DNA of 64,000 nucleotides, taken from NCBI GenBank assembly GCA_017407285.1, contig JAFQWW010000015.1:1881-65880 (forward strand). Reading direction: 5' to 3'. Positions 1 through 64,000 of the stretch are shown here, in pieces (positions within the stretch are counted from its first letter, which is position 1; each line of letters starts with the position of its first letter). The stretch comes from Clostridia bacterium. Lineage in GTDB: Bacteria; Bacillota; Clostridia; Christensenellales; RUG350. The translations under genes and the position numbers were made by a program. The notes beneath the pieces are model-generated. The model made no database searches. It saw only the letters and a list, made by a program, of their open reading frames with translations, and had not been told where the DNA came from.

Positions 1-49
1 AAGTCACTGCGGACAAGGAACTTTGGGACTCTTGTTCATGAACAAATAA
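1..49 (+). CDS. 3' end of an unidentified upstream ORF (partial, product unknown)
   Basis: Frame 2 is open from the window edge to TAA at 47-49. A hairpin plus T-run terminator follows a few nt later. Too short to identify. Confidence 0.2.
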   Translation, partial: SHCGQGTLGLLFMNK

Positions 50-56
50 GAAATTT

Positions 57-89
57 AAAAGACCGAACCAATTCGTTCGGTCTTTTTTT
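57..89. terminator. Bidirectional rho-independent terminator
   Basis: GACCGAAC (61-68) / GTTCGGTC (75-82) stem with a 6-nt loop. An A-run lies 5' and T7 lies 3'. It abuts the lysR-type gene stop at 88-90. Confidence 0.7.
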
Positions 90-954
90 ATCTCAAATTA
101 TCCAAATATTCAATAAGAAACTCGTAAAACTTTTCACAGCACGATGAAAGCGGTTGTTTATCCGCTAACTCCACTATTATCTCCCTTTTACAATCGGGAA
201 CTAAGTTCACCAGTTTTACCTTACCATCGTCCGGTTTACTCCACGAAAATTCGGGCCAAAAGCCTACGCCCATACCCGAACCTACTATATTTTGAACCGC
301 CATTATCGTATCCGACTCAAAAATTATGCGAGGAGAAAAGTTCAAAAGGGCGCAATACTTATCGCAAATAGATCTAAATCTCTTAAATCCCGATAGCGTG
401 ACAAACCCCTCTGCTTTGAGTTCAATCAAATCTACGCTATCCCTTTTCGCCCACTTGGAATCGTACGGTACGGCTACGCAAATTTTCTCTTCCATTATTT
501 TTCGTTTTGCTACGACGTTATTGCGTTTAACACCTGCCTCGTCCGTTGTCACTAAAATATCCCAACCCAAATTTTCTTCGTCTTGACTAAACTTGAAAAC
601 GACGTCGGGATTATTCTTTTTATATTGCATAATAGCGTTTATAACGAGAATGGACGCAGAAACGATATTCAATCTCACGACCTTATCCTCTCTTGAGGTT
701 ATTTTTGCTACTTCTTCAGGTAAAGCGTCGATATCGCGAATAATGGTTTCCAATTTATCTCGCAAATACTTTCCACTCTCGGTCAAATAAATATTTCGCC
801 CAGATTTATAAAATAGAGCAACGCCTAATTCACTCTCCAACGACTTAATCGCTTGAGTTAGCGCCGGTTGAGCTATATGTAAATGCTCCGATGCTCTCGT
901 TACGTGCTCGTATTTTGCTACTTCGTAAAAATATCTTAATTTCGTAAGTTCCAT
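88..954 (-). CDS. LysR-family transcriptional regulator
   Basis: 288-aa ORF. The N-terminal LysR HTH reads LRYFYEVAKYEHVTRASEHLHIAQPALTQAIKSLE. Overall length and a C-terminal effector domain are typical of the family. Confidence 0.9.
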   Translation of the reverse strand: MELTKLRYFYEVAKYEHVTRASEHLHIAQPALTQAIKSLESELGVALFYKSGRNIYLTESGKYLRDKLETIIRDIDALPEEVAKITSREDKVVRLNIVSASILVINAIMQYKKNNPDVVFKFSQDEENLGWDILVTTDEAGVKRNNVVAKRKIMEEKICVAVPYDSKWAKRDSVDLIELKAEGFVTLSGFKRFRSICDKYCALLNFSPRIIFESDTIMAVQNIVGSGMGVGFWPEFSWSKPDDGKVKLVNLVPDCKREIIVELADKQPLSSCCEKFYEFLIEYLDNLR

Positions 955-1053
955 TTTCTATAACCATTCATTATTGATTTTATAATAATTATATATTTTA
1001 CATTAACGATTGTCAAGTGTATAATAGGAAACGATAAAAAAAGGAGCACTCAT

Positions 1054-1341
1054 ATGAATCAAATCTTTGAAATCGTAATGTTAATTTGCTTTGGACTTTC
1101 TTGGCCCGTATCGGTATACAAAAGTTATAAAACTAGATCCACGAAAGGTAAGAGCCTAGTTTTTCTAATTGCTATTATCGTAGGATACCTATCCGGCATC
1201 ATGGGTAAAATTACGAGCGGGCAAACAAACTACGTTCTTGTTATGTACTGCGTAAATTTATTCGTAGTTATCATTGACCTTTGTTTATATCTTAGAAATC
1301 GCAAAAATGAAACACACAAAAAAAGAAATTTAGCGATATAA
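1054..1341 (+). CDS. Small three-TM membrane protein, PQ-loop/SemiSWEET-like
   Basis: 95-aa ORF with an AGGAG RBS about 8 nt upstream and three hydrophobic helices. The TM1 motif LSWPVSVYKSYKTRSTKGKS resembles the PQ-loop motif, with PV in place of PQ. Divergent from the LysR gene. Confidence 0.5.
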   Translation: MNQIFEIVMLICFGLSWPVSVYKSYKTRSTKGKSLVFLIAIIVGYLSGIMGKITSGQTNYVLVMYCVNLFVVIIDLCLYLRNRKNETHKKRNLAI

Positions 1342-1346
1342 TAATT

Positions 1347-1376
1347 AAAAGCGAGTGAATATTCACTCGCTTTTTT
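1347..1376. terminator. Bidirectional rho-independent terminator
   Basis: Perfect 20-nt palindrome GCGAGTGAAT/ATTCACTCGC (1351-1370), flanked by AAAA and TTTTTT, between convergent genes. Confidence 0.8.
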
Positions 1377-2946
1377 AGTGGTTTAATTTATTTATTATCT
1401 CTTCTGCGACTCTCACACCGTCTACAGCCGAACTCGTTATTCCACCTGCGTATCCTGCGCCCTCTCCTGCTGGATAAAGGTTTTTTATATTTATCGCAGT
1501 CAAATCCTCTCGCCTTTCTATCCTAACTGGGGAACTAGATCTCGTTTCTACACCCGTCATCACGGCGTCCTCGCTTTTGAAGCCTTTCAACTTTCTATCA
1601 AAAGCTATAAGACCATTTCTTAGTCCGTCACACACAAAACTTGGTAAAACTTCGTTTAAGTTTGCGCCTTTTACTCCTCTAGAATAGGTAGGTTCAACAC
1701 GACCAAATCCACTAGACGCTCGGTTATTCAAAAAATCTCCTACGAGTTGGTACGGCGCTACGTAATCTCCTCCGCCTAAAGAGTGTGCACCACGCTCTAA
1801 TTTTCTCTGAAACTCTACCCCTGCTAAAACGTCTTTTGAGCCAAAGTCCTCTGGGCTTACGGATACTAAAAGCGCGCTATTTGCATTTTTTCCGTCACGA
1901 GCGTAATTGCTCATACCGTTAGTAACTACTCCGCCTTCTTCGCTCGCGGACGGCACGACGTAACCACCGGGACACATACAAAAGGTGTACACACCACGAC
2001 CACACTCTAATCTTTCACTGAGTTTGTACTCGCTTGCTATACCAATGTCTTTTCCAAATTGCGATCTATTGATATCAAGTTGATCGTGTTCTATTCTAAC
2101 GCCCACCGAAAAAGGCTTTGGAATCAATTCCGTTTTATCTTTCAATAATTCAAACACGTCGCGCGCACTATGTCCAGTCGCAAGAATTAGAAAATCACAC
2201 TCAATCTCTTTTTTAACTCCGCCTTGCACGTATCGTACGCTCTTAATTTCTCCGTCTTTTATAGAAAAATCGTAGACTTTTGCACCAAACTCAAAAGAAC
2301 CACCCAAGGACAAGATTTTTTCCCTTATTCCTCTTACCGTAGGTTTCAATCTATCCGTACCGATATGAGGATGCGCGTCGTACAATATAGTATCGGGCGC
2401 GCCACACTCCACGAATTTTCGAAATACGTATTCTTGTTTATCAGACTTAGTTCCAGTATTGAGTTTACCGTCCGAAAAAGCACCTGCACCGCCTTCACCA
2501 AACTGTACGTTACACTCCACGTCAAGTGCGCCACCATCAAAAAAGTTTTGAACTATTTTTGATCTATTCTCTATTTTCTCTCCTCTCTCCAACACGCTAA
2601 CCTTGACACCGCCCTCGGCCAGAACTAAGGCTGAAAATAGTCCGCAAGGTCCTGCGCCAACTACGACGACGTGCTTTTTTACCTTTTGACTGAGTTTTAT
2701 AGGGGTATACTCAACGTAATCGTAATCTTCCACCTTTTTGCGGTTATATTTTGCATCTTTGAAGAAAAGTAAAACGCTTAATACGAATTTTATATCCTCT
2801 TTCTTTCTTGCATCTAAAGATTTTTTCAAAATTTTGTACTCAAAATCACCGCGTGTAAGTGAAATCTCCGCTTTTATGCGCGATTTTAACACCTCCTCGG
2901 TATAATGAATAGGTAATTTCAAGTTTTTAAGCAGTTTTACAATCAT
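1375..2946 (-). CDS. FAD-dependent protein (COG2509-type NAD(FAD)-utilising dehydrogenase)
   Basis: Dinucleotide-binding motif VVVVGAGPCGLFSALVLAEGG, with ~520 aa architecture typical of the family. The start is moved to MIVKLL (2946) because the longer ORF overlaps the upstream gene. Confidence 0.8.
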   Translation of the reverse strand: MIVKLLKNLKLPIHYTEEVLKSRIKAEISLTRGDFEYKILKKSLDARKKEDIKFVLSVLLFFKDAKYNRKKVEDYDYVEYTPIKLSQKVKKHVVVVGAGPCGLFSALVLAEGGVKVSVLERGEKIENRSKIVQNFFDGGALDVECNVQFGEGGAGAFSDGKLNTGTKSDKQEYVFRKFVECGAPDTILYDAHPHIGTDRLKPTVRGIREKILSLGGSFEFGAKVYDFSIKDGEIKSVRYVQGGVKKEIECDFLILATGHSARDVFELLKDKTELIPKPFSVGVRIEHDQLDINRSQFGKDIGIASEYKLSERLECGRGVYTFCMCPGGYVVPSASEEGGVVTNGMSNYARDGKNANSALLVSVSPEDFGSKDVLAGVEFQRKLERGAHSLGGGDYVAPYQLVGDFLNNRASSGFGRVEPTYSRGVKGANLNEVLPSFVCDGLRNGLIAFDRKLKGFKSEDAVMTGVETRSSSPVRIERREDLTAINIKNLYPAGEGAGYAGGITSSAVDGVRVAEEIINKLNH

Positions 2947-4067
2947 ATTTTTTGGTTTATATCTTGACTTGCAACTAAAGCGGACAAAAACGCCCAATGC
3001 AAATTATATCCTCCACACAATCCGTCTTGATCTAAAACCTCGCCACAAAGATATAATCCGTCGTAAGTTTTGCTCTCTAAACTAGGTTTAACCTCGTCCA
3101 AGCGAACTCCACCCACCGTAATTTGTGCGTTATCGTCTAAAAGACCTAACACGTTTAGTTTAATAGACCTCAGATTTTTCACTATTTCTTGAGCGTTAGT
3201 GAAATCATCCAACACGGCTTGTCCAATCTTATTTGAAATTATACCGGTCAAGAGATTGTCATCTCCCCTCTTAATTCGAGTAGAGAGAACCGTCTCGACC
3301 TCTTTATCCTCTAATCCGTCTAACAAATCCAAGGTTAAAATTGCACGCTTGCATTTTTTATCCCTCAATGCTCGTGCGTACTTTAAGGATGCGTTGAATA
3401 CGGCTATACCCGATACGCCGTATTTTCTAAACAACACCTCGCCACTCTCGACGTATTCAACTTTTCCGTCTATCTCCAAACTCACTTTCGCGTGCGCTCT
3501 CACACCGTCCAAACCTTTGAGTTTATTCGTATCGGTTTTAAGCGCGCAAAGTGCGGGATAGGTATCGGTCAAGCGAAGATTCAAAGACTTTGCAATTTCT
3601 AAATTACCGCCACCGCAAGTTAACATCACCCTTTTAGAATAATATTCTCCGTCTGAGGTTAAAACCGCGTATCCGCCTTTATCTTTTTTCACTGATTTTA
3701 CGATACAATTAGTCTTAATCTCCGCCTTACGTGCTCCAAACCTCAATACGTCCAACACGGTAGACGCTTGATTGGAAAAAGGATAAACGCGACCTGCTCC
3801 CCCCTCTCTCAAAAACAACCCTTTTTCTTTCCAAAAATCTAAAAGGTTAGAAGAATATTTTTCTTGAACGGCACGGAAAAATTGGGGATCGGAGTATTCC
3901 TCCCCCGTCAAATTGGAGTTTGATAGATTACAACGACCGTTGCCCGTAACAAGTATTTTCTTACCTACTCTATCTTTGGACTCCAATAAAAGATTTTTAC
4001 CTTTAAGTTCACACGCCGACAAAAGTCCGCTTGCGCCACCGCCTATTATAATAGTATCGTACATCAT
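2943..4067 (-). CDS. HI0933/BaiN-like flavoprotein
   Basis: Contains YDTIIIGGGASGL (FAD GxGxxG) and the family signature TGNGRCNLSN. A GGGAG RBS sits just upstream of the ATG pair at 4067/4064; the exact start is ambiguous by 1-4 codons. Confidence 0.8.
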   Translation of the reverse strand: MMYDTIIIGGGASGLLSACELKGKNLLLESKDRVGKKILVTGNGRCNLSNSNLTGEEYSDPQFFRAVQEKYSSNLLDFWKEKGLFLREGGAGRVYPFSNQASTVLDVLRFGARKAEIKTNCIVKSVKKDKGGYAVLTSDGEYYSKRVMLTCGGGNLEIAKSLNLRLTDTYPALCALKTDTNKLKGLDGVRAHAKVSLEIDGKVEYVESGEVLFRKYGVSGIAVFNASLKYARALRDKKCKRAILTLDLLDGLEDKEVETVLSTRIKRGDDNLLTGIISNKIGQAVLDDFTNAQEIVKNLRSIKLNVLGLLDDNAQITVGGVRLDEVKPSLESKTYDGLYLCGEVLDQDGLCGGYNLHWAFLSALVASQDINQKI

Positions 4068-4074
4068 AACTCCC

Positions 4075-4101
4075 AAAAAACGCCGTATAAAACGGCGTTT
4101 T
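4075..4101 (-). terminator. Rho-independent terminator after the GH13 gene
   Basis: ACGCCGT (4080-4086) / ACGGCGT (4092-4098) stem with a T-run on the minus strand (forward AAAAAA 4075-4080). Confidence 0.6.
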
Positions 4102-4105
4102 AATA

Positions 4106-5698
4106 TTACTCTTTAACGATAAGGAAACTACAGCCCGTGAGTTCCACCTTATCGCCTACTTTTTTATAATTGTTTCCGTATAAAACCTCACCGTTTATCG
4201 TCACGGTTTTGGCTTCACGCGAAGGATTTATTGCAACGAGAATACTCTCTTTCTCGTTCTTTCTTCTAAAGATATAGGGATATCCGTCCCCCTCAACGTA
4301 CACCTGCTCTTGTGCGCTCGATACGTTAAGCGCAGAGTGAGATTTACGAATTTTTATGAGTTTTCTTACCGTATTCAACAAAGAATTTTCGTCCTTGTCT
4401 TGGCTTTCTACGCTTCTACCTTCCTCATAATCTACGGGCAAATACAAATCCTTTTCCTCAACCGTGGAAAATCCTCTGTTTTTGCCGTCCGTCCACTGCA
4501 TAGGAGTACGAGCACCCGTTCTCTTTCCGCCACCGTCTTTTGATGCAGAATAATTATGTACCATACCTATCTCGTCGCCGTAATAAATCATAGGTATTTG
4601 TTTGAGAGTAAGGGCAAAAGCAAAAATACACTTTATGATATCCGTACTCTTTCTAGTAGGCATTCTAACTTCGTCGTGCGTACCGGTAGGCGCGGTAAAC
4701 ATACCCTTGTCGCCCAATTTCTCATACAAGTACTCAACGTAGTGGAGGAAATTCTTAATCGTTCCCTTGCCGTTTTCACTAAAATAGTTGTCCCCTCTCT
4801 CAAAATAGGGAGATAGGTTGAGATCCTTTTCGTTTTTGTACAAGTCGTTAAACATAAAGGTATCGTGCGTTAGAAAATCCATATCAAAACCGCACTTTCC
4901 TATTGCAAGTTGGGGAATATCCCATTCTGCAATGTACACTTTATCACTATATTCCGATCTTATAGTGCCGAGCACCTCGTGCCAGAACCACTGAATACCC
5001 GAGGTTTTCTCGTCGTACTCATCGTAATATTTCTTCTCGTCAAAGGTCTGACCTTCTTTAATGAGATGTCCTGCCATATCTACTCTAAATCCGTCGATGC
5101 CCTTATCAAGATAGAAACGCATGATATTGAGTATTTCCTCTCTTAACGGTTTCAATCTAGGATCAGTGTAATGCAATTTCCAAGGCGCATTAGGATCAAG
5201 TTGCTCAAAACCGTAGTTTAGCGCAGGTTGGCTTGCGTAATAATTGGGTACGTAGCCACCGTTTCTATAATACAAACCACGAATAACACCGGGATAATCG
5301 GTGTTTACGTCGTCCGTCCATACGTAATAATCGTAATATTTGTTTTTCTTTGCTTGCGCCGATCTTCTAAACCATTTGTGTTTGTCCGAGGTATGTCCTA
5401 TAACCAAATCCAAAACGATTTTTATACCTCTTTCCTTGAAAGCTTTAACCATTTCGTCAAAGTCTTCCATAGTTCCAAAACGTTTATCGACCTCATAGTA
5501 ATCGGTTATATCGTATCCACCGTCTTTGAATGGGGACTTATAGAAGGGGTTAAACCAAACAGCGTCAATTCCCAAACTCTTCAAATAATCAACCTTTTGG
5601 GTTATACCTTTCAAATCGCCTATACCGTCACCGTTAGAATCGTAAAACGACGTCGGGTAAATTTCGTAAAATACTGCGTTTTCAAGCCAATTTAACAT
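4106..5698 (-). CDS. GH13 alpha-glucosidase / oligo-1,6-glucosidase-like glycoside hydrolase
   Basis: 530 aa. N-terminus WLENAVFYEIYPTSFYDSNGDGIGDLKGI, with DLVIGHTS and GFRVDMAGH catalytic-region motifs of the alpha-amylase family. AGGAGG RBS. Confidence 0.85.
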   Translation of the reverse strand: MLNWLENAVFYEIYPTSFYDSNGDGIGDLKGITQKVDYLKSLGIDAVWFNPFYKSPFKDGGYDITDYYEVDKRFGTMEDFDEMVKAFKERGIKIVLDLVIGHTSDKHKWFRRSAQAKKNKYYDYYVWTDDVNTDYPGVIRGLYYRNGGYVPNYYASQPALNYGFEQLDPNAPWKLHYTDPRLKPLREEILNIMRFYLDKGIDGFRVDMAGHLIKEGQTFDEKKYYDEYDEKTSGIQWFWHEVLGTIRSEYSDKVYIAEWDIPQLAIGKCGFDMDFLTHDTFMFNDLYKNEKDLNLSPYFERGDNYFSENGKGTIKNFLHYVEYLYEKLGDKGMFTAPTGTHDEVRMPTRKSTDIIKCIFAFALTLKQIPMIYYGDEIGMVHNYSASKDGGGKRTGARTPMQWTDGKNRGFSTVEEKDLYLPVDYEEGRSVESQDKDENSLLNTVRKLIKIRKSHSALNVSSAQEQVYVEGDGYPYIFRRKNEKESILVAINPSREAKTVTINGEVLYGNNYKKVGDKVELTGCSFLIVKE

Positions 5699-5710
5699 TT
5701 TATCCTCCTA

Positions 5711-6700
5711 TTATAAACCTAAAACAGCGTGAGCGTTCAAATCAAGCCCCGCTATACCTTTGTTTTCCATAAAATCATAGTATCCCGCGCTTGCAATCAT
5801 CGCGGCGTTGTCCGTACAAAGTATCGGTGTTGGGAAATAAGCACGGAAATTATACTTTTTGCCCGCCTTTTCCATTTCCTCTCTCAATAAACTATTAGCA
5901 CCCACGCCACCTGCAACGGCAACCGTCTTATATCCGTACTTCTTTACGCATTTTACGGTGTTATCTATAAGTTGCGATACCGCCGAGTATCTAAAGGACG
6001 CGGCTACGTCCGCTTTATTAAACTCTTTCGTGTTGTGACAATAATTAACTACCGCAGTTTTTATACCGCTATAGGAAAACTTTATCTCCCCACCCGAAAA
6101 CTTGGGTTTAGGAAGAGAGATAGAAACCTTTCCTTCTTTTGCAAGTTTGTCAATCTCCGGTCCTCCGGGATAGGGTAAACCTAACACTCTAGCAACCTTA
6201 TCAAACGCCTCTCCACACGCATCGTCTGCTGTCTGACCAATAACGCTAAACTCGGTATAACTTTTAACGTCTACCAACGCGGTATGACCACCACTCACAA
6301 CCAAACACAGATACGGAGGGGTTAAATCTTGGTGCGCTATGTAGTTTGCAGCGATATGTCCGTGAAGATGATTCACTGCAATCAAAGGTTTTTTAGTACT
6401 CATAGCAAGTGCTTTTGCGTAACTAACCCCACACAAAAGTGCGCCTATTAGTCCTGCTCCATAGGTTACGGCTATAGCGTCCACCTCGTTTAAAGTGCAA
6501 TTTGCCTCTTTTAAGGCTTGATCCACCACGCCGTTTATATTCAACACGTGATTTCTTGATGCAATCTCGGGCACTACTCCGCCGTATTCACGGTGTATTG
6601 ATATTTGAGAAGATATGATGCTAGATAAAACGCGTCTACCGTCCTCAACGACGGCAGCAGCAGTTTCGTCACACGAACTTTCTATTCCAAGTATTTTCAT
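5711..6700 (-). CDS. tsaD: tRNA N6-adenosine threonylcarbamoyltransferase
   Basis: MKILGIESSCDETAAAVV N-terminus, a metal-binding NHLHGHI motif, and 329 aa. Confidence 0.95.
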   Translation of the reverse strand: MKILGIESSCDETAAAVVEDGRRVLSSIISSQISIHREYGGVVPEIASRNHVLNINGVVDQALKEANCTLNEVDAIAVTYGAGLIGALLCGVSYAKALAMSTKKPLIAVNHLHGHIAANYIAHQDLTPPYLCLVVSGGHTALVDVKSYTEFSVIGQTADDACGEAFDKVARVLGLPYPGGPEIDKLAKEGKVSISLPKPKFSGGEIKFSYSGIKTAVVNYCHNTKEFNKADVAASFRYSAVSQLIDNTVKCVKKYGYKTVAVAGGVGANSLLREEMEKAGKKYNFRAYFPTPILCTDNAAMIASAGYYDFMENKGIAGLDLNAHAVLGL

Positions 6701-6803
6701 TTGTCCTCACTTAACCGCAACCAATCTACACACGGTTGCGTCCTTCTAATCATTTTCCGCTCTCGTCTTATTCTCTCCCCCAAGATAAAAGATCACCTGC
6801 GAA

Positions 6804-7922
6804 TTATTCCAAATTTTCTGGATTAAGTCCTTGAAGTTCGGGAAGAGTAAATCTTCCGTCGTGACGAATCAAAACGTCGTCAAAATATATATCTCCGCCA
6901 CCATACTCCGGAGTCTGAATCAATACCAAATCCCAATGCACGGCAGATTCGTTTCCGTTGTACGCATCATCGTAACTACTTCCCGGCGTAAAATGAATAG
7001 AACCGCTTATTTTCTCATCAAAGAGAATGTCGCACATAGGTTTTTTAATAAAGGGATTTACACCGAAAGCAAATTCGCCCACGTATCTTGCGCCCTCGTC
7101 CGTATCAAAAATTTTATTAACGGCTTCGGTATCGTTTGCCGTAGCCTTGATAATTTTTCCGTCTTTGAAGGTGAGTTGAACGTTTTCAAACTTGATACCG
7201 TTCTCCACGCTCGGAGTGTTGTAGGTAATAACGCCGTTAACGGAGTCTTTGACGGGAGCGGTGTATACCTCGCCGTCCGGAATATTCATATGTCCCGAAC
7301 ATTTCTTAGCACCAATACCCTTTATAGAAAAAGTGATGTCGGTATCTTTTGCCGTAATTCTTACCTTGTCGGTCTTTGCGATAAGCTCGACCAAAGGATC
7401 CATGGCTTTATCCATTTTAGCGTAGTCAAGATTACATACCTTAAAGTACAAATCCTCAAACGCCTCCGTGCTCATACCGCTAAGTTCGCTCATACCCTCT
7501 GTAGGATAGCGCAAAACGCACCACTTAGTGTTTTTAACTCTGAGTTCGTGATGAACGGGCTTGGAGTATAGCGCCATATAGGTATTCATAATATCTCCGT
7601 CTACGTCGGATAGTTCGTAGGCGTTGTTGCCCCCTCTAACTCCAATGTAGGCGTCCATCTCTTTCATACGAAAAGAGGCGTACTTTGCCATGAGTTCACA
7701 ATGTTCTTTGGTCAAACCTTTCAAAAGTCTGCGTTTAACCTTGTTATCTCCTAAATCTACAAAAGGATATGCTCCAACCTTGTAGCACTCCTCTATAAGC
7801 GCTTCCACGAACACGGAGTCCACACCCGTAGCTTCTATCAAAATCTTCTCGCCCTGCTTTAGCGCGCAACTATAATTAATAAGATTTTTAGCAAGCAACT
7901 TGATTCTTTCGTCACATTTCAT
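6804..7922 (-). CDS. ampS: M29-family aminopeptidase (AmpS/PepS-like)
   Basis: ~372 aa with full-length similarity in style to aminopeptidase II (thermophilic metalloprotease family). The ATG at 7922 has a GGTG RBS 6 nt upstream; the TTG at 7943 is less likely. Confidence 0.8.
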   Translation of the reverse strand: MKCDERIKLLAKNLINYSCALKQGEKILIEATGVDSVFVEALIEECYKVGAYPFVDLGDNKVKRRLLKGLTKEHCELMAKYASFRMKEMDAYIGVRGGNNAYELSDVDGDIMNTYMALYSKPVHHELRVKNTKWCVLRYPTEGMSELSGMSTEAFEDLYFKVCNLDYAKMDKAMDPLVELIAKTDKVRITAKDTDITFSIKGIGAKKCSGHMNIPDGEVYTAPVKDSVNGVITYNTPSVENGIKFENVQLTFKDGKIIKATANDTEAVNKIFDTDEGARYVGEFAFGVNPFIKKPMCDILFDEKISGSIHFTPGSSYDDAYNGNESAVHWDLVLIQTPEYGGGDIYFDDVLIRHDGRFTLPELQGLNPENLE

Positions 7923-7923
7923 A

Positions 7924-9462
7924 TTATTCACCAACCTTTTCAAAACCTGCTTGACTCATAAAACGCAAGAACGCATCACGACCGGAGGTATCGTCTTTGA
8001 ATACCGCGGTATTATCCAAGATATTTTCACAAACTTGACCTACGTAATCTCGTATCACGTCGACCGACTCCTCTTTACTCATACTCGTACCGTGCTTTTT
8101 CACGAGTTCCTCTATCATTCTCTCGTGTTTTTTGAGCATACTTTCGGGGTTTTTGTAGTCGATTTCACGACCTTGCAATATCTCGGATATAGCGCCAAAT
8201 TCCTTATCCAATCTACCGGGGAGAATGAACAATCCCATAGCTTCGATAAGACCGATACCCTCTTTTTTTACGTTGTGATACTCAGGATGAGCGTGGAAAA
8301 TACCGTCGGGATACTCCTCACTCACTCTATTATTTCTAAGCAACAAGTCCATAGAATAATTTGAGCCTATTCTTCTTGCTATCGGGGTTATTGCGTTATG
8401 CGCGTCCGTCGTCTTGGATATTATACCCACTTTTTCGTCCGTATAATCAATCCAAATTTTACGAATAAATTCCGCACCGTCTGCAACGCGTTGGATATCT
8501 TGACCAACCACTCTAACGTCACTGTTGTACCATTCTTGAACGTAGAATGTCAAATCGGGAAAATCTTTATGCTTAAATTCCCATCTAGGCTGAGTAAAGT
8601 GTACGGGCATTAGATGTCCACCACCTTGATAATGCTCGTGGGTTAGGATAGATCCGCCAACTATAGGCAAGCAAGCGTTGCTACCTGCAATATAGTCGGG
8701 GAAAATCTTCGTAAACTCCAAAAGCTTTACGAAAGTTGCTCTCTCCAATATCATGGGAGTGTGTTTTTTAGAGAAAATTATGCAGTGCTCGTCATAATAC
8801 ATATAGGGAGAATACTGCATATTCCACTCCTCGTTATTCAACTTAATGGGAACGAAACGCAAAGTTTGACGAGCAGGGAAACCTACTCTACCTTTATACC
8901 CAACGTTCTCTTCACAAAGCATACACTTAGGATAGCCCGTTGCAGGAGCGTTTTTAAGTCTTGCTATTTCTTTATTGTCCTTTTCGGGTTTGGAGAGGTT
9001 TATGGTTATCTCCAAATCACATTTTTTGCCTTTATATCTCCAATAAACGTTTCGTCTAACGTCGGACAATTTTATGTAATTGCTCTTTATACCCAAGTCG
9101 TACAAATTAAGCAACGCTTGTCTTTGTCCAACCTCTTTTAAATCCTTTTTGAAATAATCGTTTACTTGGGAAGGAATAGGTGTAACCGCACCCAAAATAG
9201 CCGTTTCAAAAAGCCCACGGTCCACGTCCTCAATCAAACCTTTTTCTATAGCGTAATCGCTCAAAGGTCTAACGAAACTATCGGGAATATCCGCACTCTT
9301 TACGCGATCAAGGTCTGGTGTTTCCTCCCCTCCCATCGTGTCGGTGTGCAAATCGAGCAAATTCATTACGGCGTTCTTTGCAAAAAGCACGTCGTCCTCT
9401 CTCATTCTAAGATGCTCTTTAGCGTACTCGATTAAACTGTTTACATGATAATGAATATTCAT
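7924..9462 (-). CDS. galT: UDP-glucose--hexose-1-phosphate uridylyltransferase (class II GalT)
   Basis: ~512 aa. The motif ENVGYKGRVGFPARQTLRFVPI...QYSPYMYYDEHCIIFSKKHTPM is typical of Firmicutes GalT. The start at MNIHYH (9462) has an AAGAGG RBS; the longer ORF overlaps glnA. Confidence 0.85.
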   Translation of the reverse strand: MNIHYHVNSLIEYAKEHLRMREDDVLFAKNAVMNLLDLHTDTMGGEETPDLDRVKSADIPDSFVRPLSDYAIEKGLIEDVDRGLFETAILGAVTPIPSQVNDYFKKDLKEVGQRQALLNLYDLGIKSNYIKLSDVRRNVYWRYKGKKCDLEITINLSKPEKDNKEIARLKNAPATGYPKCMLCEENVGYKGRVGFPARQTLRFVPIKLNNEEWNMQYSPYMYYDEHCIIFSKKHTPMILERATFVKLLEFTKIFPDYIAGSNACLPIVGGSILTHEHYQGGGHLMPVHFTQPRWEFKHKDFPDLTFYVQEWYNSDVRVVGQDIQRVADGAEFIRKIWIDYTDEKVGIISKTTDAHNAITPIARRIGSNYSMDLLLRNNRVSEEYPDGIFHAHPEYHNVKKEGIGLIEAMGLFILPGRLDKEFGAISEILQGREIDYKNPESMLKKHERMIEELVKKHGTSMSKEESVDVIRDYVGQVCENILDNTAVFKDDTSGRDAFLRFMSQAGFEKVGE

Positions 9463-9472
9463 TTTATACCTC

Positions 9473-11602
9473 TTAGTTGTAGAACATAATATCGGAATAG
9501 GTGGGCATACCATAACACTCTCTATCCGTATTTTTCTCTAATTCGTCCGCAAAGAATCTAACCTTTTCCATTGCGGGTACTACTTTGTCACGATAATCAA
9601 TTGCTTTTTGGAGTTCGTCGCACTCGCCCTTAACGTCGGGTAAAAGTTTTTCCAAACTCTCCACAGCAGACACGAGATTATCGTAGTTTTCTTGATACCA
9701 AGTCAACGCCTTCATCTGGGACCTAGGTTCAACTCCCAAATTCTTCACCGCACTCGCGCACTCCGCTATACGGACAAGATATTTTCCAAAATTGGGCACG
9801 AGCTGAGTCTTTGCCATCATAAGCATGGTGGTTGCCTCGATGTTTATCGTTTTGGAATAGTTTTCAAGATATATCTCGTAACGACTCGTAAGTTCTTCTC
9901 GAGTCAAAACTCCCTGCTTTTCGTAAACTGCTACGTTTTTATCTCTAAGCAAGGTCTGATAAGCGTCTACGCAATTATTTATCTGCTCTAGTCCACGGCG
10001 CTCCGCCTCTTTCAACCATTCTGCATCGTAGTTGTTTCCGTTAAATATTACTCGTCTATGTTTAGATAAAAACTCGATTATTACCTTTTTCAAAGCATCT
10101 TCCGAGTTTGATCCCTCTTTTATAAGTTCTTCGGTTTGATCCGCCATTCTCTCAAGCATTTCTGCGGTAATGGTATTGAGTACGGTGTTGGGAGTTGCAA
10201 TAGACGCTGAAGAACCTACCATACGGAACTCAAATTTATTTCCCGTGAACGCAAACGGAGAGGTACGGTTTCTATCCGATCTATCCTGTCTTAAGGTGGG
10301 GAATACGAGTTCTCCGAGTTTTAGTATATTTCTATGCTTTCTCTCGCCGTGCAAACCTTGCAATAGCCTGTCCACCAAGGCCTCAAGTTCGCCAACGAAA
10401 ACCGATATAACGACAGGAGGCGCTTCAAAGCCACCAAGTCTTAGATCGTTACCAACTTGAGAAGCGGATACTCTCAATAAATCCGCATACTCGTCAACAG
10501 CCGCAATCGTTGCTGCAAAAAACGCTAAGAACGGAAGATTGTCGTCCGGATTTTTAGTAGGATCGGTAAGGTTTATACCGTCGTCCGTGACTATAGACCA
10601 GTTGTCGTGCTTACCGCTACCGTTAACGCCGTTAAAAGGTTTTTCGTGCAAAAGACAGGCAAGATTGTGTTTTTCCGCTATCTTTTTCATCATTTCCATA
10701 ACGAGTTGGTTATTATCGGTCGCAATATTTGCCGTTGCGTATATAGGTGCAAGTTCGTGTTGAGCGGGCGCAACCTCGTTATGTTGAGTTTTAGCGTTTA
10801 TGCCAAGTTTCCACAAAGCCTCGTTCAAGTCCGCCATAAACGCACCCACTCTATCTCTTATGGTTGCGTAATACTGGTCGTTTTTCTCTTGACCTTTAGG
10901 AGCAGGAGCACCGAACAATGTTCGTCCCGTAAAACGCAAGTCCGCTCTCTGCATATAATCGTTTTTGTCTACCAAGAAATACTCTTGCTCTGCGCCAACG
11001 TTAACCGAAATTTTCTTACTCGTCTTGTTTCCTGCTAAACGCAACACTCTCATACCCTGCTTATCGAGAGCTTTCATACTCTTCAAAAGCGGAGTTTTCT
11101 TGTCAAGTATTTGTCCGTTGTAAGAGCAAAACGCAGTAGGTATGCACAATACGCACACACCGTCCGAGGTGTTCTTCAAAAAGGCAGGAGAAGAGCAATC
11201 CCATACGGTATAACCTCTCGCCTCGAAAGTCGCTCTTATATTTCCACTAGGAAAACTCGAAGCGTCCGCCTCTCCTCTACTCAAATTTTTACCGGTAAAC
11301 TGTAAAATGGTGTTACCCGATTTGTCTATAGATATAAAACTATCGTGTTTTTCCGCGGTAAAGCCCGTCAAAGGTTGAAACCAATGGGTATAGTGAGTAG
11401 CGCCGTTTTTAATAGCCCACTCTTTCATAGCTTCCGCAAATACGTCTGCGAGTTCACGAGAGAGTTCTCCTCCCGACACTTGCAACGCCTTAAGCTCTTC
11501 AATAGCACTCTCAGGCACGTATTTTCTCATGGTATCTTCCGAAAAAACGTTTGTTCCGAAAAACTCAGTTATTCTCTTTTCCTCTGTTATACGTTTAGGC
11601 AT
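9473..11602 (-). CDS. glnA: Glutamine synthetase, type III
   Basis: 709 aa, which is GSIII length. The N-terminus FGTNVFSEDTMRKYVP and the central catalytic region are typical of GlnN/GSIII of Clostridia and Bacteroides. Confidence 0.9.
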   Translation of the reverse strand: MPKRITEEKRITEFFGTNVFSEDTMRKYVPESAIEELKALQVSGGELSRELADVFAEAMKEWAIKNGATHYTHWFQPLTGFTAEKHDSFISIDKSGNTILQFTGKNLSRGEADASSFPSGNIRATFEARGYTVWDCSSPAFLKNTSDGVCVLCIPTAFCSYNGQILDKKTPLLKSMKALDKQGMRVLRLAGNKTSKKISVNVGAEQEYFLVDKNDYMQRADLRFTGRTLFGAPAPKGQEKNDQYYATIRDRVGAFMADLNEALWKLGINAKTQHNEVAPAQHELAPIYATANIATDNNQLVMEMMKKIAEKHNLACLLHEKPFNGVNGSGKHDNWSIVTDDGINLTDPTKNPDDNLPFLAFFAATIAAVDEYADLLRVSASQVGNDLRLGGFEAPPVVISVFVGELEALVDRLLQGLHGERKHRNILKLGELVFPTLRQDRSDRNRTSPFAFTGNKFEFRMVGSSASIATPNTVLNTITAEMLERMADQTEELIKEGSNSEDALKKVIIEFLSKHRRVIFNGNNYDAEWLKEAERRGLEQINNCVDAYQTLLRDKNVAVYEKQGVLTREELTSRYEIYLENYSKTINIEATTMLMMAKTQLVPNFGKYLVRIAECASAVKNLGVEPRSQMKALTWYQENYDNLVSAVESLEKLLPDVKGECDELQKAIDYRDKVVPAMEKVRFFADELEKNTDRECYGMPTYSDIMFYN

Positions 11603-11643
11603 GTCTACTCCTTGATTTATGGTTGCAAAATATACTATTATAT

Positions 11644-11672
11644 ATTATAATAACTTTAGTTATAAATGTCAA
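11644..11672 (-). promoter_or_regulatory. Sigma-70-type promoter of glnA with a palindrome in the spacer
   Basis: On the minus strand: TTGACA (11672-11667), a 17-bp spacer, then TATAAT (11649-11644). The spacer contains the palindrome ATAAC-TTTA-GTTAT (11650-11663). Confidence 0.6.
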
Positions 11673-11707
11673 CGGGGAATATCGATTTTAACGTAAGGTA
11701 GGGAAAA

Positions 11708-12526
11708 ATGAATTTCAAAATAGCGCGTTGCGAACTTCATCATTGGGAAGAACCCGTAATATCGGGAACACGTGGAAGTGGCACGGTATTTTTCTGCGGT
11801 TGCACCATGAAATGCAAGTTTTGTCAAAACTATCAAATATCAAGAAAATTCGACACGGGACTTGAATTTTCCGAGGACGAACTCATATCCCTTTTTCTCT
11901 CTTTAGAGGAGGACGGCGCGCACAATATAAACCTCGTTACCCCCGCTCAATACGCACGATCTCTCGCCCCCGTTTTGGAAAAATTCAAAAAAATTTCCTC
12001 CATTCCCGTAGTATACAACACGAACGCTTACGAGAGTGTGGAAAACCTAAAAAAACTTGACGGATTAGTAGATATCTACCTTCCCGACCTAAAGTATAGT
12101 GAGGATAAGTACTCTATCGAATTTTCCTCCGCTCCACGTTACTTTGAAATAGCAAGCAATGCAATAGAGGAAATGCGCCGTCAACAACCAAAAGATATAT
12201 ATGAGTCCGATTTGATGAAAAAGGGAATGATAGTCCGTCATCTCGTACTCCCAACTCTAACTGAGGACAGCAAAAAGGTTTTAGACTATTTGTCCACTCT
12301 AAAACCTAAGCCTATATTGAGTCTAATGGCGCAGTATTTTCCAACTGATGAGGTAAAAGACCACCCCATATTAGGTAGAAAAATCACCAAACGCGAATAC
12401 GATATCGTCTTGGACTACGCCGATATATTAGGTTTTGATGGTTTTACTCAAGATCCGTCGAGCGCAACCGAGGACTACGTCCCCGAATTTGATTTAGAAT
12501 TATTAAAAAAGCGACTAAAAAAATAA
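11708..12526 (+). CDS. Radical SAM protein, PflX-like (pyruvate formate-lyase activase homologue, COG1313)
   Basis: CGCTMKCKFCQN carries the CxxxCxxC cluster motif. 272 aa. Confidence 0.75.
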   Translation: MNFKIARCELHHWEEPVISGTRGSGTVFFCGCTMKCKFCQNYQISRKFDTGLEFSEDELISLFLSLEEDGAHNINLVTPAQYARSLAPVLEKFKKISSIPVVYNTNAYESVENLKKLDGLVDIYLPDLKYSEDKYSIEFSSAPRYFEIASNAIEEMRRQQPKDIYESDLMKKGMIVRHLVLPTLTEDSKKVLDYLSTLKPKPILSLMAQYFPTDEVKDHPILGRKITKREYDIVLDYADILGFDGFTQDPSSATEDYVPEFDLELLKKRLKK

Positions 12527-12873
12527 AAGCAACCCAAAAGGTTATACTCTTAAGGACAGTTTCAAGTTCAGAAGATATAATATCTACAGACAGGAAGAGG
12601 ACAGAGAATGTTTTTACACTCTCTGTCCTCTTTTCCTGACAAGCACTGCATTTGTGGACGCAAATACTATTTTTAGTTATGAGTTATGAAGTTCGCTCAC
12701 GCTCACCGTTATAAGTTTGCTTCGCAAACGTTATGATATAATTGCCTTGTTACTTCAAGCTGTGCCGAAGGCACATCATAACTTGGCGTAGCCAATCATA
12801 ACTCTAAACTCGCCACAGGCGATTATAACTGCGTAGTGTCCTTAAGGGCACTACGCTAAAAGGTTGCTTTTTT
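12525..12873. repeat. Structured hairpin-array element inside a split terminator (candidate MITE/REP-like element or novel sRNA)
   Basis: Outer complementary ends are AAAAGCAACC (12525-12534) and GGTTGCTTTT (12862-12871). AAAAGGTT is duplicated at 12536-12543 and 12858-12865. An inner inverted pair is CTTAAGGACA (12549-12558) / TGTCCTTAAG (12837-12846). Inside are seven GTTATGA/TCATAAC-type heptamers, five perfect GC-rich hairpins and a 17-bp hairpin at 12591-12638. There is no credible ORF. Confidence 0.55.
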
Positions 12874-12885
12874 GCTAAATTTATC

Positions 12886-13887
12886 TTATTTGTTTTCCGC
12901 CTCTCTTGCTAGCCCTGCGATGATTTTACCTCTTAAATTGTCCTTTATAGCAGTAGGCAAAAATGCAATGTTTAGAGCGTTTAGATAACATTTAACCTTT
13001 TCTTCTACGGTTAAACCTACGCTTTCTTTCAAAAACTCAAATTCTCGTCTAATATTCGTACTAGACACCACCGTGCTATCCGTATTAACGCACACGAGTA
13101 TTCCACGGCGCAAATATTCGCGTAGTGGGTAATCTTTCATCTCATCTACCGCGCCCGTTTGGAAATTGCTAGTCGGGCACATCTCAACGCCTATGCCTTT
13201 TTCCAAAACGATATTCATCAATCTCTCGCTCTCCACCAAATGCACGCCGTGACCTATACGTCTAGCGCCGAGTTTTATAGCGGCCTCTACTTGTTCTGCG
13301 CCACCTCTCTCTCCTGCGTGTATAGTTATAGGGAGTTTTAATTCACGAGCGTACGAGAAAAGGTCTTTGTACTTATCGTACACGAATCCGTCCTCGTTTC
13401 CTGCAAGGTCTAGAGCGCAAACCCCTCGACCTAAATATTTTTTGGCGCACGTGACCGTTTCTCTATTCAAATCTTCTACGCCGTCTATTCTCATACAACA
13501 GAGTATAAGTTGGGCAACGAAATTTTCCGTGATAGCCTTCTTTAATCCCGAAATTGCGGACACTACCACCTCTTCCACGCTCAAACCTTTTCTTGTATGA
13601 AGCAAGGGCGCAAAACGAATTTCGGCGTATAGCATACCGGACTTTGAAAGTCTTTTAACCATAAGCTCAACCGCTTTTTCCACGCTTTCCTTGCTCTGCA
13701 TCACGGACAAAGGCAAATCAAAATAGGTCAAATAATGTGTAAGCGTCCTATTATCTCCGTGAAATGAAAGATAATTTTTGAGTTCCTCTTTATCCGTCGT
13801 AGGCAACTCAACTTTATCGATATCAGCCAATACTAAAATATCATCGGGGGTAAGTGAACCGTCCAAATGTAAGTGCAAATCTATCAT
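12886..13887 (-). CDS. add: Adenosine deaminase
   Basis: MIDLHLHLDGSL N-terminus, a TIHAGE metal-binding motif, and 333 aa. Confidence 0.9.
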   Translation of the reverse strand: MIDLHLHLDGSLTPDDILVLADIDKVELPTTDKEELKNYLSFHGDNRTLTHYLTYFDLPLSVMQSKESVEKAVELMVKRLSKSGMLYAEIRFAPLLHTRKGLSVEEVVVSAISGLKKAITENFVAQLILCCMRIDGVEDLNRETVTCAKKYLGRGVCALDLAGNEDGFVYDKYKDLFSYARELKLPITIHAGERGGAEQVEAAIKLGARRIGHGVHLVESERLMNIVLEKGIGVEMCPTSNFQTGAVDEMKDYPLREYLRRGILVCVNTDSTVVSSTNIRREFEFLKESVGLTVEEKVKCYLNALNIAFLPTAIKDNLRGKIIAGLAREAENK

Positions 13888-13908
13888 ACTTTCCTCCTTA
13901 TCTCGTTA

Positions 13909-14748
13909 TCAAATCGTAGAAATTTTAACTATACTCTCTTTCAACACCCTTATAAATTTACTTTGCGCTCTATCCGCTACTCTTTTAACGTCGTCGTGAG
14001 AAAGTTTAACCTTCTCTATCCCCGCCGCCATATTTGTAGCCATACTAACCCCAACCACTCTCATGCCTAAATGACGAGCGCAAGTAGCCTCCACGACCGT
14101 ACTCATTCCAACCAAATCCGCGCCTATTATTCTATAAAAATTTATCTCGGCAGGAGTTTCGTACTGTGCGCCGGAAACTTGAATATACACGCCCTCGTGC
14201 GCCACCGTTTCAAGTTCGTGACAAATATCCAAAACAGCGTTTGATAGTTCCCGATCGTACACCTTGCACATATCGGGAAAATCCAATTTAGTGCCGATAA
14301 GTCTGCGAATATCCCCTTTTATAGGACTAGGAACGAAGGAAGATATATGGTCCTTTATTACGACCAAATCTCCCGGGTGATAATCGGTATTTATAGCGCC
14401 GGATGCGTTAGTTAATATCAATTTTTTTGCGCCCAACTCGTACACTAGTCGAATAGGACGGACTACGTCCTCTACGCTATAGCCCTCGTATAGATGCACC
14501 CTTCCGCTCATCAATAAAACCTTAACACCGCTCAAAACTCCGAAAATCATCTTTCCGTCGTGAAAAGGTGTCGTGGACGTTTTAAGGTACGGCACGTCAC
14601 CGTACGATATCTCGTGTACAACCTCAACCTCACGAGTAAGTCCTGCGAGCCCAGAGCCTAAAACGACAGCAATATCGGGGATAAAATCCGTTTTACTGCG
14701 GATATATTCCCTTCCTTTTTGGATTTTTTCTATTTCACTTATTTGCAT
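13909..14748 (-). CDS. punA: Purine nucleoside phosphorylase (PunA/PNP-I family)
   Basis: VVLGSGLAGL phosphate-binding motif and MSTVVEA region. The start at MQISEIE (14748) lies downstream of a TTGATT-17-TATACT promoter. Confidence 0.85.
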   Translation of the reverse strand: MQISEIEKIQKGREYIRSKTDFIPDIAVVLGSGLAGLTREVEVVHEISYGDVPYLKTSTTPFHDGKMIFGVLSGVKVLLMSGRVHLYEGYSVEDVVRPIRLVYELGAKKLILTNASGAINTDYHPGDLVVIKDHISSFVPSPIKGDIRRLIGTKLDFPDMCKVYDRELSNAVLDICHELETVAHEGVYIQVSGAQYETPAEINFYRIIGADLVGMSTVVEATCARHLGMRVVGVSMATNMAAGIEKVKLSHDDVKRVADRAQSKFIRVLKESIVKISTI

Positions 14749-14849
14749 AATTACCTCTATATTTAGTATACCATAGCAAGCCCTCTCAATCAATACCTAA
14801 ATCAAAATTCGTGGTACATAATTTAATAAAAGACTATCAAACTATATAT

Positions 14850-16406
14850 ATGCAAAACCTAAAAAAACAAGGCTTCGCAACTAACGCGCTATTGCTATGC
14901 CTTGGAGGAATCATATGTAAAGTTATAGGCGCGTTGTACAAAATTCCTTTGACCAACGTCATAGGAGCTACGGGAATAGGGTTGTACCAAACCGTATTTC
15001 CTATATTTGCGATCATCATTTCTATATCTTCGGGCGGTATCTCTCAAGCAGTGTCCTCTCTCGTGTCGAGTAGTCGAGAAGAAGAGGGTTCAAGTTTAGT
15101 AAAAGGCGCAACGTTGGTCGTCACGATAGGCTCGCTCATACTCTCTATTCTACTATACCTTTTAAGTCCCGCGCTATCCTCTTTGCAAGGCGTTAAAGGG
15201 ATAGATTTTTTATACAAAATTTTAATTCCTGCTATAATATTTAGCGGTTATTCTTGCGTATTTAGAGGATATTTTCAAGCAAAGTCTAATATGACTCCCA
15301 CTGTATTTAGCCAACTGATAGAGCAAATCGTAAAACTCGCAGTGGGAATATTTTTATCCGTTTATTTATCTAGATACGGTTTATTATACGCAGTTACGGG
15401 CGCACTAATAGGTGTGAGTGTATCAGAATTTATATCCTTTTTATATTTATTTATTCGATATATCACGTCTAAAGACAAAAGAGTTTTACCCTCTACCATA
15501 CCCTTTAGTTTTTCCTTCTTGAGGGTATTGCGCTATTCCGCTCCAACTGCGTTGGGCGGTATAATTATGCCCTTATCAAACCTTATAGATAGCGTGAGTG
15601 TTATAAATTTTCTAACGCCTACGATAGGTCTTCGCCTCTCTACCTCTTTTTACGGACTGTTGTCGGGTACGGTAGCCACCCTGACTAACCTTCCTGCAGT
15701 TTTTACCCTAGCCTTAGGAATAGCCGTCCTACCCGTATTATCCAAAGATAAAGAAAACTCTACCCTATCCTCATTATATGACAAAAGCAAGATTTCTCTA
15801 AAACTCACCCTCTTCGTCACGATACCTGTATCCGTATTCTTTATCGTATGCGCGCCACTTATCATACCCTTTTTGTATCCAACGCTAAGTGCTCTAGAGC
15901 GTGCTACTGCAATAAATCTACTAGTTATATCCTCTTTAGGTATCCCATCTCTTGGTATTACGCAGATATACTCGTCTTTTTTGTTTGGCGTAGGTTTATC
16001 AATAAAAAGTTTGAAAAATCTAGCCCTATCCGTTGGTATAAAAACGGTCTTGCTCTACCCTGCGCTCTCATTATTTGGGATATACGGTGTAGCAGGATTG
16101 AACGCTTTGTGTTACACGATATCTGCGTATCTAAACGCAAAATCATATTCCAAAATAATTGGGAAATGCAACGTTCATAAAGAATTCACTTTTATTCTCG
16201 TCGTGAGCGTAGCCCTAGCAATACCCGTTTTTTTGGCAATTCCTTATCTTAAACCCCTTTGGATATTTGCCCTTTCTGTGCTTTGTGTGGTATTATATTT
16301 ATATATAACCACGAAAAACGTTTTTGACGAGAGAGAACTATCCTCTCTCCCCTTTTCAAAACGCAAAGGAGGGATATATGCTAACCGTAATAGGACTGGG
16401 CAATAG
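14850..16406 (+). CDS. MOP-superfamily flippase (YabM/SpoVB/MurJ-like polysaccharide biosynthesis protein)
   Basis: ~518 aa polytopic membrane protein. The N-terminus KQGFATNALLLCLGGIICKVIGALYKIPLTNVIG matches the SpoVB/YabM style. It is adjacent to a yabN-like gene, as in B. subtilis. Confidence 0.75.
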   Translation: MQNLKKQGFATNALLLCLGGIICKVIGALYKIPLTNVIGATGIGLYQTVFPIFAIIISISSGGISQAVSSLVSSSREEEGSSLVKGATLVVTIGSLILSILLYLLSPALSSLQGVKGIDFLYKILIPAIIFSGYSCVFRGYFQAKSNMTPTVFSQLIEQIVKLAVGIFLSVYLSRYGLLYAVTGALIGVSVSEFISFLYLFIRYITSKDKRVLPSTIPFSFSFLRVLRYSAPTALGGIIMPLSNLIDSVSVINFLTPTIGLRLSTSFYGLLSGTVATLTNLPAVFTLALGIAVLPVLSKDKENSTLSSLYDKSKISLKLTLFVTIPVSVFFIVCAPLIIPFLYPTLSALERATAINLLVISSLGIPSLGITQIYSSFLFGVGLSIKSLKNLALSVGIKTVLLYPALSLFGIYGVAGLNALCYTISAYLNAKSYSKIIGKCNVHKEFTFILVVSVALAIPVFLAIPYLKPLWIFALSVLCVVLYLYITTKNVFDERELSSLPFSKRKGGIYANRNRTGQ

Positions 16407-17610
16407 CGTAGATCAAATAACCAAAGAAGCAAAAGACAAGATAGAGGAATGTAGTGAGATTATTGTCAAAACCTCTATATCTCAAACCTATTCTTTTTTT
16501 GAAAACAAAAAACATCAAACTTTGGACTTTATTTTTGAAGAAGAAGAGGACTTTGACACCTTAAACAAAAAATGCGCCGAATACGTATTGAGCAAAAAGG
16601 GCAAAGTTTGTTTTTGCTTGGACGGAGACGGCGTGTCGGACGGAATAGTCAAAGAAATCTTAGCGCTATCCAAAACTAGTCCAAAATTCATATACGGTGT
16701 ATCCAATATAGCGGAAATGAAGAAGGAATCGGGAGGCGCTTTAAGCTATCTTCTCTACACTGCAACCGAGATTATCAATAAACCTCACGTAGAGTTCGAC
16801 CGTGCGAACCCCGTATTCATCGTAGAACTAGACGACGAATTTTTATCCTCCGACCTCAAACTCTATCTCCTTGACAAATTAGGCGACGAGGAGGTACTAT
16901 TCTTCCACAAAAAATGGAACAAAATAAAAGTTTCCGAGATAGATAGACAAAAATACGACCACCAAACTAAACTTATCATTCCCCCGAAACCCTTAACAGA
17001 AAAGGAACGTTTTGGAATAAGTGATTTAGTGGAGATTATGAAGATATTGCGTGCTCCAAACGGTTGTCCGTGGGATCGTGAGCAAACCCACCAATCCATT
17101 CGTAAAAATCTTATAGAAGAGGCGTACGAATTAGACGATGCTATCCAAAAAGAAGACCTAGATATGATGACTGAAGAGTGTGGCGACGTACTCTTGCAGT
17201 CCGTGTTTAACGCGCTTATCGGGGAAGAATGGGGAGAATTTACCTTCTCTGACGTTTTGAGTATGTTGTGCTTAAAACTTATTCATCGCCACACCCACAT
17301 ATTCGGCAACGTCAAGGCATCTAACGCTGCGGAAGCTTTGATAGCGTGGGAAAACGCAAAGAAATTAGAAAAAGCAGGAAAAGGCAGGTTTGAAACCGTA
17401 CCTTCCGCCCTCCCTGCCCTCATTCGCGCCCAAAAGGTAATGAAATGCGCGGGCGAGAGAAAAGATTTACCCGTATCTGGCAAGACGTCAAACCAGTGGG
17501 GAGAAGAACTATTTGCTATGGTTAGACAAATGCGCTCGGACGGAGTAGATGCAGAGGAAGCGTTGCAAGACGCTATAGCAAGATATATAAAGGAGAACGA
17601 CGTTGACTAA
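16378..17610 (+). CDS. mazG: YabN-like protein: tetrapyrrole-methylase-like N-domain fused to MazG NTP pyrophosphohydrolase
   Basis: N-terminus MLTVIGLGNS. The C-terminal MazG motifs are CPWDREQTHQSIRKNLIEEAYELDDAI. It overlaps the flippase gene end by 29 nt. Confidence 0.8.
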   Translation: MLTVIGLGNSVDQITKEAKDKIEECSEIIVKTSISQTYSFFENKKHQTLDFIFEEEEDFDTLNKKCAEYVLSKKGKVCFCLDGDGVSDGIVKEILALSKTSPKFIYGVSNIAEMKKESGGALSYLLYTATEIINKPHVEFDRANPVFIVELDDEFLSSDLKLYLLDKLGDEEVLFFHKKWNKIKVSEIDRQKYDHQTKLIIPPKPLTEKERFGISDLVEIMKILRAPNGCPWDREQTHQSIRKNLIEEAYELDDAIQKEDLDMMTEECGDVLLQSVFNALIGEEWGEFTFSDVLSMLCLKLIHRHTHIFGNVKASNAAEALIAWENAKKLEKAGKGRFETVPSALPALIRAQKVMKCAGERKDLPVSGKTSNQWGEELFAMVRQMRSDGVDAEEALQDAIARYIKENDVD

Positions 17611-18520
17611 AATAGGAGATATTACCCTCTCGTCCCCCTATCTTTTAGCCCCACTTGCAGGTTACACCGATATAGCGTTTAGAGAAATGGCGCGAGAATA
17701 CGGAGCAGGACTAACCTACACCGAAATGGTTAGCGCAAAAGGACTAATCTACGGCAACGAAAAAACGGAAGACTTACTCCGTTTATCCCCCTTAGAAGTC
17801 CCCTCCGCCGTACAAATATTCGGTTGCGAACCCGACGTCATGGCAAAAGCGATATCTAGTATCAAAGCCGATATAATAGATATCAACATGGGGTGTCCCG
17901 TTAGAAAAATCGTATCAAACGGGGAAGGCAGTGCCTTGATGAAAAATCCTGAACTTGCCCAAAGAGTGGTGGAGAGTTGCAAAAAAAGCGCAGGATCTCG
18001 TCCCCTCTCGGTAAAATTCCGTTTAGGATTTGACGAAGAGCATATAAACTGTGTAGACTTTGCTAAAAAAATGGAAGAAGCAGGTGCTGACGCTATAACC
18101 TTACACGGCAGAACGAGGGAACAATTTTATAGTGGTGTATCGAATTGGGATAAGATAAAGGAAACGGCAAAAGCTGTGTCTATTCCCCTCTTTGCAAACG
18201 GAGATATCACGACTGTCGAGGACGTAAAAGCATTCGACGACTCTTGTGTTTCGGGTTTTATGATAGGCCGTGGAGCAATAGGCAGACCGGAGATTTTCAG
18301 CGAACTACAAGGTTTAGAGATAAAGGTTGACAAGGTCGAACAAATCCTCAGACACGTAGAACGACTACGCGAATTTCTACCTGCCCACGTCGTCGTAAAC
18401 GATATGAAAAAGCATATTTGTTGTTATATGAAAGGGGTACGTGGCATAAAAGAACTTAAGAACGCCGTATATAATGCAAAAACTTTATCCGAACTTTTAC
18501 AAATAGTCAGTAACAGATAA
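17603..18520 (+). CDS. dusB: tRNA-dihydrouridine synthase
   Basis: LAPLAGYTDIAFREMAREYGAGLTYTEMVSAKGL and DINMGCP motifs. TTG start with an AAGGAGA RBS 6 nt upstream. Confidence 0.9.
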   Translation: MTKIGDITLSSPYLLAPLAGYTDIAFREMAREYGAGLTYTEMVSAKGLIYGNEKTEDLLRLSPLEVPSAVQIFGCEPDVMAKAISSIKADIIDINMGCPVRKIVSNGEGSALMKNPELAQRVVESCKKSAGSRPLSVKFRLGFDEEHINCVDFAKKMEEAGADAITLHGRTREQFYSGVSNWDKIKETAKAVSIPLFANGDITTVEDVKAFDDSCVSGFMIGRGAIGRPEIFSELQGLEIKVDKVEQILRHVERLREFLPAHVVVNDMKKHICCYMKGVRGIKELKNAVYNAKTLSELLQIVSNR

Positions 18521-18555
18521 CTTTCCCCCTCACATAAGATAGTGGGGAGGATGGT

Positions 18556-19209
18556 ATGAAATTTAATTTTATTGATAAGTCCAAAACTAAATCTTTAGAC
18601 AACGTTATGATAGATAAAAATTCCGTGGTGCTACTCTCCACGGATTTTTTGCCTACTATAGATCTAGACGACGAATTGACTGGTGTAACCAACTTTATAA
18701 AATCGCTATGCGTTAAAAGTCGAGATTTTTCATGCACCATATTGGGTGGCACGACACTACTTTGCAAAAACAAAAAATATTGGGGAACGCTCGTTGTAGA
18801 TCAAGGTAAATTCTTGGGCATATCCGATATGACGCACCCGATGAACGAGGACTACGACAAAAGCGGAATTTTGAGGGTTTTCGACACGAGTCGAGGTAGA
18901 TTAGGGGTAGTCAGTGGCGACGATATATGTTTTTTTGAAATCTCAAGAATGATGAAACTGTGGGAATGTGACGTGTTAATCTTTTCACTAAACAAAAAGG
19001 TTAGCCGTAAATACAAAGTCCTTTCCGAAGCCCAAGCCATATCCAACGGAGTTAGTTGTATCCTTTTTTCCTCCTCCGCGCACGCGTATTACACCAAGAA
19101 AAACTTCAAAAGCAAGAATATTTTGGACGTTGAGGTAAAAAATAACGATATTTATATAGAAAAAAGACGACCTGAGATATACTCCGAGATCGTCAAAAAG
19201 CCTTTTTAG
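18556..19209 (+). CDS. Hypothetical protein, possibly a degenerate carbon-nitrogen-hydrolase-like fold
   Basis: 217 aa with a GGAGG RBS. The segment GRLGVVSGDDICFFEISRMMKLWECDVLI resembles the nitrilase-superfamily Cys strand, but the Glu and Lys motifs are not evident. Confidence 0.3.
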   Translation: MKFNFIDKSKTKSLDNVMIDKNSVVLLSTDFLPTIDLDDELTGVTNFIKSLCVKSRDFSCTILGGTTLLCKNKKYWGTLVVDQGKFLGISDMTHPMNEDYDKSGILRVFDTSRGRLGVVSGDDICFFEISRMMKLWECDVLIFSLNKKVSRKYKVLSEAQAISNGVSCILFSSSAHAYYTKKNFKSKNILDVEVKNNDIYIEKRRPEIYSEIVKKPF

Positions 19210-19673
19210 ATTTTCATAGTTTTTTTGAGTCCTTTTACTAGCGGTATGCCACCTGCGTATATAACCACGCTTTGGGAAACTAGCAAGGACAATACGTTTA
19301 GTATATACAATTCCCCTACCCCCATAACAGACCAAATAATAGGTAGGATAAAGGCGTTTAGTAGAATAGGCGGAAGCCCTGCTAACCAAACGTTTTTAAT
19401 TTTACTAGTTAAAAATCCTGCAACGAGGGTTACTAAAGAGCCCACCACGACGTCCCAAACACCGAATGGAGAAGAAAGATTAGCAAGCGCGCACCCGATA
19501 CACAATCCCACGCTTGCCTCGGGGAATAACATAGGTAACAAGCACATAGCCTCAGCCAATCTAAACTGAATAGCCCCGAAACTAATGGGGGCGAGCAAAG
19601 TGGTTAAGCAAAAATAAAGCGCCGATATCACGGCGCAACGAATAAGTACTAAAACGGATTTGTTCATTTTCAT
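19206..19673 (-). CDS. queT: Queuosine-precursor transporter QueT (ECF S-component-like)
   Basis: ~155-aa membrane protein reading LIRCAVISALYFCLTTLLAPISFGAIQFRLAEAMCLLP. The start at MKMNK (19673) has a GAGG RBS and is preceded by a preQ1 riboswitch. Confidence 0.8.
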   Translation of the reverse strand: MKMNKSVLVLIRCAVISALYFCLTTLLAPISFGAIQFRLAEAMCLLPMLFPEASVGLCIGCALANLSSPFGVWDVVVGSLVTLVAGFLTSKIKNVWLAGLPPILLNAFILPIIWSVMGVGELYILNVLSLLVSQSVVIYAGGIPLVKGLKKTMKI

Positions 19674-19674
19674 A

Positions 19675-19716
19675 CCTCGGTTTTTATTTACGACGGGTAG
19701 CCGATATACCGTCGAA
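19675..19716 (-). promoter_or_regulatory. preQ1-I riboswitch
   Basis: Minus-strand RNA: CGACGG-UAUAUCGGCUAC-CCGUCG-UAAAUAAAAACCGAGG. It has a P1 hairpin and the conserved GCUAC/CCC loop as in B. subtilis queC (AGAGGUUCUAGCUACACCCUCUAUAAAAAACUAA). An A-rich tail follows. Loop UCGG can pair with tail CCGA (pseudoknot P2) abutting the GAGG Shine-Dalgarno. A TTGATT-17-TAAAAT promoter lies just upstream. Confidence 0.8.
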
Positions 19717-19788
19717 TTGATTTTAACACTTTTAATAGTCAAAATCAACTATTTTCGCACTTTTTTCTTTGAACACACGCTATTTAAC

Positions 19789-19817
19789 TTGCAAAAACTA
19801 TATTTTTGGAATATAAT
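19789..19817 (+). promoter_or_regulatory. Sigma-70-type promoter of the symporter gene
   Basis: TTGCAA (19789-19794), a 17-bp spacer, then TATAAT (19812-19817). Confidence 0.55.
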
Positions 19818-19848
19818 TTTTGTAAATGTTTTATAAGGACGTGTACTT

Positions 19849-21345
19849 ATGGATAAAAACACTATTTGTATACTTGCGCTTATTGTTTACGTATTAGGTA
19901 TGATAGCGATAGCGTACGTTTCTAGAAAAAGAAGTGCAACCTTGTCCGAATTTTATCTTGCAGGTAAAGGCGTAGGTCCTTGGATGTCCGCGTTTGCGTA
20001 CGGTACGACCTACTTCTCTTCCGTTATTCTCATCGGATACGCAGGAAAACTCGGATACTTATTTGGTTTAGGCGTACTTTTGATTGGCGTAGGTAACGCA
20101 GTTATCGGCACCTATCTTCCTTGGAAAGTTTTGGCAAAACGAACCAAAATAATGACCTCCAAAATGGGAGCAAAGACCATGCCTGAGTTTTTCGAGTCCC
20201 GTTACGGTGACAACAAAATCAAACTCATAACCGGTCTTATTATCGGAATATTCCTTATACCTTACTCGGCATCAGTTTACCAAGGTTTGGGAGAATTGTT
20301 CTCGGCAGTATTCGGAATAGATCCCTCTATGCAACAGACCTTATTTATCGTATGCGTCGTATGCTTAGCAGGTATAACCGCGCTCTACGTATTCTTTGGC
20401 GGATATTTTGCAACCGCATTATCCGACTTTATTCAAGGTATTATAATGCTCGTTGGTATAGTCGTAGCCGTCATCTACGTTTACGCAAACGCAGGCGGAC
20501 TAGACGCGTTTACAAGTCTTACCGAACTCGGTAAAGGCATTATTCCCCAAAACGGATTATTTGACCTTATCGTATTAGTGCTCTTGACCTCGCTCGGTCC
20601 TTGGGGACTACCTCAAATACTTCACAAGTTCTACGCAGTCCGCGACAAATCAACGGTTAAACGCGGTACCGTCGTATCCACCGTATTCTGTTTAGTAGTA
20701 GGTGTGTGCGCGTACGGAGCAGGTGCAACTGGTTCGTTGTATCAAGGAACGGACGCATTAGCAGGAGCAGGAAAATTTGACTCCATTATGCCTTCTATCT
20801 ACAATAGCGTATTACCCGACGTCGTTATAGCAGTCCTTGTAGTTATGGTTCTTGCAGCAAGTATGTCCACCCTAGCGTCACTAGGAATGTCTTGTTCGTC
20901 CTCGGTTACGGTAGACGTATACGGCGGATATATAAACAAAAAGGTTACGGACAAAAAACTCAATATGCTCACTCGTTTTGCAAGCGTATTCTTCATCGCT
21001 TTATCCGCAGTAATAGCAATATTCAAACCTGCAGGTATCGTAGAACTCATGGGCTTTTCATGGGGAACGTTGGCAGGATGCTTTATAGGTCCTTACCTTT
21101 ACGGTCTTTTCATGAAAAAAGCGAATAAATACGGAGCGTGGGCATCCATTATCTCTACATTCATTATCACGATTGCTCTCGTATTCGTACCCGGCATCGG
21201 CATGAAAAACACTCCCTTAATCGGTGTAATTTGTATGTTCGCATCTCTAATCGTCACCCCCGTATTCAGCTTGATTTTCGCAAAGCGTGCAACGAACAAA
21301 AACCTCGACTACGACTACTCGTACGTCAAAGACGCAGATTTTTAA
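19849..21345 (+). CDS. Sodium:solute symporter family transporter (PutP/PanF-like)
   Basis: 498 aa with ~13 TM segments and an SSF-like N-terminal region (EFYLAGKGVGPWMSAFAYGTTYFSS). The substrate is not assignable. Confidence 0.75.
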   Translation: MDKNTICILALIVYVLGMIAIAYVSRKRSATLSEFYLAGKGVGPWMSAFAYGTTYFSSVILIGYAGKLGYLFGLGVLLIGVGNAVIGTYLPWKVLAKRTKIMTSKMGAKTMPEFFESRYGDNKIKLITGLIIGIFLIPYSASVYQGLGELFSAVFGIDPSMQQTLFIVCVVCLAGITALYVFFGGYFATALSDFIQGIIMLVGIVVAVIYVYANAGGLDAFTSLTELGKGIIPQNGLFDLIVLVLLTSLGPWGLPQILHKFYAVRDKSTVKRGTVVSTVFCLVVGVCAYGAGATGSLYQGTDALAGAGKFDSIMPSIYNSVLPDVVIAVLVVMVLAASMSTLASLGMSCSSSVTVDVYGGYINKKVTDKKLNMLTRFASVFFIALSAVIAIFKPAGIVELMGFSWGTLAGCFIGPYLYGLFMKKANKYGAWASIISTFIITIALVFVPGIGMKNTPLIGVICMFASLIVTPVFSLIFAKRATNKNLDYDYSYVKDADF

Positions 21346-21366
21346 TAAAATATAATATTGTAAACG

Positions 21367-21395
21367 AAAAACCGCACTAATTAGTGCGGTTTTTG
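21367..21395. terminator. Bidirectional rho-independent terminator
   Basis: AACCGCACTAA/TTAGTGCGGTT palindrome (21370-21391) flanked by an A-run and a T-run, between convergent genes. Confidence 0.8.
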
Positions 21396-21405
21396 CTTTT
21401 CGAAA

Positions 21406-21840
21406 TCACTTATTCACGTCTTTTGCTAGATATTCTATTGCTTCTATATATCCGTCAAAGCCTTTACCCATAATGGTTTTTTCCGCAAACTTTGATACGT
21501 AAGATATTTGACGGAAATCTTCACGTGACTTGACGTCGGAGATATGAACTTCCACTGTCTTTATGCCTACGGCTTTCAATGCGTCCAATATCGCGACACT
21601 CGTGTGCGTATACGCACCGGGGTTGATGACTATTCCATCAAACTGGCGATATGCTTTCTGGATATAGTCCACTATTTTTCCCTCGCTATTACTTTGTACG
21701 CATTTCACGGAAACGGAGGCTTTTTTTGCGCTTTTTTTGATATAGGATACGAGATCACGATAGGTATTTTTACCGTAAACGTCGGGTTCACGAATACCAA
21801 GCATATTGAGATTTACACCGTTAATTACTAGTATTTTCAT
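21406..21840 (-). CDS. aroQ: 3-dehydroquinate dehydratase, type II
   Basis: MKILVINGVNLNMLGIREPDVYG N-terminus and 144 aa. Confidence 0.95.
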   Translation of the reverse strand: MKILVINGVNLNMLGIREPDVYGKNTYRDLVSYIKKSAKKASVSVKCVQSNSEGKIVDYIQKAYRQFDGIVINPGAYTHTSVAILDALKAVGIKTVEVHISDVKSREDFRQISYVSKFAEKTIMGKGFDGYIEAIEYLAKDVNK

Positions 21841-23053
21841 ACAGCTCCTCCACTATTTTTCTTGCGACCTCGTCCACTGTATCGTCGTTCAATACCTCTA
21901 TATCGCAACTACTCTCGTATAATTCTTTTCTTTCCTCGTAAAGCGCTAAGACAGCGTTTTTATCACGGGACAACGGTCTACCGTTTTGAGCCAATTCATT
22001 TAGATCGCGTTTTATATATACCACCACGCCGTTTTGCTTAGCACATTTCACGTTTTCCGCGCGTTTTATCGCGCCACCGCCCAATGAGAGAATCTGACCT
22101 CTTTCCTTAGAAAAATCCGATATAACTTCGCTCTCCGTTTTTCTAAAGTCGTCCTCGCCAAATTTCTCAAATATCCGAGGTATGCTCATACCCCGTCTTT
22201 TAACGATTTCTTCGTCCGTATCCACGAACTTTTTGCCCAATAGTAAGGCAAGTTTTTTACCCACGGTACTCTTTCCGCACCCCGGCATACCTATTAAAAC
22301 GACGTTCTCGAAGTTTTTCTTCAAATCGCTATATACCCTTTCTATTATATCCTCACTGCCCTCTTCTTGGAAGAACAAATCTTTAGCATACTTGGCTTGC
22401 GCCACGAGCATTTTAAGTCCGTTACTGTAGGATAGTCCTCGCTCTTCCGCTTGAATTATGATATCGGTTTTAAGAGGATTGTATATAGGATCAAATACCC
22501 CCGATAAATTTTTAAATTTTGCAAGATCCAACACCCTCTCTCCGTTCTTTGGATACATTCCAACCGGTGTGGTGTTTATCACAATATCAACGTCGTAATC
22601 GTAGCAGTTTGAGTAATTCACCTCGCCCGATCTCGACACGACAACGATATCTTTAGCCCCACGCATTTTACACAAATATCTTGCAGTCAAACTCGTGCCA
22701 CCCGAACCTAATATCATAACCTTTTTCCCAAAAAGCGTGATATTTGCTCTAGCCATAGCGTAGTCCATACCCAAGACGTCGGTATTGTATCCGTACGTTT
22801 TGCCACTACGTCTAACCACCGTATTGACCGCGCCTATTGCTTTTGCGGTGTCGTCCACGTAATCCAAGTACTCCATTACGATCTTTTTGTAAGGAATGGT
22901 AACGTTAAATCCGTCGTATTCCCCACCTCTTACAAAAGATTCGACCTCGTCTGCGCCCAATTCCACCAAGTCGTAATCGTAACCGAACCTCTCGTGAATA
23001 TCTTTAGACAAACTGTGTCCGAGTTTTTCGCCAATAAGACAATACTTTGCCAT
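21821..23053 (-). CDS. aroE: Bifunctional shikimate dehydrogenase / shikimate kinase (AroE-AroK fusion)
   Basis: N-terminal AroE motifs (LIGEKLGHSLSKDIHERFG; VMILGSGGTSLTARY) and a C-terminal AroK P-loop (VVLIGMPGCGKSTVGKKLA...VDTDEEI) in one 410-aa ORF. Confidence 0.9.
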   Translation of the reverse strand: MAKYCLIGEKLGHSLSKDIHERFGYDYDLVELGADEVESFVRGGEYDGFNVTIPYKKIVMEYLDYVDDTAKAIGAVNTVVRRSGKTYGYNTDVLGMDYAMARANITLFGKKVMILGSGGTSLTARYLCKMRGAKDIVVVSRSGEVNYSNCYDYDVDIVINTTPVGMYPKNGERVLDLAKFKNLSGVFDPIYNPLKTDIIIQAEERGLSYSNGLKMLVAQAKYAKDLFFQEEGSEDIIERVYSDLKKNFENVVLIGMPGCGKSTVGKKLALLLGKKFVDTDEEIVKRRGMSIPRIFEKFGEDDFRKTESEVISDFSKERGQILSLGGGAIKRAENVKCAKQNGVVVYIKRDLNELAQNGRPLSRDKNAVLALYEERKELYESSCDIEVLNDDTVDEVARKIVEELYENTSN

Positions 23054-24195
23054 TATTTAACCTCGCTATAACTACCCAAGAAAATGAAATCTTGCGCTTC
23101 GTTGTCGAGTTCTCCTATAAGATTTAGTACTTGCTTGTCTTGAACGTTTGCCTCGAAATCAAAGTAGAACATAAATTCAAAACTCGTGTTTTCCAAAGGT
23201 CTAGATTCAAGTTTGGTAAGGTTTAGGTTTAGTGTGGAGAATTTATTCAATATCTTATTCAATCTTCCAGCCTCGTGAGATACGGTCATCATGATAGATA
23301 TTCTATCTGCTCCCTCGAAAATCTCCAAATTCTTACTAATACAAATAAATCTCGTGTAGTTGTTGTCCGCGCTTTGGATATTGCTCTTCAAGCACTCCAA
23401 ATCGTATATTCCCATACATTCCTTGCTACAAATGCACGCAATATCCATTCTATCGCTCTCGGCTACCATTTTTGCAGCAATAGCAGTGTTCGCGCAAGTC
23501 GTGATCTTAACGTTATCGCCCAAAGTTTTCAAGAAAGGTTTGCATTGATTTATTGCTTGCTCGTGAGAAATAATCTCCTTAACACCCTCAAGTTTTACGC
23601 CACGTTTTGCAAGCAAACTGTGTTGAATACGGAGTTTTATGCTACGCACAATGTGGAAATTATGCTCCTTCATCAAGTCGTATACGGCATTTACCGAACC
23701 TGCTATGCTATTTTCAATAGGCAATACGCCGTATTTGCAAAGTCCTTTTTCTACCGCGCTAAATACACCCTCGAAATTTTTGAAATACATAATATTGGAC
23801 AAGGTAAAGAGTTTTTCGCACGCTATATTAGAATACGCACCGTCTATTCCTTGACACGCAACGTTTGCTTTCACGGGAAACTCCGCTACACCACGAGACA
23901 AAACTTCGGCTATTTTATCACGAGCCGGGGAAGAACCGTCAATGTAGCGAAGTTGATACGCTTTGCTCGTTTCAAACAAGGTCTCGAAAACTTGCTTGGT
24001 GTAACCTTTCAAATCGTCCTCAACCTTTTCGGTCACGCGATTTAGAACTTCTTTTTCTCTTTTTGAGTTAGCAACGCCCTTGCCATCTTTATTCTTCTGC
24101 TCCGCAATTTCTTTGGAGATAGCCATTCTTTTTAGGTATAAATCCACTATACCGTCGTCAATCTCGTCTATCTTTTGTCTCAAATCTTCCAACAT
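23053..24195 (-). CDS. pheA: Chorismate mutase / prephenate dehydratase (P-protein)
   Basis: An N-terminal CM helix pair (LRQKIDEIDDGIVDLYLKRMAISKEIAEQK), then a PDT domain and a C-terminal ACT-like region. 380 aa. Confidence 0.9.
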   Translation of the reverse strand: MLEDLRQKIDEIDDGIVDLYLKRMAISKEIAEQKNKDGKGVANSKREKEVLNRVTEKVEDDLKGYTKQVFETLFETSKAYQLRYIDGSSPARDKIAEVLSRGVAEFPVKANVACQGIDGAYSNIACEKLFTLSNIMYFKNFEGVFSAVEKGLCKYGVLPIENSIAGSVNAVYDLMKEHNFHIVRSIKLRIQHSLLAKRGVKLEGVKEIISHEQAINQCKPFLKTLGDNVKITTCANTAIAAKMVAESDRMDIACICSKECMGIYDLECLKSNIQSADNNYTRFICISKNLEIFEGADRISIMMTVSHEAGRLNKILNKFSTLNLNLTKLESRPLENTSFEFMFYFDFEANVQDKQVLNLIGELDNEAQDFIFLGSYSEVK

Positions 24196-24196
24196 T

Positions 24197-25300
24197 TCAA
24201 ATTCCCTTCCTTTTACTCAATATCGTATCGTATACTACTAAATTTACCGCACTTTCCACGCCTACTACCGCTCTCGTCACGATACACGCGTCGTGTCTGC
24301 CACCTATTTTTATCACTACGTTTTCTCCACTTTCAAGATTTACCGTTTCTTGTTCTTTGGAGATAGACGGAGTGGGCTTAAAGGCTACTCTCATCGTCAT
24401 ATCCATTCCGTTTGAAATACCGCCGTTTATGCCACCGTTATTATTCGTCTTGGTAACAACCTTTCCGTTTTCAAACCTAAAGGCGTCGTTAGCAAAACTT
24501 CCTCTCATCTTGGATATATCGAATCCTGCTCCAAACTCTACGCCTTTGACTGCGGGTATGGAATACAAAAATCCTGCAAGTCGTCCTTCCATGCCTCCCG
24601 TTAGTTCGCCACCAAGTCCAGTAGGCAAACCAAACGCGATACACTCCACGACTCCACCTACCGAATCTCCGTCCAATCTAGCGTTTATTATCTCGCTTTC
24701 CATATCTTCGCGGTTAGATAGAGTCAAAAAGGATTTATCCTCTACGCCGTCGATATCTGAAATGGTTATTTTAGAGTCTTTATAACTTTTACCTTTTACG
24801 CCTGCTATCTCGCCTATATACGCACGAACCTCCACGCCTTCACGAGATAATATTTGCTTTGCTATACCGCCTGCTATACAGTGCATCAAGGTCAGTCTAC
24901 CCGAAAATCTTCCGCCACCTCTCAAATCCACCTTATCTCCGTACTTGCAAAGCGCGGTATAATCGGCATGAGAAGGTCTTGGGGTGTGTTTCAAACTCTC
25001 GTAATCACGAGAATTGTTCACCTTGTTTTTAACGGTAACTACGATATCTCCCACAACCGTACCTATTCTTTTTCCCGAAGAATTATCGATATCGAAGCCC
25101 GAGGTAAATAACAATTCGTCCGCCTCTCGTCTTGGTGTCGTGAGAGTGGGGTTGTTGCTACGACGTCTATCACAATAAGCTTGCAACTCGTCTAAATCGA
25201 TTTTCTCCCCTATCTCAACACCTTTCAAGGTAGTTACGATTTCCTCGCTATGGGACGCACCGTCTACTTGAATAGATAGATTGTCAAAGAAGTTCAACAA
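24197..25300 (-). CDS. aroC: Chorismate synthase
   Basis: GGGRFSGRLT and GGRHDACIVTRA motifs. 367 aa. Operon context. Confidence 0.9.
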   Translation of the reverse strand: MLNFFDNLSIQVDGASHSEEIVTTLKGVEIGEKIDLDELQAYCDRRRSNNPTLTTPRREADELLFTSGFDIDNSSGKRIGTVVGDIVVTVKNKVNNSRDYESLKHTPRPSHADYTALCKYGDKVDLRGGGRFSGRLTLMHCIAGGIAKQILSREGVEVRAYIGEIAGVKGKSYKDSKITISDIDGVEDKSFLTLSNREDMESEIINARLDGDSVGGVVECIAFGLPTGLGGELTGGMEGRLAGFLYSIPAVKGVEFGAGFDISKMRGSFANDAFRFENGKVVTKTNNNGGINGGISNGMDMTMRVAFKPTPSISKEQETVNLESGENVVIKIGGRHDACIVTRAVVGVESAVNLVVYDTILSKRKGI

Positions 25301-26561
25301 TTCCTTTTCCTCCTAATTTTTCCAAATCCTCAAAAAACGCAGGATAGGACTTTTCAATAGCTTGCGCATCCGTCACGGTACAATTCATTCCGTTCGCTAT
25401 CGCCATAACGACGGCGCTCATAACTATTCTGTGGTCGTTATATCCCGAAATTTCACCCATAGGCAAGGTTTTAGCCCCGCCACCGTATATTTTCAATACG
25501 TTTTCGCTATATTCGTGTCCGACACCAAAAGCATCCATAATATCTTGCACTGCTTTTAGTCTATCGCTTTCCTTGATTTTGAGTCTGTCCACACCCTTTA
25601 TCTCGCTCTCACCACTCGCGCACGCGCAACAAACGGCAATGATAGGAATGAGATCGGGGATGTCGGTAGCATCTATTGAAAGACCTTTAAGATCGGATTT
25701 TTCAATCTTTACACCGTCACTCAATATCTCGATTTTAGCGCCCATATTTTGCAAAACGGATATTATTGCTCTATCTCCTTGCAAAGAGTTTGGGTTTAGT
25801 CCTTTGACCTTAACCTCGCCACTTAATGCGCCTAGTGCAAACAAAAATGCAGAAGAGGAGTAATCTCCCTCAACGCACACGTACTCTCGCTCAAGCTTTT
25901 TTGCGCCCACAACGTCATAACCGTATTCCGTCTTTTTTATATCCGCACCGAAAGATTGCAAGACGTCCAAAGTAATGTCTATATACCCAACGGACACTCT
26001 CTCTCCCTCTAGTTTTATCTGACTCTTTCCGTCTAGTAAACTAAGCGCACATAAAAGTCCCGTGACGTTTTGAGAACTTTGCGAGGCGTCCACGACGTAC
26101 TCCCCTGCCTCTAGTTTTCCTGAGAGTTTTACAGGGAGAGAATCACCCCCGACCTCTATACCGTGCGCTCGTAAAACGTCAAGCAAAAGTTTGATAGGTC
26201 TTTTTCTTAGCCCTTCTTTGCCGTCCACAGTGGCTTTAGCGCCAAGCGCGGATAGAACGGGCAAAAGAAAGCGCAAAGTCGAACCGCTCTCACGAGCAAA
26301 TACCGATACCTCTTTCCCGTCCACCTTTTTTCTGTCCACGGGGGTTACGATATACTCACCTTCTCCTACTTTCTCAAACTCTGCGCCCAAGGCGCGGAGC
26401 ACGTCCATCGTAGCGCTAATATCCTCGTTTAAGATAAGGTTACCGACCTTGACTTTGTCCCTTGAAAATGTCGCGCACAACAGTATACGATGAGCGTACG
26501 ACTTGGAAGGTGGAACGGTAATTTCGCCCTTTATTTGATTTGGAAAAGTTCTTACTTTCAT
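25284..26561 (-). CDS. aroA: 3-phosphoshikimate 1-carboxyvinyltransferase (EPSP synthase)
   Basis: PPSKSYAHRILLCA N-terminal motif and 425 aa. Operon context. Confidence 0.95.
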   Translation of the reverse strand: MKVRTFPNQIKGEITVPPSKSYAHRILLCATFSRDKVKVGNLILNEDISATMDVLRALGAEFEKVGEGEYIVTPVDRKKVDGKEVSVFARESGSTLRFLLPVLSALGAKATVDGKEGLRKRPIKLLLDVLRAHGIEVGGDSLPVKLSGKLEAGEYVVDASQSSQNVTGLLCALSLLDGKSQIKLEGERVSVGYIDITLDVLQSFGADIKKTEYGYDVVGAKKLEREYVCVEGDYSSSAFLFALGALSGEVKVKGLNPNSLQGDRAIISVLQNMGAKIEILSDGVKIEKSDLKGLSIDATDIPDLIPIIAVCCACASGESEIKGVDRLKIKESDRLKAVQDIMDAFGVGHEYSENVLKIYGGGAKTLPMGEISGYNDHRIVMSAVVMAIANGMNCTVTDAQAIEKSYPAFFEDLEKLGGKGIVELL

Positions 26562-27601
26562 CTTAAATACTTTTTGAGTTGGTCGAGTTTTATTTCCTTA
26601 AATTCGCATTTACCTATTTTTGCGATACTAACTATAGTTATCTTATCCCCACTGACTTTTTTATCTCGTCTCATGACCTCTATCATATCCTTTTTCTCAA
26701 AGGGAGAAGGAGTCATAAGTCCGTTGTTCTTCAAAAGTTTTTCCACCAAAATGCTCTCTGCGGTTGAAAGCCAACCTTGTTTTAGCGACACGTCTGCAAT
26801 AATTTTCAAGCCCATAGCCACGCATCTGCCGTGAGGAATGGTGTAATCGCTCAATTTTTCAATAGCGTGAGCAAAGGTGTGACCGAGGTTCAATATCTTT
26901 CTATATCCGCCCTCTTTTTCATCCTTTTCTACAACCGCTTTCTTGCTTTTTACGCAAAGTGCGCAGAATTTTTCAAGGTTTGCGTGAGATAAACCGTCCT
27001 TTACGAGTTCGTATATCTCGCCACCGTCCATAATAGCGTACTTTACGCCCTCGCCCAATCCGTTCAAATATTCCTTTTCAGGCAACGAGTCCAAAGTTTT
27101 TATATCAAAAACGACCTTGATAGGCTGATAAAAAGTACCAACAAGGTTTTTACCCGCCTTCAAATCTATCGCAGTCTTTCCACCAACCGAGGAATCAATA
27201 CCTGCAAGCAAAGTGGTAGGCGCTTGAACGTAACGGATACCGCGCATATAAGTGCTTGCGCAAAATCCCGTCAAATCTCCTACAACGCCACCGCCTAAAG
27301 CCAATAAAATATCCTTTCTTGAAAACTCGTTTTCGGCTAAAAAGTTTTGAATTTTTATAAAGGTTTCTACCGTTTTACTCTTTTCTCCGTTTTTGAAAAC
27401 AAAATTATAGGTGGTAAAACCTTCTTTTTCCAAACTATTTTTTACCGTTTCAAGATATTTGCCTGCGACTTTATTGTCCGTGATTATTCCTACCTTGCAA
27501 GGTTCTGCAATCTTTCTAATCTCCACGCCGATTTTATTTAACAAGTCTTTTCCTATAACTACTTCGTAATTCGTGGATGCTTTCACCTTAATACGTTGCA
27601 T
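26558..27601 (-). CDS. aroB: 3-dehydroquinate synthase
   Basis: LALGGGVVGDLTGFCASTYMRGIRYVQAPTTLLA motif and 347 aa. Confidence 0.95.
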   Translation of the reverse strand: MQRIKVKASTNYEVVIGKDLLNKIGVEIRKIAEPCKVGIITDNKVAGKYLETVKNSLEKEGFTTYNFVFKNGEKSKTVETFIKIQNFLAENEFSRKDILLALGGGVVGDLTGFCASTYMRGIRYVQAPTTLLAGIDSSVGGKTAIDLKAGKNLVGTFYQPIKVVFDIKTLDSLPEKEYLNGLGEGVKYAIMDGGEIYELVKDGLSHANLEKFCALCVKSKKAVVEKDEKEGGYRKILNLGHTFAHAIEKLSDYTIPHGRCVAMGLKIIADVSLKQGWLSTAESILVEKLLKNNGLMTPSPFEKKDMIEVMRRDKKVSGDKITIVSIAKIGKCEFKEIKLDQLKKYLR

Positions 27602-28477
27602 TTATTCTCCTTTGAATCCGGCGTCGTTCAATTTGCGGACTCTATTTTCCTCAACCTTATTCTTAATCTCGTTACCTTCGTTCAATAACGTCTTTACTCT
27701 TTCTTGGTCGCCCTCTTTTAAGGCTACCTTGATATCTTTAATGTTCTTCTCCAAGACTTCGAGTTGACTAACTAGATAATCTTTATTGTCTATCATGATC
27801 TCGGACCACATATCCGCGTTAATCTTTGCCACCCTCGTCATATCTCTAAAACTACCTGCCGAATATCCATAATGCTTTTCGGCAAGATCACTTTTAACGT
27901 ATGCGCTAGACACGATGTGAGCAAGTTGGGAGGTGTACGCTATCATCTCGTCGTGAACTTCGGGAGTCGTAATAACTATACGCTCCGCACCGATAGAGAG
28001 AAAGAACTTTTTGACTGCATATAAAACTTGAATTTCATTTTTTACAGGAGTTATAAGCACGGAACACTTTTCAAAAAGGGTGTGCGTGGCGTGTGATATA
28101 CCGCTAAATTCACGACCTGCCATAGGATGACCGCCCACGAATTCTAAGTTTGGGTATTCTTTTTTAAGTTCAATCATCTTATCGACGATTCGTCTTTTGT
28201 TACCACCGCAATCAACCACGATAGCTCCGTCACGCAAACAGCCTACCCATTCCTCAAGCGCCTTTTCTATCGCTCTTGGATATACGCAAATGACTAGAAT
28301 ATCGAGTTCTTTTGCATTCTCTTTGCACAAAACCTCGTCGTAAATCTCCAAAAGACGAGCTTTTTTCATAGTTTCTTCGTCTTTATCGTACACGAATACT
28401 CTATCTTGCGTTCTCTTTCGTATGGCTTTTGCTATTGAACCACCAATGAGTCCAAGTCCTATAATTCCTATATTCAT
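27602..28477 (-). CDS. tyrA: Prephenate dehydrogenase
   Basis: MNIGIIGLGLIGGSIAKAIRK Rossmann N-terminus and a HPMAGRE motif. 291 aa. Confidence 0.9.
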   Translation of the reverse strand: MNIGIIGLGLIGGSIAKAIRKRTQDRVFVYDKDEETMKKARLLEIYDEVLCKENAKELDILVICVYPRAIEKALEEWVGCLRDGAIVVDCGGNKRRIVDKMIELKKEYPNLEFVGGHPMAGREFSGISHATHTLFEKCSVLITPVKNEIQVLYAVKKFFLSIGAERIVITTPEVHDEMIAYTSQLAHIVSSAYVKSDLAEKHYGYSAGSFRDMTRVAKINADMWSEIMIDNKDYLVSQLEVLEKNIKDIKVALKEGDQERVKTLLNEGNEIKNKVEENRVRKLNDAGFKGE

Positions 28478-29490
28478 TATTTCCTCGTTTTATTTACCAA
28501 AGGTAAGATTACGTCTATCTTTTTAACTACTTCTTCAAACTGTTCAGGACGGAGAGATTGAGCGCCGTCACACAAAGCGCATTTAGGATTGTTGTGAACC
28601 TCTATCATAAGTCCGTCCGCACCTGCGCCAACCGACGCCATGGAAAGAGGCTCTACCAATCTGCTCAAACCAGATGCGTGAGAAGGATCAACTATAATAG
28701 GTAAGTGAGTCAATTCTTTAAGCAAAGGTATTGCGGACAAGTCAAGCGTGTTTCTAGTGTAAGACTCGAAAGTTCTAATACCTCTCTCGCACAAAATAAC
28801 CTCTTTATTACCCTCACTCATGATGTATTCTGCGCTCATCAACCATTCTTCAATGGTATTTGCAAGACCACGTTTTAAGAGTATAGGTTTTTGGAGTTTA
28901 CCAACCTCTTTTAATAATTCGAAGTTTTGCATATTTCTTGCGCCGATCTGAATAACGTCTACGTCACGGAACAAATCAATATGTTTTACGGACATAATCT
29001 CGGTAACGACGGGAAGTCCAACCTCACGTCCCGCTTTAATCAACAAATCCAAACCGTGCTCACGAAGACCTTGGAATGCGTACGGAGAGGTACGAGGCTT
29101 AAACGCACCGCCTCTCAACAAATTCGCACCTGCATCTTTTACGGCACGCGCAACCGCTATCATCTGTTCCTCGCTCTCGATAGAACAAGGACCTGCGATA
29201 AGTTGGAAATGTCCTCCGCCAAACTTGTGTCCTTTTACGTCCACGATAGTGTCTTCTGGGTGGAATTTTCTATTGGCGTCCTTGTACGGTTCTTGGATAC
29301 GCTTAACTGTGTCGACAATATCCAAAGAATACAACAAATCGATATCAACCTTTGTAGTATCACCGATAAGTCCCAAGATAATGCTGTTTTCGCCACGACT
29401 TTCGTGAACCTCAAGACCAAGACCTTTTATCCAATCGATAAGGTTCTCAAGTTGTTTTTCTTCATGTTCTTTTTTAACGACGACGATCAT
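28477..29490 (-). CDS. aroF: 3-deoxy-7-phosphoheptulonate (DAHP) synthase, type I-beta with an N-terminal ferredoxin-like regulatory domain
   Basis: 337 aa. An N-terminal ~70-aa extra domain (MIVVVKKEHEEK...GLIGD) precedes a KDO8PS-like barrel (LIAGPCSIES, GAFKPRTSPY). AGGAG RBS. Confidence 0.9.
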   Translation of the reverse strand: MIVVVKKEHEEKQLENLIDWIKGLGLEVHESRGENSIILGLIGDTTKVDIDLLYSLDIVDTVKRIQEPYKDANRKFHPEDTIVDVKGHKFGGGHFQLIAGPCSIESEEQMIAVARAVKDAGANLLRGGAFKPRTSPYAFQGLREHGLDLLIKAGREVGLPVVTEIMSVKHIDLFRDVDVIQIGARNMQNFELLKEVGKLQKPILLKRGLANTIEEWLMSAEYIMSEGNKEVILCERGIRTFESYTRNTLDLSAIPLLKELTHLPIIVDPSHASGLSRLVEPLSMASVGAGADGLMIEVHNNPKCALCDGAQSLRPEQFEEVVKKIDVILPLVNKTRK

Positions 29491-29502
29491 AATATACTCC
29501 TA

Positions 29503-29530
29503 ACAAAAAACCGCCCTATTCGAGCGGTTT
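29503..29530 (-). terminator. Attenuator terminator between the leader peptide and aroF
   Basis: Minus-strand RNA: AACCGCUC-GAAUA-GGGCGGUU followed by U6, located 49 nt after the leader stop and 13 nt before the aroF RBS. Confidence 0.8.
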
Positions 29531-29578
29531 AAAATAATTTAGTCTAATATGAGAAAAGAATTTTTAACCGCGACAAAA

Positions 29579-29650
29579 TTACAGGCTATTAAAGTAATAG
29601 TCTGCAAAATAAAAGTATGCAAAATTCTGTGCGTTAAAAGTCTTTTTCAT
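29579..29650 (-). CDS. Aromatic-operon leader peptide (23 aa, Phe/Tyr-rich)
   Basis: ATG at 29650 with an AAGGTGA RBS 5 nt upstream. Translation is MKKTFNAQNFAYFYFADYYFNSL*, with 5 Phe and 4 Tyr, 8 of them within an 11-residue stretch. It lies between a consensus promoter and a terminator. Confidence 0.8.
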   Translation of the reverse strand: MKKTFNAQNFAYFYFADYYFNSL

Positions 29651-29668
29651 AGTTTCACCTTGTAAATA

Positions 29669-29698
29669 ATTATATTCCTCATCACAACGCGTTGTCAA
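29669..29698 (-). promoter_or_regulatory. Sigma-70-type promoter of the aromatic operon
   Basis: On the minus strand: TTGACA (29698-29693), an 18-bp spacer, then TATAAT (29674-29669). Confidence 0.7.
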
Positions 29699-29710
29699 GT
29701 ATTTATATTA

Positions 29711-29750
29711 AAAAAATCCCTATTTTCCTATTTTTTTTGAGGGAAATAGG
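29711..29750 (-). terminator. Rho-independent terminator of the upstream transcription unit
   Basis: Minus-strand CCUAUUUCCC / GGAAAAUAGG stem (one mismatch) followed by a U7 run. It overlaps the last codons of the methyltransferase gene. Confidence 0.55.
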
Positions 29751-30837
29751 TGTAAATCCTACACAAAAGTTTGGCGTTATACACCTTTCTTTCGCGATCT
29801 GCAGACCTTGCAAAAAGTCTCTCAAATTGCGGACAACTCGTAATGACGTTTGCGCCCCAATCTTTAAGAGATCTAAACACCCGACCAAAGTCCCGATACA
29901 AAACCTCTATCTCTTCTTTCGTACCCAATCTCTCACCATACGGAGGGTTAGCAAATATCATACCACCCTCGTAACGAGAAGAGATATTTCTCATATCTTG
30001 GGTTTCGAAATGTATATATTTTTCTAGTCCAAACTCTTTTGCCGATTGGTATGCAATACCTATAGCCTTACCTTTTATATCAAAGCCGGATATTCTAACC
30101 TTTTTATCCCACTCAATCCCGTCTTTTGCAATCTGCTTTTCTTCCTTTAGGATATTTGAGTCAATAAAAGGATACTTTTCAAAAGCAAACTCGCGAAAAT
30201 ACCCAGACGGAATAGACAACGCTCTCATACAGCACTCAATAGGAAAGGTCCCCGATCCTGTGAAAGGATCTATAACCGCTCTATCTCCTCTCCAACCCGA
30301 CAATTCAATGATTCCCGATGCTAAAGTTTCCTTGATAGGCGCTTCCCAAACGAGTTTTCTATACCCTCTTTTGTGTAAACCTGCGCCAGACGTGTCTAAA
30401 GATATCGTTACCTCGTCACGCAAAACGTTTACCTCAACACAAAATCTATCTCCGTCTTCAGGAAGAGAGGGATAGGTTTTAAGCATTACGTTGACTATTG
30501 CCTTTTTGGTAATACTTTGAATGGAAGATAGCGCAAACAACGTACTTTTAATGCTCTTTGCGTTCACTGCGATAAATCCGTTACGAGGCAAATAATTTGC
30601 CCAATCTATCTCGCTCACTCCGTCAAACAATTCGTCAAAGGTCGTGGCGGTAAATTTTTTAAGTGTTATAAGCACTCTATCCGCCGTACGTAAATGCAAG
30701 TTGAGGGAAACTATATCACGACTATCTCCCTTCAACTCAAACCTACCGTCGATACACGGTGCGTCGTAGCCTAAACGTTTGAGTTCGAGTTTGGTCGCGG
30801 TTTCCATTCCAAAACCACAAGCAACTTGAATTTCCAT
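29728..30837 (-). CDS. THUMP-domain class I SAM-dependent RNA methyltransferase (RlmL/YpsC-like, COG0116)
   Basis: DPFTGSGTFPIE (SAM motif I) and FANPPYGERLG (motif IV NPPY), with an N-terminal THUMP-like region. 369 aa. Confidence 0.85.
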   Translation of the reverse strand: MEIQVACGFGMETATKLELKRLGYDAPCIDGRFELKGDSRDIVSLNLHLRTADRVLITLKKFTATTFDELFDGVSEIDWANYLPRNGFIAVNAKSIKSTLFALSSIQSITKKAIVNVMLKTYPSLPEDGDRFCVEVNVLRDEVTISLDTSGAGLHKRGYRKLVWEAPIKETLASGIIELSGWRGDRAVIDPFTGSGTFPIECCMRALSIPSGYFREFAFEKYPFIDSNILKEEKQIAKDGIEWDKKVRISGFDIKGKAIGIAYQSAKEFGLEKYIHFETQDMRNISSRYEGGMIFANPPYGERLGTKEEIEVLYRDFGRVFRSLKDWGANVITSCPQFERLFARSADRERKVYNAKLLCRIYTYFPQKK

Positions 30838-31931
30838 TATACGTTAAAACGGAAAAGTACTACGTCACCGTCTTGAACGACGTAATCTTTACCTTCGCTT
30901 CTAATCTTTCCTTTTTCTTTTGCCGCGTTATACGAACCATACTCTAAAAGCGCTTTCCAATCGATAACCTCGGCTCTTATAAATCCTTTTTCAAAGTCGG
31001 TATGAATCTTTCCTGCTGCTTGAGGTGCTTTAGTGCCTTTCTCAATGGTCCAAGCCCTAGTTTCCTTCTCTCCTGCAGTCAAATAACTAATAAGACCTAA
31101 GAGGGTGTAACATGCGGATACAAGTTGGTCAAGACCGGTGTCTTTTACACCTAACTCTTCCAAGAACGCTCTCTTGTCTCCTTCGTCCATATCGGCAAGT
31201 TCCTCTTCCGCTCTCGCGCAAAGCACCATAACCTCGTTGCCTTCTTCTTTTGCGAACGCTTTTACTCTCTCGCTATATCCGTTTCCACCAGCGATATCCT
31301 CTTCTCCTACGTTAGCGCAATATATAACGGGTTTATCGGTCAACAAGAACAAAGACTTGACGTACGCTTTCTCCTCATCCGTAAGGCTATCACTCAACGC
31401 TCTAACGGCGCGCCCCTCGTCCAAGACCTTCATTACCTTTTCGCAGATTTCGAGTTCAACTTGATATTTTTTATCTCCCGACTTCATTTGGGTTTTCAAT
31501 CTATCAATTCTTCTCGTCATTGTTTCAATATCACTTATAACGAGTTCGGTATTGATTGTGGATATATCCTCGATAGGATCTATTCTACCGTCAACGTGTA
31601 TGATGTTATCGTCGTCAAAACAACGCACTACGTGAACTATAGCATCAACCTCACGAATATGGGACAAAAACTTGTTTCCCAAACCTTCGCCCTTGCTTGC
31701 GCCACGAACAAGTCCAGCAATATCCACGAATTCCAACACAGTCGGCGTTATTTTTTTACTGTTGTATAACGCTGCGAGTTTATCCAATCTCTCGTCGGGT
31801 ACGGCAACCATACCGACGTTGGGTTCAATGGTACAAAAGGGATAATTCGCGCTCTGTGCGCCTGCTTTTGTGATTGCGTTAAATAAAGTACTTTTTCCTA
31901 CGTTAGGTAATCCTACTACTCCAAGTTTCAT
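30837..31931 (-). CDS. ychF: Redox-regulated ribosome-binding ATPase YchF
   Basis: MKLGVVGLPNVGKSTLFNAIT P-loop and a C-terminal TGS-like end VVQDGDVVLFRFNV. 364 aa. Confidence 0.95.
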   Translation of the reverse strand: MKLGVVGLPNVGKSTLFNAITKAGAQSANYPFCTIEPNVGMVAVPDERLDKLAALYNSKKITPTVLEFVDIAGLVRGASKGEGLGNKFLSHIREVDAIVHVVRCFDDDNIIHVDGRIDPIEDISTINTELVISDIETMTRRIDRLKTQMKSGDKKYQVELEICEKVMKVLDEGRAVRALSDSLTDEEKAYVKSLFLLTDKPVIYCANVGEEDIAGGNGYSERVKAFAKEEGNEVMVLCARAEEELADMDEGDKRAFLEELGVKDTGLDQLVSACYTLLGLISYLTAGEKETRAWTIEKGTKAPQAAGKIHTDFEKGFIRAEVIDWKALLEYGSYNAAKEKGKIRSEGKDYVVQDGDVVLFRFNV

Positions 31932-32761
31932 ATCTTAATCCTTCTATCGTTTATTTTCAATAAGTATTCTATACTCTCCTCGTTCAGTTCGACCTCGCCC
32001 TGACCGATTTTATTTCCGCCGGCATCGGTGTGAAAATCACTTCCGCCCGTCGCGATTATTCCGTATTTTTTAGCCAATCCTGCGTATTCTAACCTATCTT
32101 CTACGGTATGGGACGGATAATACGCCTCCACGCCACCAAGACCAGCATCGACTAAAATTTTGAATTTTTCCTCAAAATCATTCTCGTCACGAAATCTTGA
32201 CGGGTGCGCAAGAACGGCAACTCCATGACACGAATTTATAAGTTCTATTGCTTGCACGGGTTTAATACGCTCCGCTCGAACGTAGGCTTCTCCGTTGTGT
32301 CCAATCCACTTATCAAAAACCTCGTTTATAGACTTGCAATACCCTTTTTTAACCATGAGTTTGGCAATATGCGCTCGCCCCTTAACTCCCTCGAAAGATC
32401 TCAATTCCTCTTCATACACCTCTATACCTAATTGGCGCAACTTTTGGAATATCAGTCGGTTTCTATGCTCTCTCATAGCTAACGCTTCACGAAGTCCGTC
32501 GTAAAACCTCTTATTCAAGGTCATTCCGTACCCTAAAACGTGAAATTCAGAATCGTAATCGTAGGTCGAGAGTTCCACCCCTCTTAAAACCTTAACTCCA
32601 ATCTGACGTCCACGCTCTACCGCTTCCTTTACGCCGTCGACGTTATCGTGATCGGTTAGCGCACAAAAATTTATCCCCGCGCTCTTCACACGATCCACGA
32701 CCTTAAAAGGAGGGAGTGATCCGTCACTTTTTAGAGAGTGTAAATGTAAATCAACCCTCAT
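31928..32761 (-). CDS. PHP-domain phosphoesterase (TrpH/YciV-like)
   Basis: MRVDLHLHSLKSDGS N-terminal His motif, plus LTDHD and AHP motifs. 277 aa. Confidence 0.8.
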   Translation of the reverse strand: MRVDLHLHSLKSDGSLPPFKVVDRVKSAGINFCALTDHDNVDGVKEAVERGRQIGVKVLRGVELSTYDYDSEFHVLGYGMTLNKRFYDGLREALAMREHRNRLIFQKLRQLGIEVYEEELRSFEGVKGRAHIAKLMVKKGYCKSINEVFDKWIGHNGEAYVRAERIKPVQAIELINSCHGVAVLAHPSRFRDENDFEEKFKILVDAGLGGVEAYYPSHTVEDRLEYAGLAKKYGIIATGGSDFHTDAGGNKIGQGEVELNEESIEYLLKINDRRIKI

Positions 32762-33935
32762 TCTCGTCTCCTACGGGCAAAGACAGTCCTTCTTCTTCAA
32801 AACCGGGCAAGTTTTCCACCCTTTGAAGTTTATCCTGAATTTTTTCGCTTTTTTTGATTACCTCGCTCAACGAGTCTTGGGCTTGATTTAGGTGCTTATT
32901 CGTGTTTCCAAGATGCTTCATATAGCCCGTAAATTCTCTTTGGAAGGTCATAAGATGACGACCTATTTCGGTACTACGTTTTTCAATAGCCAAAGTTCTA
33001 AAGCCCATACGCAAACTATTCAAAAGCGCGGTAATAGTCGTAGGTCCAGCCAAAACGACCTTGTTCTTTTGCAAATCGTCCACAAGACCGGGAGAACGCA
33101 AAAGTTCGGCAAAAAGTCCCTCGGTCGGCACGTACATTATAGCAAAATCCGTAGTCTTGGGGACTTTGACGTATTTATCACGAATAGATATGGATTCGTG
33201 CTTAACGCGCGCCACCAAATCTCGTCGTGCTTTTTCCACACCTGCACTATCGCCACTGTCTTGAGCGTCGCAAAGTCTTTGATAATCTTCTACGGGGAAT
33301 TTTGCATCAATCGGCAACAATACTTTGTCGTTTTCTCCTTTTCCGGGCAAAATAACGGCAAAGTCCACGAGGTTAGCGCCCGATATCTTAACCTGCTTTC
33401 CATATTGTTCCGTAGTTAAGATTTGCTCCAAAATAGCGTCCAAAGAAGCTTCGCCCCAACCACCTCTAGTCTTAACGCCGGTTAAAACCTTTTTAAGGTC
33501 GGTTACTCCAGTCGAGAGTTCTTTCATATCTCCAAGCCATGCGTAAATCTTCGTCAAACTCTCGTTTACCTTACTAAAGGAACTATCAAGTTTGTTTTGC
33601 AAATTCTCTTCTAATTGCTCGGTAACGGACTTGTTTATTCTGTCAAGATTTCTCTCCACGCTCTCTTTCATCTCGGCGTTATCCTTTTGAATTTGGGATA
33701 CGAAACGACCTAAACTGTCCACCACCATACGATTGGTGTCCGAAAAAGTAGAGTTTATATTTTGTAATTGACGATTATTAGATTCCTCTACGTCACGTCT
33801 TATCTCGTTTTGTAATGCGTTTAACTTTGCACTCAGCTCTTCTGTCTCGCTATTTTTGCCTTTCTTCATCAATACAACGCACAAAACGGTATTAACAACG
33901 CAAATTATTAAAACTGCAATAAGTAAATATATCAT
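32751..33935 (-). CDS. rmuC: DNA recombination protein RmuC
   Basis: An N-terminal TM helix, a long coiled-coil region, and a C-terminal nuclease-like domain (LPIDAKFPVEDY...MYVPTEGLF). 394 aa. Confidence 0.85.
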   Translation of the reverse strand: MIYLLIAVLIICVVNTVLCVVLMKKGKNSETEELSAKLNALQNEIRRDVEESNNRQLQNINSTFSDTNRMVVDSLGRFVSQIQKDNAEMKESVERNLDRINKSVTEQLEENLQNKLDSSFSKVNESLTKIYAWLGDMKELSTGVTDLKKVLTGVKTRGGWGEASLDAILEQILTTEQYGKQVKISGANLVDFAVILPGKGENDKVLLPIDAKFPVEDYQRLCDAQDSGDSAGVEKARRDLVARVKHESISIRDKYVKVPKTTDFAIMYVPTEGLFAELLRSPGLVDDLQKNKVVLAGPTTITALLNSLRMGFRTLAIEKRSTEIGRHLMTFQREFTGYMKHLGNTNKHLNQAQDSLSEVIKKSEKIQDKLQRVENLPGFEEEGLSLPVGDENEG

Positions 33936-33944
33936 AATTCCCTC

Positions 33945-35249
33945 TTATCTTTTGAACCCCTCTCCACCGCTAATTTTGATTATCTTCAAGGTGGCCTCGT
34001 CTATCTTCACTAAATCGCTTATCTCCACTCCTAAAACGGCAAGAACTTCCTTACCACGCGCTAAAACTACTACCTTATCGCGCAACCTTTTAGGAAATTT
34101 AATATCGGTGAAATAATCTCCCAAAGATTTAGTTCCACCGCCGAAACGTTTGAAACAATCTCCTTCTTCTCGTCCTCTAAACACTGCGCCTCGTGCCTTA
34201 TCATAATCCAAGCAAAGACCTCCGTTTTCCCTTTTTTGAAGGAATTCAAGGGAATACCTATCCCCCATTTCAAACTCGCTTGTAACCTCGTCTATAGAAA
34301 GTGGCTCGTACTTTACCTCTTCCTTTTTATAGAAAACGATATTGTCGTACTCAAGGGTTGCAACCACGCCGTAAGGCATATCTAATGAGTCCGAGTTTTC
34401 AGAGTTCACGAGTTTTTCTACTAACTCGACGTGTCGCTCTTCTACGTCTGCGCAAACTCCCAAAGAGGAAAAGGCTAAACGAACTATTCTAGAAAATACC
34501 GCTCTATCTCCAACCTCTTTTCTACTCACACCGTACGCACCGTAAGGTAGTTTTATTAGTTTTTCCCTTGCAATACGCTCAAAATGCTCCTCGTCCACCT
34601 TGGATAGAGCGCTCAATCTTCTCAAACTCTCCTCAATCATAGGATAACGCTCTTTGATTTTTGGTAAAATCTCGTGACGAATAAAGTTTCGCGTGTACAT
34701 AACGTCCTCGTTACTCTCGTCCTCGAAATAGGGAATATTGTTTTCACGAACGTACTCGTCTATCTCCTCTCTGGAACTATTCAAAAGGGGACGAATATAT
34801 CCTACTCTCTCCTCGCTTATACCACCGAGACCTTTATTGCCCGTGCCACGGAATATACGCATAAGTACGGTTTCTGCGTTATCTAGAGAGTGATGAGCGG
34901 TAGCAACGACGTCGCAAAATCCCTCCGCCATAGCTTTCTCAAAACACTCGTAGCGCAACGCTCTTGCCGATTGCTCTATAGTTTGCTTGTTTTCCTTAGC
35001 AAATTCGGGAACACTCACGTGATAGACTTTACACGTAACGCCCAATTTATCACAGTAATCTTTCACTCCCTCGCACTCAACCTTGGATTTTTCCCTTATT
35101 CCGTGCTCTACGCATATAGCGCGAGGAGTGATACCCAATCTATCCTTTTCACGAACGAGATAATGCAAAAGAGCCATAGAGTCCCGTCCACCGGAAAGAC
35201 CTACGGCAATAATAGAATATTTTTTGCACAATCCTTCGTTTATCCTCAT
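33945..35249 (-). CDS. tilS: tRNA(Ile)-lysidine synthetase
   Basis: PP-loop motif VGLSGGRDSMALLH. 434 aa. Confidence 0.9.
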   Translation of the reverse strand: MRINEGLCKKYSIIAVGLSGGRDSMALLHYLVREKDRLGITPRAICVEHGIREKSKVECEGVKDYCDKLGVTCKVYHVSVPEFAKENKQTIEQSARALRYECFEKAMAEGFCDVVATAHHSLDNAETVLMRIFRGTGNKGLGGISEERVGYIRPLLNSSREEIDEYVRENNIPYFEDESNEDVMYTRNFIRHEILPKIKERYPMIEESLRRLSALSKVDEEHFERIAREKLIKLPYGAYGVSRKEVGDRAVFSRIVRLAFSSLGVCADVEERHVELVEKLVNSENSDSLDMPYGVVATLEYDNIVFYKKEEVKYEPLSIDEVTSEFEMGDRYSLEFLQKRENGGLCLDYDKARGAVFRGREEGDCFKRFGGGTKSLGDYFTDIKFPKRLRDKVVVLARGKEVLAVLGVEISDLVKIDEATLKIIKISGGEGFKR

Positions 35250-36088
35250 AAATTCCTTAAAATCAAATACCCTTCCGTATTGTCCGTATCACTCAAAGTG
35301 ATTTTGTCCAAACCGTATCTTTCCATCAAATAGAGCAATAATTTTGCGCCTGCATCTATCACGCACGCCCTTTTTTCAGGCAACACGGGGAACTCTTTCA
35401 TAATCTCGGACAGAGAACTATTTTCTAATTTTAAAATTATTTTTCTAATTTGCTCAACGCCCAATCTATATCCGTGTACTACCTCTTTGTTATAACTTTT
35501 AAGCCCTGCGCACATAGCACCCAACGCCGTAATAGTACCGCCTATTCCTATAATTTCGCCTTCAAAAGCAAAATCCTCAAATAATGAGTCGAGATAACCG
35601 CGCACGTCAAAACGGTTATCTCCACAAAGATCTTTCAATTTAACTGCGCCAATAGGAGTGCTTACTGCGCGAACAATATTTCCACCCACGCCGTAACAAA
35701 ATTCCGTACTTGCGCCACCTATATCTATAATGCTACATTCCTTATTCGAACTCGCACCCAAAAAGCCTGCTTTGGCTTCCTCCTCCGGTGTCAATAAATC
35801 AATCTTAACACCCGTTTCATCACAAACTTTTTTTATAAAATCTCCACCGTTTTGAGCGCGTCTTACCGCCTCGGTCGCAAAAGCATAAACGGGCAAATCT
35901 TGGGATAATAAGATAAATTCCTTTATTGCTTGTATCGTCGAATTTATAGCGTTATCATCTAAAGTTTTTCTATCGGTCAAGCCCTTTCCAAGTTGGGTTA
36001 AGCGAAGGAATTTTTCACTTACCCCACCTTTCACTCTCATAAGCCTTACCGAATTAGAACCGATATCAATAACCGCGCAGTCTAACAT
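35246..36088 (-). CDS. Ppx/GppA-family phosphatase (short form)
   Basis: AVIDIGSNSVRLM and IDIGGASTEF ASKHA-fold motifs. 280 aa. Confidence 0.8.
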   Translation of the reverse strand: MLDCAVIDIGSNSVRLMRVKGGVSEKFLRLTQLGKGLTDRKTLDDNAINSTIQAIKEFILLSQDLPVYAFATEAVRRAQNGGDFIKKVCDETGVKIDLLTPEEEAKAGFLGASSNKECSIIDIGGASTEFCYGVGGNIVRAVSTPIGAVKLKDLCGDNRFDVRGYLDSLFEDFAFEGEIIGIGGTITALGAMCAGLKSYNKEVVHGYRLGVEQIRKIILKLENSSLSEIMKEFPVLPEKRACVIDAGAKLLLYLMERYGLDKITLSDTDNTEGYLILRNL

Positions 36089-36330
36089 AATTCTCCGTCA
36101 ATTAAACTCTCAAAAACGTAACCACTATCAAATTCCTCGTAGTCCTCTACCATAACGGACAAGGATTGACCTTGTTGTTCTTTTTTATTCTCAATTTCGT
36201 CTTTAAGATTTTGAATTTCTACAAACTGCACGATAAGTATGACAGCAAGGCTTAATAGCAGTACTACTCCTAGTACTACTCCCGTCTGTAAAATTGAACG
36301 TAACGTCTTAACTTTCATATATCTCTCCAA
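36082..36330 (-). CDS. Small single-pass membrane protein with a coiled-coil, FtsB/DivIC-like
   Basis: 82-aa ORF with one TM helix (VVLGVVLLLSLAVILIV) followed by a charged heptad-like segment QNLKDEIENKKEQQ. It overlaps the ppx start. Confidence 0.4.
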   Translation of the reverse strand: MERYMKVKTLRSILQTGVVLGVVLLLSLAVILIVQFVEIQNLKDEIENKKEQQGQSLSVMVEDYEEFDSGYVFESLIDGELC

Positions 36331-36347
36331 TAACCCTTACGGGCATA

Positions 36348-37040
36348 TTATATTAAGCGGATTCCACCGCTACCTATAGCAAGGAACACAACCCCTCTTA
36401 GTCTATCTCGATTAACCGCCTCAACGGTGTTGTTATAACCAAAGGTTCTACTATCCTCACTCGTAACTCTATTATCTCCTAAAACGAATACGCAATCATC
36501 AGGAACTTTGTACTCGTATTTTACGAAACGGTTATGTGAAAATTCGTCCATATATCCATCTTCGTCGAGTTCGTCACGACTTGGAAGAGGGGTAATGTAA
36601 TCTTCTTCCACGACTTCTCCGTTTACCTTCAAAACGACCTCTCCTGTCTCGTCAAAGAAATACTGTACCGTATCTCCCCCAAGCGCTACCACTCTCTTTA
36701 TCAAAAGTTTTTTTCCGATATCTCCGCCACCTTTACCAAGTTCACCGTCCAAGTTGTCAATAATGACTATGTCCCCGTAGGTCGGTGTGGAGAATTTGGA
36801 CACGAAAACCAATTCGCCAGAAGAGTGTAGCGTGGGCATCATCGAACTGCCCGATATCGTCACAAAACTAACCGTTAGGACGAAAAGAAGGAAAATACTC
36901 ACCAATACGATAAGGAATAGGTTTGTGTCCTTTTCGCTATTCGTGGGAAGACGCATTCTTTTAGATATACATTCCCGATATCCCTCTCCCGTTTTAAAAG
37001 AGTCCGCGTTTATTGAGTTGTCAGATCTTCCTTTTAACAA
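36348..37040 (-). CDS. lepB: Signal peptidase I
   Basis: Catalytic Ser box SGSSMMPTL, Lys box LIKRVVALGGD, and GDNRVTSEDSR. The start is uncertain: the TTG at 37040 overlaps the DUF951 gene, and the alternative is the ATG at 36956. Confidence 0.85.
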   Translation of the reverse strand: MLKGRSDNSINADSFKTGEGYRECISKRMRLPTNSEKDTNLFLIVLVSIFLLFVLTVSFVTISGSSMMPTLHSSGELVFVSKFSTPTYGDIVIIDNLDGELGKGGGDIGKKLLIKRVVALGGDTVQYFFDETGEVVLKVNGEVVEEDYITPLPSRDELDEDGYMDEFSHNRFVKYEYKVPDDCVFVLGDNRVTSEDSRTFGYNNTVEAVNRDRLRGVVFLAIGSGGIRLI

Positions 37041-37194
37041 TTTTCTTCATGTCCTCTGCGGAGATCATAACCAATCTACCGCAACTTTCACATTTTAGTT
37101 TATAATCAACCCCGACTCGGACGATCTCCCAAGTCTTTCCGCCACACGGATGGGCTTTTTTCGTTTCTACTCTATCGCCTAAATTATAATCCAT
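37021..37194 (-). CDS. DUF951-family small protein (57 aa; not in the supplied ORF track)
   Basis: My own translation is MDYNLGDRVETKKAHPCGGKTWEIVRVGVDYKLKCESCGRLVMISAEDMKKIVKRKI*. The HPCG...W.I.R.G.D...KC..CG pattern is that of DUF951 (B. subtilis YyzM-like). Confidence 0.7.
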   Translation of the reverse strand: MDYNLGDRVETKKAHPCGGKTWEIVRVGVDYKLKCESCGRLVMISAEDMKKIVKRKI

Positions 37195-37195
37195 A

Positions 37196-38824
37196 CTAAA
37201 TTACGAGCATTTTATTGATGAGAGCGCCTTTCAATCCCAAGATCTCTATCTTCCAAACACCGTCCCAAGACAACATCTTCTTGTAACTTTCGTCCTTAAA
37301 TACCGAGGTTGCAAGAAGTACTCTTTGCCAACCTTCAGCACCTGATAGAGCGACCTCAGTCGTATAGGTTTTGCCACCGATCATATAAAGTTTTACGACC
37401 AAGTTTCTCTCGTCCATACAGTAGTACTCAATTTGCAAACTTTCCGCCGTCTTGAAATCAACGATGGTTTCGGGATTTTTAACGTACGCCAAGCCTTCTA
37501 ACAAACTCGTTGCGCCCTTTAATCCTACTGCGCCCTCTTCTACCGTCACTGCATCGTCCGGCATAACGTTACTGATCGACACGGGCAACAATTCGTTGTT
37601 ATCCAAAGCGCTATCGTACAATACCTTAGTACGACGTTTTTCCAAACATTTAATACCAATAGTTGCAGGCACTACTACCTTACTTGACGAACATACCGAA
37701 TATTTGCCGTAACTTACGCGACCGAATATTCTCAATATCTCGTCGGGCACGCTCAAATCGATTTTTGCGGTATAGACACCGTTTTTCTTGGTACAATCGA
37801 CCTTTTTCCAAAGTCTTTTTTCTGCTTCACTACCGTATGCGTACCATACCTCGGCGTGTTTTGCGTTCTCTACCAAAACTTTTGCGCACAACTCACCTTC
37901 GTTTGCAACTACGTCTAACACGGGAGTCTCTGCAAATTTCTCGCCCTCGAACACCTTGTCCAAGAAGGTATAAAAGGCTTTCATCTGTCTATTAGACAAA
38001 CCGTATTCGTAACCAAACGCAAAGTCGGTGTAAAAATCTTCCTTATTTTTAACGTTTTCTGCAACCTTTAAGAGAGTGTCAAAAGAATCGTCCACCTTGT
38101 TGGTTGCACCTATATGAAGGAAGGGAATATTGACGTAAGAGGCGTAACTTCTCATATCCACGCCCGATACCCAACAATCTCTCTCTTCAGGATCACCGTC
38201 ACGGTACTCAAGGTTGTATCCAAATATCGTGCACGCACCCTTCAATCTCGTATCCATAGCGGCTACTTGCCAAGTTAGTGCGCAACCCTCTCCCTCGCCT
38301 ATCATAACGATTTTATCACTATCAACGTACTCTAAGGTTGAGATAAGAGTAATAGTTCTTCTTGCAATAACGGTCCAATTATACCAAGTCGTGTGATGAG
38401 CGGAAGGTTCGGCGTGATAAAAAGCCTCCCCTGCCGTCTCAACGTTACAATAAGACAATTCTTGAGGATACAAGGTGTATCTGAGTTTTCCATCCACTTT
38501 TCCTTCGTAATCAAAGGTTGCAAGCACGTATCCCTCGTCTAAAACGGACTTGAAAAGCGATAAATCCGGTTCCTTTTTCAAACAAGGCATAGCTACGAGC
38601 AAAGTAGGTTTTTTACCCTTTGCTTTCGTGCTTCTGCAAGTGCGAACCAACACGCGGACCTTTTTCTCTCCTACGCTTTTTGCCGTAAAATAGATGGTTT
38701 CATAGGTCAAATCACCTTCGACCTTGGTGCGGATACGCTCCTCCTCAAGAGGTTCTGCCACGGGATCGAAATTTTTCCAAACTTCAACGGGTGTCATAAA
38801 TTTGTAAATCTTTTCGCTTTCCAT
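37196..38824 (-). CDS. Acetyl-xylan-esterase-like alpha/beta-hydrolase-fold protein lacking the nucleophile serine, plus a C-terminal beta-rich domain
   Basis: 542 aa. The N-terminal region resembles AXE1/CE7 esterases (WKNFDPVAEPLEEE...KKPTLLVAMP...GYVLATFDYEG). The nucleophile-elbow position reads MIGEGEGCAL instead of GxSxG. Confidence 0.45.
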   Translation of the reverse strand: MESEKIYKFMTPVEVWKNFDPVAEPLEEERIRTKVEGDLTYETIYFTAKSVGEKKVRVLVRTCRSTKAKGKKPTLLVAMPCLKKEPDLSLFKSVLDEGYVLATFDYEGKVDGKLRYTLYPQELSYCNVETAGEAFYHAEPSAHHTTWYNWTVIARRTITLISTLEYVDSDKIVMIGEGEGCALTWQVAAMDTRLKGACTIFGYNLEYRDGDPEERDCWVSGVDMRSYASYVNIPFLHIGATNKVDDSFDTLLKVAENVKNKEDFYTDFAFGYEYGLSNRQMKAFYTFLDKVFEGEKFAETPVLDVVANEGELCAKVLVENAKHAEVWYAYGSEAEKRLWKKVDCTKKNGVYTAKIDLSVPDEILRIFGRVSYGKYSVCSSSKVVVPATIGIKCLEKRRTKVLYDSALDNNELLPVSISNVMPDDAVTVEEGAVGLKGATSLLEGLAYVKNPETIVDFKTAESLQIEYYCMDERNLVVKLYMIGGKTYTTEVALSGAEGWQRVLLATSVFKDESYKKMLSWDGVWKIEILGLKGALINKMLVI

Positions 38825-38832
38825 ATTGCTCC

Positions 38833-41490
38833 TTATTTCTCTTCGATTTTTCTAATTATAATCTTATAAACCTCTACCATAGGTACGATCAAGAAACCTG
38901 CAACCAAAGCTACTACCCACTCGATAAGGCTCATCTCTGCCAAACCGAACAATGCCGCAACGGGGGGAATAACCATAACTATGATCTGCAAAAGTCCTGC
39001 GCCTAAGAAAGCGAGGTTCATATATTTGTTGGAGAATAATCCCTCTTTGAACAAACTCAATCTTCTGCTACGCATGTTGTATGCGTGGAAAAGTTGAACG
39101 AATCCTAAGGTCAAGAACGCCATGGTGGACTGTTCTGCAGGTGTTGCGTGGAGTAAAGGTTTACTCAACAAGAATACGCCTAAAACGAGGGCTCCTTGCA
39201 TCAAACCTTGAACGAAGATATCCTTTCCAACGCCACCGCTAAACAAACTCTTTCCTGCCTTGCGAGGAGGTACTTCCATAACGTTAGGTTCGGGTTTTTC
39301 CATACCTAAAGCAAGAGCGGGCAAGGAGTCGGTTACGAGGTTTATCCAAAGTATCATAAGCGGAGTAAAGATATTTTCGCTTATTGCTCCAAACGCCATC
39401 AAAATGGTTGCTACCAACAAGGTCAAAACCTCGGCAATATTTGCGCTCAACAAATACTGTACGGTTTTTCTAATGTTGGAGTAAATCTTTCTACCTTCTT
39501 CAACTGCAAGAATAATGGTTGCGAAGTTATCGTCTGCCAAAACTATATCGGCAACGCCCTTAGATACCTCGGTACCCGTGATACCCATACCAATACCAAT
39601 ATCTGCAGTCTTAATACTCGGAGCGTCGTTAACGCCGTCACCAGTCATAGCGGTAACTTTACCAAGTTTTTTCCAAGTTTTTACTATTCTAACCTTGTTT
39701 TCGGGGCTTACACGCGCGTAAACTCTAACTTTCTTGATGATTTTTTCAAATTCTTCATCAGACAATTCGTCAAGTTGTGCGCCCGTTAATACTATCTCTC
39801 CGTCAGACAAGATACCGATTTGTTTTGCTATAGCTTCTGCGGTAACTGCGTGATCACCAGTTATCATAACGGCGGTCATACCGGCCTTTTTACAAACTCT
39901 AACTGCGTCGGTAACCTCGGGACGAGGAGGATCTATCATACCGGTCAAGCCAAGGAATACTAAATCAGACTCCAAGGTGTCGTGATCGAGATTTTCTCTC
40001 TTTTCTGCGTACGCCAAGACACGAAGTGCTTTATGTCCAAGTTCTGCGTTCTTGTCAAGTATAGCCTTCTTGTCGGCCTCCTCTATACTGCGGATTTCCC
40101 CTTTAACCATTATCTTAGTGCACAAAGACAATAGCATATCGGGTGCGCCCTTGGTGTACGATACCGTATTCTCGCCCATTTGGTTTACCGTGGTCATAAG
40201 TTTTCTATCCGAATCAAAAGGCAATTCGTCTACACGCTTATGATCCATAACCATAGAAATGTGTTTGAATCCTTCTTTGTCTGCAAAATGTATAAGTGCG
40301 GTCTCTGTAGGATCACCCACGGTCTTGAGCTCGGACTGCTCGTAACTTGCTTGAGTGTCGTTACACAAAACCATACAGTTTATGAGTTCACGATAAGACT
40401 CGTCCTCTTTTTCCCCAAAATTGAAGGTCTCAACGACGGTCATTTTGTTTAAGGTCAAAGTACCGGTCTTATCACTACATATAACCTCGGCACTACCCAA
40501 AGTTTCTACGGCAGGCAATTTTCTAACTATTGCGCGCTTTTCGCTCATCTTCTGTACGCCTATAGCAAGCACGATAGTAACTACTGCGGGTAGACCTTCA
40601 GGGATAGCTGCAACCGCTATAGCGACTGCGGTCATAAAGGAGGTAGTGATACCTGCCCACAAATCTTGGTTATTACCCAAAGTGATAAATATCTGCAAAG
40701 CAAATATAACGGCAGCGATGCCTAAAACGATAAGGGATAGATATTTTGCCGTAACTGCCAACTGTCTTTGCAAAGGAGTTTCGGAATCTTCTTCTGAAAG
40801 CATACCTGCGATTTTACCAACCTCGGTATCCATACCCGTTGCAACGACGATCCCCTTACCACGACCGTAAGAAACAGTACCGGAAGAATAAGCCATATTC
40901 TTTCTATCTCCCAAAGGAATGTTTCCTTCAGGCAATATCTCGGTGTTTTTCTCAACGGGTAAAGACTCTCCAGTCAACGCAGCCTCTTCAATCTTTAAGC
41001 TTGCAACCTCGATGAGTCTTATGTCTGCAGGAACTACGTCACCTGCTTCTATCATAATGATATCACCGGGATAGATATCCTCTGAAGACACTTTGGTAAC
41101 TACACCGTCACGCAAAACTTTAGCAAAAGGTTTGCTCATGTTTTTCAGTGCGTCTAACGCCGCCTCAGCTTTATTCTCTTGAATTACGCCGATTACTGCG
41201 TTGATGATAACGATAGCAAGAATGATACCTGCTTCTATAAGCTCGGTGTATTCGTTCTGTACAATAGACATCGTAGCCGAAATTGCTGCAGCAACTAACA
41301 ACACGATAATCATCATATCTTTCATCTGTTGAAAGAACTTGTAAACTATACCGTGTTTCTTGCCTTCTTTAAGTTTGTTCTTACCATAAGTAGACTCACG
41401 ACAAGCTAACTCGTCAGAGTAAATACCTTTTTCCGTGACCTTAAATTCTTGCATTATGTCACTTACTGATTTCTGATGCCAATTTGCCAA
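38833..41490 (-). CDS. P-type Ca2+-transporting ATPase (P2A/P2B-like)
   Basis: CSDKTGTLT phosphorylation motif, a TGDGVNDAPSIKTADIGIGMG hinge, 10-TM architecture, and 885 aa. TTG start with an AGGAGG RBS. Confidence 0.9.
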   Translation of the reverse strand: MANWHQKSVSDIMQEFKVTEKGIYSDELACRESTYGKNKLKEGKKHGIVYKFFQQMKDMMIIVLLVAAAISATMSIVQNEYTELIEAGIILAIVIINAVIGVIQENKAEAALDALKNMSKPFAKVLRDGVVTKVSSEDIYPGDIIMIEAGDVVPADIRLIEVASLKIEEAALTGESLPVEKNTEILPEGNIPLGDRKNMAYSSGTVSYGRGKGIVVATGMDTEVGKIAGMLSEEDSETPLQRQLAVTAKYLSLIVLGIAAVIFALQIFITLGNNQDLWAGITTSFMTAVAIAVAAIPEGLPAVVTIVLAIGVQKMSEKRAIVRKLPAVETLGSAEVICSDKTGTLTLNKMTVVETFNFGEKEDESYRELINCMVLCNDTQASYEQSELKTVGDPTETALIHFADKEGFKHISMVMDHKRVDELPFDSDRKLMTTVNQMGENTVSYTKGAPDMLLSLCTKIMVKGEIRSIEEADKKAILDKNAELGHKALRVLAYAEKRENLDHDTLESDLVFLGLTGMIDPPRPEVTDAVRVCKKAGMTAVMITGDHAVTAEAIAKQIGILSDGEIVLTGAQLDELSDEEFEKIIKKVRVYARVSPENKVRIVKTWKKLGKVTAMTGDGVNDAPSIKTADIGIGMGITGTEVSKGVADIVLADDNFATIILAVEEGRKIYSNIRKTVQYLLSANIAEVLTLLVATILMAFGAISENIFTPLMILWINLVTDSLPALALGMEKPEPNVMEVPPRKAGKSLFSGGVGKDIFVQGLMQGALVLGVFLLSKPLLHATPAEQSTMAFLTLGFVQLFHAYNMRSRRLSLFKEGLFSNKYMNLAFLGAGLLQIIVMVIPPVAALFGLAEMSLIEWVVALVAGFLIVPMVEVYKIIIRKIEEK

Positions 41491-41626
41491 AGTATATATT
41501 CCTCCTATTGTATCTTATATTGTACCACTATATAACGAATTTGAAAAGTCTTTTGTTGGATTTTTCCATAAATTTCCTAATATTTACCCCCTTTAGGGGG
41601 TAATCAAAAGCGCGATAGATAAAGAA

Positions 41627-41653
41627 TAAAAAAGGGACGACTCTCGTCGTCCC
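41627..41653 (-). terminator. Rho-independent terminator after the PPi-PFK gene
   Basis: GGGACGAC/GTCGTCCC stem (41634-41653) with a T-run on the minus strand (forward A-run 41627-41633). Confidence 0.75.
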
Positions 41654-41666
41654 ATCTTTCGTTTAT

Positions 41667-42908
41667 TTATTTCTTTACCAAAACCTTCTTAAGTCTAGCA
41701 AATCTAGGCAATCCGTTTTCGGTAGGAGCTTCTGCAGCGCCCTGAATCAAAGGCATTGCGTAATCGATATATTCTTGAGAGAGGTAGGTTCCGTTGTTGA
41801 TAATCCACTCACTGGGAACCTTTCTTTCGGTGTTAGCTGCAAGTGCTACGTCCATAACGTCGTATTCACAAGCGTATTTGCCGTCTTTTTCTACTCTCTT
41901 GTATACGACCATCTTATCGGTCATACCTTCAACTGCACACTTAACTGCTTTAGCGCCTGCGTTGAACGCTTCCTCGATATCGGTTTTGGACGCAAGGTGA
42001 GCAGCACATCTCTGCATCAAAGAAAACTCGATAGGTCTAACCTTAACGCCGAGTTCTTTGGAAACTAAACCGCCAAGACGAGCGGCAAGTCCGCCAAGTT
42101 GAGCGTGACCGAACAAGTCGGTAGCAGAAACTTCGGCTTCAGAAACGTACTTTCCTTCTGCCGTTTTGATACCCTCGGAAACTACTGCAATACAGTTATT
42201 GTTGTTTTTAGCGCAAACCTCTTTTACGTCTGCCAAGAATTTCTCAGTGGAGAAAGGTACTTCAGGGAGATAAATCAAATCTGCACCAAGACCGTCTTGA
42301 GCTAAAGCTGCTGCCGCGGTCAACCAACCTGCGTTACGTCCCATAGCCTCGATAATGGTTACCATACCGGTATTGTAAACCTTAGCGTCAAGGTTGATTT
42401 CCATCAAAGTAGTTGCAACGTATTTAGCGGCGCTACCGTAACCGGGACAGTGATCGGTACCGTAAAGGTCGTTATCAATAGTCTTGGGTACACCCATAAC
42501 TCTGCACTCCCAACCAGATTTCTGCATAAATTTACTTACTTTATTACAGGTATCCATGGAGTCGTTACCACCGTTGTAGAAGAAATATCTAATATTGTAT
42601 TTCTTGAAAACTTCGAGAAGTCTTTCGTAATCAGCGGGATTATCTTCATAAGATTTAAGTTTGTAACGAACCGAACCTAAAGCCGAAGAAGGAGTGTTCT
42701 TTAAGAGCATCAATTCTTCCAAGCTCTCCTCACCCATATCGTAAAATTCTTCATCCAAAATACCTTTGATACCGTGTTTAGCACCGTATACCTTGGTAAT
42801 ACAATCCTGTTTCAAAGCCTCGGTGAAAACACCTGCAGCACTTGAGTTAATAACTGACGTCGGACCACCGGACTGTCCGAACATACATGCACCGATAAGT
42901 TTTGCCAT
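41667..42908 (-). CDS. pfp: Pyrophosphate-dependent 6-phosphofructokinase (PPi-PFK)
   Basis: 413 aa. FGQSGGPTSVINSS N-terminus. It has GGNDS (Asp at the E. coli Gly104 position) and PKTIDND (Lys at the Gly124 position), the two residues that mark PPi specificity. Confidence 0.8.
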   Translation of the reverse strand: MAKLIGACMFGQSGGPTSVINSSAAGVFTEALKQDCITKVYGAKHGIKGILDEEFYDMGEESLEELMLLKNTPSSALGSVRYKLKSYEDNPADYERLLEVFKKYNIRYFFYNGGNDSMDTCNKVSKFMQKSGWECRVMGVPKTIDNDLYGTDHCPGYGSAAKYVATTLMEINLDAKVYNTGMVTIIEAMGRNAGWLTAAAALAQDGLGADLIYLPEVPFSTEKFLADVKEVCAKNNNNCIAVVSEGIKTAEGKYVSEAEVSATDLFGHAQLGGLAARLGGLVSKELGVKVRPIEFSLMQRCAAHLASKTDIEEAFNAGAKAVKCAVEGMTDKMVVYKRVEKDGKYACEYDVMDVALAANTERKVPSEWIINNGTYLSQEYIDYAMPLIQGAAEAPTENGLPRFARLKKVLVKK

Positions 42909-42940
42909 TTATCTTTCCTCCAAAAATTTTTTCAATCGTA

Positions 42941-43903
42941 TTACAAACTCAAAACGTTAGCAACGTTATAGAGTGAATAATCAAAGTTCTTTTCCGCGGT
43001 CAACGCATCCGTCAAATCCACGTCGATGACCTCGTTTTGTCTAATACCAACCGCACGGTTTACGATGCCTTTTTTGAGCAAATCAACGGCTTTTACGCCC
43101 AATCTTGACGCCAAAACTCTATCTTGCATCGTAGGCATACCGCCACGTTGAATATGACCTAACACCGTAGTTCTAAAAGATACGTCGGTCAAACCTTCCA
43201 ATTTTTCCTTGACCATATCCGCCGTACCTACGCCCTCTGCAACCAAGATAATATCCGAGGTTTTACCCTTTCTATTACTTTGATTAAGTTTATGCGCAAG
43301 CGCTTGATAATCGGGTTCAACCTCGGGCACGAGCATATACTCACAACCGCCCGCAAGACCAGCGTACATCGCGATATCGCCACAGTTTCTACCCATAACT
43401 TCTATGATACTTACTCTATCGTGCGAGGTCATAGTGTCACGAAGGTTGTTGATAGCGCTCAACACGGTATTTACCGCCGTATCAAAACCAATAGTGTAAT
43501 CGGTATAATTTAGATCGTTGTCAATAGTACCCGGAACACCTATAACGGGCACGCCACAATTTTGTGCAAGGTCTCTCGCGCCACGGAAACTACCGTCACC
43601 GCCTATAACGACGACGCCTTGGATATCGTGTTCACGCAAAACTCTTGCCGCTTCTTTCTGTCCCTCTTCAGTCAGAAACTCCATACATCTTGCCGTTTTA
43701 AGAATAGTTCCGCCACGTTGAATGATATCGGAAACGGAACGTCTTTCCATAAGTTGTAAATTGTCGTTTACGAGACCGTTAAAACCACGGTCCACACCGT
43801 ACACGGACATACCGCAATATATTGCGTATCTTACAACGGAACGAATGCAAGCATTCATTCCCGGCGCATCTCCCCCGCTCGTCAATACTGCTATTCTTCT
43901 CAT
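42941..43903 (-). CDS. pfkA: ATP-dependent 6-phosphofructokinase
   Basis: MRRIAVLTSGGDAPGMNACIR, with GGDGS and PGTIDND motifs. 320 aa. Confidence 0.95.
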   Translation of the reverse strand: MRRIAVLTSGGDAPGMNACIRSVVRYAIYCGMSVYGVDRGFNGLVNDNLQLMERRSVSDIIQRGGTILKTARCMEFLTEEGQKEAARVLREHDIQGVVVIGGDGSFRGARDLAQNCGVPVIGVPGTIDNDLNYTDYTIGFDTAVNTVLSAINNLRDTMTSHDRVSIIEVMGRNCGDIAMYAGLAGGCEYMLVPEVEPDYQALAHKLNQSNRKGKTSDIILVAEGVGTADMVKEKLEGLTDVSFRTTVLGHIQRGGMPTMQDRVLASRLGVKAVDLLKKGIVNRAVGIRQNEVIDVDLTDALTAEKNFDYSLYNVANVLSL

Positions 43904-43994
43904 TTTAAGTCCTCTCGCGGGTTATTAGTTTTAGGATAATTCCCAACACCCGCACTATTATATCAAAATAAGGTTAATTTGGCTACCGTTTAAA

Positions 43995-46900
43995 CTAATT
44001 TTTCTCAATAAACTTAAAGTTCGAATCCCCTATCAAATCCTCTAGCGCCCAATACAAAGACTTAGAGTCCTCTACGCATCTATTTACCTTCATTAGTTTT
44101 CCGTCACTTTGGACGTAAACGGGAATTTTTCCGGGATTATCGGCAAGAATTTGGGAAACTTCACGGAATACGATATCAAAATCGTTTTCTATTCTGATAC
44201 ACAATCTCTTATCCTTTTTATCCCCCTCGGTTTTCTCGTCCTTTCTAGCTTTAGGCGCAGTCCATTCACTCACGGACCTTACCATTATACTAGGCGCTTC
44301 TCCGTCACGATAGGATAACTCTCCCTCAATTTTAACTATAGCGTCGTTTTTAACCACGTTTTTGTACTTTTCATAGGTCTTACCAAATAAAACTAGTTCG
44401 ATATTGCCGTAGAAGTCCTCAAGTCGCGCAACGCACATCTCGTTACCCGATTTAGTTACCTTTCTCGCTACGTTATTCAATATACCGCCTATTTTAACGC
44501 TCTTTTTATCCGAAATTACGTTGTCCTCAACTACGGACTCGTCGTCCTCTAACTCGTCGTCGCGTTTTTGTATCATAGAGGTATTAAAATCAAAGAGTTT
44601 GAACTCCTCTTTATATTCGTTCAATGGGTGACCTGAAACGTATAAGCCTAAAACCTCTTTTTCCATTTGTAATTTTTCCTTTTCGGGATACTCTTCGATA
44701 TTAGGATATTCTATAGAAATACTGCTATCCTCTATCTCCCCGAAGAAAGAAAATTGACCTAATTCTTCGTCGTGTTTCGCTTTTACGGACAAATCTACCG
44801 CCTTTTCGTATACGTTCAACAACACGCTACGAGGTTTTCCAAAGCAATCCATAGCGCCACCCTTAATGAGGTTTTCCAACAATCTCTTGTTTAATACGGC
44901 TTTGTCTACGCGCATGGTAAAGTCCTCTAAGGACTTAAACTCGCCCCCTCTCTTTCTCTCCTCTATCATGTTTTCCATAGCGGCGATACCTACGCCCTTA
45001 ATACCTGATAGACCGAAACGAACCTTGCCGTTTTCTACCCTAAATTCGGCAAAAGATTTATTGACGTCGGGAGGCAAAATATCAATATTTATCTCGCGCA
45101 TATAAGTTGCGTAGTGAGATAATTCATCAGAGTGCGTAATACGGTTGTTGATAATAGCCGTCAAAAACTCAACGGGATAATAACGCTTCAAATATGCAGT
45201 CTGGTATGCAAGTACGGCGTAAGCCGCTGCGTGGGATTTGTTGAACGCGTATGACGCAAACGCCGCCATATCGGCGTAGATTTTTTCTGCGACCTCTTTC
45301 GGTACGCCGTTTTTAATAGCGCCGATCGCCTTACAGTTTCCGTTCTCGTCGAAAACACCGTTCAAGAATCTATCCTTTTCTTTCGCCATCTCTTCGTGTT
45401 TTTTCTTACTCATCATACGACGAACGTTATCCGCCATACCAAGAGAATAACCGGCAAGACTTTGAACTATTTTCATTACCTGTTCTTGATACACGATACA
45501 TCCGTACGTAACGTCGAGTATAGGAATTAGCAACTCGTGATCGTAGGTAATTTTGTCGGGATTGTTCTTATTTTCCAAATATTTAGGTATAGAGTCCATA
45601 GGACCGGGGCGGAAAAGGGAGATACCCGCTATAATTTCCTCCAATTTAGTAGGGCGAAGTTGTCCCATAAACTTACTCATACCGCCACTTTCAAGCTGGA
45701 ATACGGCTACGTTATCTCCGCTTGCAATAAGCTCGTATACGTTGGGATCTTCGTAACCAAGTTCACGGAAATCAATTTTAACCCCAAAGTCCTCGTAAAC
45801 GTAGTCACACGCTTTTTTAATATCGGTCAAGGTTATGAGTCCCAAAAAGTCCATTTTAAGTAGACCGAGTTTTTCTATCTCCGTCATATTAAATTGGGTG
45901 GTAACGTCTCCCGAACTCAAAGACAAAGGTACGTGTTCCGATATAGGATCTTTACAAATAACGACACCTGCGGCGTGTTTAGAACAGTTTTTAGGCATAC
46001 CCTCGACCTTAATAGCCATATCGAGTACGCGACGAACTGTTTCGTCGTTTTCGTAAAGGTCGATAAGTTCACGAACGATAAGTTTGGGGTCTTGCTTTTC
46101 CCCGCTTCTGCCTAAAACGTCCGCGATTTTAAGTTTGGGCGCACTGGGCATAAGCTTGGTGATTTTGTTCATATCCGCAAAAGGCACGTTATACACACGC
46201 CCTACGTCTTTTATCGCAGCCTTGGCTTTCAAGCATCCAAAGGTAATTATCTGGGAAACCTGAGCCGAACCGTACTTTCTCGTAACGTATTCTATAACCT
46301 CGCCACGTCTATCACAACAAAAGTCTACATCAAAGTCGGGCATGGATACACGTTCCACGTTCAAAAATCTCTCGAAGAACAAGGAATATTTCAGCGGATC
46401 AACGTCCGTTATGCCCGATGCGTACGCAACTATAGAGCCAACGCCACTACCACGACCGGGACCTACAGGAATACCGTGTTCACGAGCGTAGTTTATAAAA
46501 TCCCACACGATGAGGTAGTACTCAACGTAACCGAGTTTGGAAATAACGCCAAGTTCGTACTCCGCGCGCTCCAATATCTCGGGAGTTACCTCTTTATATT
46601 TTTGTTTCAATCCCCTATCCGTAAGCCCACGCAAAAACTCGTAAGGAGTTTGTCCGTTTTCCGGAATGTAACGAGGTATCAAGTATTCACCAAACTTAAT
46701 ATTAACGTTACACTTATCCACTATTTCCATAGTGTTGGATAGTGCTTCGGGATAAGAAGAGAAGAGTTCGTACATCTCGTCGTAATCTTTTAGATAATAC
46801 TGATCGGAATCAAACTTAAAGTGAGAGGGGTTGTCCATCGTGGACTGCGTTTGCATGCACAACAAAACCTCGTGCATCTCGGAGTCCTCTTTTTCGATAT

Positions 46901-47522
46901 AATGCACGTCGTTGGTTGCAACTATTTTAACGCCTATCTCTTCTGCGATTCTGATAAGTTCAAGATTTACCGCTCTTTGCTCGGGTAACCCTTGGTCTTG
47001 AAGTTCGATATAGAAATCACCTTCTGCAAACATACTTTTAAGAAGTTTGGCTTCCTCTAGCGCTCCGTCGTAATCACGCGCCAATATCTTTTGAGGAATA
47101 GAACCACCCAAACAAGCGGACAAACAAATTACGCCCTCGGTGTGCTCTCTTAAAAGTTTGTAGTCAATACGAGGTTTATAATAAAATCCCTCGGTAAACG
47201 CAAGTGAATCCAATTTTACGAGGTTTTTATAGCCAATATCGTTTTTTGCAAGCAAAACGAGGTGATGATACTCACCGTTTTTAACACCCTTCTTCTCGTG
47301 CATATCGTCCGTGGTGTAAAATTCACAACCTATAACGGGCTTTATACCGTACTTTTTAGCCTCCATTATAAATTGGATAACGCCGTACATAACGCCGTGA
47401 TCGGTTATAGCGACTGCGGACATATTTTTTTCTTGGCACGCCTTAAAAAGTTTGTTAATACGCGCAGCACCGTCCAACAAACTATATTCCGTATGTACGT
47501 GTAAATGAGCAAAATCTCCCAT
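43995..47522 (-). CDS. dnaE: DNA polymerase III alpha subunit
   Basis: 1175 aa. N-terminal PHP domain FAHLHVHTEYSLLDGA, a polymerase core and an OB-fold region. Confidence 0.95.
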   Translation of the reverse strand: MGDFAHLHVHTEYSLLDGAARINKLFKACQEKNMSAVAITDHGVMYGVIQFIMEAKKYGIKPVIGCEFYTTDDMHEKKGVKNGEYHHLVLLAKNDIGYKNLVKLDSLAFTEGFYYKPRIDYKLLREHTEGVICLSACLGGSIPQKILARDYDGALEEAKLLKSMFAEGDFYIELQDQGLPEQRAVNLELIRIAEEIGVKIVATNDVHYIEKEDSEMHEVLLCMQTQSTMDNPSHFKFDSDQYYLKDYDEMYELFSSYPEALSNTMEIVDKCNVNIKFGEYLIPRYIPENGQTPYEFLRGLTDRGLKQKYKEVTPEILERAEYELGVISKLGYVEYYLIVWDFINYAREHGIPVGPGRGSGVGSIVAYASGITDVDPLKYSLFFERFLNVERVSMPDFDVDFCCDRRGEVIEYVTRKYGSAQVSQIITFGCLKAKAAIKDVGRVYNVPFADMNKITKLMPSAPKLKIADVLGRSGEKQDPKLIVRELIDLYENDETVRRVLDMAIKVEGMPKNCSKHAAGVVICKDPISEHVPLSLSSGDVTTQFNMTEIEKLGLLKMDFLGLITLTDIKKACDYVYEDFGVKIDFRELGYEDPNVYELIASGDNVAVFQLESGGMSKFMGQLRPTKLEEIIAGISLFRPGPMDSIPKYLENKNNPDKITYDHELLIPILDVTYGCIVYQEQVMKIVQSLAGYSLGMADNVRRMMSKKKHEEMAKEKDRFLNGVFDENGNCKAIGAIKNGVPKEVAEKIYADMAAFASYAFNKSHAAAYAVLAYQTAYLKRYYPVEFLTAIINNRITHSDELSHYATYMREINIDILPPDVNKSFAEFRVENGKVRFGLSGIKGVGIAAMENMIEERKRGGEFKSLEDFTMRVDKAVLNKRLLENLIKGGAMDCFGKPRSVLLNVYEKAVDLSVKAKHDEELGQFSFFGEIEDSSISIEYPNIEEYPEKEKLQMEKEVLGLYVSGHPLNEYKEEFKLFDFNTSMIQKRDDELEDDESVVEDNVISDKKSVKIGGILNNVARKVTKSGNEMCVARLEDFYGNIELVLFGKTYEKYKNVVKNDAIVKIEGELSYRDGEAPSIMVRSVSEWTAPKARKDEKTEGDKKDKRLCIRIENDFDIVFREVSQILADNPGKIPVYVQSDGKLMKVNRCVEDSKSLYWALEDLIGDSNFKFIEKN

Positions 47523-48460
47523 TATTCTTCCCCTTTCGCTATGCTTTCTATCTTTCTCAATCTATGATTCAAACAACTCTTACTAATACCCAATTCTTCC
47601 GCCAAAGCCTCCAAAGATAGGGTATCTTTTGCTACTCTCGCCTCGGCAACGACCTTGAGTTTTTCGTCCAAATAATCGTATCTACCGCTATCTTTTAAGG
47701 ATATTATAGCTTGAATTTGTCGTTGTGCAGTGTCCACGCTCTTTATCGTATTTGCAAACTCGCAATTAGATATTCTATTTGCTTTTTCGCGAACGGCACG
47801 ATAGACTTTCACGCTTTGCATCTCCAAAACGGCGTCAACCGCACCCATATACGCCAATAAATCACTTATCGTGTCCGACTCTTTTATATACAAAACGGCG
47901 CTGTCTCGTCTCTCCGTCGTCTTAACTGAAAATCCGCATTGAGCCAAGAATTTTGCAAAAGACGAAGCGTATCCACCCGACGTGAAAAGAAATTCAAGTT
48001 GATAAATTCCTCCCCCTTCGCCCTCGCTACCTTTGGGCAAAAAGACCTCGCCTGCCGTCAAAAAAACTCCTGCAACGTAACCACGAGCCTTTTCCACCGT
48101 GTCTAATAACTCCACGGGTACGCGCTCTCCGTCGTACTCCGATACACCACCGGGAAAACGCATAATTCCTGCGTCTTTCAAGACCTTTTTGGCATTCTCT
48201 CCGTGCAACACGACGTTATAGATTTTCTGCTTATTAAGCCCAGTTTTCTGCTCGGGCACGAGTTCTGCGCCGAAGTGAGACAATGCGGAAAAAGCGTACG
48301 TTGCGACTTCTATCATATCGGTAGACAAAACGCAACCAAAACGTCCTTTGTCGAGGGTAAGAGAAACGTTGCCTCGAATCATACCCCACAAAAAAGCGGA
48401 CTGATCCAAGACCTCGCAATTTTCTATTATTTCAGCTTTCGTTTTATCCGAAAAGGTCAT
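47522..48460 (-). CDS. whiA: DNA-binding protein WhiA
   Basis: 312 aa. A degenerate LAGLIDADG-like N-domain and a C-terminal HTH (LSLEALAEELGISKSCLNHRLRKI). Confidence 0.9.
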   Translation of the reverse strand: MTFSDKTKAEIIENCEVLDQSAFLWGMIRGNVSLTLDKGRFGCVLSTDMIEVATYAFSALSHFGAELVPEQKTGLNKQKIYNVVLHGENAKKVLKDAGIMRFPGGVSEYDGERVPVELLDTVEKARGYVAGVFLTAGEVFLPKGSEGEGGGIYQLEFLFTSGGYASSFAKFLAQCGFSVKTTERRDSAVLYIKESDTISDLLAYMGAVDAVLEMQSVKVYRAVREKANRISNCEFANTIKSVDTAQRQIQAIISLKDSGRYDYLDEKLKVVAEARVAKDTLSLEALAEELGISKSCLNHRLRKIESIAKGEE

Positions 48461-49218
48461 TTTTCTCTCCTCGATCTAAAATCGGGCGTAGAATACAAAT
48501 TTGCTATTCTATCCTCTATATTATATCCTTCTAAATACTTTTCCACGTATGACGTATCTCCCACTTTATTCGGGAAATGAGCGTCCGAGTCGGCAACGAA
48601 CTGCACCTTGGTGGACAAAACGGTTTCAAACTCGTCGCGAGTCATATTTATTCTCTTGCCGTTGAGTTCAAGATATGTTCCAAACTCGGCGCACGCCTCT
48701 GCTACGGGTTTTACCTCCACGCCTAAACCGTAGTTTATGTGGGATAAGATATCTATCGGGTGTTTTTCTATAGCCTTGACGTAAGCGTCCGTACTTCTTG
48801 CCCGCATTTTAGCGGTAGGAGCACCAAAAACTTTCTCGTAAACGCTACTATAATGATAGGTAAAAAAGTCCGAAAATCTATTAGGCCAAACGGCTTTGTG
48901 ATAACCTGCGACTATAACGTCGAAAAGTTCGCGTTCCTCTTCCTTGACGTCAATCGTCCCCCCTAAACCGTCTATATCAGCTTCTACGCCCAAAAGTATA
49001 TTGATACTAGGAAATTCTGATTTGAGATCGGCAATTTTCTTTCTCATTTCTACTATTTTTCTCTTTCTCAAGCCAAAAACGACGTGATGAAGACCGTGGT
49101 CGGTTATGGCAATATCTTTAAGCCCGACCTCAACCGCTCTCAAAACGTTATCACGAATATCCCCCTTACCGTGACTGTATATCGTATGCGTGTGATAATC
49201 TCCGTATATCTTCATCAT
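48457..49218 (-). CDS. PHP-domain metal-dependent phosphoesterase
   Basis: YGDYHTHTIYSHG, ITDHG and DSDAH motifs. 253 aa. The start overlaps the murB 3' end by ~50 nt. Confidence 0.75.
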   Translation of the reverse strand: MMKIYGDYHTHTIYSHGKGDIRDNVLRAVEVGLKDIAITDHGLHHVVFGLRKRKIVEMRKKIADLKSEFPSINILLGVEADIDGLGGTIDVKEEERELFDVIVAGYHKAVWPNRFSDFFTYHYSSVYEKVFGAPTAKMRARSTDAYVKAIEKHPIDILSHINYGLGVEVKPVAEACAEFGTYLELNGKRINMTRDEFETVLSTKVQFVADSDAHFPNKVGDTSYVEKYLEGYNIEDRIANLYSTPDFRSRREK

Positions 49219-50083
49219 ATTCTCCGAGAAAACAAATTTCGCTTTCTAATAAAACACCAAATTTTTCTAAAACTTTTTCTTGTACTACAAGCATCAATTT
49301 TGCGACGTCACGAGCCGTCGCACCACCGCGATTGACTATAAATCCCGCGTGTTTTTCCGACACTTCCGCCCCGCCTATACGCATTCCTTTTAGTCCAGCT
49401 TTGTCTATATAATATCCTGCGCTCACCCCTCCAACACCCTTAAAAGCGCAACCTGCGGATTTAAGATTTGGTTGAGTTTCTTGCCTAATTTTTCTGAATT
49501 TTTCAATTTTTGACTCAATATCACGGATATTTGCAGGCAAAAAACGGAATTTTGCGGACAAAACCGTTCCAAGTGACGGGATAAGGGAATTGCGATATGA
49601 TAGCCCTAATTCACCTACTCCAAACTCCTCAACTCTCTCACCATTAAAGACCTTTGCGCTTATCAAACAATCCTTTACGCACGAGTCGAACGCGCCTGCG
49701 TTCATTCTAATTGCGCCACCTACGGACGAGGGAATTCCTATCATAAACTCCGCACCCGAAAGGGAGTGAAAAAGCGCCGTTCTCGATAGGTGTGGCAAAC
49801 TTATTCCGCACGATGCCGTTACACCCTCGGGCTCCTTTATCAAGTCTTTCATACACCGCGTAGTTATCACGACTCCATCATACCCGCCATCGGAAATTAA
49901 AAGATTACTCCCCAAGCCAATTACGCTAAATCTTTCCCCTACGTCCTTTAGATAGGTATAAAGACTTATAAATTCCTCTTCACTTTTAGGAAAGGCTACG
50001 GCTTTTGCAAGCCCCCCTATACCAAAAGTGGTAAAATCGGACAACCTAACGTCGTACTTTATAGTTTTACAATATTTTTCCAT
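49166..50083 (-). CDS. murB: UDP-N-acetylenolpyruvoylglucosamine reductase
   Basis: FAD-binding PCMH domain (FTTFGIGGLAK...GLGSNLLISD) and a C-terminal MurB domain. 305 aa. Confidence 0.9.
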   Translation of the reverse strand: MEKYCKTIKYDVRLSDFTTFGIGGLAKAVAFPKSEEEFISLYTYLKDVGERFSVIGLGSNLLISDGGYDGVVITTRCMKDLIKEPEGVTASCGISLPHLSRTALFHSLSGAEFMIGIPSSVGGAIRMNAGAFDSCVKDCLISAKVFNGERVEEFGVGELGLSYRNSLIPSLGTVLSAKFRFLPANIRDIESKIEKFRKIRQETQPNLKSAGCAFKGVGGVSAGYYIDKAGLKGMRIGGAEVSEKHAGFIVNRGGATARDVAKLMLVVQEKVLEKFGVLLESEICFLGEYDEDIRRLSHAYDIQSR

Positions 50084-50134
50084 CTATTACGGCAGACCTC
50101 CACCGTAATATATATTCCAAAAAAATATTTTATG

Positions 50135-51052
50135 CTAAATCAAGGAATCAACTACGTTCAAACCTTCTTGTTGCAAACGGAAATTTCTTGCCGCAACTTC
50201 AACGATAACCGCGGTATTTCTACCCGGTTTTACGGGAATGATGATTTTAGGAACTTGAACGCCCAAAATCTCACCGAATTGCTCTTTAGCGTGCAATCTT
50301 TCGTAAGATTTGTTAGCCTCCCACGCCTCAAGTTCGATAATTAGTTCGACTTCCATTTCGCGCGCTACGCTACCAATACCGTACATACTTCTAATATCCA
50401 CGATACCGATACCTCTAAGTTCCATCAAAAATCTTATAACGGCAGGAGCAGAGCCCACTAAGGTTTCACGAACGTTTTTAACGCAAACCGCGTCGTCTGC
50501 AACTAGTCTATGCCCACGTTTTACGAGTTCCAACGCCGTTTCCGATTTTCCTATACCGCTTTTTCCTGTAATCATCACGCCCACACCGTGCACGTCCATC
50601 AATACGCCGGATACGACTATGTTTTCCGCCAATAAATCGTTAAGATACATAATAACGTCGTTTACGATGTTAGAAGTTACGTAATCGGACAAGAAAATAG
50701 GTATTTTATATTTTTTAGCCTTGTCGTCCATTTCAGGCAAGGGTTCGATACCTCTAGAAATTATCAAACAAGGAATACGCCTAGAGAAGATGTTCTCAAA
50801 GACTTCCGCTCTTTTGTCGGTATCCAAACTTTTTAGATATTCCATTTCCGCAGAACCCAATACTTGTACGCGATTCTCGGCAAAATAGGTATCGTAGCCC
50901 ACCAAAATAAGTCCGGGACGGCTAACCGAGAAGGTATTAAAGACGAGTTTCTCCTTTTCTCCGTTGTAATGTACGGACAAATTCAAGGCTCTTACGAACT
51001 CTTTAAGTTCAACCTCCATAGGTTCTACTACTTCACTTTTACTATTAACCAT
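50135..51052 (-). CDS. hprK: HPr kinase/phosphorylase
   Basis: Walker A motif ITGKSGIGKSETALELVKRGHRLVADD. 305 aa. Confidence 0.95.
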   Translation of the reverse strand: MVNSKSEVVEPMEVELKEFVRALNLSVHYNGEKEKLVFNTFSVSRPGLILVGYDTYFAENRVQVLGSAEMEYLKSLDTDKRAEVFENIFSRRIPCLIISRGIEPLPEMDDKAKKYKIPIFLSDYVTSNIVNDVIMYLNDLLAENIVVSGVLMDVHGVGVMITGKSGIGKSETALELVKRGHRLVADDAVCVKNVRETLVGSAPAVIRFLMELRGIGIVDIRSMYGIGSVAREMEVELIIELEAWEANKSYERLHAKEQFGEILGVQVPKIIIPVKPGRNTAVIVEVAARNFRLQQEGLNVVDSLI

Positions 51053-51873
51053 TATAATTCCCCTTTTATTATTTTCTCAATGGCGCGACCTACGCCGTCG
51101 TCGTCACAACTATCCGTCACGTAATCCGCCGCCTCCTTAACGCTATCACGCGCGTTTTTCACGGCAACTCCTAAACCTGCGACCTTTAGCATGGATATAT
51201 CGTTTGGCGAATCTCCAAAACAAACCGTTTCCGCTATACTCACGTTGAGTTTTTCACACATAGCCTTTACGCCCTCGCCCTTACTAGCGCCGTAGTTTAC
51301 GAAATCCAATAGATAGGCAGCGGAGGGAGATACGGTATATTTTTTCTCCACTCTAGATATCGCGCTATACTTTTCGCTCATTTCGTTTATTCTATCAGGC
51401 GTGTCAAATGCCAAAACCTTAGTAACGGGACGATTCTTCTCTAGCAAAAATTTGGATAAATCGTATCCTACTACGTTATACTCAATCTTACAAGATTTTT
51501 TGTACAAGTCGCTATATTCGTTTTTCTCTTTTACGTACACTTCGTCGTCGATATAGAGATGAATCAAGGTGTTTTCCTTCTCCAAATTCAACAATATATC
51601 CAACGCCACCTCCACGCTCATCGTGTTGTGATACTTTATCTCGCCCGTGTCTATATTTCCGACCATAGCACCGTTATAGCACACGACGTCCCCGTGAAAA
51701 CCTATCTCTTGAGCCTCACGACGAACGGACTGAAACATTCTACCCGAACACAACATAAAAATTCCGCCCAAAGACTGGAAATCGTGAACGGCTTTTATAG
51801 TTCTTTCTCCTACCTTGCCCGTCGTGGATATAAAAGTGTCGTCAAAGTCAGATGCAATAAATTTATATTTCAT
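51052..51873 (-). CDS. Cof-type HAD-IIB phosphatase
   Basis: FIASDFDDTF (motif I) and FGDSPNDISML (motif IV). The start at MKYKF (51873) has a GAGG RBS; the alternative is 51885. Confidence 0.8.
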   Translation of the reverse strand: MKYKFIASDFDDTFISTTGKVGERTIKAVHDFQSLGGIFMLCSGRMFQSVRREAQEIGFHGDVVCYNGAMVGNIDTGEIKYHNTMSVEVALDILLNLEKENTLIHLYIDDEVYVKEKNEYSDLYKKSCKIEYNVVGYDLSKFLLEKNRPVTKVLAFDTPDRINEMSEKYSAISRVEKKYTVSPSAAYLLDFVNYGASKGEGVKAMCEKLNVSIAETVCFGDSPNDISMLKVAGLGVAVKNARDSVKEAADYVTDSCDDDGVGRAIEKIIKGEL

Positions 51874-51927
51874 ATCCTTCCTCATAAGATTATTTTAGCA
51901 TATTAAAAGTCTTTTTTCAAACCCTTA

Positions 51928-53730
51928 TCAGTCCTTTGCGTGGAAATATTCAAAGACGTTTTCCGCATCTTTTTTACTAATTCCCTTAACGCTCGATATC
52001 TCCTCAACTTTAGCCTTGCTTAATGCGTCCACGCTCTTGAACGCTTTGTAGAGTATATCTATCTTGACCTTGCCTATTCCGGGTATCTCGGACAATACGC
52101 TTCTCGTCATATTGTCTGCTCGAAGTTTTCTATGATAAGTTATAGCAAAGCGGTGCGCCTCGTCACGTATGCGTTGTAGCATCATAAGTCCCGCGCTCTT
52201 TTTACTCATTACGATAGGTTCACTCTCGTTGGGCTTAAATAGCAGTTCTTCTCTCTTTGCAAGCCCCACCATAGCAGTATCAAAACCTTTTTCACAAATT
52301 ATTGAGTAGGCGGATGAGAGTTGACCTTTACCACCGTCCACCACGATAAGATCGGGTTTTTGAGAAAAGCTAGGATCTTGTTCTTTATACTTTTCCACTC
52401 GCCTAGATAGCGTTTCCGCCATACACGCAAAGTCGTCCGATCCTTCCACAGTCTTTATTCTAAATCTTCTATACTCGGCGGGTGCTTTCTTACCGTTTAT
52501 AAAGACTACCATGGACGAAACCTTGAGCGTTCCACTAATATTTGATATATCGTAACACTCCACACGACTAGGTGGCGCAATTCCAAGCGCAACCCCAACC
52601 TCTTTCATCGCCTCTTCGTATTTTAGAGCCTCCGCGCGCTCCCCTAATAGTCGATTTAGGTAATTCTCCGCGTTTTCTCCCGCCATATCCAAGAGTTTTT
52701 TCAATACCCCTTTTTGGGGAATTTCCACCCTACATTTAGAGCCTATCTCCCCTAAATACTCTTGAATAAGTCCTCTTTCGTCCTCTTTTACGATAATTTT
52801 CTTAGGCACGAACTCCGCGGACTCGTAATATTCTGCAATAAAACTTGGTAAAGACTCTCCGCTCTCAAAGTCTGCAATCTCGTAATTATCTCCACCGACC
52901 ATTTTACCAGATCGAATACTAAGCACGCCGACGACACACTTATCCCCTCTTGCTCTTAACTCAAAGATCTCTGCGGATAGATCACGAGGAAGGGCGGTTA
53001 TAGAATCACGAACGAGCTTGTCCAAAGCCTCTAAATGCTTTCTATAACTAATCGCGCTCTCAAAGTCCAAAGCTTCCGCGCTATCCGTCATCTTTTTTTC
53101 TAAAACCTTACGAACGTCCGAGTCGTTGCCCTTCAAAAACTCCACGACTTTGTCTAAGATTGCGTGATACTCCTCTCTTGAAACCTCCCCCGAACAAGGG
53201 GCAAGACATCTACCTATGTGATAATTTAAGCAAGGTCTTTGTACTCTACTTTGCGGTAAAGTTTTTTTACACCCCCTCACGGGATAAGCGGCGTTTACTA
53301 TATCTATAACCTCTCTAACGCTAATGCCTTGCATAAAAGGACCGAAATATTTCGCTCCGTCCGATTTGAGTTTTCGAGTCAACTCTAAACGTGGGAAATC
53401 CTCTTTCATATCTATACGGATATAAGCGTAATTTTTGTCGTCTTTTAAGAGGATATTATAATAAGGTTTATGTTTTTTAATAAGATTGTTCTCAAGGATC
53501 AAAGCATCAACTTCGTTTTGGGTAATGATATACCTAAAATCCTCTATCTTTGCGACCATAGCCTGCACCTTTATAGGCTTGTCGCTATTTTGGAAATACT
53601 GACGCACCCTATTTTTCAAAACGCGCGCCTTACCAACGTATATAATCTCACCCGAATTGTCGAGCATTATATATACGCCACTAGAGTTAGGTAAAGTTTT
53701 CAGTTTTTCCGCAATTTTTTTATTCATCAT
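51928..53730 (-). CDS. uvrC: Excinuclease ABC subunit C
   Basis: GIY-YIG N-terminus (GVYIMLDNSGEIIYVGKA) and a C-terminal (HhH)2 region. 600 aa. Confidence 0.95.
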   Translation of the reverse strand: MMNKKIAEKLKTLPNSSGVYIMLDNSGEIIYVGKARVLKNRVRQYFQNSDKPIKVQAMVAKIEDFRYIITQNEVDALILENNLIKKHKPYYNILLKDDKNYAYIRIDMKEDFPRLELTRKLKSDGAKYFGPFMQGISVREVIDIVNAAYPVRGCKKTLPQSRVQRPCLNYHIGRCLAPCSGEVSREEYHAILDKVVEFLKGNDSDVRKVLEKKMTDSAEALDFESAISYRKHLEALDKLVRDSITALPRDLSAEIFELRARGDKCVVGVLSIRSGKMVGGDNYEIADFESGESLPSFIAEYYESAEFVPKKIIVKEDERGLIQEYLGEIGSKCRVEIPQKGVLKKLLDMAGENAENYLNRLLGERAEALKYEEAMKEVGVALGIAPPSRVECYDISNISGTLKVSSMVVFINGKKAPAEYRRFRIKTVEGSDDFACMAETLSRRVEKYKEQDPSFSQKPDLIVVDGGKGQLSSAYSIICEKGFDTAMVGLAKREELLFKPNESEPIVMSKKSAGLMMLQRIRDEAHRFAITYHRKLRADNMTRSVLSEIPGIGKVKIDILYKAFKSVDALSKAKVEEISSVKGISKKDAENVFEYFHAKD

Positions 53731-53831
53731 ATTATTATAACAAATATTAAGTGCCTACACAAGACTTTAATAAAAAATTTAATAACATTTTGGATTGTCA
53801 AAAGAATTTTCAACAATTTTCTCCACGCACC

Positions 53832-53860
53832 TTGACATCTAAATATTCATATAGTAAAAT
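53832..53860 (+). promoter_or_regulatory. Sigma-70-type promoter of the lipoprotein gene
   Basis: TTGACA (53832-53837), a 17-bp spacer, then TAAAAT (53855-53860). A GGAGG RBS at 53886-53890 sits 7 nt before the ATG. Confidence 0.6.
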
Positions 53861-53897
53861 TAAATAACAAGAAAAAAATTTTTTTGGAGGTTTTTCT

Positions 53898-54836
53898 ATG
53901 AAACATCTAACTCGCATCGTACTTTGTTTAGTACTTGCAATTTCTATGCTCGCTATGTGCGCATGTGGCGGAGACAACACCTTTGAAGGCAATTTCTCTA
54001 AGGAAGCAACTGAGGCTGACCTCACCGCTTTTGTAGAAGGCGTTGACACTAATAAGCTCGTAGCAGATCAAAATAACTTAGGCGCAGAATTGTCCGTAAA
54101 CCTTGACGTTATCAATAACACTTCGTTCGGCGTATACTCTGTTAACACCTCCGGTAATATCAATGCTAGCGCTAAACTTGCTTTCTCTGCACCCGCAGAA
54201 GGCGCAGAAATGCCCAACATTAAAGCTGAAATTACCTTCGGAATGGACGCAGAGTCCAAAGCTCAAGCACAAGGTCAATCTCAAACTGCAAAAGAAGACC
54301 TTTCTGCTAACGTATTCTTTGATAACACCGGATTGTACTTGAAAGCAACCATGAATTCCAACAAAACCGGCAAAGACGTTAAGAACGAAATTAAAGGTAA
54401 ACTTGATATGGAAACCATCATGGGTATGGTAAGTGGCATGATGCCTATGGCAGCTGGAGAAGGATCTGAAATGGGTGGTACCATAAATCTTGGCACACTC
54501 CTTGCTGGGCTCAAAGAACTAGGCGCTAAAATCTATATTGACTCCTCTGACGGATACAAAGTTAAGGTTTCTATGAGCGCTGATGCTGTTAAAGAAATTG
54601 TCGACAACCCCGCTCTTAACGTTAACTTGTTTGACTTCTTCCTCACCATCAATAAAGAAGGTCGCTTGGTAGGTCTCAAATTGAGTTTGGATATCGGTAC
54701 CACCTCGTCCAATCAAACTGTTGGAGTGAAAGGTGATCTCGTTTTGAAGATTAACAACGTTTCCATCAACACTCCTTCCGATCTCGCATCTTACGAAGAT
54801 TTGGATATGAGCGAACTTGGCGGACTCCTTGGCTAA
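53898..54836 (+). CDS. Lipoprotein of unknown function
   Basis: Signal peptide plus a Cys-containing lipobox region (LAISMLAMCACGG). 312 aa. Ala/Asn/Gly/Lys-rich mature protein with no recognisable enzymatic motif. Confidence 0.6.
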   Translation: MKHLTRIVLCLVLAISMLAMCACGGDNTFEGNFSKEATEADLTAFVEGVDTNKLVADQNNLGAELSVNLDVINNTSFGVYSVNTSGNINASAKLAFSAPAEGAEMPNIKAEITFGMDAESKAQAQGQSQTAKEDLSANVFFDNTGLYLKATMNSNKTGKDVKNEIKGKLDMETIMGMVSGMMPMAAGEGSEMGGTINLGTLLAGLKELGAKIYIDSSDGYKVKVSMSADAVKEIVDNPALNVNLFDFFLTINKEGRLVGLKLSLDIGTTSSNQTVGVKGDLVLKINNVSINTPSDLASYEDLDMSELGGLLG

Positions 54837-54857
54837 TTAAAATCAATTCTTAACAAC

Positions 54858-54891
54858 AAAAAAATGCTCGGCACACGCCGAGCATTTTTTA
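54858..54891. terminator. Bidirectional rho-independent terminator
   Basis: ATGCTCGGC-ACAC-GCCGAGCAT (54864-54885) flanked by an A-run and a T-run, between convergent genes. Confidence 0.85.
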
Positions 54892-54905
54892 TTGTCGTTA
54901 ATTTT

Positions 54906-56201
54906 TTACATAGTGAAATAGGTTTTTACCGTTACGCTATTTTGCATTCCATTCTCATCTACTATATCGTACGCGCCTTCTATCTCGAATAAAAGCGCCT
55001 CGTCATATTCATACGGCATGGTAAATTCTATACTCAAATACTCGTCCATATTAACGATATTGATATCAGTTACCATTACCTCAGTACCGTCCGTTTTATA
55101 AACGCAGAACGGATACGGGGATAGTAGATTGAATTCTCCGTTTTCCAATTCTAATTGAATCTTAACGCTCTTATCCTCTACCGTTATAGCAAAATCAATC
55201 TTAGGTACGCCAAGTAGTGCAGACGAGGTAAATTCTACACCCTCTACGTTACTATATTCCGAGAATTCGATATAACCTATACTATCGTCAACGGTCAAAT
55301 ACGTATACGGGAAAGATATGTGTAACGCTATCATAGTATCGCTTACGTAATCAAGTTCTTCTACGACTGCATAATCTTCAAACGCGCCACTCAAAGTAAT
55401 ATCAGCCACGCTAATATCGGAATTAAAATGCAAATTGCTTGCCTCTACGTACACGGTATCAGTCAACGCAAAGGTATCTACCGTCGCGTTCAATACCGTT
55501 GCGCCACGATAAGCGGTAGTAATTGCAGTGCTAAGGTTTTTGTTATAGGTAGTAGCGCTACTTAAGATCTCAACGTAAGCGTCGCTTGCCACGCTTAACT
55601 CACCAGACAAAGTCAACACTGCGTTTTGAGAGAGTTCCACGCCTCCCTCGTCTTCGTAGTAATCAGTGGTTACGGAGGTAATAGTTAAATCCTCTGCTAC
55701 ACCGGACAATACGAAATCATTAACGCTCAACTCTTTATTGAAGCACGCGGAGTTCAAGGACAATTCCACGGTGTGAGTGGTGTCGTTTGTGTATAAAATG
55801 GAGGAGGTGTTTGCATACGCTTCCGCTATAAAAACTTTAACGTCTACGCTTTGTCCTTTAACGATACCCTCGCCCTTAACTTCACCAAAATCCCCACTGT
55901 TTAGCGCGCCTGATAGGCTAAACACAACGGAATAATCGTCCGATAAATACACGCCTTCTATAGTCATTCCTTCAAACGCACCGCCAAGGGTGTATTTGCT
56001 CAAGTCGTCAAAATTCTCTTCCAACTCGTATCCGTCCATCACGGCTATAGAAAAACTACCGTAGTTTCCGTAACCTGCGTTATAATAATCGCGACAATAC
56101 GCACATGCGGGATCTTCGACCTCTTCATTGGGATTACAAGCCGTCAACAAACTCAACGCCAATATAACTACCATTAAAAATATAAAATATCTTTTTTTCA
56201 T
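54906..56201 (-). CDS. Lipoprotein of unknown function with an internal repeated LSG-motif module
   Basis: The start MKKRYFIFLMVVILALSLLTAC gives a signal peptide and lipobox. The motif [VIL]x[LF][ST]LSG[AEV] recurs four times (FSLSGAL, FVLSGVA, LTLSGEL, ITLSGAF). Confidence 0.55.
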   Translation of the reverse strand: MKKRYFIFLMVVILALSLLTACNPNEEVEDPACAYCRDYYNAGYGNYGSFSIAVMDGYELEENFDDLSKYTLGGAFEGMTIEGVYLSDDYSVVFSLSGALNSGDFGEVKGEGIVKGQSVDVKVFIAEAYANTSSILYTNDTTHTVELSLNSACFNKELSVNDFVLSGVAEDLTITSVTTDYYEDEGGVELSQNAVLTLSGELSVASDAYVEILSSATTYNKNLSTAITTAYRGATVLNATVDTFALTDTVYVEASNLHFNSDISVADITLSGAFEDYAVVEELDYVSDTMIALHISFPYTYLTVDDSIGYIEFSEYSNVEGVEFTSSALLGVPKIDFAITVEDKSVKIQLELENGEFNLLSPYPFCVYKTDGTEVMVTDINIVNMDEYLSIEFTMPYEYDEALLFEIEGAYDIVDENGMQNSVTVKTYFTM

Positions 56202-56206
56202 ATTGA

Positions 56207-64000: not shown

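Follow-up and report, generated by a model that had tools for sequence, protein, structure and literature searches.

The 359 nt gap between two convergent genes in the stretch of Clostridia DNA analysed here (64,000 nt, the window) holds an insertion into a terminator that stays intact in a relative, as alignment of the two loci shows. The inserted segment, nt 12535–12861, is probably a copy of a non-coding, non-autonomous mobile family that inserts at the hairpin apex of intrinsic terminators in uncultured gut-type Clostridia. Sequence comparison shows that the element is multi-copy and that its copies, spread over several organisms, have unrelated flanks. The mobility of the family is read from this distribution. 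Its aligned copies have in common short A-rich termini, inverted ends that are imperfect and lie around CCTTAAGG, a left module that is conserved and complements that co-vary in the right module. To our knowledge, the small non-coding mobile elements of uncultured gut Clostridia are almost uncharted. No earlier description of the family was found in the literature, where the end sequences used as a query returned unrelated primers only.

The gap separates rs (radical SAM, 11708–12526, + strand) from add (12886–13887, − strand). Its outer arms (12525–12534 and 12862–12871), which the earlier note had taken for the halves of a split bidirectional terminator, are indeed complementary at 10 of 10 positions, and the 5′ arm overlaps the rs stop codon (12524–12526). 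Inspection of the orthologous rs-add (pflX-add) region, which that note had proposed, revealed a site without the element in the relative L086, where the flanking protein is 74% identical to that of the window. Here, rs and add are only 34 nt apart and are separated by an intact terminator, AAAAAAGCAACC-TTTC-GGTTGCTTTTT, with the same stem as the window arms. Two further loci (L005 and L006) have plain terminators at the orthologous site and no homolog of the element, the site is without an element homolog in the closest species-level relatives, and the strain variants L001–L004 and L085 carry the element with 100% identity. The other convergent gaps of the window are shorter (60–69 nt), much as had been noted (~30–70 nt). 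The single hairpin ascribed to each is clear in two of them, 21346–21405 and 54837–54905, which contain one clear bidirectional terminator apiece, but not in the third, 61703–61764, where no obvious hairpin was seen. The gap is laid out as follows.

12525–12534, + strand: host terminator A-run and 5′ stem arm, AAAAGCAACC; complements 12862–12871, and the same arm occurs in the intact L086 terminator.
12535–12861, + strand: inserted element, 327 nt, 40% G+C; homologous to copies at other loci and absent from L086, L005 and L006.
12536–12544, + strand: A-rich left terminus, AAAAGGTTA; family consensus A-W-A-A-G-G-N-N-N.
12542–12559, + strand: imperfect terminal inverted repeat of the left end, TTATACTCTTAAGGACAG; aligns with the right end when the latter is reverse-complemented.
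12553–12581, + strand: promoter-like site AGGACA-17 nt-TATAAT, predicted from sequence.
12591–12638, + strand: long hairpin H_L, then UCUUUUCC (terminator-like); predicted fold, with compensatory changes across copies.
12636–12649, + strand: CTGACAAGCACTGC, the unpaired segment with the highest conservation, which most copies have as TTGACAAGCACTGC.
12650–12674, + strand: hairpin H2 (weak in the window copy) and T-run TATTTTT; in L157 and L158a/b the hairpin is 9 bp long.
12676–12736, + strand: forward heptamers GTTATGA (twice), GTTATAA and GTTATGA at 12676, 12683, 12708 and 12730, with a hairpin at 12715–12729.
12734–12747, + strand: TGATATAAT (extended −10-like) and the 5′ half of the long-range pairing (12737–12747), which pairs with 12817–12827.
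12762–12829, + strand: reverse heptamers TCATAAC (twice) and TTATAAC at 12776, 12796 and 12823, with hairpins at 12762–12774, 12783–12795 and 12810–12822.
12831–12856, no strand: right-end 26-nt palindrome GCGTAGTGTCC-TTAA-GGGCACTACGC; contains the right inverted repeat.
12857–12861, + strand: A-rich right terminus TAAAA, with equivalents in other copies.
12862–12873, + strand: host terminator 3′ stem arm and T-run, GGTTGCTTTTTT; pairs with 12525–12534.

The boundaries of the element are good to about 1 nt, as homology with copies at other loci begins at 12535/12536 and stops at ~12860. All of the repeats described previously were recovered (heptamers in both orientations, four small hairpins and the 26-nt palindrome), along with the inner inverted pair CTTAAGGACA (12549–12558) and TGTCCTTAAG (12837–12846), and the gap has no plausible ORF, none of at least 40 aa lying wholly inside it. 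The extended −10 box TGATATAAT is also present, but at 12734–12742 rather than 12733–12741. The inverted ends of the element read GCGTA..CCTTAAGGACA. Its inverted repeats, centred around CTTAAGGACA, are imperfect, ~16–20 nt long and subterminal (9–10 nt from the left end and 3–5 nt from the right); copy L162 has a fuller left inverted repeat, GCGCAGTGCCCTTAAGGACAG.

About ten more copies, with unrelated flanks, were found on metagenome contigs from several organisms. A metagenome scan with a 26-mer gave five contigs having other flanks, and the translated open minus frame, used as a query, gave five further contigs. A profile search returned 36 representative spurious ORFs ("protein" clusters) covering the left part of the element; most of the 19 ORF tails that were read diverge past the inverted repeat, and 11 of the 19 show the FF signature (upstream A-run). 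These are the multiple copies with different flanks by which the earlier note had proposed to recognise a mobile family. Full-length copies are ~315–470 bp. Several of the copy contigs are short, that of L153 is probably chimeric, and no additional copy came up when every copy was searched by blastn and nhmmer in 1.3 Mb of Clostridia and viral loci. The 64-kb window has the element once. The right-end palindrome seems invariant partly because it served as a search pattern, by which L153–L157, where it is identical, were found; it also occurs in L160 and is near-identical in L158a/b, all found independently of the pattern.

If there were no element, and the gap were a long spacer shaped by palindromic drift or expansion, or a lineage-specific structured 3′ UTR, a single copy in the 64-kb window and closest species-level relatives without a homolog at the site would fit. 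This is barely conceivable given homologous copies that are 75–90% identical over their alignable parts at unrelated loci in other organisms, and the same stem in an intact terminator at the orthologous site of L086.

The three copies with both flanks readable each have one arm of a bidirectional terminator on one side and its partner arm on the other, and a fourth, truncated copy, L155, adjoins one (CCCCTGTGG-CTACA-CCACAGGGG). Flanks of L157 are AAAAAGGTGGAGC...GGCGCCACCTTTTTT, and those of L160 (left) and L153 (right) are GAAGTC...GACTTC. Sites with both sides readable lie between convergent ORFs. The host bases to the left of the element are differing stem arms (GCAACC, GAAGTC, GGTGGAGC, GCACTGC and GCGAGCAAG), and the target stems all differ in sequence, having in common only an architecture of A-run, stem, loop, stem and T-run. 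Copy L155 is 5′-truncated at the start of the right module, keeps its 3′ end and is surrounded by a 24-nt direct repeat of the target, a form that misfits a simple recombinase model.

At one precise site, alignment shows that the loop was replaced and nothing was duplicated. The empty site in L163–L166 reads GGTGGAGC-CTCA-GGCGCCACC (GGAGC-CTCA-GGCGCC), and the occupied site in L157, with near-identical flanks, reads GGTGGAGC-[ATAAGCC...CGCATA]-GGCGCCACC. The element lies between the stem arms, the loop bases are gone and a fixed-length duplication of target bases is absent, in what is a single precise pair from relatives with a 92% identical flanking protein, where the loop might have changed independently. 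The octamer AAAAGGTT, which the earlier note had likened to a target-site duplication, was rejected as such on account of this empty site and of the homology of left junctions across loci. Since the loop in L157 was lost, not duplicated, the octamer consists mostly of element-borne A-rich ends, plus chance. At eight other junctions (L153, L157, L158b, L159, L160, L161, L167), an A-rich segment of the same kind comes before the left inverted repeat and is therefore element-borne, not target-derived. Right of the palindrome, every other copy with a readable right junction has TAAAA, TAAA, TAAT, ATA or TA. Element-borne termini at different loci are AAAGGGAC/AAAGGGAAC, AAAAGGTGC/AAAAGGGCT and ATAAGGCGAC/ATAAGCCGC, and the tandem junction of L158 has one shared TAAAGG.

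These junctions bear on whether the element could be an ordinary MITE, an internally deleted derivative of a DDE insertion sequence that moved by cut-and-paste or copy-paste and duplicated 5–8 bp of the loop, older duplications having decayed. A small, non-coding element with imperfect inverted ends at many dispersed loci would suit such an origin. Direct repeats are found as well, an 8-nt perfect AAAAGG(TT) in the window, a 5-nt AAAAG in L160/L153 and ATAAG/ATAGG in L157, of which the first two could be true target duplications. Insertion sequences (ISs) of five families, DDE types included, hit the axis of REP palindromes and leave 3–6-bp repeats that are sometimes imperfect (PMC1525189). 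An ordinary MITE is rather unlikely, however, as the CTCA-loop empty site of L157 lacks any repeated bases, the left-end 'repeat' is homologous between copies at different loci and so travels with the element, and the left junctions are all A-rich on the same strand, which is not expected of insertion in random orientation. In addition, the inverted repeats are subterminal, and no parent IS with the same ends was found in the window, plasmids, phages or viral contigs.

The window element has fold z-scores of −10.4 (+ strand) and −9.8 (− strand), with none of 100 shuffles equally stable, and a third fold z-score of −8.7 adds to the evidence for structure. Seven heptamers are present against 0.17 expected in shuffles, copies across the family have 6–8 each (<0.2 expected), and three of the five GTTATGA sequences in the 64-kb window are inside the element. 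The right module carries 2–4 forward and 2–4 reverse heptamers separated by small hairpins that differ from each other in sequence. The heptamer varies by subfamily (GTTATGA, TCGATAT or GCGATAT), and the change is always made on both sides. A perfect long-range complement of 10–12 nt exists in four further sequence versions in seven other copies, and is missing from L155. The left module is conserved, consisting of a covarying hairpin, the invariant TTGACAAGCACTGC and a second hairpin with a T-run, and columns AAGCACTG are invariant in all nine aligned copies. H_L shows compensatory double changes at three base pairs across copies, with an unrelated hairpin sequence taking its place in L158a, and the 9-bp form of H2 in L157 and L158a/b also has compensating changes. 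The remark that structure is conserved while sequence is not, made on the window copy, thus holds throughout the family. The heptamer motifs are mutually complementary and are paired in predicted folds; they probably pair with one another or are protein sites, and the single-stranded UCAUAAC motifs suggested earlier are not the reading that these models support.

Such an architecture could also belong to a mobile sRNA gene, a selfish module spreading via an IS enzyme in the manner of ssr9 with ISPpu9. Its payload would be ~85 nt (left promoter-like site, H_L, invariant UUGACAAGCACUGC, H2 and U-run; 12588–12674) and/or ~125 nt (TGATATAAT to the host T-run; 12748–12873). Predicted equivalents of the window promoter-like site (AGGACA-17-TATAGT) occur in L153 and L158b, all five copies that align in that region retain the extended −10-like TGATAT(A/G)A(T/A), and H2 with its T-run is flagged as terminator-like on the element + strand in L157 and L158a. 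The invariant unpaired 8–14-mer between two covarying hairpins is a typical sRNA seed layout, and there is a precedent in ssr9, which moves by itself as a circle into REP palindromes (PMC12288879). Against this, the left promoter-like site is absent from L157 and deleted in L162, the −10-like region itself belongs to the covarying long-range pairing, and there is no Rfam match. The two strands are alike in folding stability, with only ~6% G-U pairs on either; this lack of strand asymmetry also counts against an sRNA, and because of it the strand test cannot tell RNA from DNA. On balance, a mobile sRNA gene is possible, although not likely, and the second hypothesis of the earlier note, an sRNA such as a protein sponge, is likewise no more than a possible reading. 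A conserved TTGACA was considered as a −35 box and set aside, no −10 being visible by eye at 16–18 nt in any copy.

The truncation and 24-nt repeat of L155 would suit a retro-mobilised, SINE-like element. Its RNA, carrying an internal promoter and, at the 3′ end, a conserved hairpin, would undergo reverse transcription where terminator hairpins are nicked. The direct repeats do differ in length between copies, and conservation is highest in the 3′ hairpin. Such an origin is nonetheless very improbable, as only one truncated copy was seen, the window encodes no reverse transcriptase, the structure is without strand bias, and the inverted ends and the A-tract shared at the L158 tandem junction point to DNA recombination.

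The preferred reading, a mobile element that inserts at terminator apices, bears out the first of the hypotheses offered in the earlier note, a non-autonomous MITE/PATE or REP-like element aimed at terminator loops, through the intact site of L086, the dispersed copies and the empty site matching L157, with inverted ends that are subterminal and imperfect. For its movement the element would rely on an enzyme that acts in trans from a gene elsewhere and recognises the palindromic ends together with a hairpin or palindrome target. Recognition of this kind suggests a site- or structure-specific recombinase (IS110/IS1111-like, tyrosine or serine recombinase, or HUH) rather than a classic DDE transposase with fixed duplication. 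Were the element circular or in tandem, the joined ends would read ...CACTACGC-TAAAAGG-(N)GCGTAC..., i.e., two inverted arms round an A-rich spacer, the layout of a recombination core site. As the self-complementary design would keep the two arms of a split terminator able to pair, and the left module would bring its own terminator-like hairpins, insertions would harm flanking genes little. A more specific version, in which a shape-recognising enzyme opens an extruded or single-stranded terminator apex and splices in the self-folding element without duplication, the element possibly being a selfish sRNA gene as well, is unlikely.

Searches for a partner enzyme found no transposase, recombinase or reverse transcriptase within the 64-kb window, and no DEDD transposase (IS110/IS1111-type). 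Interior k-mers compared with the rebuilt target and circle junction for a bridge-RNA-like guide gave chance 7–8-mers only. Rfam at gathering score gave no match in the whole window or in nine other copies, and microRNA-type noise only for the element region at E up to 10. Three family members searched by blastn in distant mode had no match in plasmids and phages. Viral contigs gave nothing when scanned with the end-pair pattern, the right-end 20-mer and the left-module pattern, and 61 matches with a two-heptamer pattern, all of them unrelated tandem repeats or coding sequence.

Three uncommon traits are combined in this family, namely the use of a terminator apex of any sequence, replacement of the loop at one precise empty site, and complementary heptamers that change in step. 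Structure-specific recombination, if true, would add to the ways in which mobile DNA finds safe landing sites, with insertions that spare coding sequence and, perhaps, termination. An enzyme recognising shape would represent a new targeting logic and could be used as a natural tool to place DNA at the tips of hairpins. The element also has practical consequences: it breaks metagenome assemblies (several copies are at contig ends, and one contig is seemingly chimeric), is the source of dozens of spurious "proteins" in public collections of protein sequences, and changes the 3′ ends of genes in ways that annotation pipelines overlook.

Comparison with known systems shows partial likenesses. Integron attC sites have the consensus GTTRRRY, which GTTATGA misfits, and the other subfamilies have TCGATAT or GCGATAT, so attC was rejected. 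REP/BIME elements and IS200/IS605-derived PATEs, which may use single-stranded-DNA chemistry, resemble the family in placing hairpin modules beside short conserved motifs. REPs are imperfect palindromes of 20–40 nt, one shared per class, with a conserved GTAG-like head and hundreds of copies, whereas the unit here is ~330 nt and its small internal hairpins all differ in sequence, and membership was discarded. IS200/IS605 elements insert 3′ of a fixed 4–5-nt target and lack inverted ends; this model was rejected because it demands a constant target on the 5′ side of the left end, where the family has differing stem arms with no shared motif, and inverted ends are present.

Group IIC introns use intrinsic-terminator stem-loops as an insertion landmark (PMC1702495), but they insert downstream of the hairpin and are six-domain ribozymes, usually RT-encoding. 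The family sits inside the loop and has no Rfam match even at E up to 10, and membership was likewise rejected. The structured bacterial MITEs (Correia, RUP/BOX/SPRITE, ERIC and bcr1; PMC3184786, PMC10969869) are, like this family, small, non-coding and intergenic, often near gene ends, with inverted ends and a stable fold. Classic MITEs have a fixed-length duplication and a recognisable IS origin, with remnants of IS ends inside, whereas the family shows no duplication at its one precise empty site, its interior is a conserved covarying architecture, and its inverted repeats are subterminal.

Nearer in targeting are the ISs that insert at the axis of a palindrome, as ISRm22 does (PMC1525189). 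These (IS1397/ISKpn1 of the IS3 family; ISRm22, IS4; ISPpu9, ISPpu10, ISPa11 and IS621, IS110) likewise use a fixed point of an intergenic palindrome. They target REP repeats, each specific to a species and fixed in sequence, and encode their own transposase, whereas here the stems differ, only the terminator architecture is shared, and the window element encodes nothing. An IS110/IS1111-type module would insert site-specifically into a palindromic target and duplicate nothing; the family has a palindrome-apex target and, at one site, no duplication, but its target stems vary in sequence, which those of REP or attC do not. Among such modules, ssr9 of ISPpu9 (A′-B′ boxes, IS110) is a short non-coding unit bounded by IS ends that forms its own circle and occurs alone in palindromic targets; an inverted repeat at one end looks like the palindrome being targeted, and classic duplication of the target is absent (PMC12288879). 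It differs in that for ISPpu9 both the AG dinucleotide of recombination and the REP sequence around it are fixed, while the target stems of the family differ, and in the family no IS110-type transposase is linked in the window and no guide-like complementarity to the target or joined ends was seen. The ssr9 module and the element are nevertheless both short, non-coding and found in palindromic targets, with no sequence similarity expected between them.

The radical-SAM gene rs (11708-12526, plus strand) and add (12886-13887, minus strand) are convergent, with an intergenic gap of 359 nt. The remaining convergent gaps of the window are 60-69 nt long, and two of the three contain a plain single bidirectional terminator, such as AAAAACCGCAC-TAATTA-GTGCGGTTTTT in the gap at 21346-21405; no obvious hairpin is present in the gap at 61703-61764. 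The repeats and hairpins previously described between rs and add were all found where the earlier note had placed them, and the extended -10 sequence TGATATAAT is also present, but at 12734-12742 rather than at the coordinates first assigned to it. The heptamer (GTTATGA-type) or its complement occurs seven times in the element, against 0.17 expected, and the region folds with z-scores of -10.4 (+ strand) and -9.8 (- strand) relative to shuffled sequence. The absence of a plausible ORF was borne out, as the region contains no ORF of at least 40 aa. No second copy of the element was found in the 64-kb window. Elsewhere in the window, several large ORFs (312, 435, 518, 939, 542 and 217 aa; 53898-60786, 37196-38824 and 18556-19209) lie among genes that are otherwise of housekeeping type (dnaE, uvrC, whiA, hprK, murB, shikimate operon), and matched no Pfam family at E-values up to 1e-10 (1e-5 for the 217-aa ORF).

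The rs-add locus was located in five other metagenome samples by exact-protein look-up, and the element is 100% identical in each. The rs proteins of the next-closest relatives are 67-74% identical, and no homologs of the element were found in these relatives. A search for an empty orthologous site, as proposed earlier, revealed an intact terminator in one of them (L086), where rs and add are convergent and 34 nt apart. The gap reads AAAAAAGCAACC-TTTC-GGTTGCTTTTT, and the stem of this terminator is formed by the two outer arms seen in the window (12525-12534 and 12862-12871), closed by a 4-nt loop. The window element is an insertion at the apex of a terminator. Different plain terminators occupy the rs-add site in L005 and L006. 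Three other contigs (L087-L089; rs protein 73% identical) carry a 448-aa leucine-rich-repeat (LRR_5) gene between rs and add (~1850-3200), indicating repeated remodelling of this intergenic site.

When metagenomes were scanned for the 26-nt right-end palindrome, five contigs (L153-L157) were recovered, and their flanks are unrelated to rs or add. The conserved left part has a minus-strand reading frame that is open throughout, and its translation was therefore used to query a protein collection, which retrieved five spurious "proteins" together with the contigs encoding them (L158-L162). When 1.84 billion representative proteins were searched with a profile (E up to 0.001), 36 spurious element-derived ORFs were found. 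Beyond the inverted repeat, the tails of the 19 ORFs in which they are readable mostly differ, so these ORFs come from different loci, and 11 of the 19 show an FF signature corresponding to the A-run directly upstream of the element. L167 is an additional full copy. The G+C content of the flanks ranges from about 40% to 54%, showing that several organisms carry the family. Thus, the proposed search for copies with different flanks found a family dispersed at many loci. The additional copies are mostly from short metagenome contigs, and part of the apparent invariance of the right palindrome is due to ascertainment. Public protein collections contain at least 36 representative "proteins" (50-155 aa; P0121-P0125, P0149-P0180), with the conserved peptides FSVLFLSVG and KTVLKST, that are translations of the non-coding element; P0152, P0156 and P0172, which are long repeat proteins, are probably false matches.

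The flanks of these copies were as follows.

Flanking sequences of the element copies
L157: flanks AAAAAGGTGGAGC ... GGCGCCACCTTTTTT
L160 (left) with L153 (right): GAAGTC ... GACTTC, then CTTTTT
L155: 5'-truncated copy directly after an intact terminator, CCCCTGTGG-CTACA-CCACAGGGGATTTTT, then a 24-nt repeat of the terminator's 3' half
L154, L156, L158b: right flank only readable, a G+C-rich 6-10-mer, then a T-run
L159, L161, L167, L153 (left): left flank only readable, an A-run, then a 6-9-nt arm

In the copies with both sides readable, the element lies between convergent ORFs. The left flank of L153 (1-270) is G+C-rich and the right flank (600-1132) A+T-rich; the partner of the right flank is the left flank of L160 rather than that of L153 itself, and L153 is probably a chimeric assembly across the repeat, its left flank coming from another locus. 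In L155 (1040-1320), the start of the truncated copy coincides exactly with the left boundary of the right module, and the 24-nt direct repeat flanking it (ACACCACAGGGGATTTTTGCATAA) includes the 3' stem arm and T-run. Upstream of the element in L159 and L161 (reverse complement) are two or three repeats of ~100 nt, the units of which end in a tRNA-like 3' end (GGTTCGAATCCCTCCCTCTGCGCCA), with one unit containing GCGTAGTG; these repeats had no match in Rfam at the gathering score.

In L157, the copy is flanked by a membrane-protein gene and a PC4-like gene, and in four contigs (L163-L166; membrane protein 92% identical) the same two genes are 68 nt apart.

Empty and occupied site
Empty, L163-L166: ...CAAAAAGGTGGAGC-CTCA-GGCGCCACCTTTTTTATATTG...
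Occupied, L157: ...CAAAAAGGTGGAGC-[ ATAAGCCGCGTATTCTTAAGG...CACTACGCATA ]-GGCGCCACCTTTTTTATATTG...

The flanks are otherwise near-identical, placing the L157 element exactly between the two stem arms. At this one precise empty site, the loop bases CTC(A) were lost, not duplicated. Copies at different loci have homologous segments preceding the left inverted repeat, so the A-rich bases at the ends travel with the element.

Segment 5' of the left inverted repeat
window: AAAAGGTTA
L153: AAAAGGTGC
L160: AAAAGGGCT
L158b: TAAAGGGAC
L167: AAAGGGAAC
L161: ATAAGGCGAC
L157: ATAAGCCGC

The sequence after the right palindrome is always TAAAA, TAAA, TAAT, ATA or TA. The octamer AAAAGGTT, present at both junctions of the window copy, had been read as an 8-nt target-site duplication. 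Given that the A-rich ends are borne by the element, it resolves into element-borne AAAAGG plus TT on the left, and element-borne AAAA plus GGTT of the host stem on the right (L086 confirms GGTT as host).

Parts of the element
Left inverted repeat, imperfect: (G)CGTAC-T-CTTAAGGACAG
Left module: 12545-12674
Right module: 12675-12830
Right inverted repeat, imperfect: TGTCCTTAAGGGCACTACGC

The left inverted repeat has a fuller form in L162 (GCGCAGTGCCCTTAAGGACAG), and the right end is a 26-nt palindrome (12 + TA + 12). A promoter-like AGGACA-17-TATAAT/TATAGT is present in the left module of the window copy, L153 and L158b, and not in L157. In the left-module hairpin H_L, three base pairs show compensatory double changes between copies, and L158a has unrelated sequence at this position. 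The segment TTGACAAGCACTGC comes next, with AAGCACTG invariant in all nine aligned copies, and the module ends in a second hairpin (H2) and T-run, flagged as terminator-like (element + strand) in L157 and L158a. In L162 (reverse complement, 40-561), the left end and an H_L identical to that of the window lead into a very different interior, with abundant GTCATCCTGAGCG.../...CGCTCAGGATGAC inverted repeats, which ends at an apparent ribosome-binding site and ATG at the edge of the contig; this copy may be a cargo-carrying relative, or may point to an autonomous form.

The right module carries two to four forward heptamers followed by two to four reverse ones, some copies being partial or degenerate, and the 4-13-bp hairpins between them are unrelated in sequence. 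The description of conserved structure without conserved sequence, made from the window copy, holds across the family.

Heptamer versions
GTTATGA: window, L153, L155, L159, L160
TCGATAT: L157, L158b, L167
GCGATAT: L156, L158a

Reverse heptamers match the forward ones in every copy. In seven copies, the last forward heptamer is followed by a 10-12-nt stretch that is perfectly complementary to sequence close to the last reverse heptamer, and four versions of this stretch occur (TATGATCGCC(T), GATATAAATCCG, GATATAAATCCC and GATATAGATCC); the equivalent long-range pairing in the window copy includes one G-T, and L155 lacks a perfect complement. In the predicted folds of L157, L158a, L158b and L156, forward and reverse heptamers are nested to form a rod from which hairpins branch. 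L158 (reverse complement) contains two elements head to tail (~1-311 and 318-781) that have a single TAAAGG in common and belong to different subfamilies, GCGATAT type then TCGATAT type, the second with extra long hairpins such as GTTGCTGATGGCA...TGCCATCAGCAA. Evidently, occupied terminators can be hit again, or elements can recombine.

Complementarity is clearly maintained within the family. Both strands fold equally well, with G-U pairs at ~6% on either, and this lack of asymmetry singles out no RNA strand. The structure is compatible with DNA in single-stranded or cruciform form, with an RNA, and with double-stranded protein sites co-evolving with a cognate protein. The helices of any one element all have one common sequence, which would be unusual in an RNA and is more readily expected of repeated binding sites; position-specific hairpins, in contrast, are more readily expected of a folded strand. 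Read on the TCATAAC strand, many small hairpins (12762-12822 and equivalents) close on C-GNA-G triloops (GAA, GTA, GCA). Triloops of this type are exceptionally stable in mini-hairpins of DNA, which hints weakly at a role for single-stranded DNA here.

The element has no coding capacity, no transposase, recombinase or RT was found in the 64-kb window, and mobilisation would be in trans. If joined, the ends would read ...CACTACGC-TAAAAGG-(N)GCGTAC..., that is, two inverted arms around an A-rich spacer. This is the layout of a terminator, and suggests that the donor site, a palindrome, is paired by a recombinase with a target that is itself a palindrome or hairpin. A retro-type route is improbable, although it is kept alive by L155, where the 5'-truncated copy and 24-nt repeat fit no simple model. 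As the ends of the element pair together, the terminator hairpin would be extended instead of destroyed, and H_L and H2 could halt transcripts from the upstream gene. Insertion is probably oriented, as the left junction is always A-rich on the element + strand.

No Rfam family matches the element, and none of the papers searched contains its end sequences. It has size and dispersal in common with classic MITEs, and also has inverted ends, although these are imperfect and subterminal; target duplication is missing at the only site tested. Group IIC introns likewise target terminators, but they are ribozymes and insert downstream of the hairpin (PMC1702495). The element showed no IS110-type guide complementarity, and we know of no partner enzyme. 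Closer in logic are the ISs from five IS families that insert at the axis of REP palindromes (PMC1525189), and the closest parallel is ssr9 of ISPpu9, a module that is non-coding, has IS ends, forms circles and occurs alone in REP sequences (PMC12288879). Unlike the targets of either, those of the present element have a common architecture, not a common sequence.

Follow-up and report, generated by a model that had tools for sequence, protein, structure and literature searches.

A phenylalanine- and tyrosine-rich leader peptide and a probable transcription attenuator upstream of the aromatic operon in Clostridia

The leader region and the aromatic operon

The window, that is the whole 64-kb stretch of DNA analysed here, carries on its minus strand eight genes, from aroF to aroQ, whose coding regions abut or overlap (Table 1). 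This operon accounts for all seven steps of the common aromatic pathway, together with the phenylalanine branch (pheA) and the tyrosine branch (tyrA). NCBIfam matches agree in this respect with the initial annotation, which had described an eight-gene operon holding pheA, tyrA, and the whole common pathway. The gene order aroF-tyrA-aroB-aroA is kept in relatives. Upstream of the leader, the neighbors are an rlmL-like methyltransferase gene and ychF. The G+C content of the window is about 41-43%, and its nearest relatives in public data are MAGs from uncultured Clostridia or Christensenellaceae-like bacteria.

The minus strand was read directly from 29380 to 29800, and every element listed there by the initial annotation is present. 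These elements are a promoter matching the TTGACA-18-TATAAT consensus, an AAGGTGA ribosome binding site, a 23-codon open reading frame (ORF) having nine Phe/Tyr codons, eight of them within 11 positions, a GCGGUU motif 7 nt after the stop codon, a 35-nt A/U-rich spacer, an intrinsic terminator, and the aroF ribosome binding site. A single coordinate calls for adjustment. The terminator had been placed at 29530-29503; its hairpin and U6 run are found as described, but the U-tract ends at 29505, a trivial difference of 2 nt.

The two promoter hexamers are unchanged in an alignment with close relatives, the spacer between them being variable. From the usual distance of 6-8 nt to the -10 hexamer, transcription would start at about 29663-29661. 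Five promoters with a perfect 12/12 match occur in the 64-kb window where 0.06 is expected from shuffles, and such sites are therefore real signals in this genome. No second promoter-like site was found between the leader and aroF. A separate hairpin followed by a U7 tract ends rlmL at about 29750-29711, upstream of the leader promoter.

The leader ORF runs from an ATG at 29650 to a UAA at 29581-29579, and eight of its nine aromatic codons are at positions 10-20. The A/U-rich spacer separates GCGGUU from the terminator stem (29530-29508), which has 9 bp, five of them G-C, and a loop of 5; the T6 tract is at 29510-29505. About 17 nt then lead from the U-tract to the aroF ATG at 29490, with the AGGAG Shine-Dalgarno (SD) sequence of aroF at 29501-29497. 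The predicted fold of the leader RNA has an energy of -39.7 kcal/mol (z = -3.3 vs. shuffles). No other SD-preceded aromatic-rich mini-ORF of this kind occurs in the 64-kb window, and a scan of the window for mini-ORFs with runs of other amino acids, an SD sequence, and a downstream T-run gave nothing credible.

Table 1. Features of the leader region and of the aromatic operon in the window.
Feature	Position	Strand	Remarks
-35 hexamer TTGACA	29693-29698	minus	Leader/aro operon promoter; invariant in 7 close relatives
-10 hexamer TATAAT	29669-29674	minus	18-nt spacer to -35; 12/12 consensus match
Leader SD AAGGTGA	29655-29661	minus	AAGGT kept in close relatives
Leader peptide ORF MKKTFNAQNFAYFYFADYYFNSL + stop	29579-29650	minus	23 codons; 5 Phe, 4 Tyr, 0 Trp
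Region 1 UUUUAACGCACAGAAU, codons 4-9	29624-29639	minus	Predicted region 2 partner (anti-antiterminator) in MFE structures
Hairpin in 3' half of leader ORF, codons 15-24	29580-29606	minus	-7.5 kcal/mol
Region 2 AUUUUGUCGCGGUUAAAA	29562-29579	minus	Core GCGGUU 29571-29566; strand common to 1:2 and 2:3
Region 3 UUUUAAACCGCUC, terminator 5' arm + upstream U's	29522-29534	minus	Alternative partners: region 2 or region 4
Intrinsic terminator AAACCGCUC-GAAUA-GGGCGGUUU + U-tract	29505-29530	minus	-13.3 kcal/mol
aroF (DAHP synthase, 337 aa) incl. SD	28477-29501	minus	NCBIfam NF006421, 495 bits; first gene after terminator
Operon after aroF, tyrA to aroQ	21406-28477	minus	NCBIfam matches
tyrA	27602-28477	minus	NCBIfam match
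aroB	26558-27601	minus	NCBIfam match
aroA	25284-26561	minus	NCBIfam match
aroC	24197-25300	minus	NCBIfam match
pheA (CM-PDT: chorismate mutase-prephenate dehydratase fusion)	23053-24195	minus	NCBIfam match
aroE-aroK fusion	21821-23053	minus	NCBIfam match
aroQ	21406-21840	minus	NCBIfam match

Conservation of the leader in Clostridia

As the initial annotation had suggested, the regions upstream of aroF were compared. The sample comprised 80 orthologous aroF loci, one per species-level genome, in which 350 nt upstream were searched, and 78 of them had enough sequence. An aromatic mini-ORF was defined by at least 7 aromatic residues within a 12-residue window. Such an ORF is found in 65 of the 78 upstream regions. 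With the same definition, it is found in 10 of 2,337 equal-sized segments from the same loci (0.4%) and in 7 of 1,560 shuffles. Altogether, at least 70 species-level genomes carry the leader, and they belong to gut and rumen Clostridia of several orders. The leader occurs in Christensenellales-like lineages, Oscillospiraceae, Lachnospiraceae, and Ruminococcus, and also in the cultured Butyrivibrio crossotus, where the leader (locus L056) begins with MGKFSFAVEYFYFYFINFFGKV. It accompanies the aro operon, and the gene located upstream differs among relatives.

Signals for translation are widespread among the 66 leaders analysed. An ATG start is found in 65 of them, an SD-like motif in 54, and a lysine second codon in 34; in six lineages, the leader is apparently translated from a leaderless mRNA. 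Phe and Tyr make up 19.1 and 19.3% of the residues, respectively, and Trp occurs once in 1,542 residues. Hence, the Phe/Tyr-rich and Trp-free leader described by the initial annotation is conserved as a translated ORF far outside the window. Across the family, leaders carry 7-11 aromatic codons. Peptide length and sequence are otherwise highly variable, and the conserved feature is therefore the run of aromatic codons in the translated frame. Within this variability, the peptide core AYFYFA(D/G)YYF is invariant in the clade of the window, and some subgroups keep peptide-like motifs, namely (R/K)PY-stop and FCCxK tails.

The nucleotide composition of the leader raises another possibility. The leader is very A/U-rich, its TTT and TAT codons are dominant, and its ORF is in part under constraint as RNA, in the invariant core and in an internal hairpin. 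The aromatic codons might then be a by-product of the needs of a U/A-rich RNA, in an attenuator reporting general translation capacity or coupling, such as the stringent response or ribosome availability, rather than Phe and Tyr. However, Phe and Tyr swap freely across leaders, between the TTT/TTC and the TAT/TAC codons. Moreover, the aromatic richness is limited to the one frame having an ATG and an SD sequence, and shuffles of the same composition rarely reach the score, as indicated above. Finally, Trp is excluded, and the enrichment fits the products of the operon, that include those of pheA and tyrA. We thus regard a sensor of general translation as very unlikely, and a response to Phe and Tyr is the preferred reading.

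Every leader-bearing locus has a hairpin followed by a U-tract in the interval from the leader stop codon to aroF. This hairpin was detected by an automated filter in 66 loci, and the other four, with interrupted U-tracts, were recognized by inspection. No locus was seen in which the hairpin is kept without the mini-ORF. Indeed, in three loci devoid of the ORF (L039, L041, and L042), the hairpin between promoter and aroF is likewise absent, and the sole terminator is that of the upstream gene, located before the promoter. These observations bear on the idea that the element is a plain terminator of the upstream rlmL-like methyltransferase gene, accompanied by a chance ORF. The element does sit in the intergenic region downstream of rlmL. 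However, rlmL has its own hairpin and U7 tract, a consensus promoter lies between these and the leader, relatives with other upstream genes carry the same leader, and the ORF is conserved far beyond chance. A terminator serving rlmL is therefore hardly credible, and the hairpin is better read as part of the leader of the aro operon.

Alternative helices of the leader RNA

Region 3, which contains the 5' arm of the terminator, can pair either with region 4, thereby forming the terminator (3:4), or with region 2, thereby forming an antiterminator (2:3). The predicted energy of the 2:3 hairpin (-12.4 kcal/mol) is close to that of the terminator. The two structures are nearly isoenergetic, in line with what is expected for a kinetic switch. 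The initial annotation had proposed that they are mutually exclusive, from the complementarity of GCGGUU with AACCGC. The stem sequences differ between lineages, and this claim could therefore be examined by covariation.

Two subgroups were aligned separately, a joint MAFFT alignment having put region 2 out of register. In the alignment of subgroup A (19 sequences), the terminator is 96% paired, six of its pairs are changed on both sides, and none of 500 shuffles does as well. The antiterminator reaches 94.8% pairing in these sequences, vs. 31-57% when the partner is slid, and three of its pairs are changed on both sides. The pairing was further evaluated by a permutation test across loci, in which a 36-nt window around and after the stop codon was confronted with the terminator 5' arm of its own locus or with those of other loci. 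Over 66 loci, pairing is better with the own arm (z = -6.1; 0 of 20,000 permutations). The preference persists among 20 loci whose arms are unrelated to one another (z = -3.5; 11 of 20,000). A duplex test with a longer search window had given much noise (median rank 0.16), and the restricted window was used instead. Distant variants keep the pairing with entirely different sequences, such as GGCUC/GAGCC in locus L040 and CCCAU/GUGGG in locus L070.

Changes are also seen at short evolutionary range. Six added orthologues, with 83-97% AroF identity to the clade of the window, were aligned with the window, giving a clade of seven members. The window has GCGGUU in region 2, AACCGC in the 5' arm, and GCGGUU in the 3' arm. 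L082 and L084 have GUGGUU, AACCAC, and GUGGUU, respectively, at these positions, and L083 is an intermediate with a G.U pair in its terminator. A switch between 2:3 and 3:4 predicts such a concerted change of all three segments. Covariation, across distant loci and within the clade of the window, thus bears out the proposed exclusivity. The antiterminator is weaker in the nearest relatives, L001 and L086, where GCGG and AAAA are separated by a bulge (-7.3 to -9.5 kcal/mol).

The position of region 2 with respect to the stop codon is also kept. In each of the seven clade members, 2-7 nt separate the stop codon from the start of region 2, although the stop codon itself has shifted by 6 nt in three members; for most of subgroup A, this distance is 0-8 nt. 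Where the leader ORF is longer, in more distant lineages, its tail contains part of region 2.

It may be asked whether the ORF is an independent gene for a hydrophobic aromatic micropeptide having its own terminator. In that case, expression of aroF would depend on constitutive, leaky read-through, and region 2 would be complementary to the terminator arm by coincidence. Good translation signals and the motifs kept in subgroups, the (R/K)PY-stop and FCCxK tails, would agree with such a gene. However, composition alone is conserved, the sequence and length of the peptide varying widely. Incidental complementarity would not account for the three-way covariation of region 2, 5' arm, and 3' arm, nor for the locus-specific pairing. 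In addition, aroF lacks a separate promoter, loci that have lost the ORF have lost the terminator as well, and the RNA of the conserved C-terminal codons resembles the terminator 5' arm. An independent micropeptide gene is thus highly improbable, and the ORF is better explained as a component of an attenuator.

A third helix, 1:2, would involve the leader ORF itself. The initial annotation had pointed out that a segment of the leader can pair imperfectly with the sequence following the stop codon. Such a pairing is found in minimum free energy structures for codons 4-9. A permutation test over 66 loci shows a locus-specific complementarity between ORF and region 2, the effect being modest (z = -3.5; 4 of 20,000), but no compensatory changes accompany it. 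The position of the helix varies. In the group of the window, it is located just 5' of the aromatic run. In L082 and L084, CGCAUAC, within the run, pairs with GUAUGUG. In subgroup A, whose peptides have the (R/K)PY-stop tail, the helix involves the final codons of the ORF, which mimic the terminator 5' arm. The 1:2 hairpin of subgroup A is 92% paired, vs. 30-37% when slid, and it is invariant, with no compensatory changes. Without such changes, the 1:2 helix is compatible with the attenuator model but unproven. It fits the model with weak support and is its least secure part. A further predicted hairpin, internal to the 3' half of the ORF, is kept in L083 and L084 by wobble-compatible substitutions that alter the peptide; it is possibly a pause or structural element.

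Folding of the nascent transcript was simulated with an assumed ribosome footprint of 28 nt being masked, as well as without a ribosome. When codons 10-13 occupy the A site, the mask hides region 1 and the 2:3 hairpin forms. When the A site holds the stop codon, the mask extends over the G-C core of region 2, and of the two hairpins the terminator alone remains able to form. The claim of the initial annotation that a ribosome at the stop codon would occlude the antiterminator strand is therefore supported by the conserved spacing and, with the assumed footprint, by the masked fold. Without a ribosome, the full leader adopts 1:2 and the terminator, which is an equilibrium preference; antitermination would therefore depend on kinetics. 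The expected outcomes are thus obtained for ribosomes at codons 10-13 and at the stop codon, but not at codons 15-20 with one ribosome. There, a single footprint leaves region 1 uncovered in the version of the window, and a queued second ribosome or steric exclusion would therefore be needed. The aroF SD sequence is unpaired in all predicted structures, and translational control of aroF was rejected on this basis.

Known regulatory RNA families were searched with Rfam 15. At gathering score, nothing relevant was found in the whole window and in 13 related loci, including for the T-box (RF00230). At E <= 10, neither the T-box nor the leu/phe leader (RF01743) gave a match in the region 29300-29900, the latter being also without a match at gathering score in the window. 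The initial annotation had seen no T-box features, in agreement with these scans. Phe_leader (RF01859) scores 19.9 bits for a gathering score of 55 (E = 0.93), and the generic terminator part alone aligns. Membership in the T-box, Phe_leader, leu/phe leader, or riboswitch families was rejected on these grounds.

These searches also bear on a protein- or ligand-controlled switch (TRAP-like, PyrR-like, or a riboswitch) that would read UAY/UUY triplets or another structure of the leader, with an incidental ORF. Such systems are frequent for aromatic genes in Firmicutes (PMC1262725), and the U/A-rich triplet repeats superficially recall TRAP sites. However, no match, even weak, was obtained with the Rfam families for T-boxes, TRAP-related elements, and riboswitches, and no conserved complex fold is seen besides the alternative hairpins. 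Furthermore, start codon, SD sequence, frame, and spacing from stop codon to region 2 are conserved, and a mechanism independent of translation needs none of these. A switch of this type is extremely unlikely, and a mechanism relying on a translating ribosome is preferred.

Proposed mechanism and relationships with known systems

Promoter, leader ORF, terminator, and antiterminator are conserved, the two latter structures co-vary, and the spacing between stop codon and region 2 is kept. On these sequence data, the element is very probably a classic ribosome-mediated Phe/Tyr transcription attenuator of the whole aromatic operon. The conservation of the same device in at least 70 related species makes it almost certainly an attenuator that senses the ribosome. 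Where the ribosome stands, in what order the helices fold, and how the operon responds to Phe and Tyr are deduced from this arrangement.

Transcription would begin at the consensus promoter, with immediate translation of the 23-codon leader. Under a shortage of Phe-tRNA or Tyr-tRNA, the ribosome would stall in the Phe/Tyr run at codons 10-20, where it would cover or disrupt region 1. Region 2 (GCGGUUAAAA), which lies 7 nt beyond the stop codon, would remain available and could then pair with the 5' arm of the terminator (UUUUAAACCGC) once this arm is made. The terminator would not form, and RNA polymerase would read into aroF-tyrA-aroB-aroA-aroC-pheA-aroEK-aroQ. When both Phe and Tyr are plentiful, the ribosome would reach the stop codon and hide the G-C core of region 2 under its footprint, so that the 3:4 terminator would form and transcription would end at the U-tract. 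In the absence of translation, region 1 would pair with region 2, and the terminator would again form. A TnaC-like mechanism, with sensing of free Phe or Tyr by the nascent peptide, was rejected on logic, since it would turn a biosynthetic operon on under abundance.

A broader scenario can be envisaged, in which this leader belongs to an ancient family spanning orders of Clostridia and a single dual Phe/Tyr leader is the main transcriptional control of the entire aromatic pathway. Rewiring would be specific to lineages, with region 1 preceding the aromatic run, lying within it, or following it, and with apparently leaderless mRNAs in six lineages. A layer acting at the level of the peptide may even be added, the (R/K)-P-Y-stop tail of one subgroup slowing release and holding the ribosome over region 2. 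Taken as a whole, we consider this scenario rather unlikely.

In bacteria, attenuation of amino-acid operons by leader peptides has been held to be mainly proteobacterial and actinobacterial, Firmicutes using T-boxes, TRAP, and riboswitches, and earlier surveys considered leader peptides exceptional in this phylum (PMC2965389, PMC1262725). The initial annotation had called such a leader uncommon, though with precedent, in this phylum, which agrees with these surveys. A full-text literature search retrieved no Phe/Tyr leader described for the aro operons of Clostridia; it covers searchable texts only and is not a proof of absence. A premature termination event was seen experimentally in the aroF 5' UTR of C. 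difficile (bioRxiv 10.1101/2020.08.10.244764). No Rfam model covers the Phe/Tyr leader of Clostridia. Cataloguing it would improve the annotation of mostly uncultured genomes and would explain how these bacteria set their output of aromatic amino acids, a question relevant to host-relevant aromatic metabolites. The leader is also a possible compact Phe/Tyr-responsive part for the engineering of anaerobes. The mechanism itself is textbook, and the conceptual advance is therefore modest.

The closest mechanistic parallels are found outside Clostridia. The E. coli pheL/pheA leader and attenuators of the trp and his type share with the leader of the window a short ORF rich in cognate codons, alternative 1:2, 2:3, and 3:4 helices with region 2 a few nt after the stop codon, and an intrinsic terminator right before the first biosynthetic gene. 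However, the leader of the window has no sequence or structure homology to pheL. In addition, it is proposed to sense Phe and Tyr equally, whereas pheL senses Phe alone, and it precedes the entire common pathway and both terminal branches, in Clostridia and not in gamma-proteobacteria.

Among Firmicutes, the leu/phe leader of Lactococcus (RF01743) is likewise an attenuator of the leader-peptide type, with genes and taxa that differ from those of the window. The T-box (RF00230), the usual control of aromatic and aminoacyl-tRNA genes in this phylum, also senses tRNA charging via competition between a terminator and an antiterminator. In contrast with the T-box, which binds tRNA directly, the leader of the window has neither a specifier loop nor a T-box sequence, and its proposed sensor is the translating ribosome.

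Beyond the initial annotation, which dealt with one locus, the element appears as a broad family, and aroF-specific analogues exist in C. glutamicum (aroR) and in Acholeplasma (uORFC-13-1). In C. glutamicum, the aroR leader peptide, with a Phe-Tyr-Phe sequence, is located upstream of aroF and is reported to respond to Phe and not to Tyr (Neshat et al., 2014, as cited in PMC11802643). As described there, it has in common with the leader of the window an attenuation of an aroF-containing operon by a leader peptide with Phe and Tyr codons. It differs, according to the same account, by having a Phe-Tyr-Phe triplet only, in Actinobacteria, vs. 7-11 aromatic codons in Clostridia. The uORFC-13-1 motif, apparently absent from Rfam 15 to judge by the scan, is represented by 24 sequences upstream of aroF, from Acholeplasma and unassigned environmental DNA. 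It comprises a promoter, a ribosome binding site, a uORF with U runs coding for Phe, an adjacent intrinsic terminator, and an extra base-paired substructure (Brewer et al., 2021, PMC8632094). In contrast to the model proposed here, it is described with “at least one” Phe codon, and neither Tyr sensing nor an antiterminator is part of that description. Compared by description only, it is nevertheless the closest published counterpart of the element of the window, with which it shares the aroF context, the uORF with Phe codons, and the adjacent intrinsic terminator. Thus, the mechanism is already known from E. coli pheL, C. glutamicum aroR, and Acholeplasma uORFC-13-1, and the leaders of Clostridia form a widespread and apparently uncatalogued family.

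RNA elements within and around the leader ORF

The 3' half of the Phe/Tyr-rich leader ORF can fold into a hairpin of its own, which is followed, on its 3' side, by AAUUUUGU (see the table below). This intra-ORF hairpin is kept in two loci of the same clade, L083 and L084, via wobble-compatible substitutions that put G or S in place of N in the peptide. Since the pairing is maintained while the peptide changes, selection at the RNA level is suggested by this comparison. The hairpin is possibly a transcriptional pause element. Further upstream, the end of the rlmL-like methyltransferase gene carries a weak hairpin followed by a U7 tract, the fold of which is no better than that of shuffled sequences (z = -1.0). 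This hairpin is probably the terminator of the rlmL-like gene, and it divides that gene from the aro promoter.

Within the 64-kb window, perfect TTGACA-N16-18-TATAAT promoters are found five times vs. 0.06 expected. The four further promoters all precede ordinary long ORFs, and a leader ORF is absent behind each of them. Going by first residues alone, one ORF resembles a LysR-type regulator and another a glutamine-synthetase-like protein, while the remaining two resemble a secreted protein and an AraC-like protein. In the Rfam search of positions 1-64000, no family reached its gathering score, be it for tRNAs, riboswitches, T-boxes, or ribosomal-protein leaders. Two enzyme fusions encoded in the aro operon are also listed in the table.

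Features of the window around the aro operon and further perfect consensus promoters
Feature	Position	Strand	Remark
aroE-aroK	21821-23053	-	shikimate dehydrogenase and shikimate kinase in a single 410-aa protein
Chorismate mutase-prephenate dehydratase fusion	23053-24195	-	
Intra-ORF hairpin UGCAGACUAUUACUUUAAUAGCCUGUA	29580-29606	-	-7.5 kcal/mol
Weak hairpin CCUAUUU.CCU...AGG.AAAUAGG + U7	29711-29750	-	overlaps rlmL-like stop codon
Perfect promoter	988-1016	-	
Perfect promoter	11644-11672	-	
Perfect promoter	57804-57833	-	
Perfect promoter	60769-60798	+	

Diversity of the leaders among aroF orthologue loci

In one subgroup of leaders (L003-L006, L013, L016, L019, L024, L025, L027, L031, L035, and L048), the peptide ends with a conserved (R/K)-P-Y(-C/F)-stop. 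The RNA of these codons, ARRCCAUAUU, mimics the terminator 5' arm AUGACCGAUAUU and can itself pair with region 2, the post-stop strand. Conservation of the tail could reflect a constraint on either the peptide or the RNA. The leaders of L043-L080 (Oscillospiraceae, Lachnospiraceae, and Ruminococcus-type loci) are longer, with 27-42 aa, and have conserved tails 3' of the aromatic run, for example ..SAGxFCCxK.. or ..FAAxK... There, region 2 lies within the ORF, where UGCUGCA-type sequences pair with terminator arms containing GCAG.

MAGs placed in taxa other than Firmicutes, labelled Treponema/Treponemataceae (L052, L054) and Bacteroides (L068), encode an AroF 66-69% identical to that of the window, and an F/Y leader of the same kind is also present in L052 and L054. 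These similarities suggest either that the sequences were mis-binned or that the operon and its attenuator moved together by horizontal transfer. Finally, the whole attenuator is lost from the aroF operons of L039, L041, and L042: the upstream gene's terminator lies ahead of the promoter, the 5' UTR is short, the mini-ORF and the second hairpin are both absent upstream of aroF, and the Rfam scan of these loci gave no family match.

Leader ORFs devoid of Shine-Dalgarno sequence

In six relatives (L010, L011, L015, L017, L020, and L021), inspection of the 50 nt upstream of the leader ATG showed no SD sequence. The same region carries a consensus TTGACA, a 17-18 nt spacer and TATACT, TACACT, or TAAACT, and this -10 hexamer ends exactly 6 nt ahead of the ATG. 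With a promoter so close to the start codon and no SD sequence, these leader peptides are probably translated from leaderless mRNAs, a mode of translation that is uncommon in attenuators.
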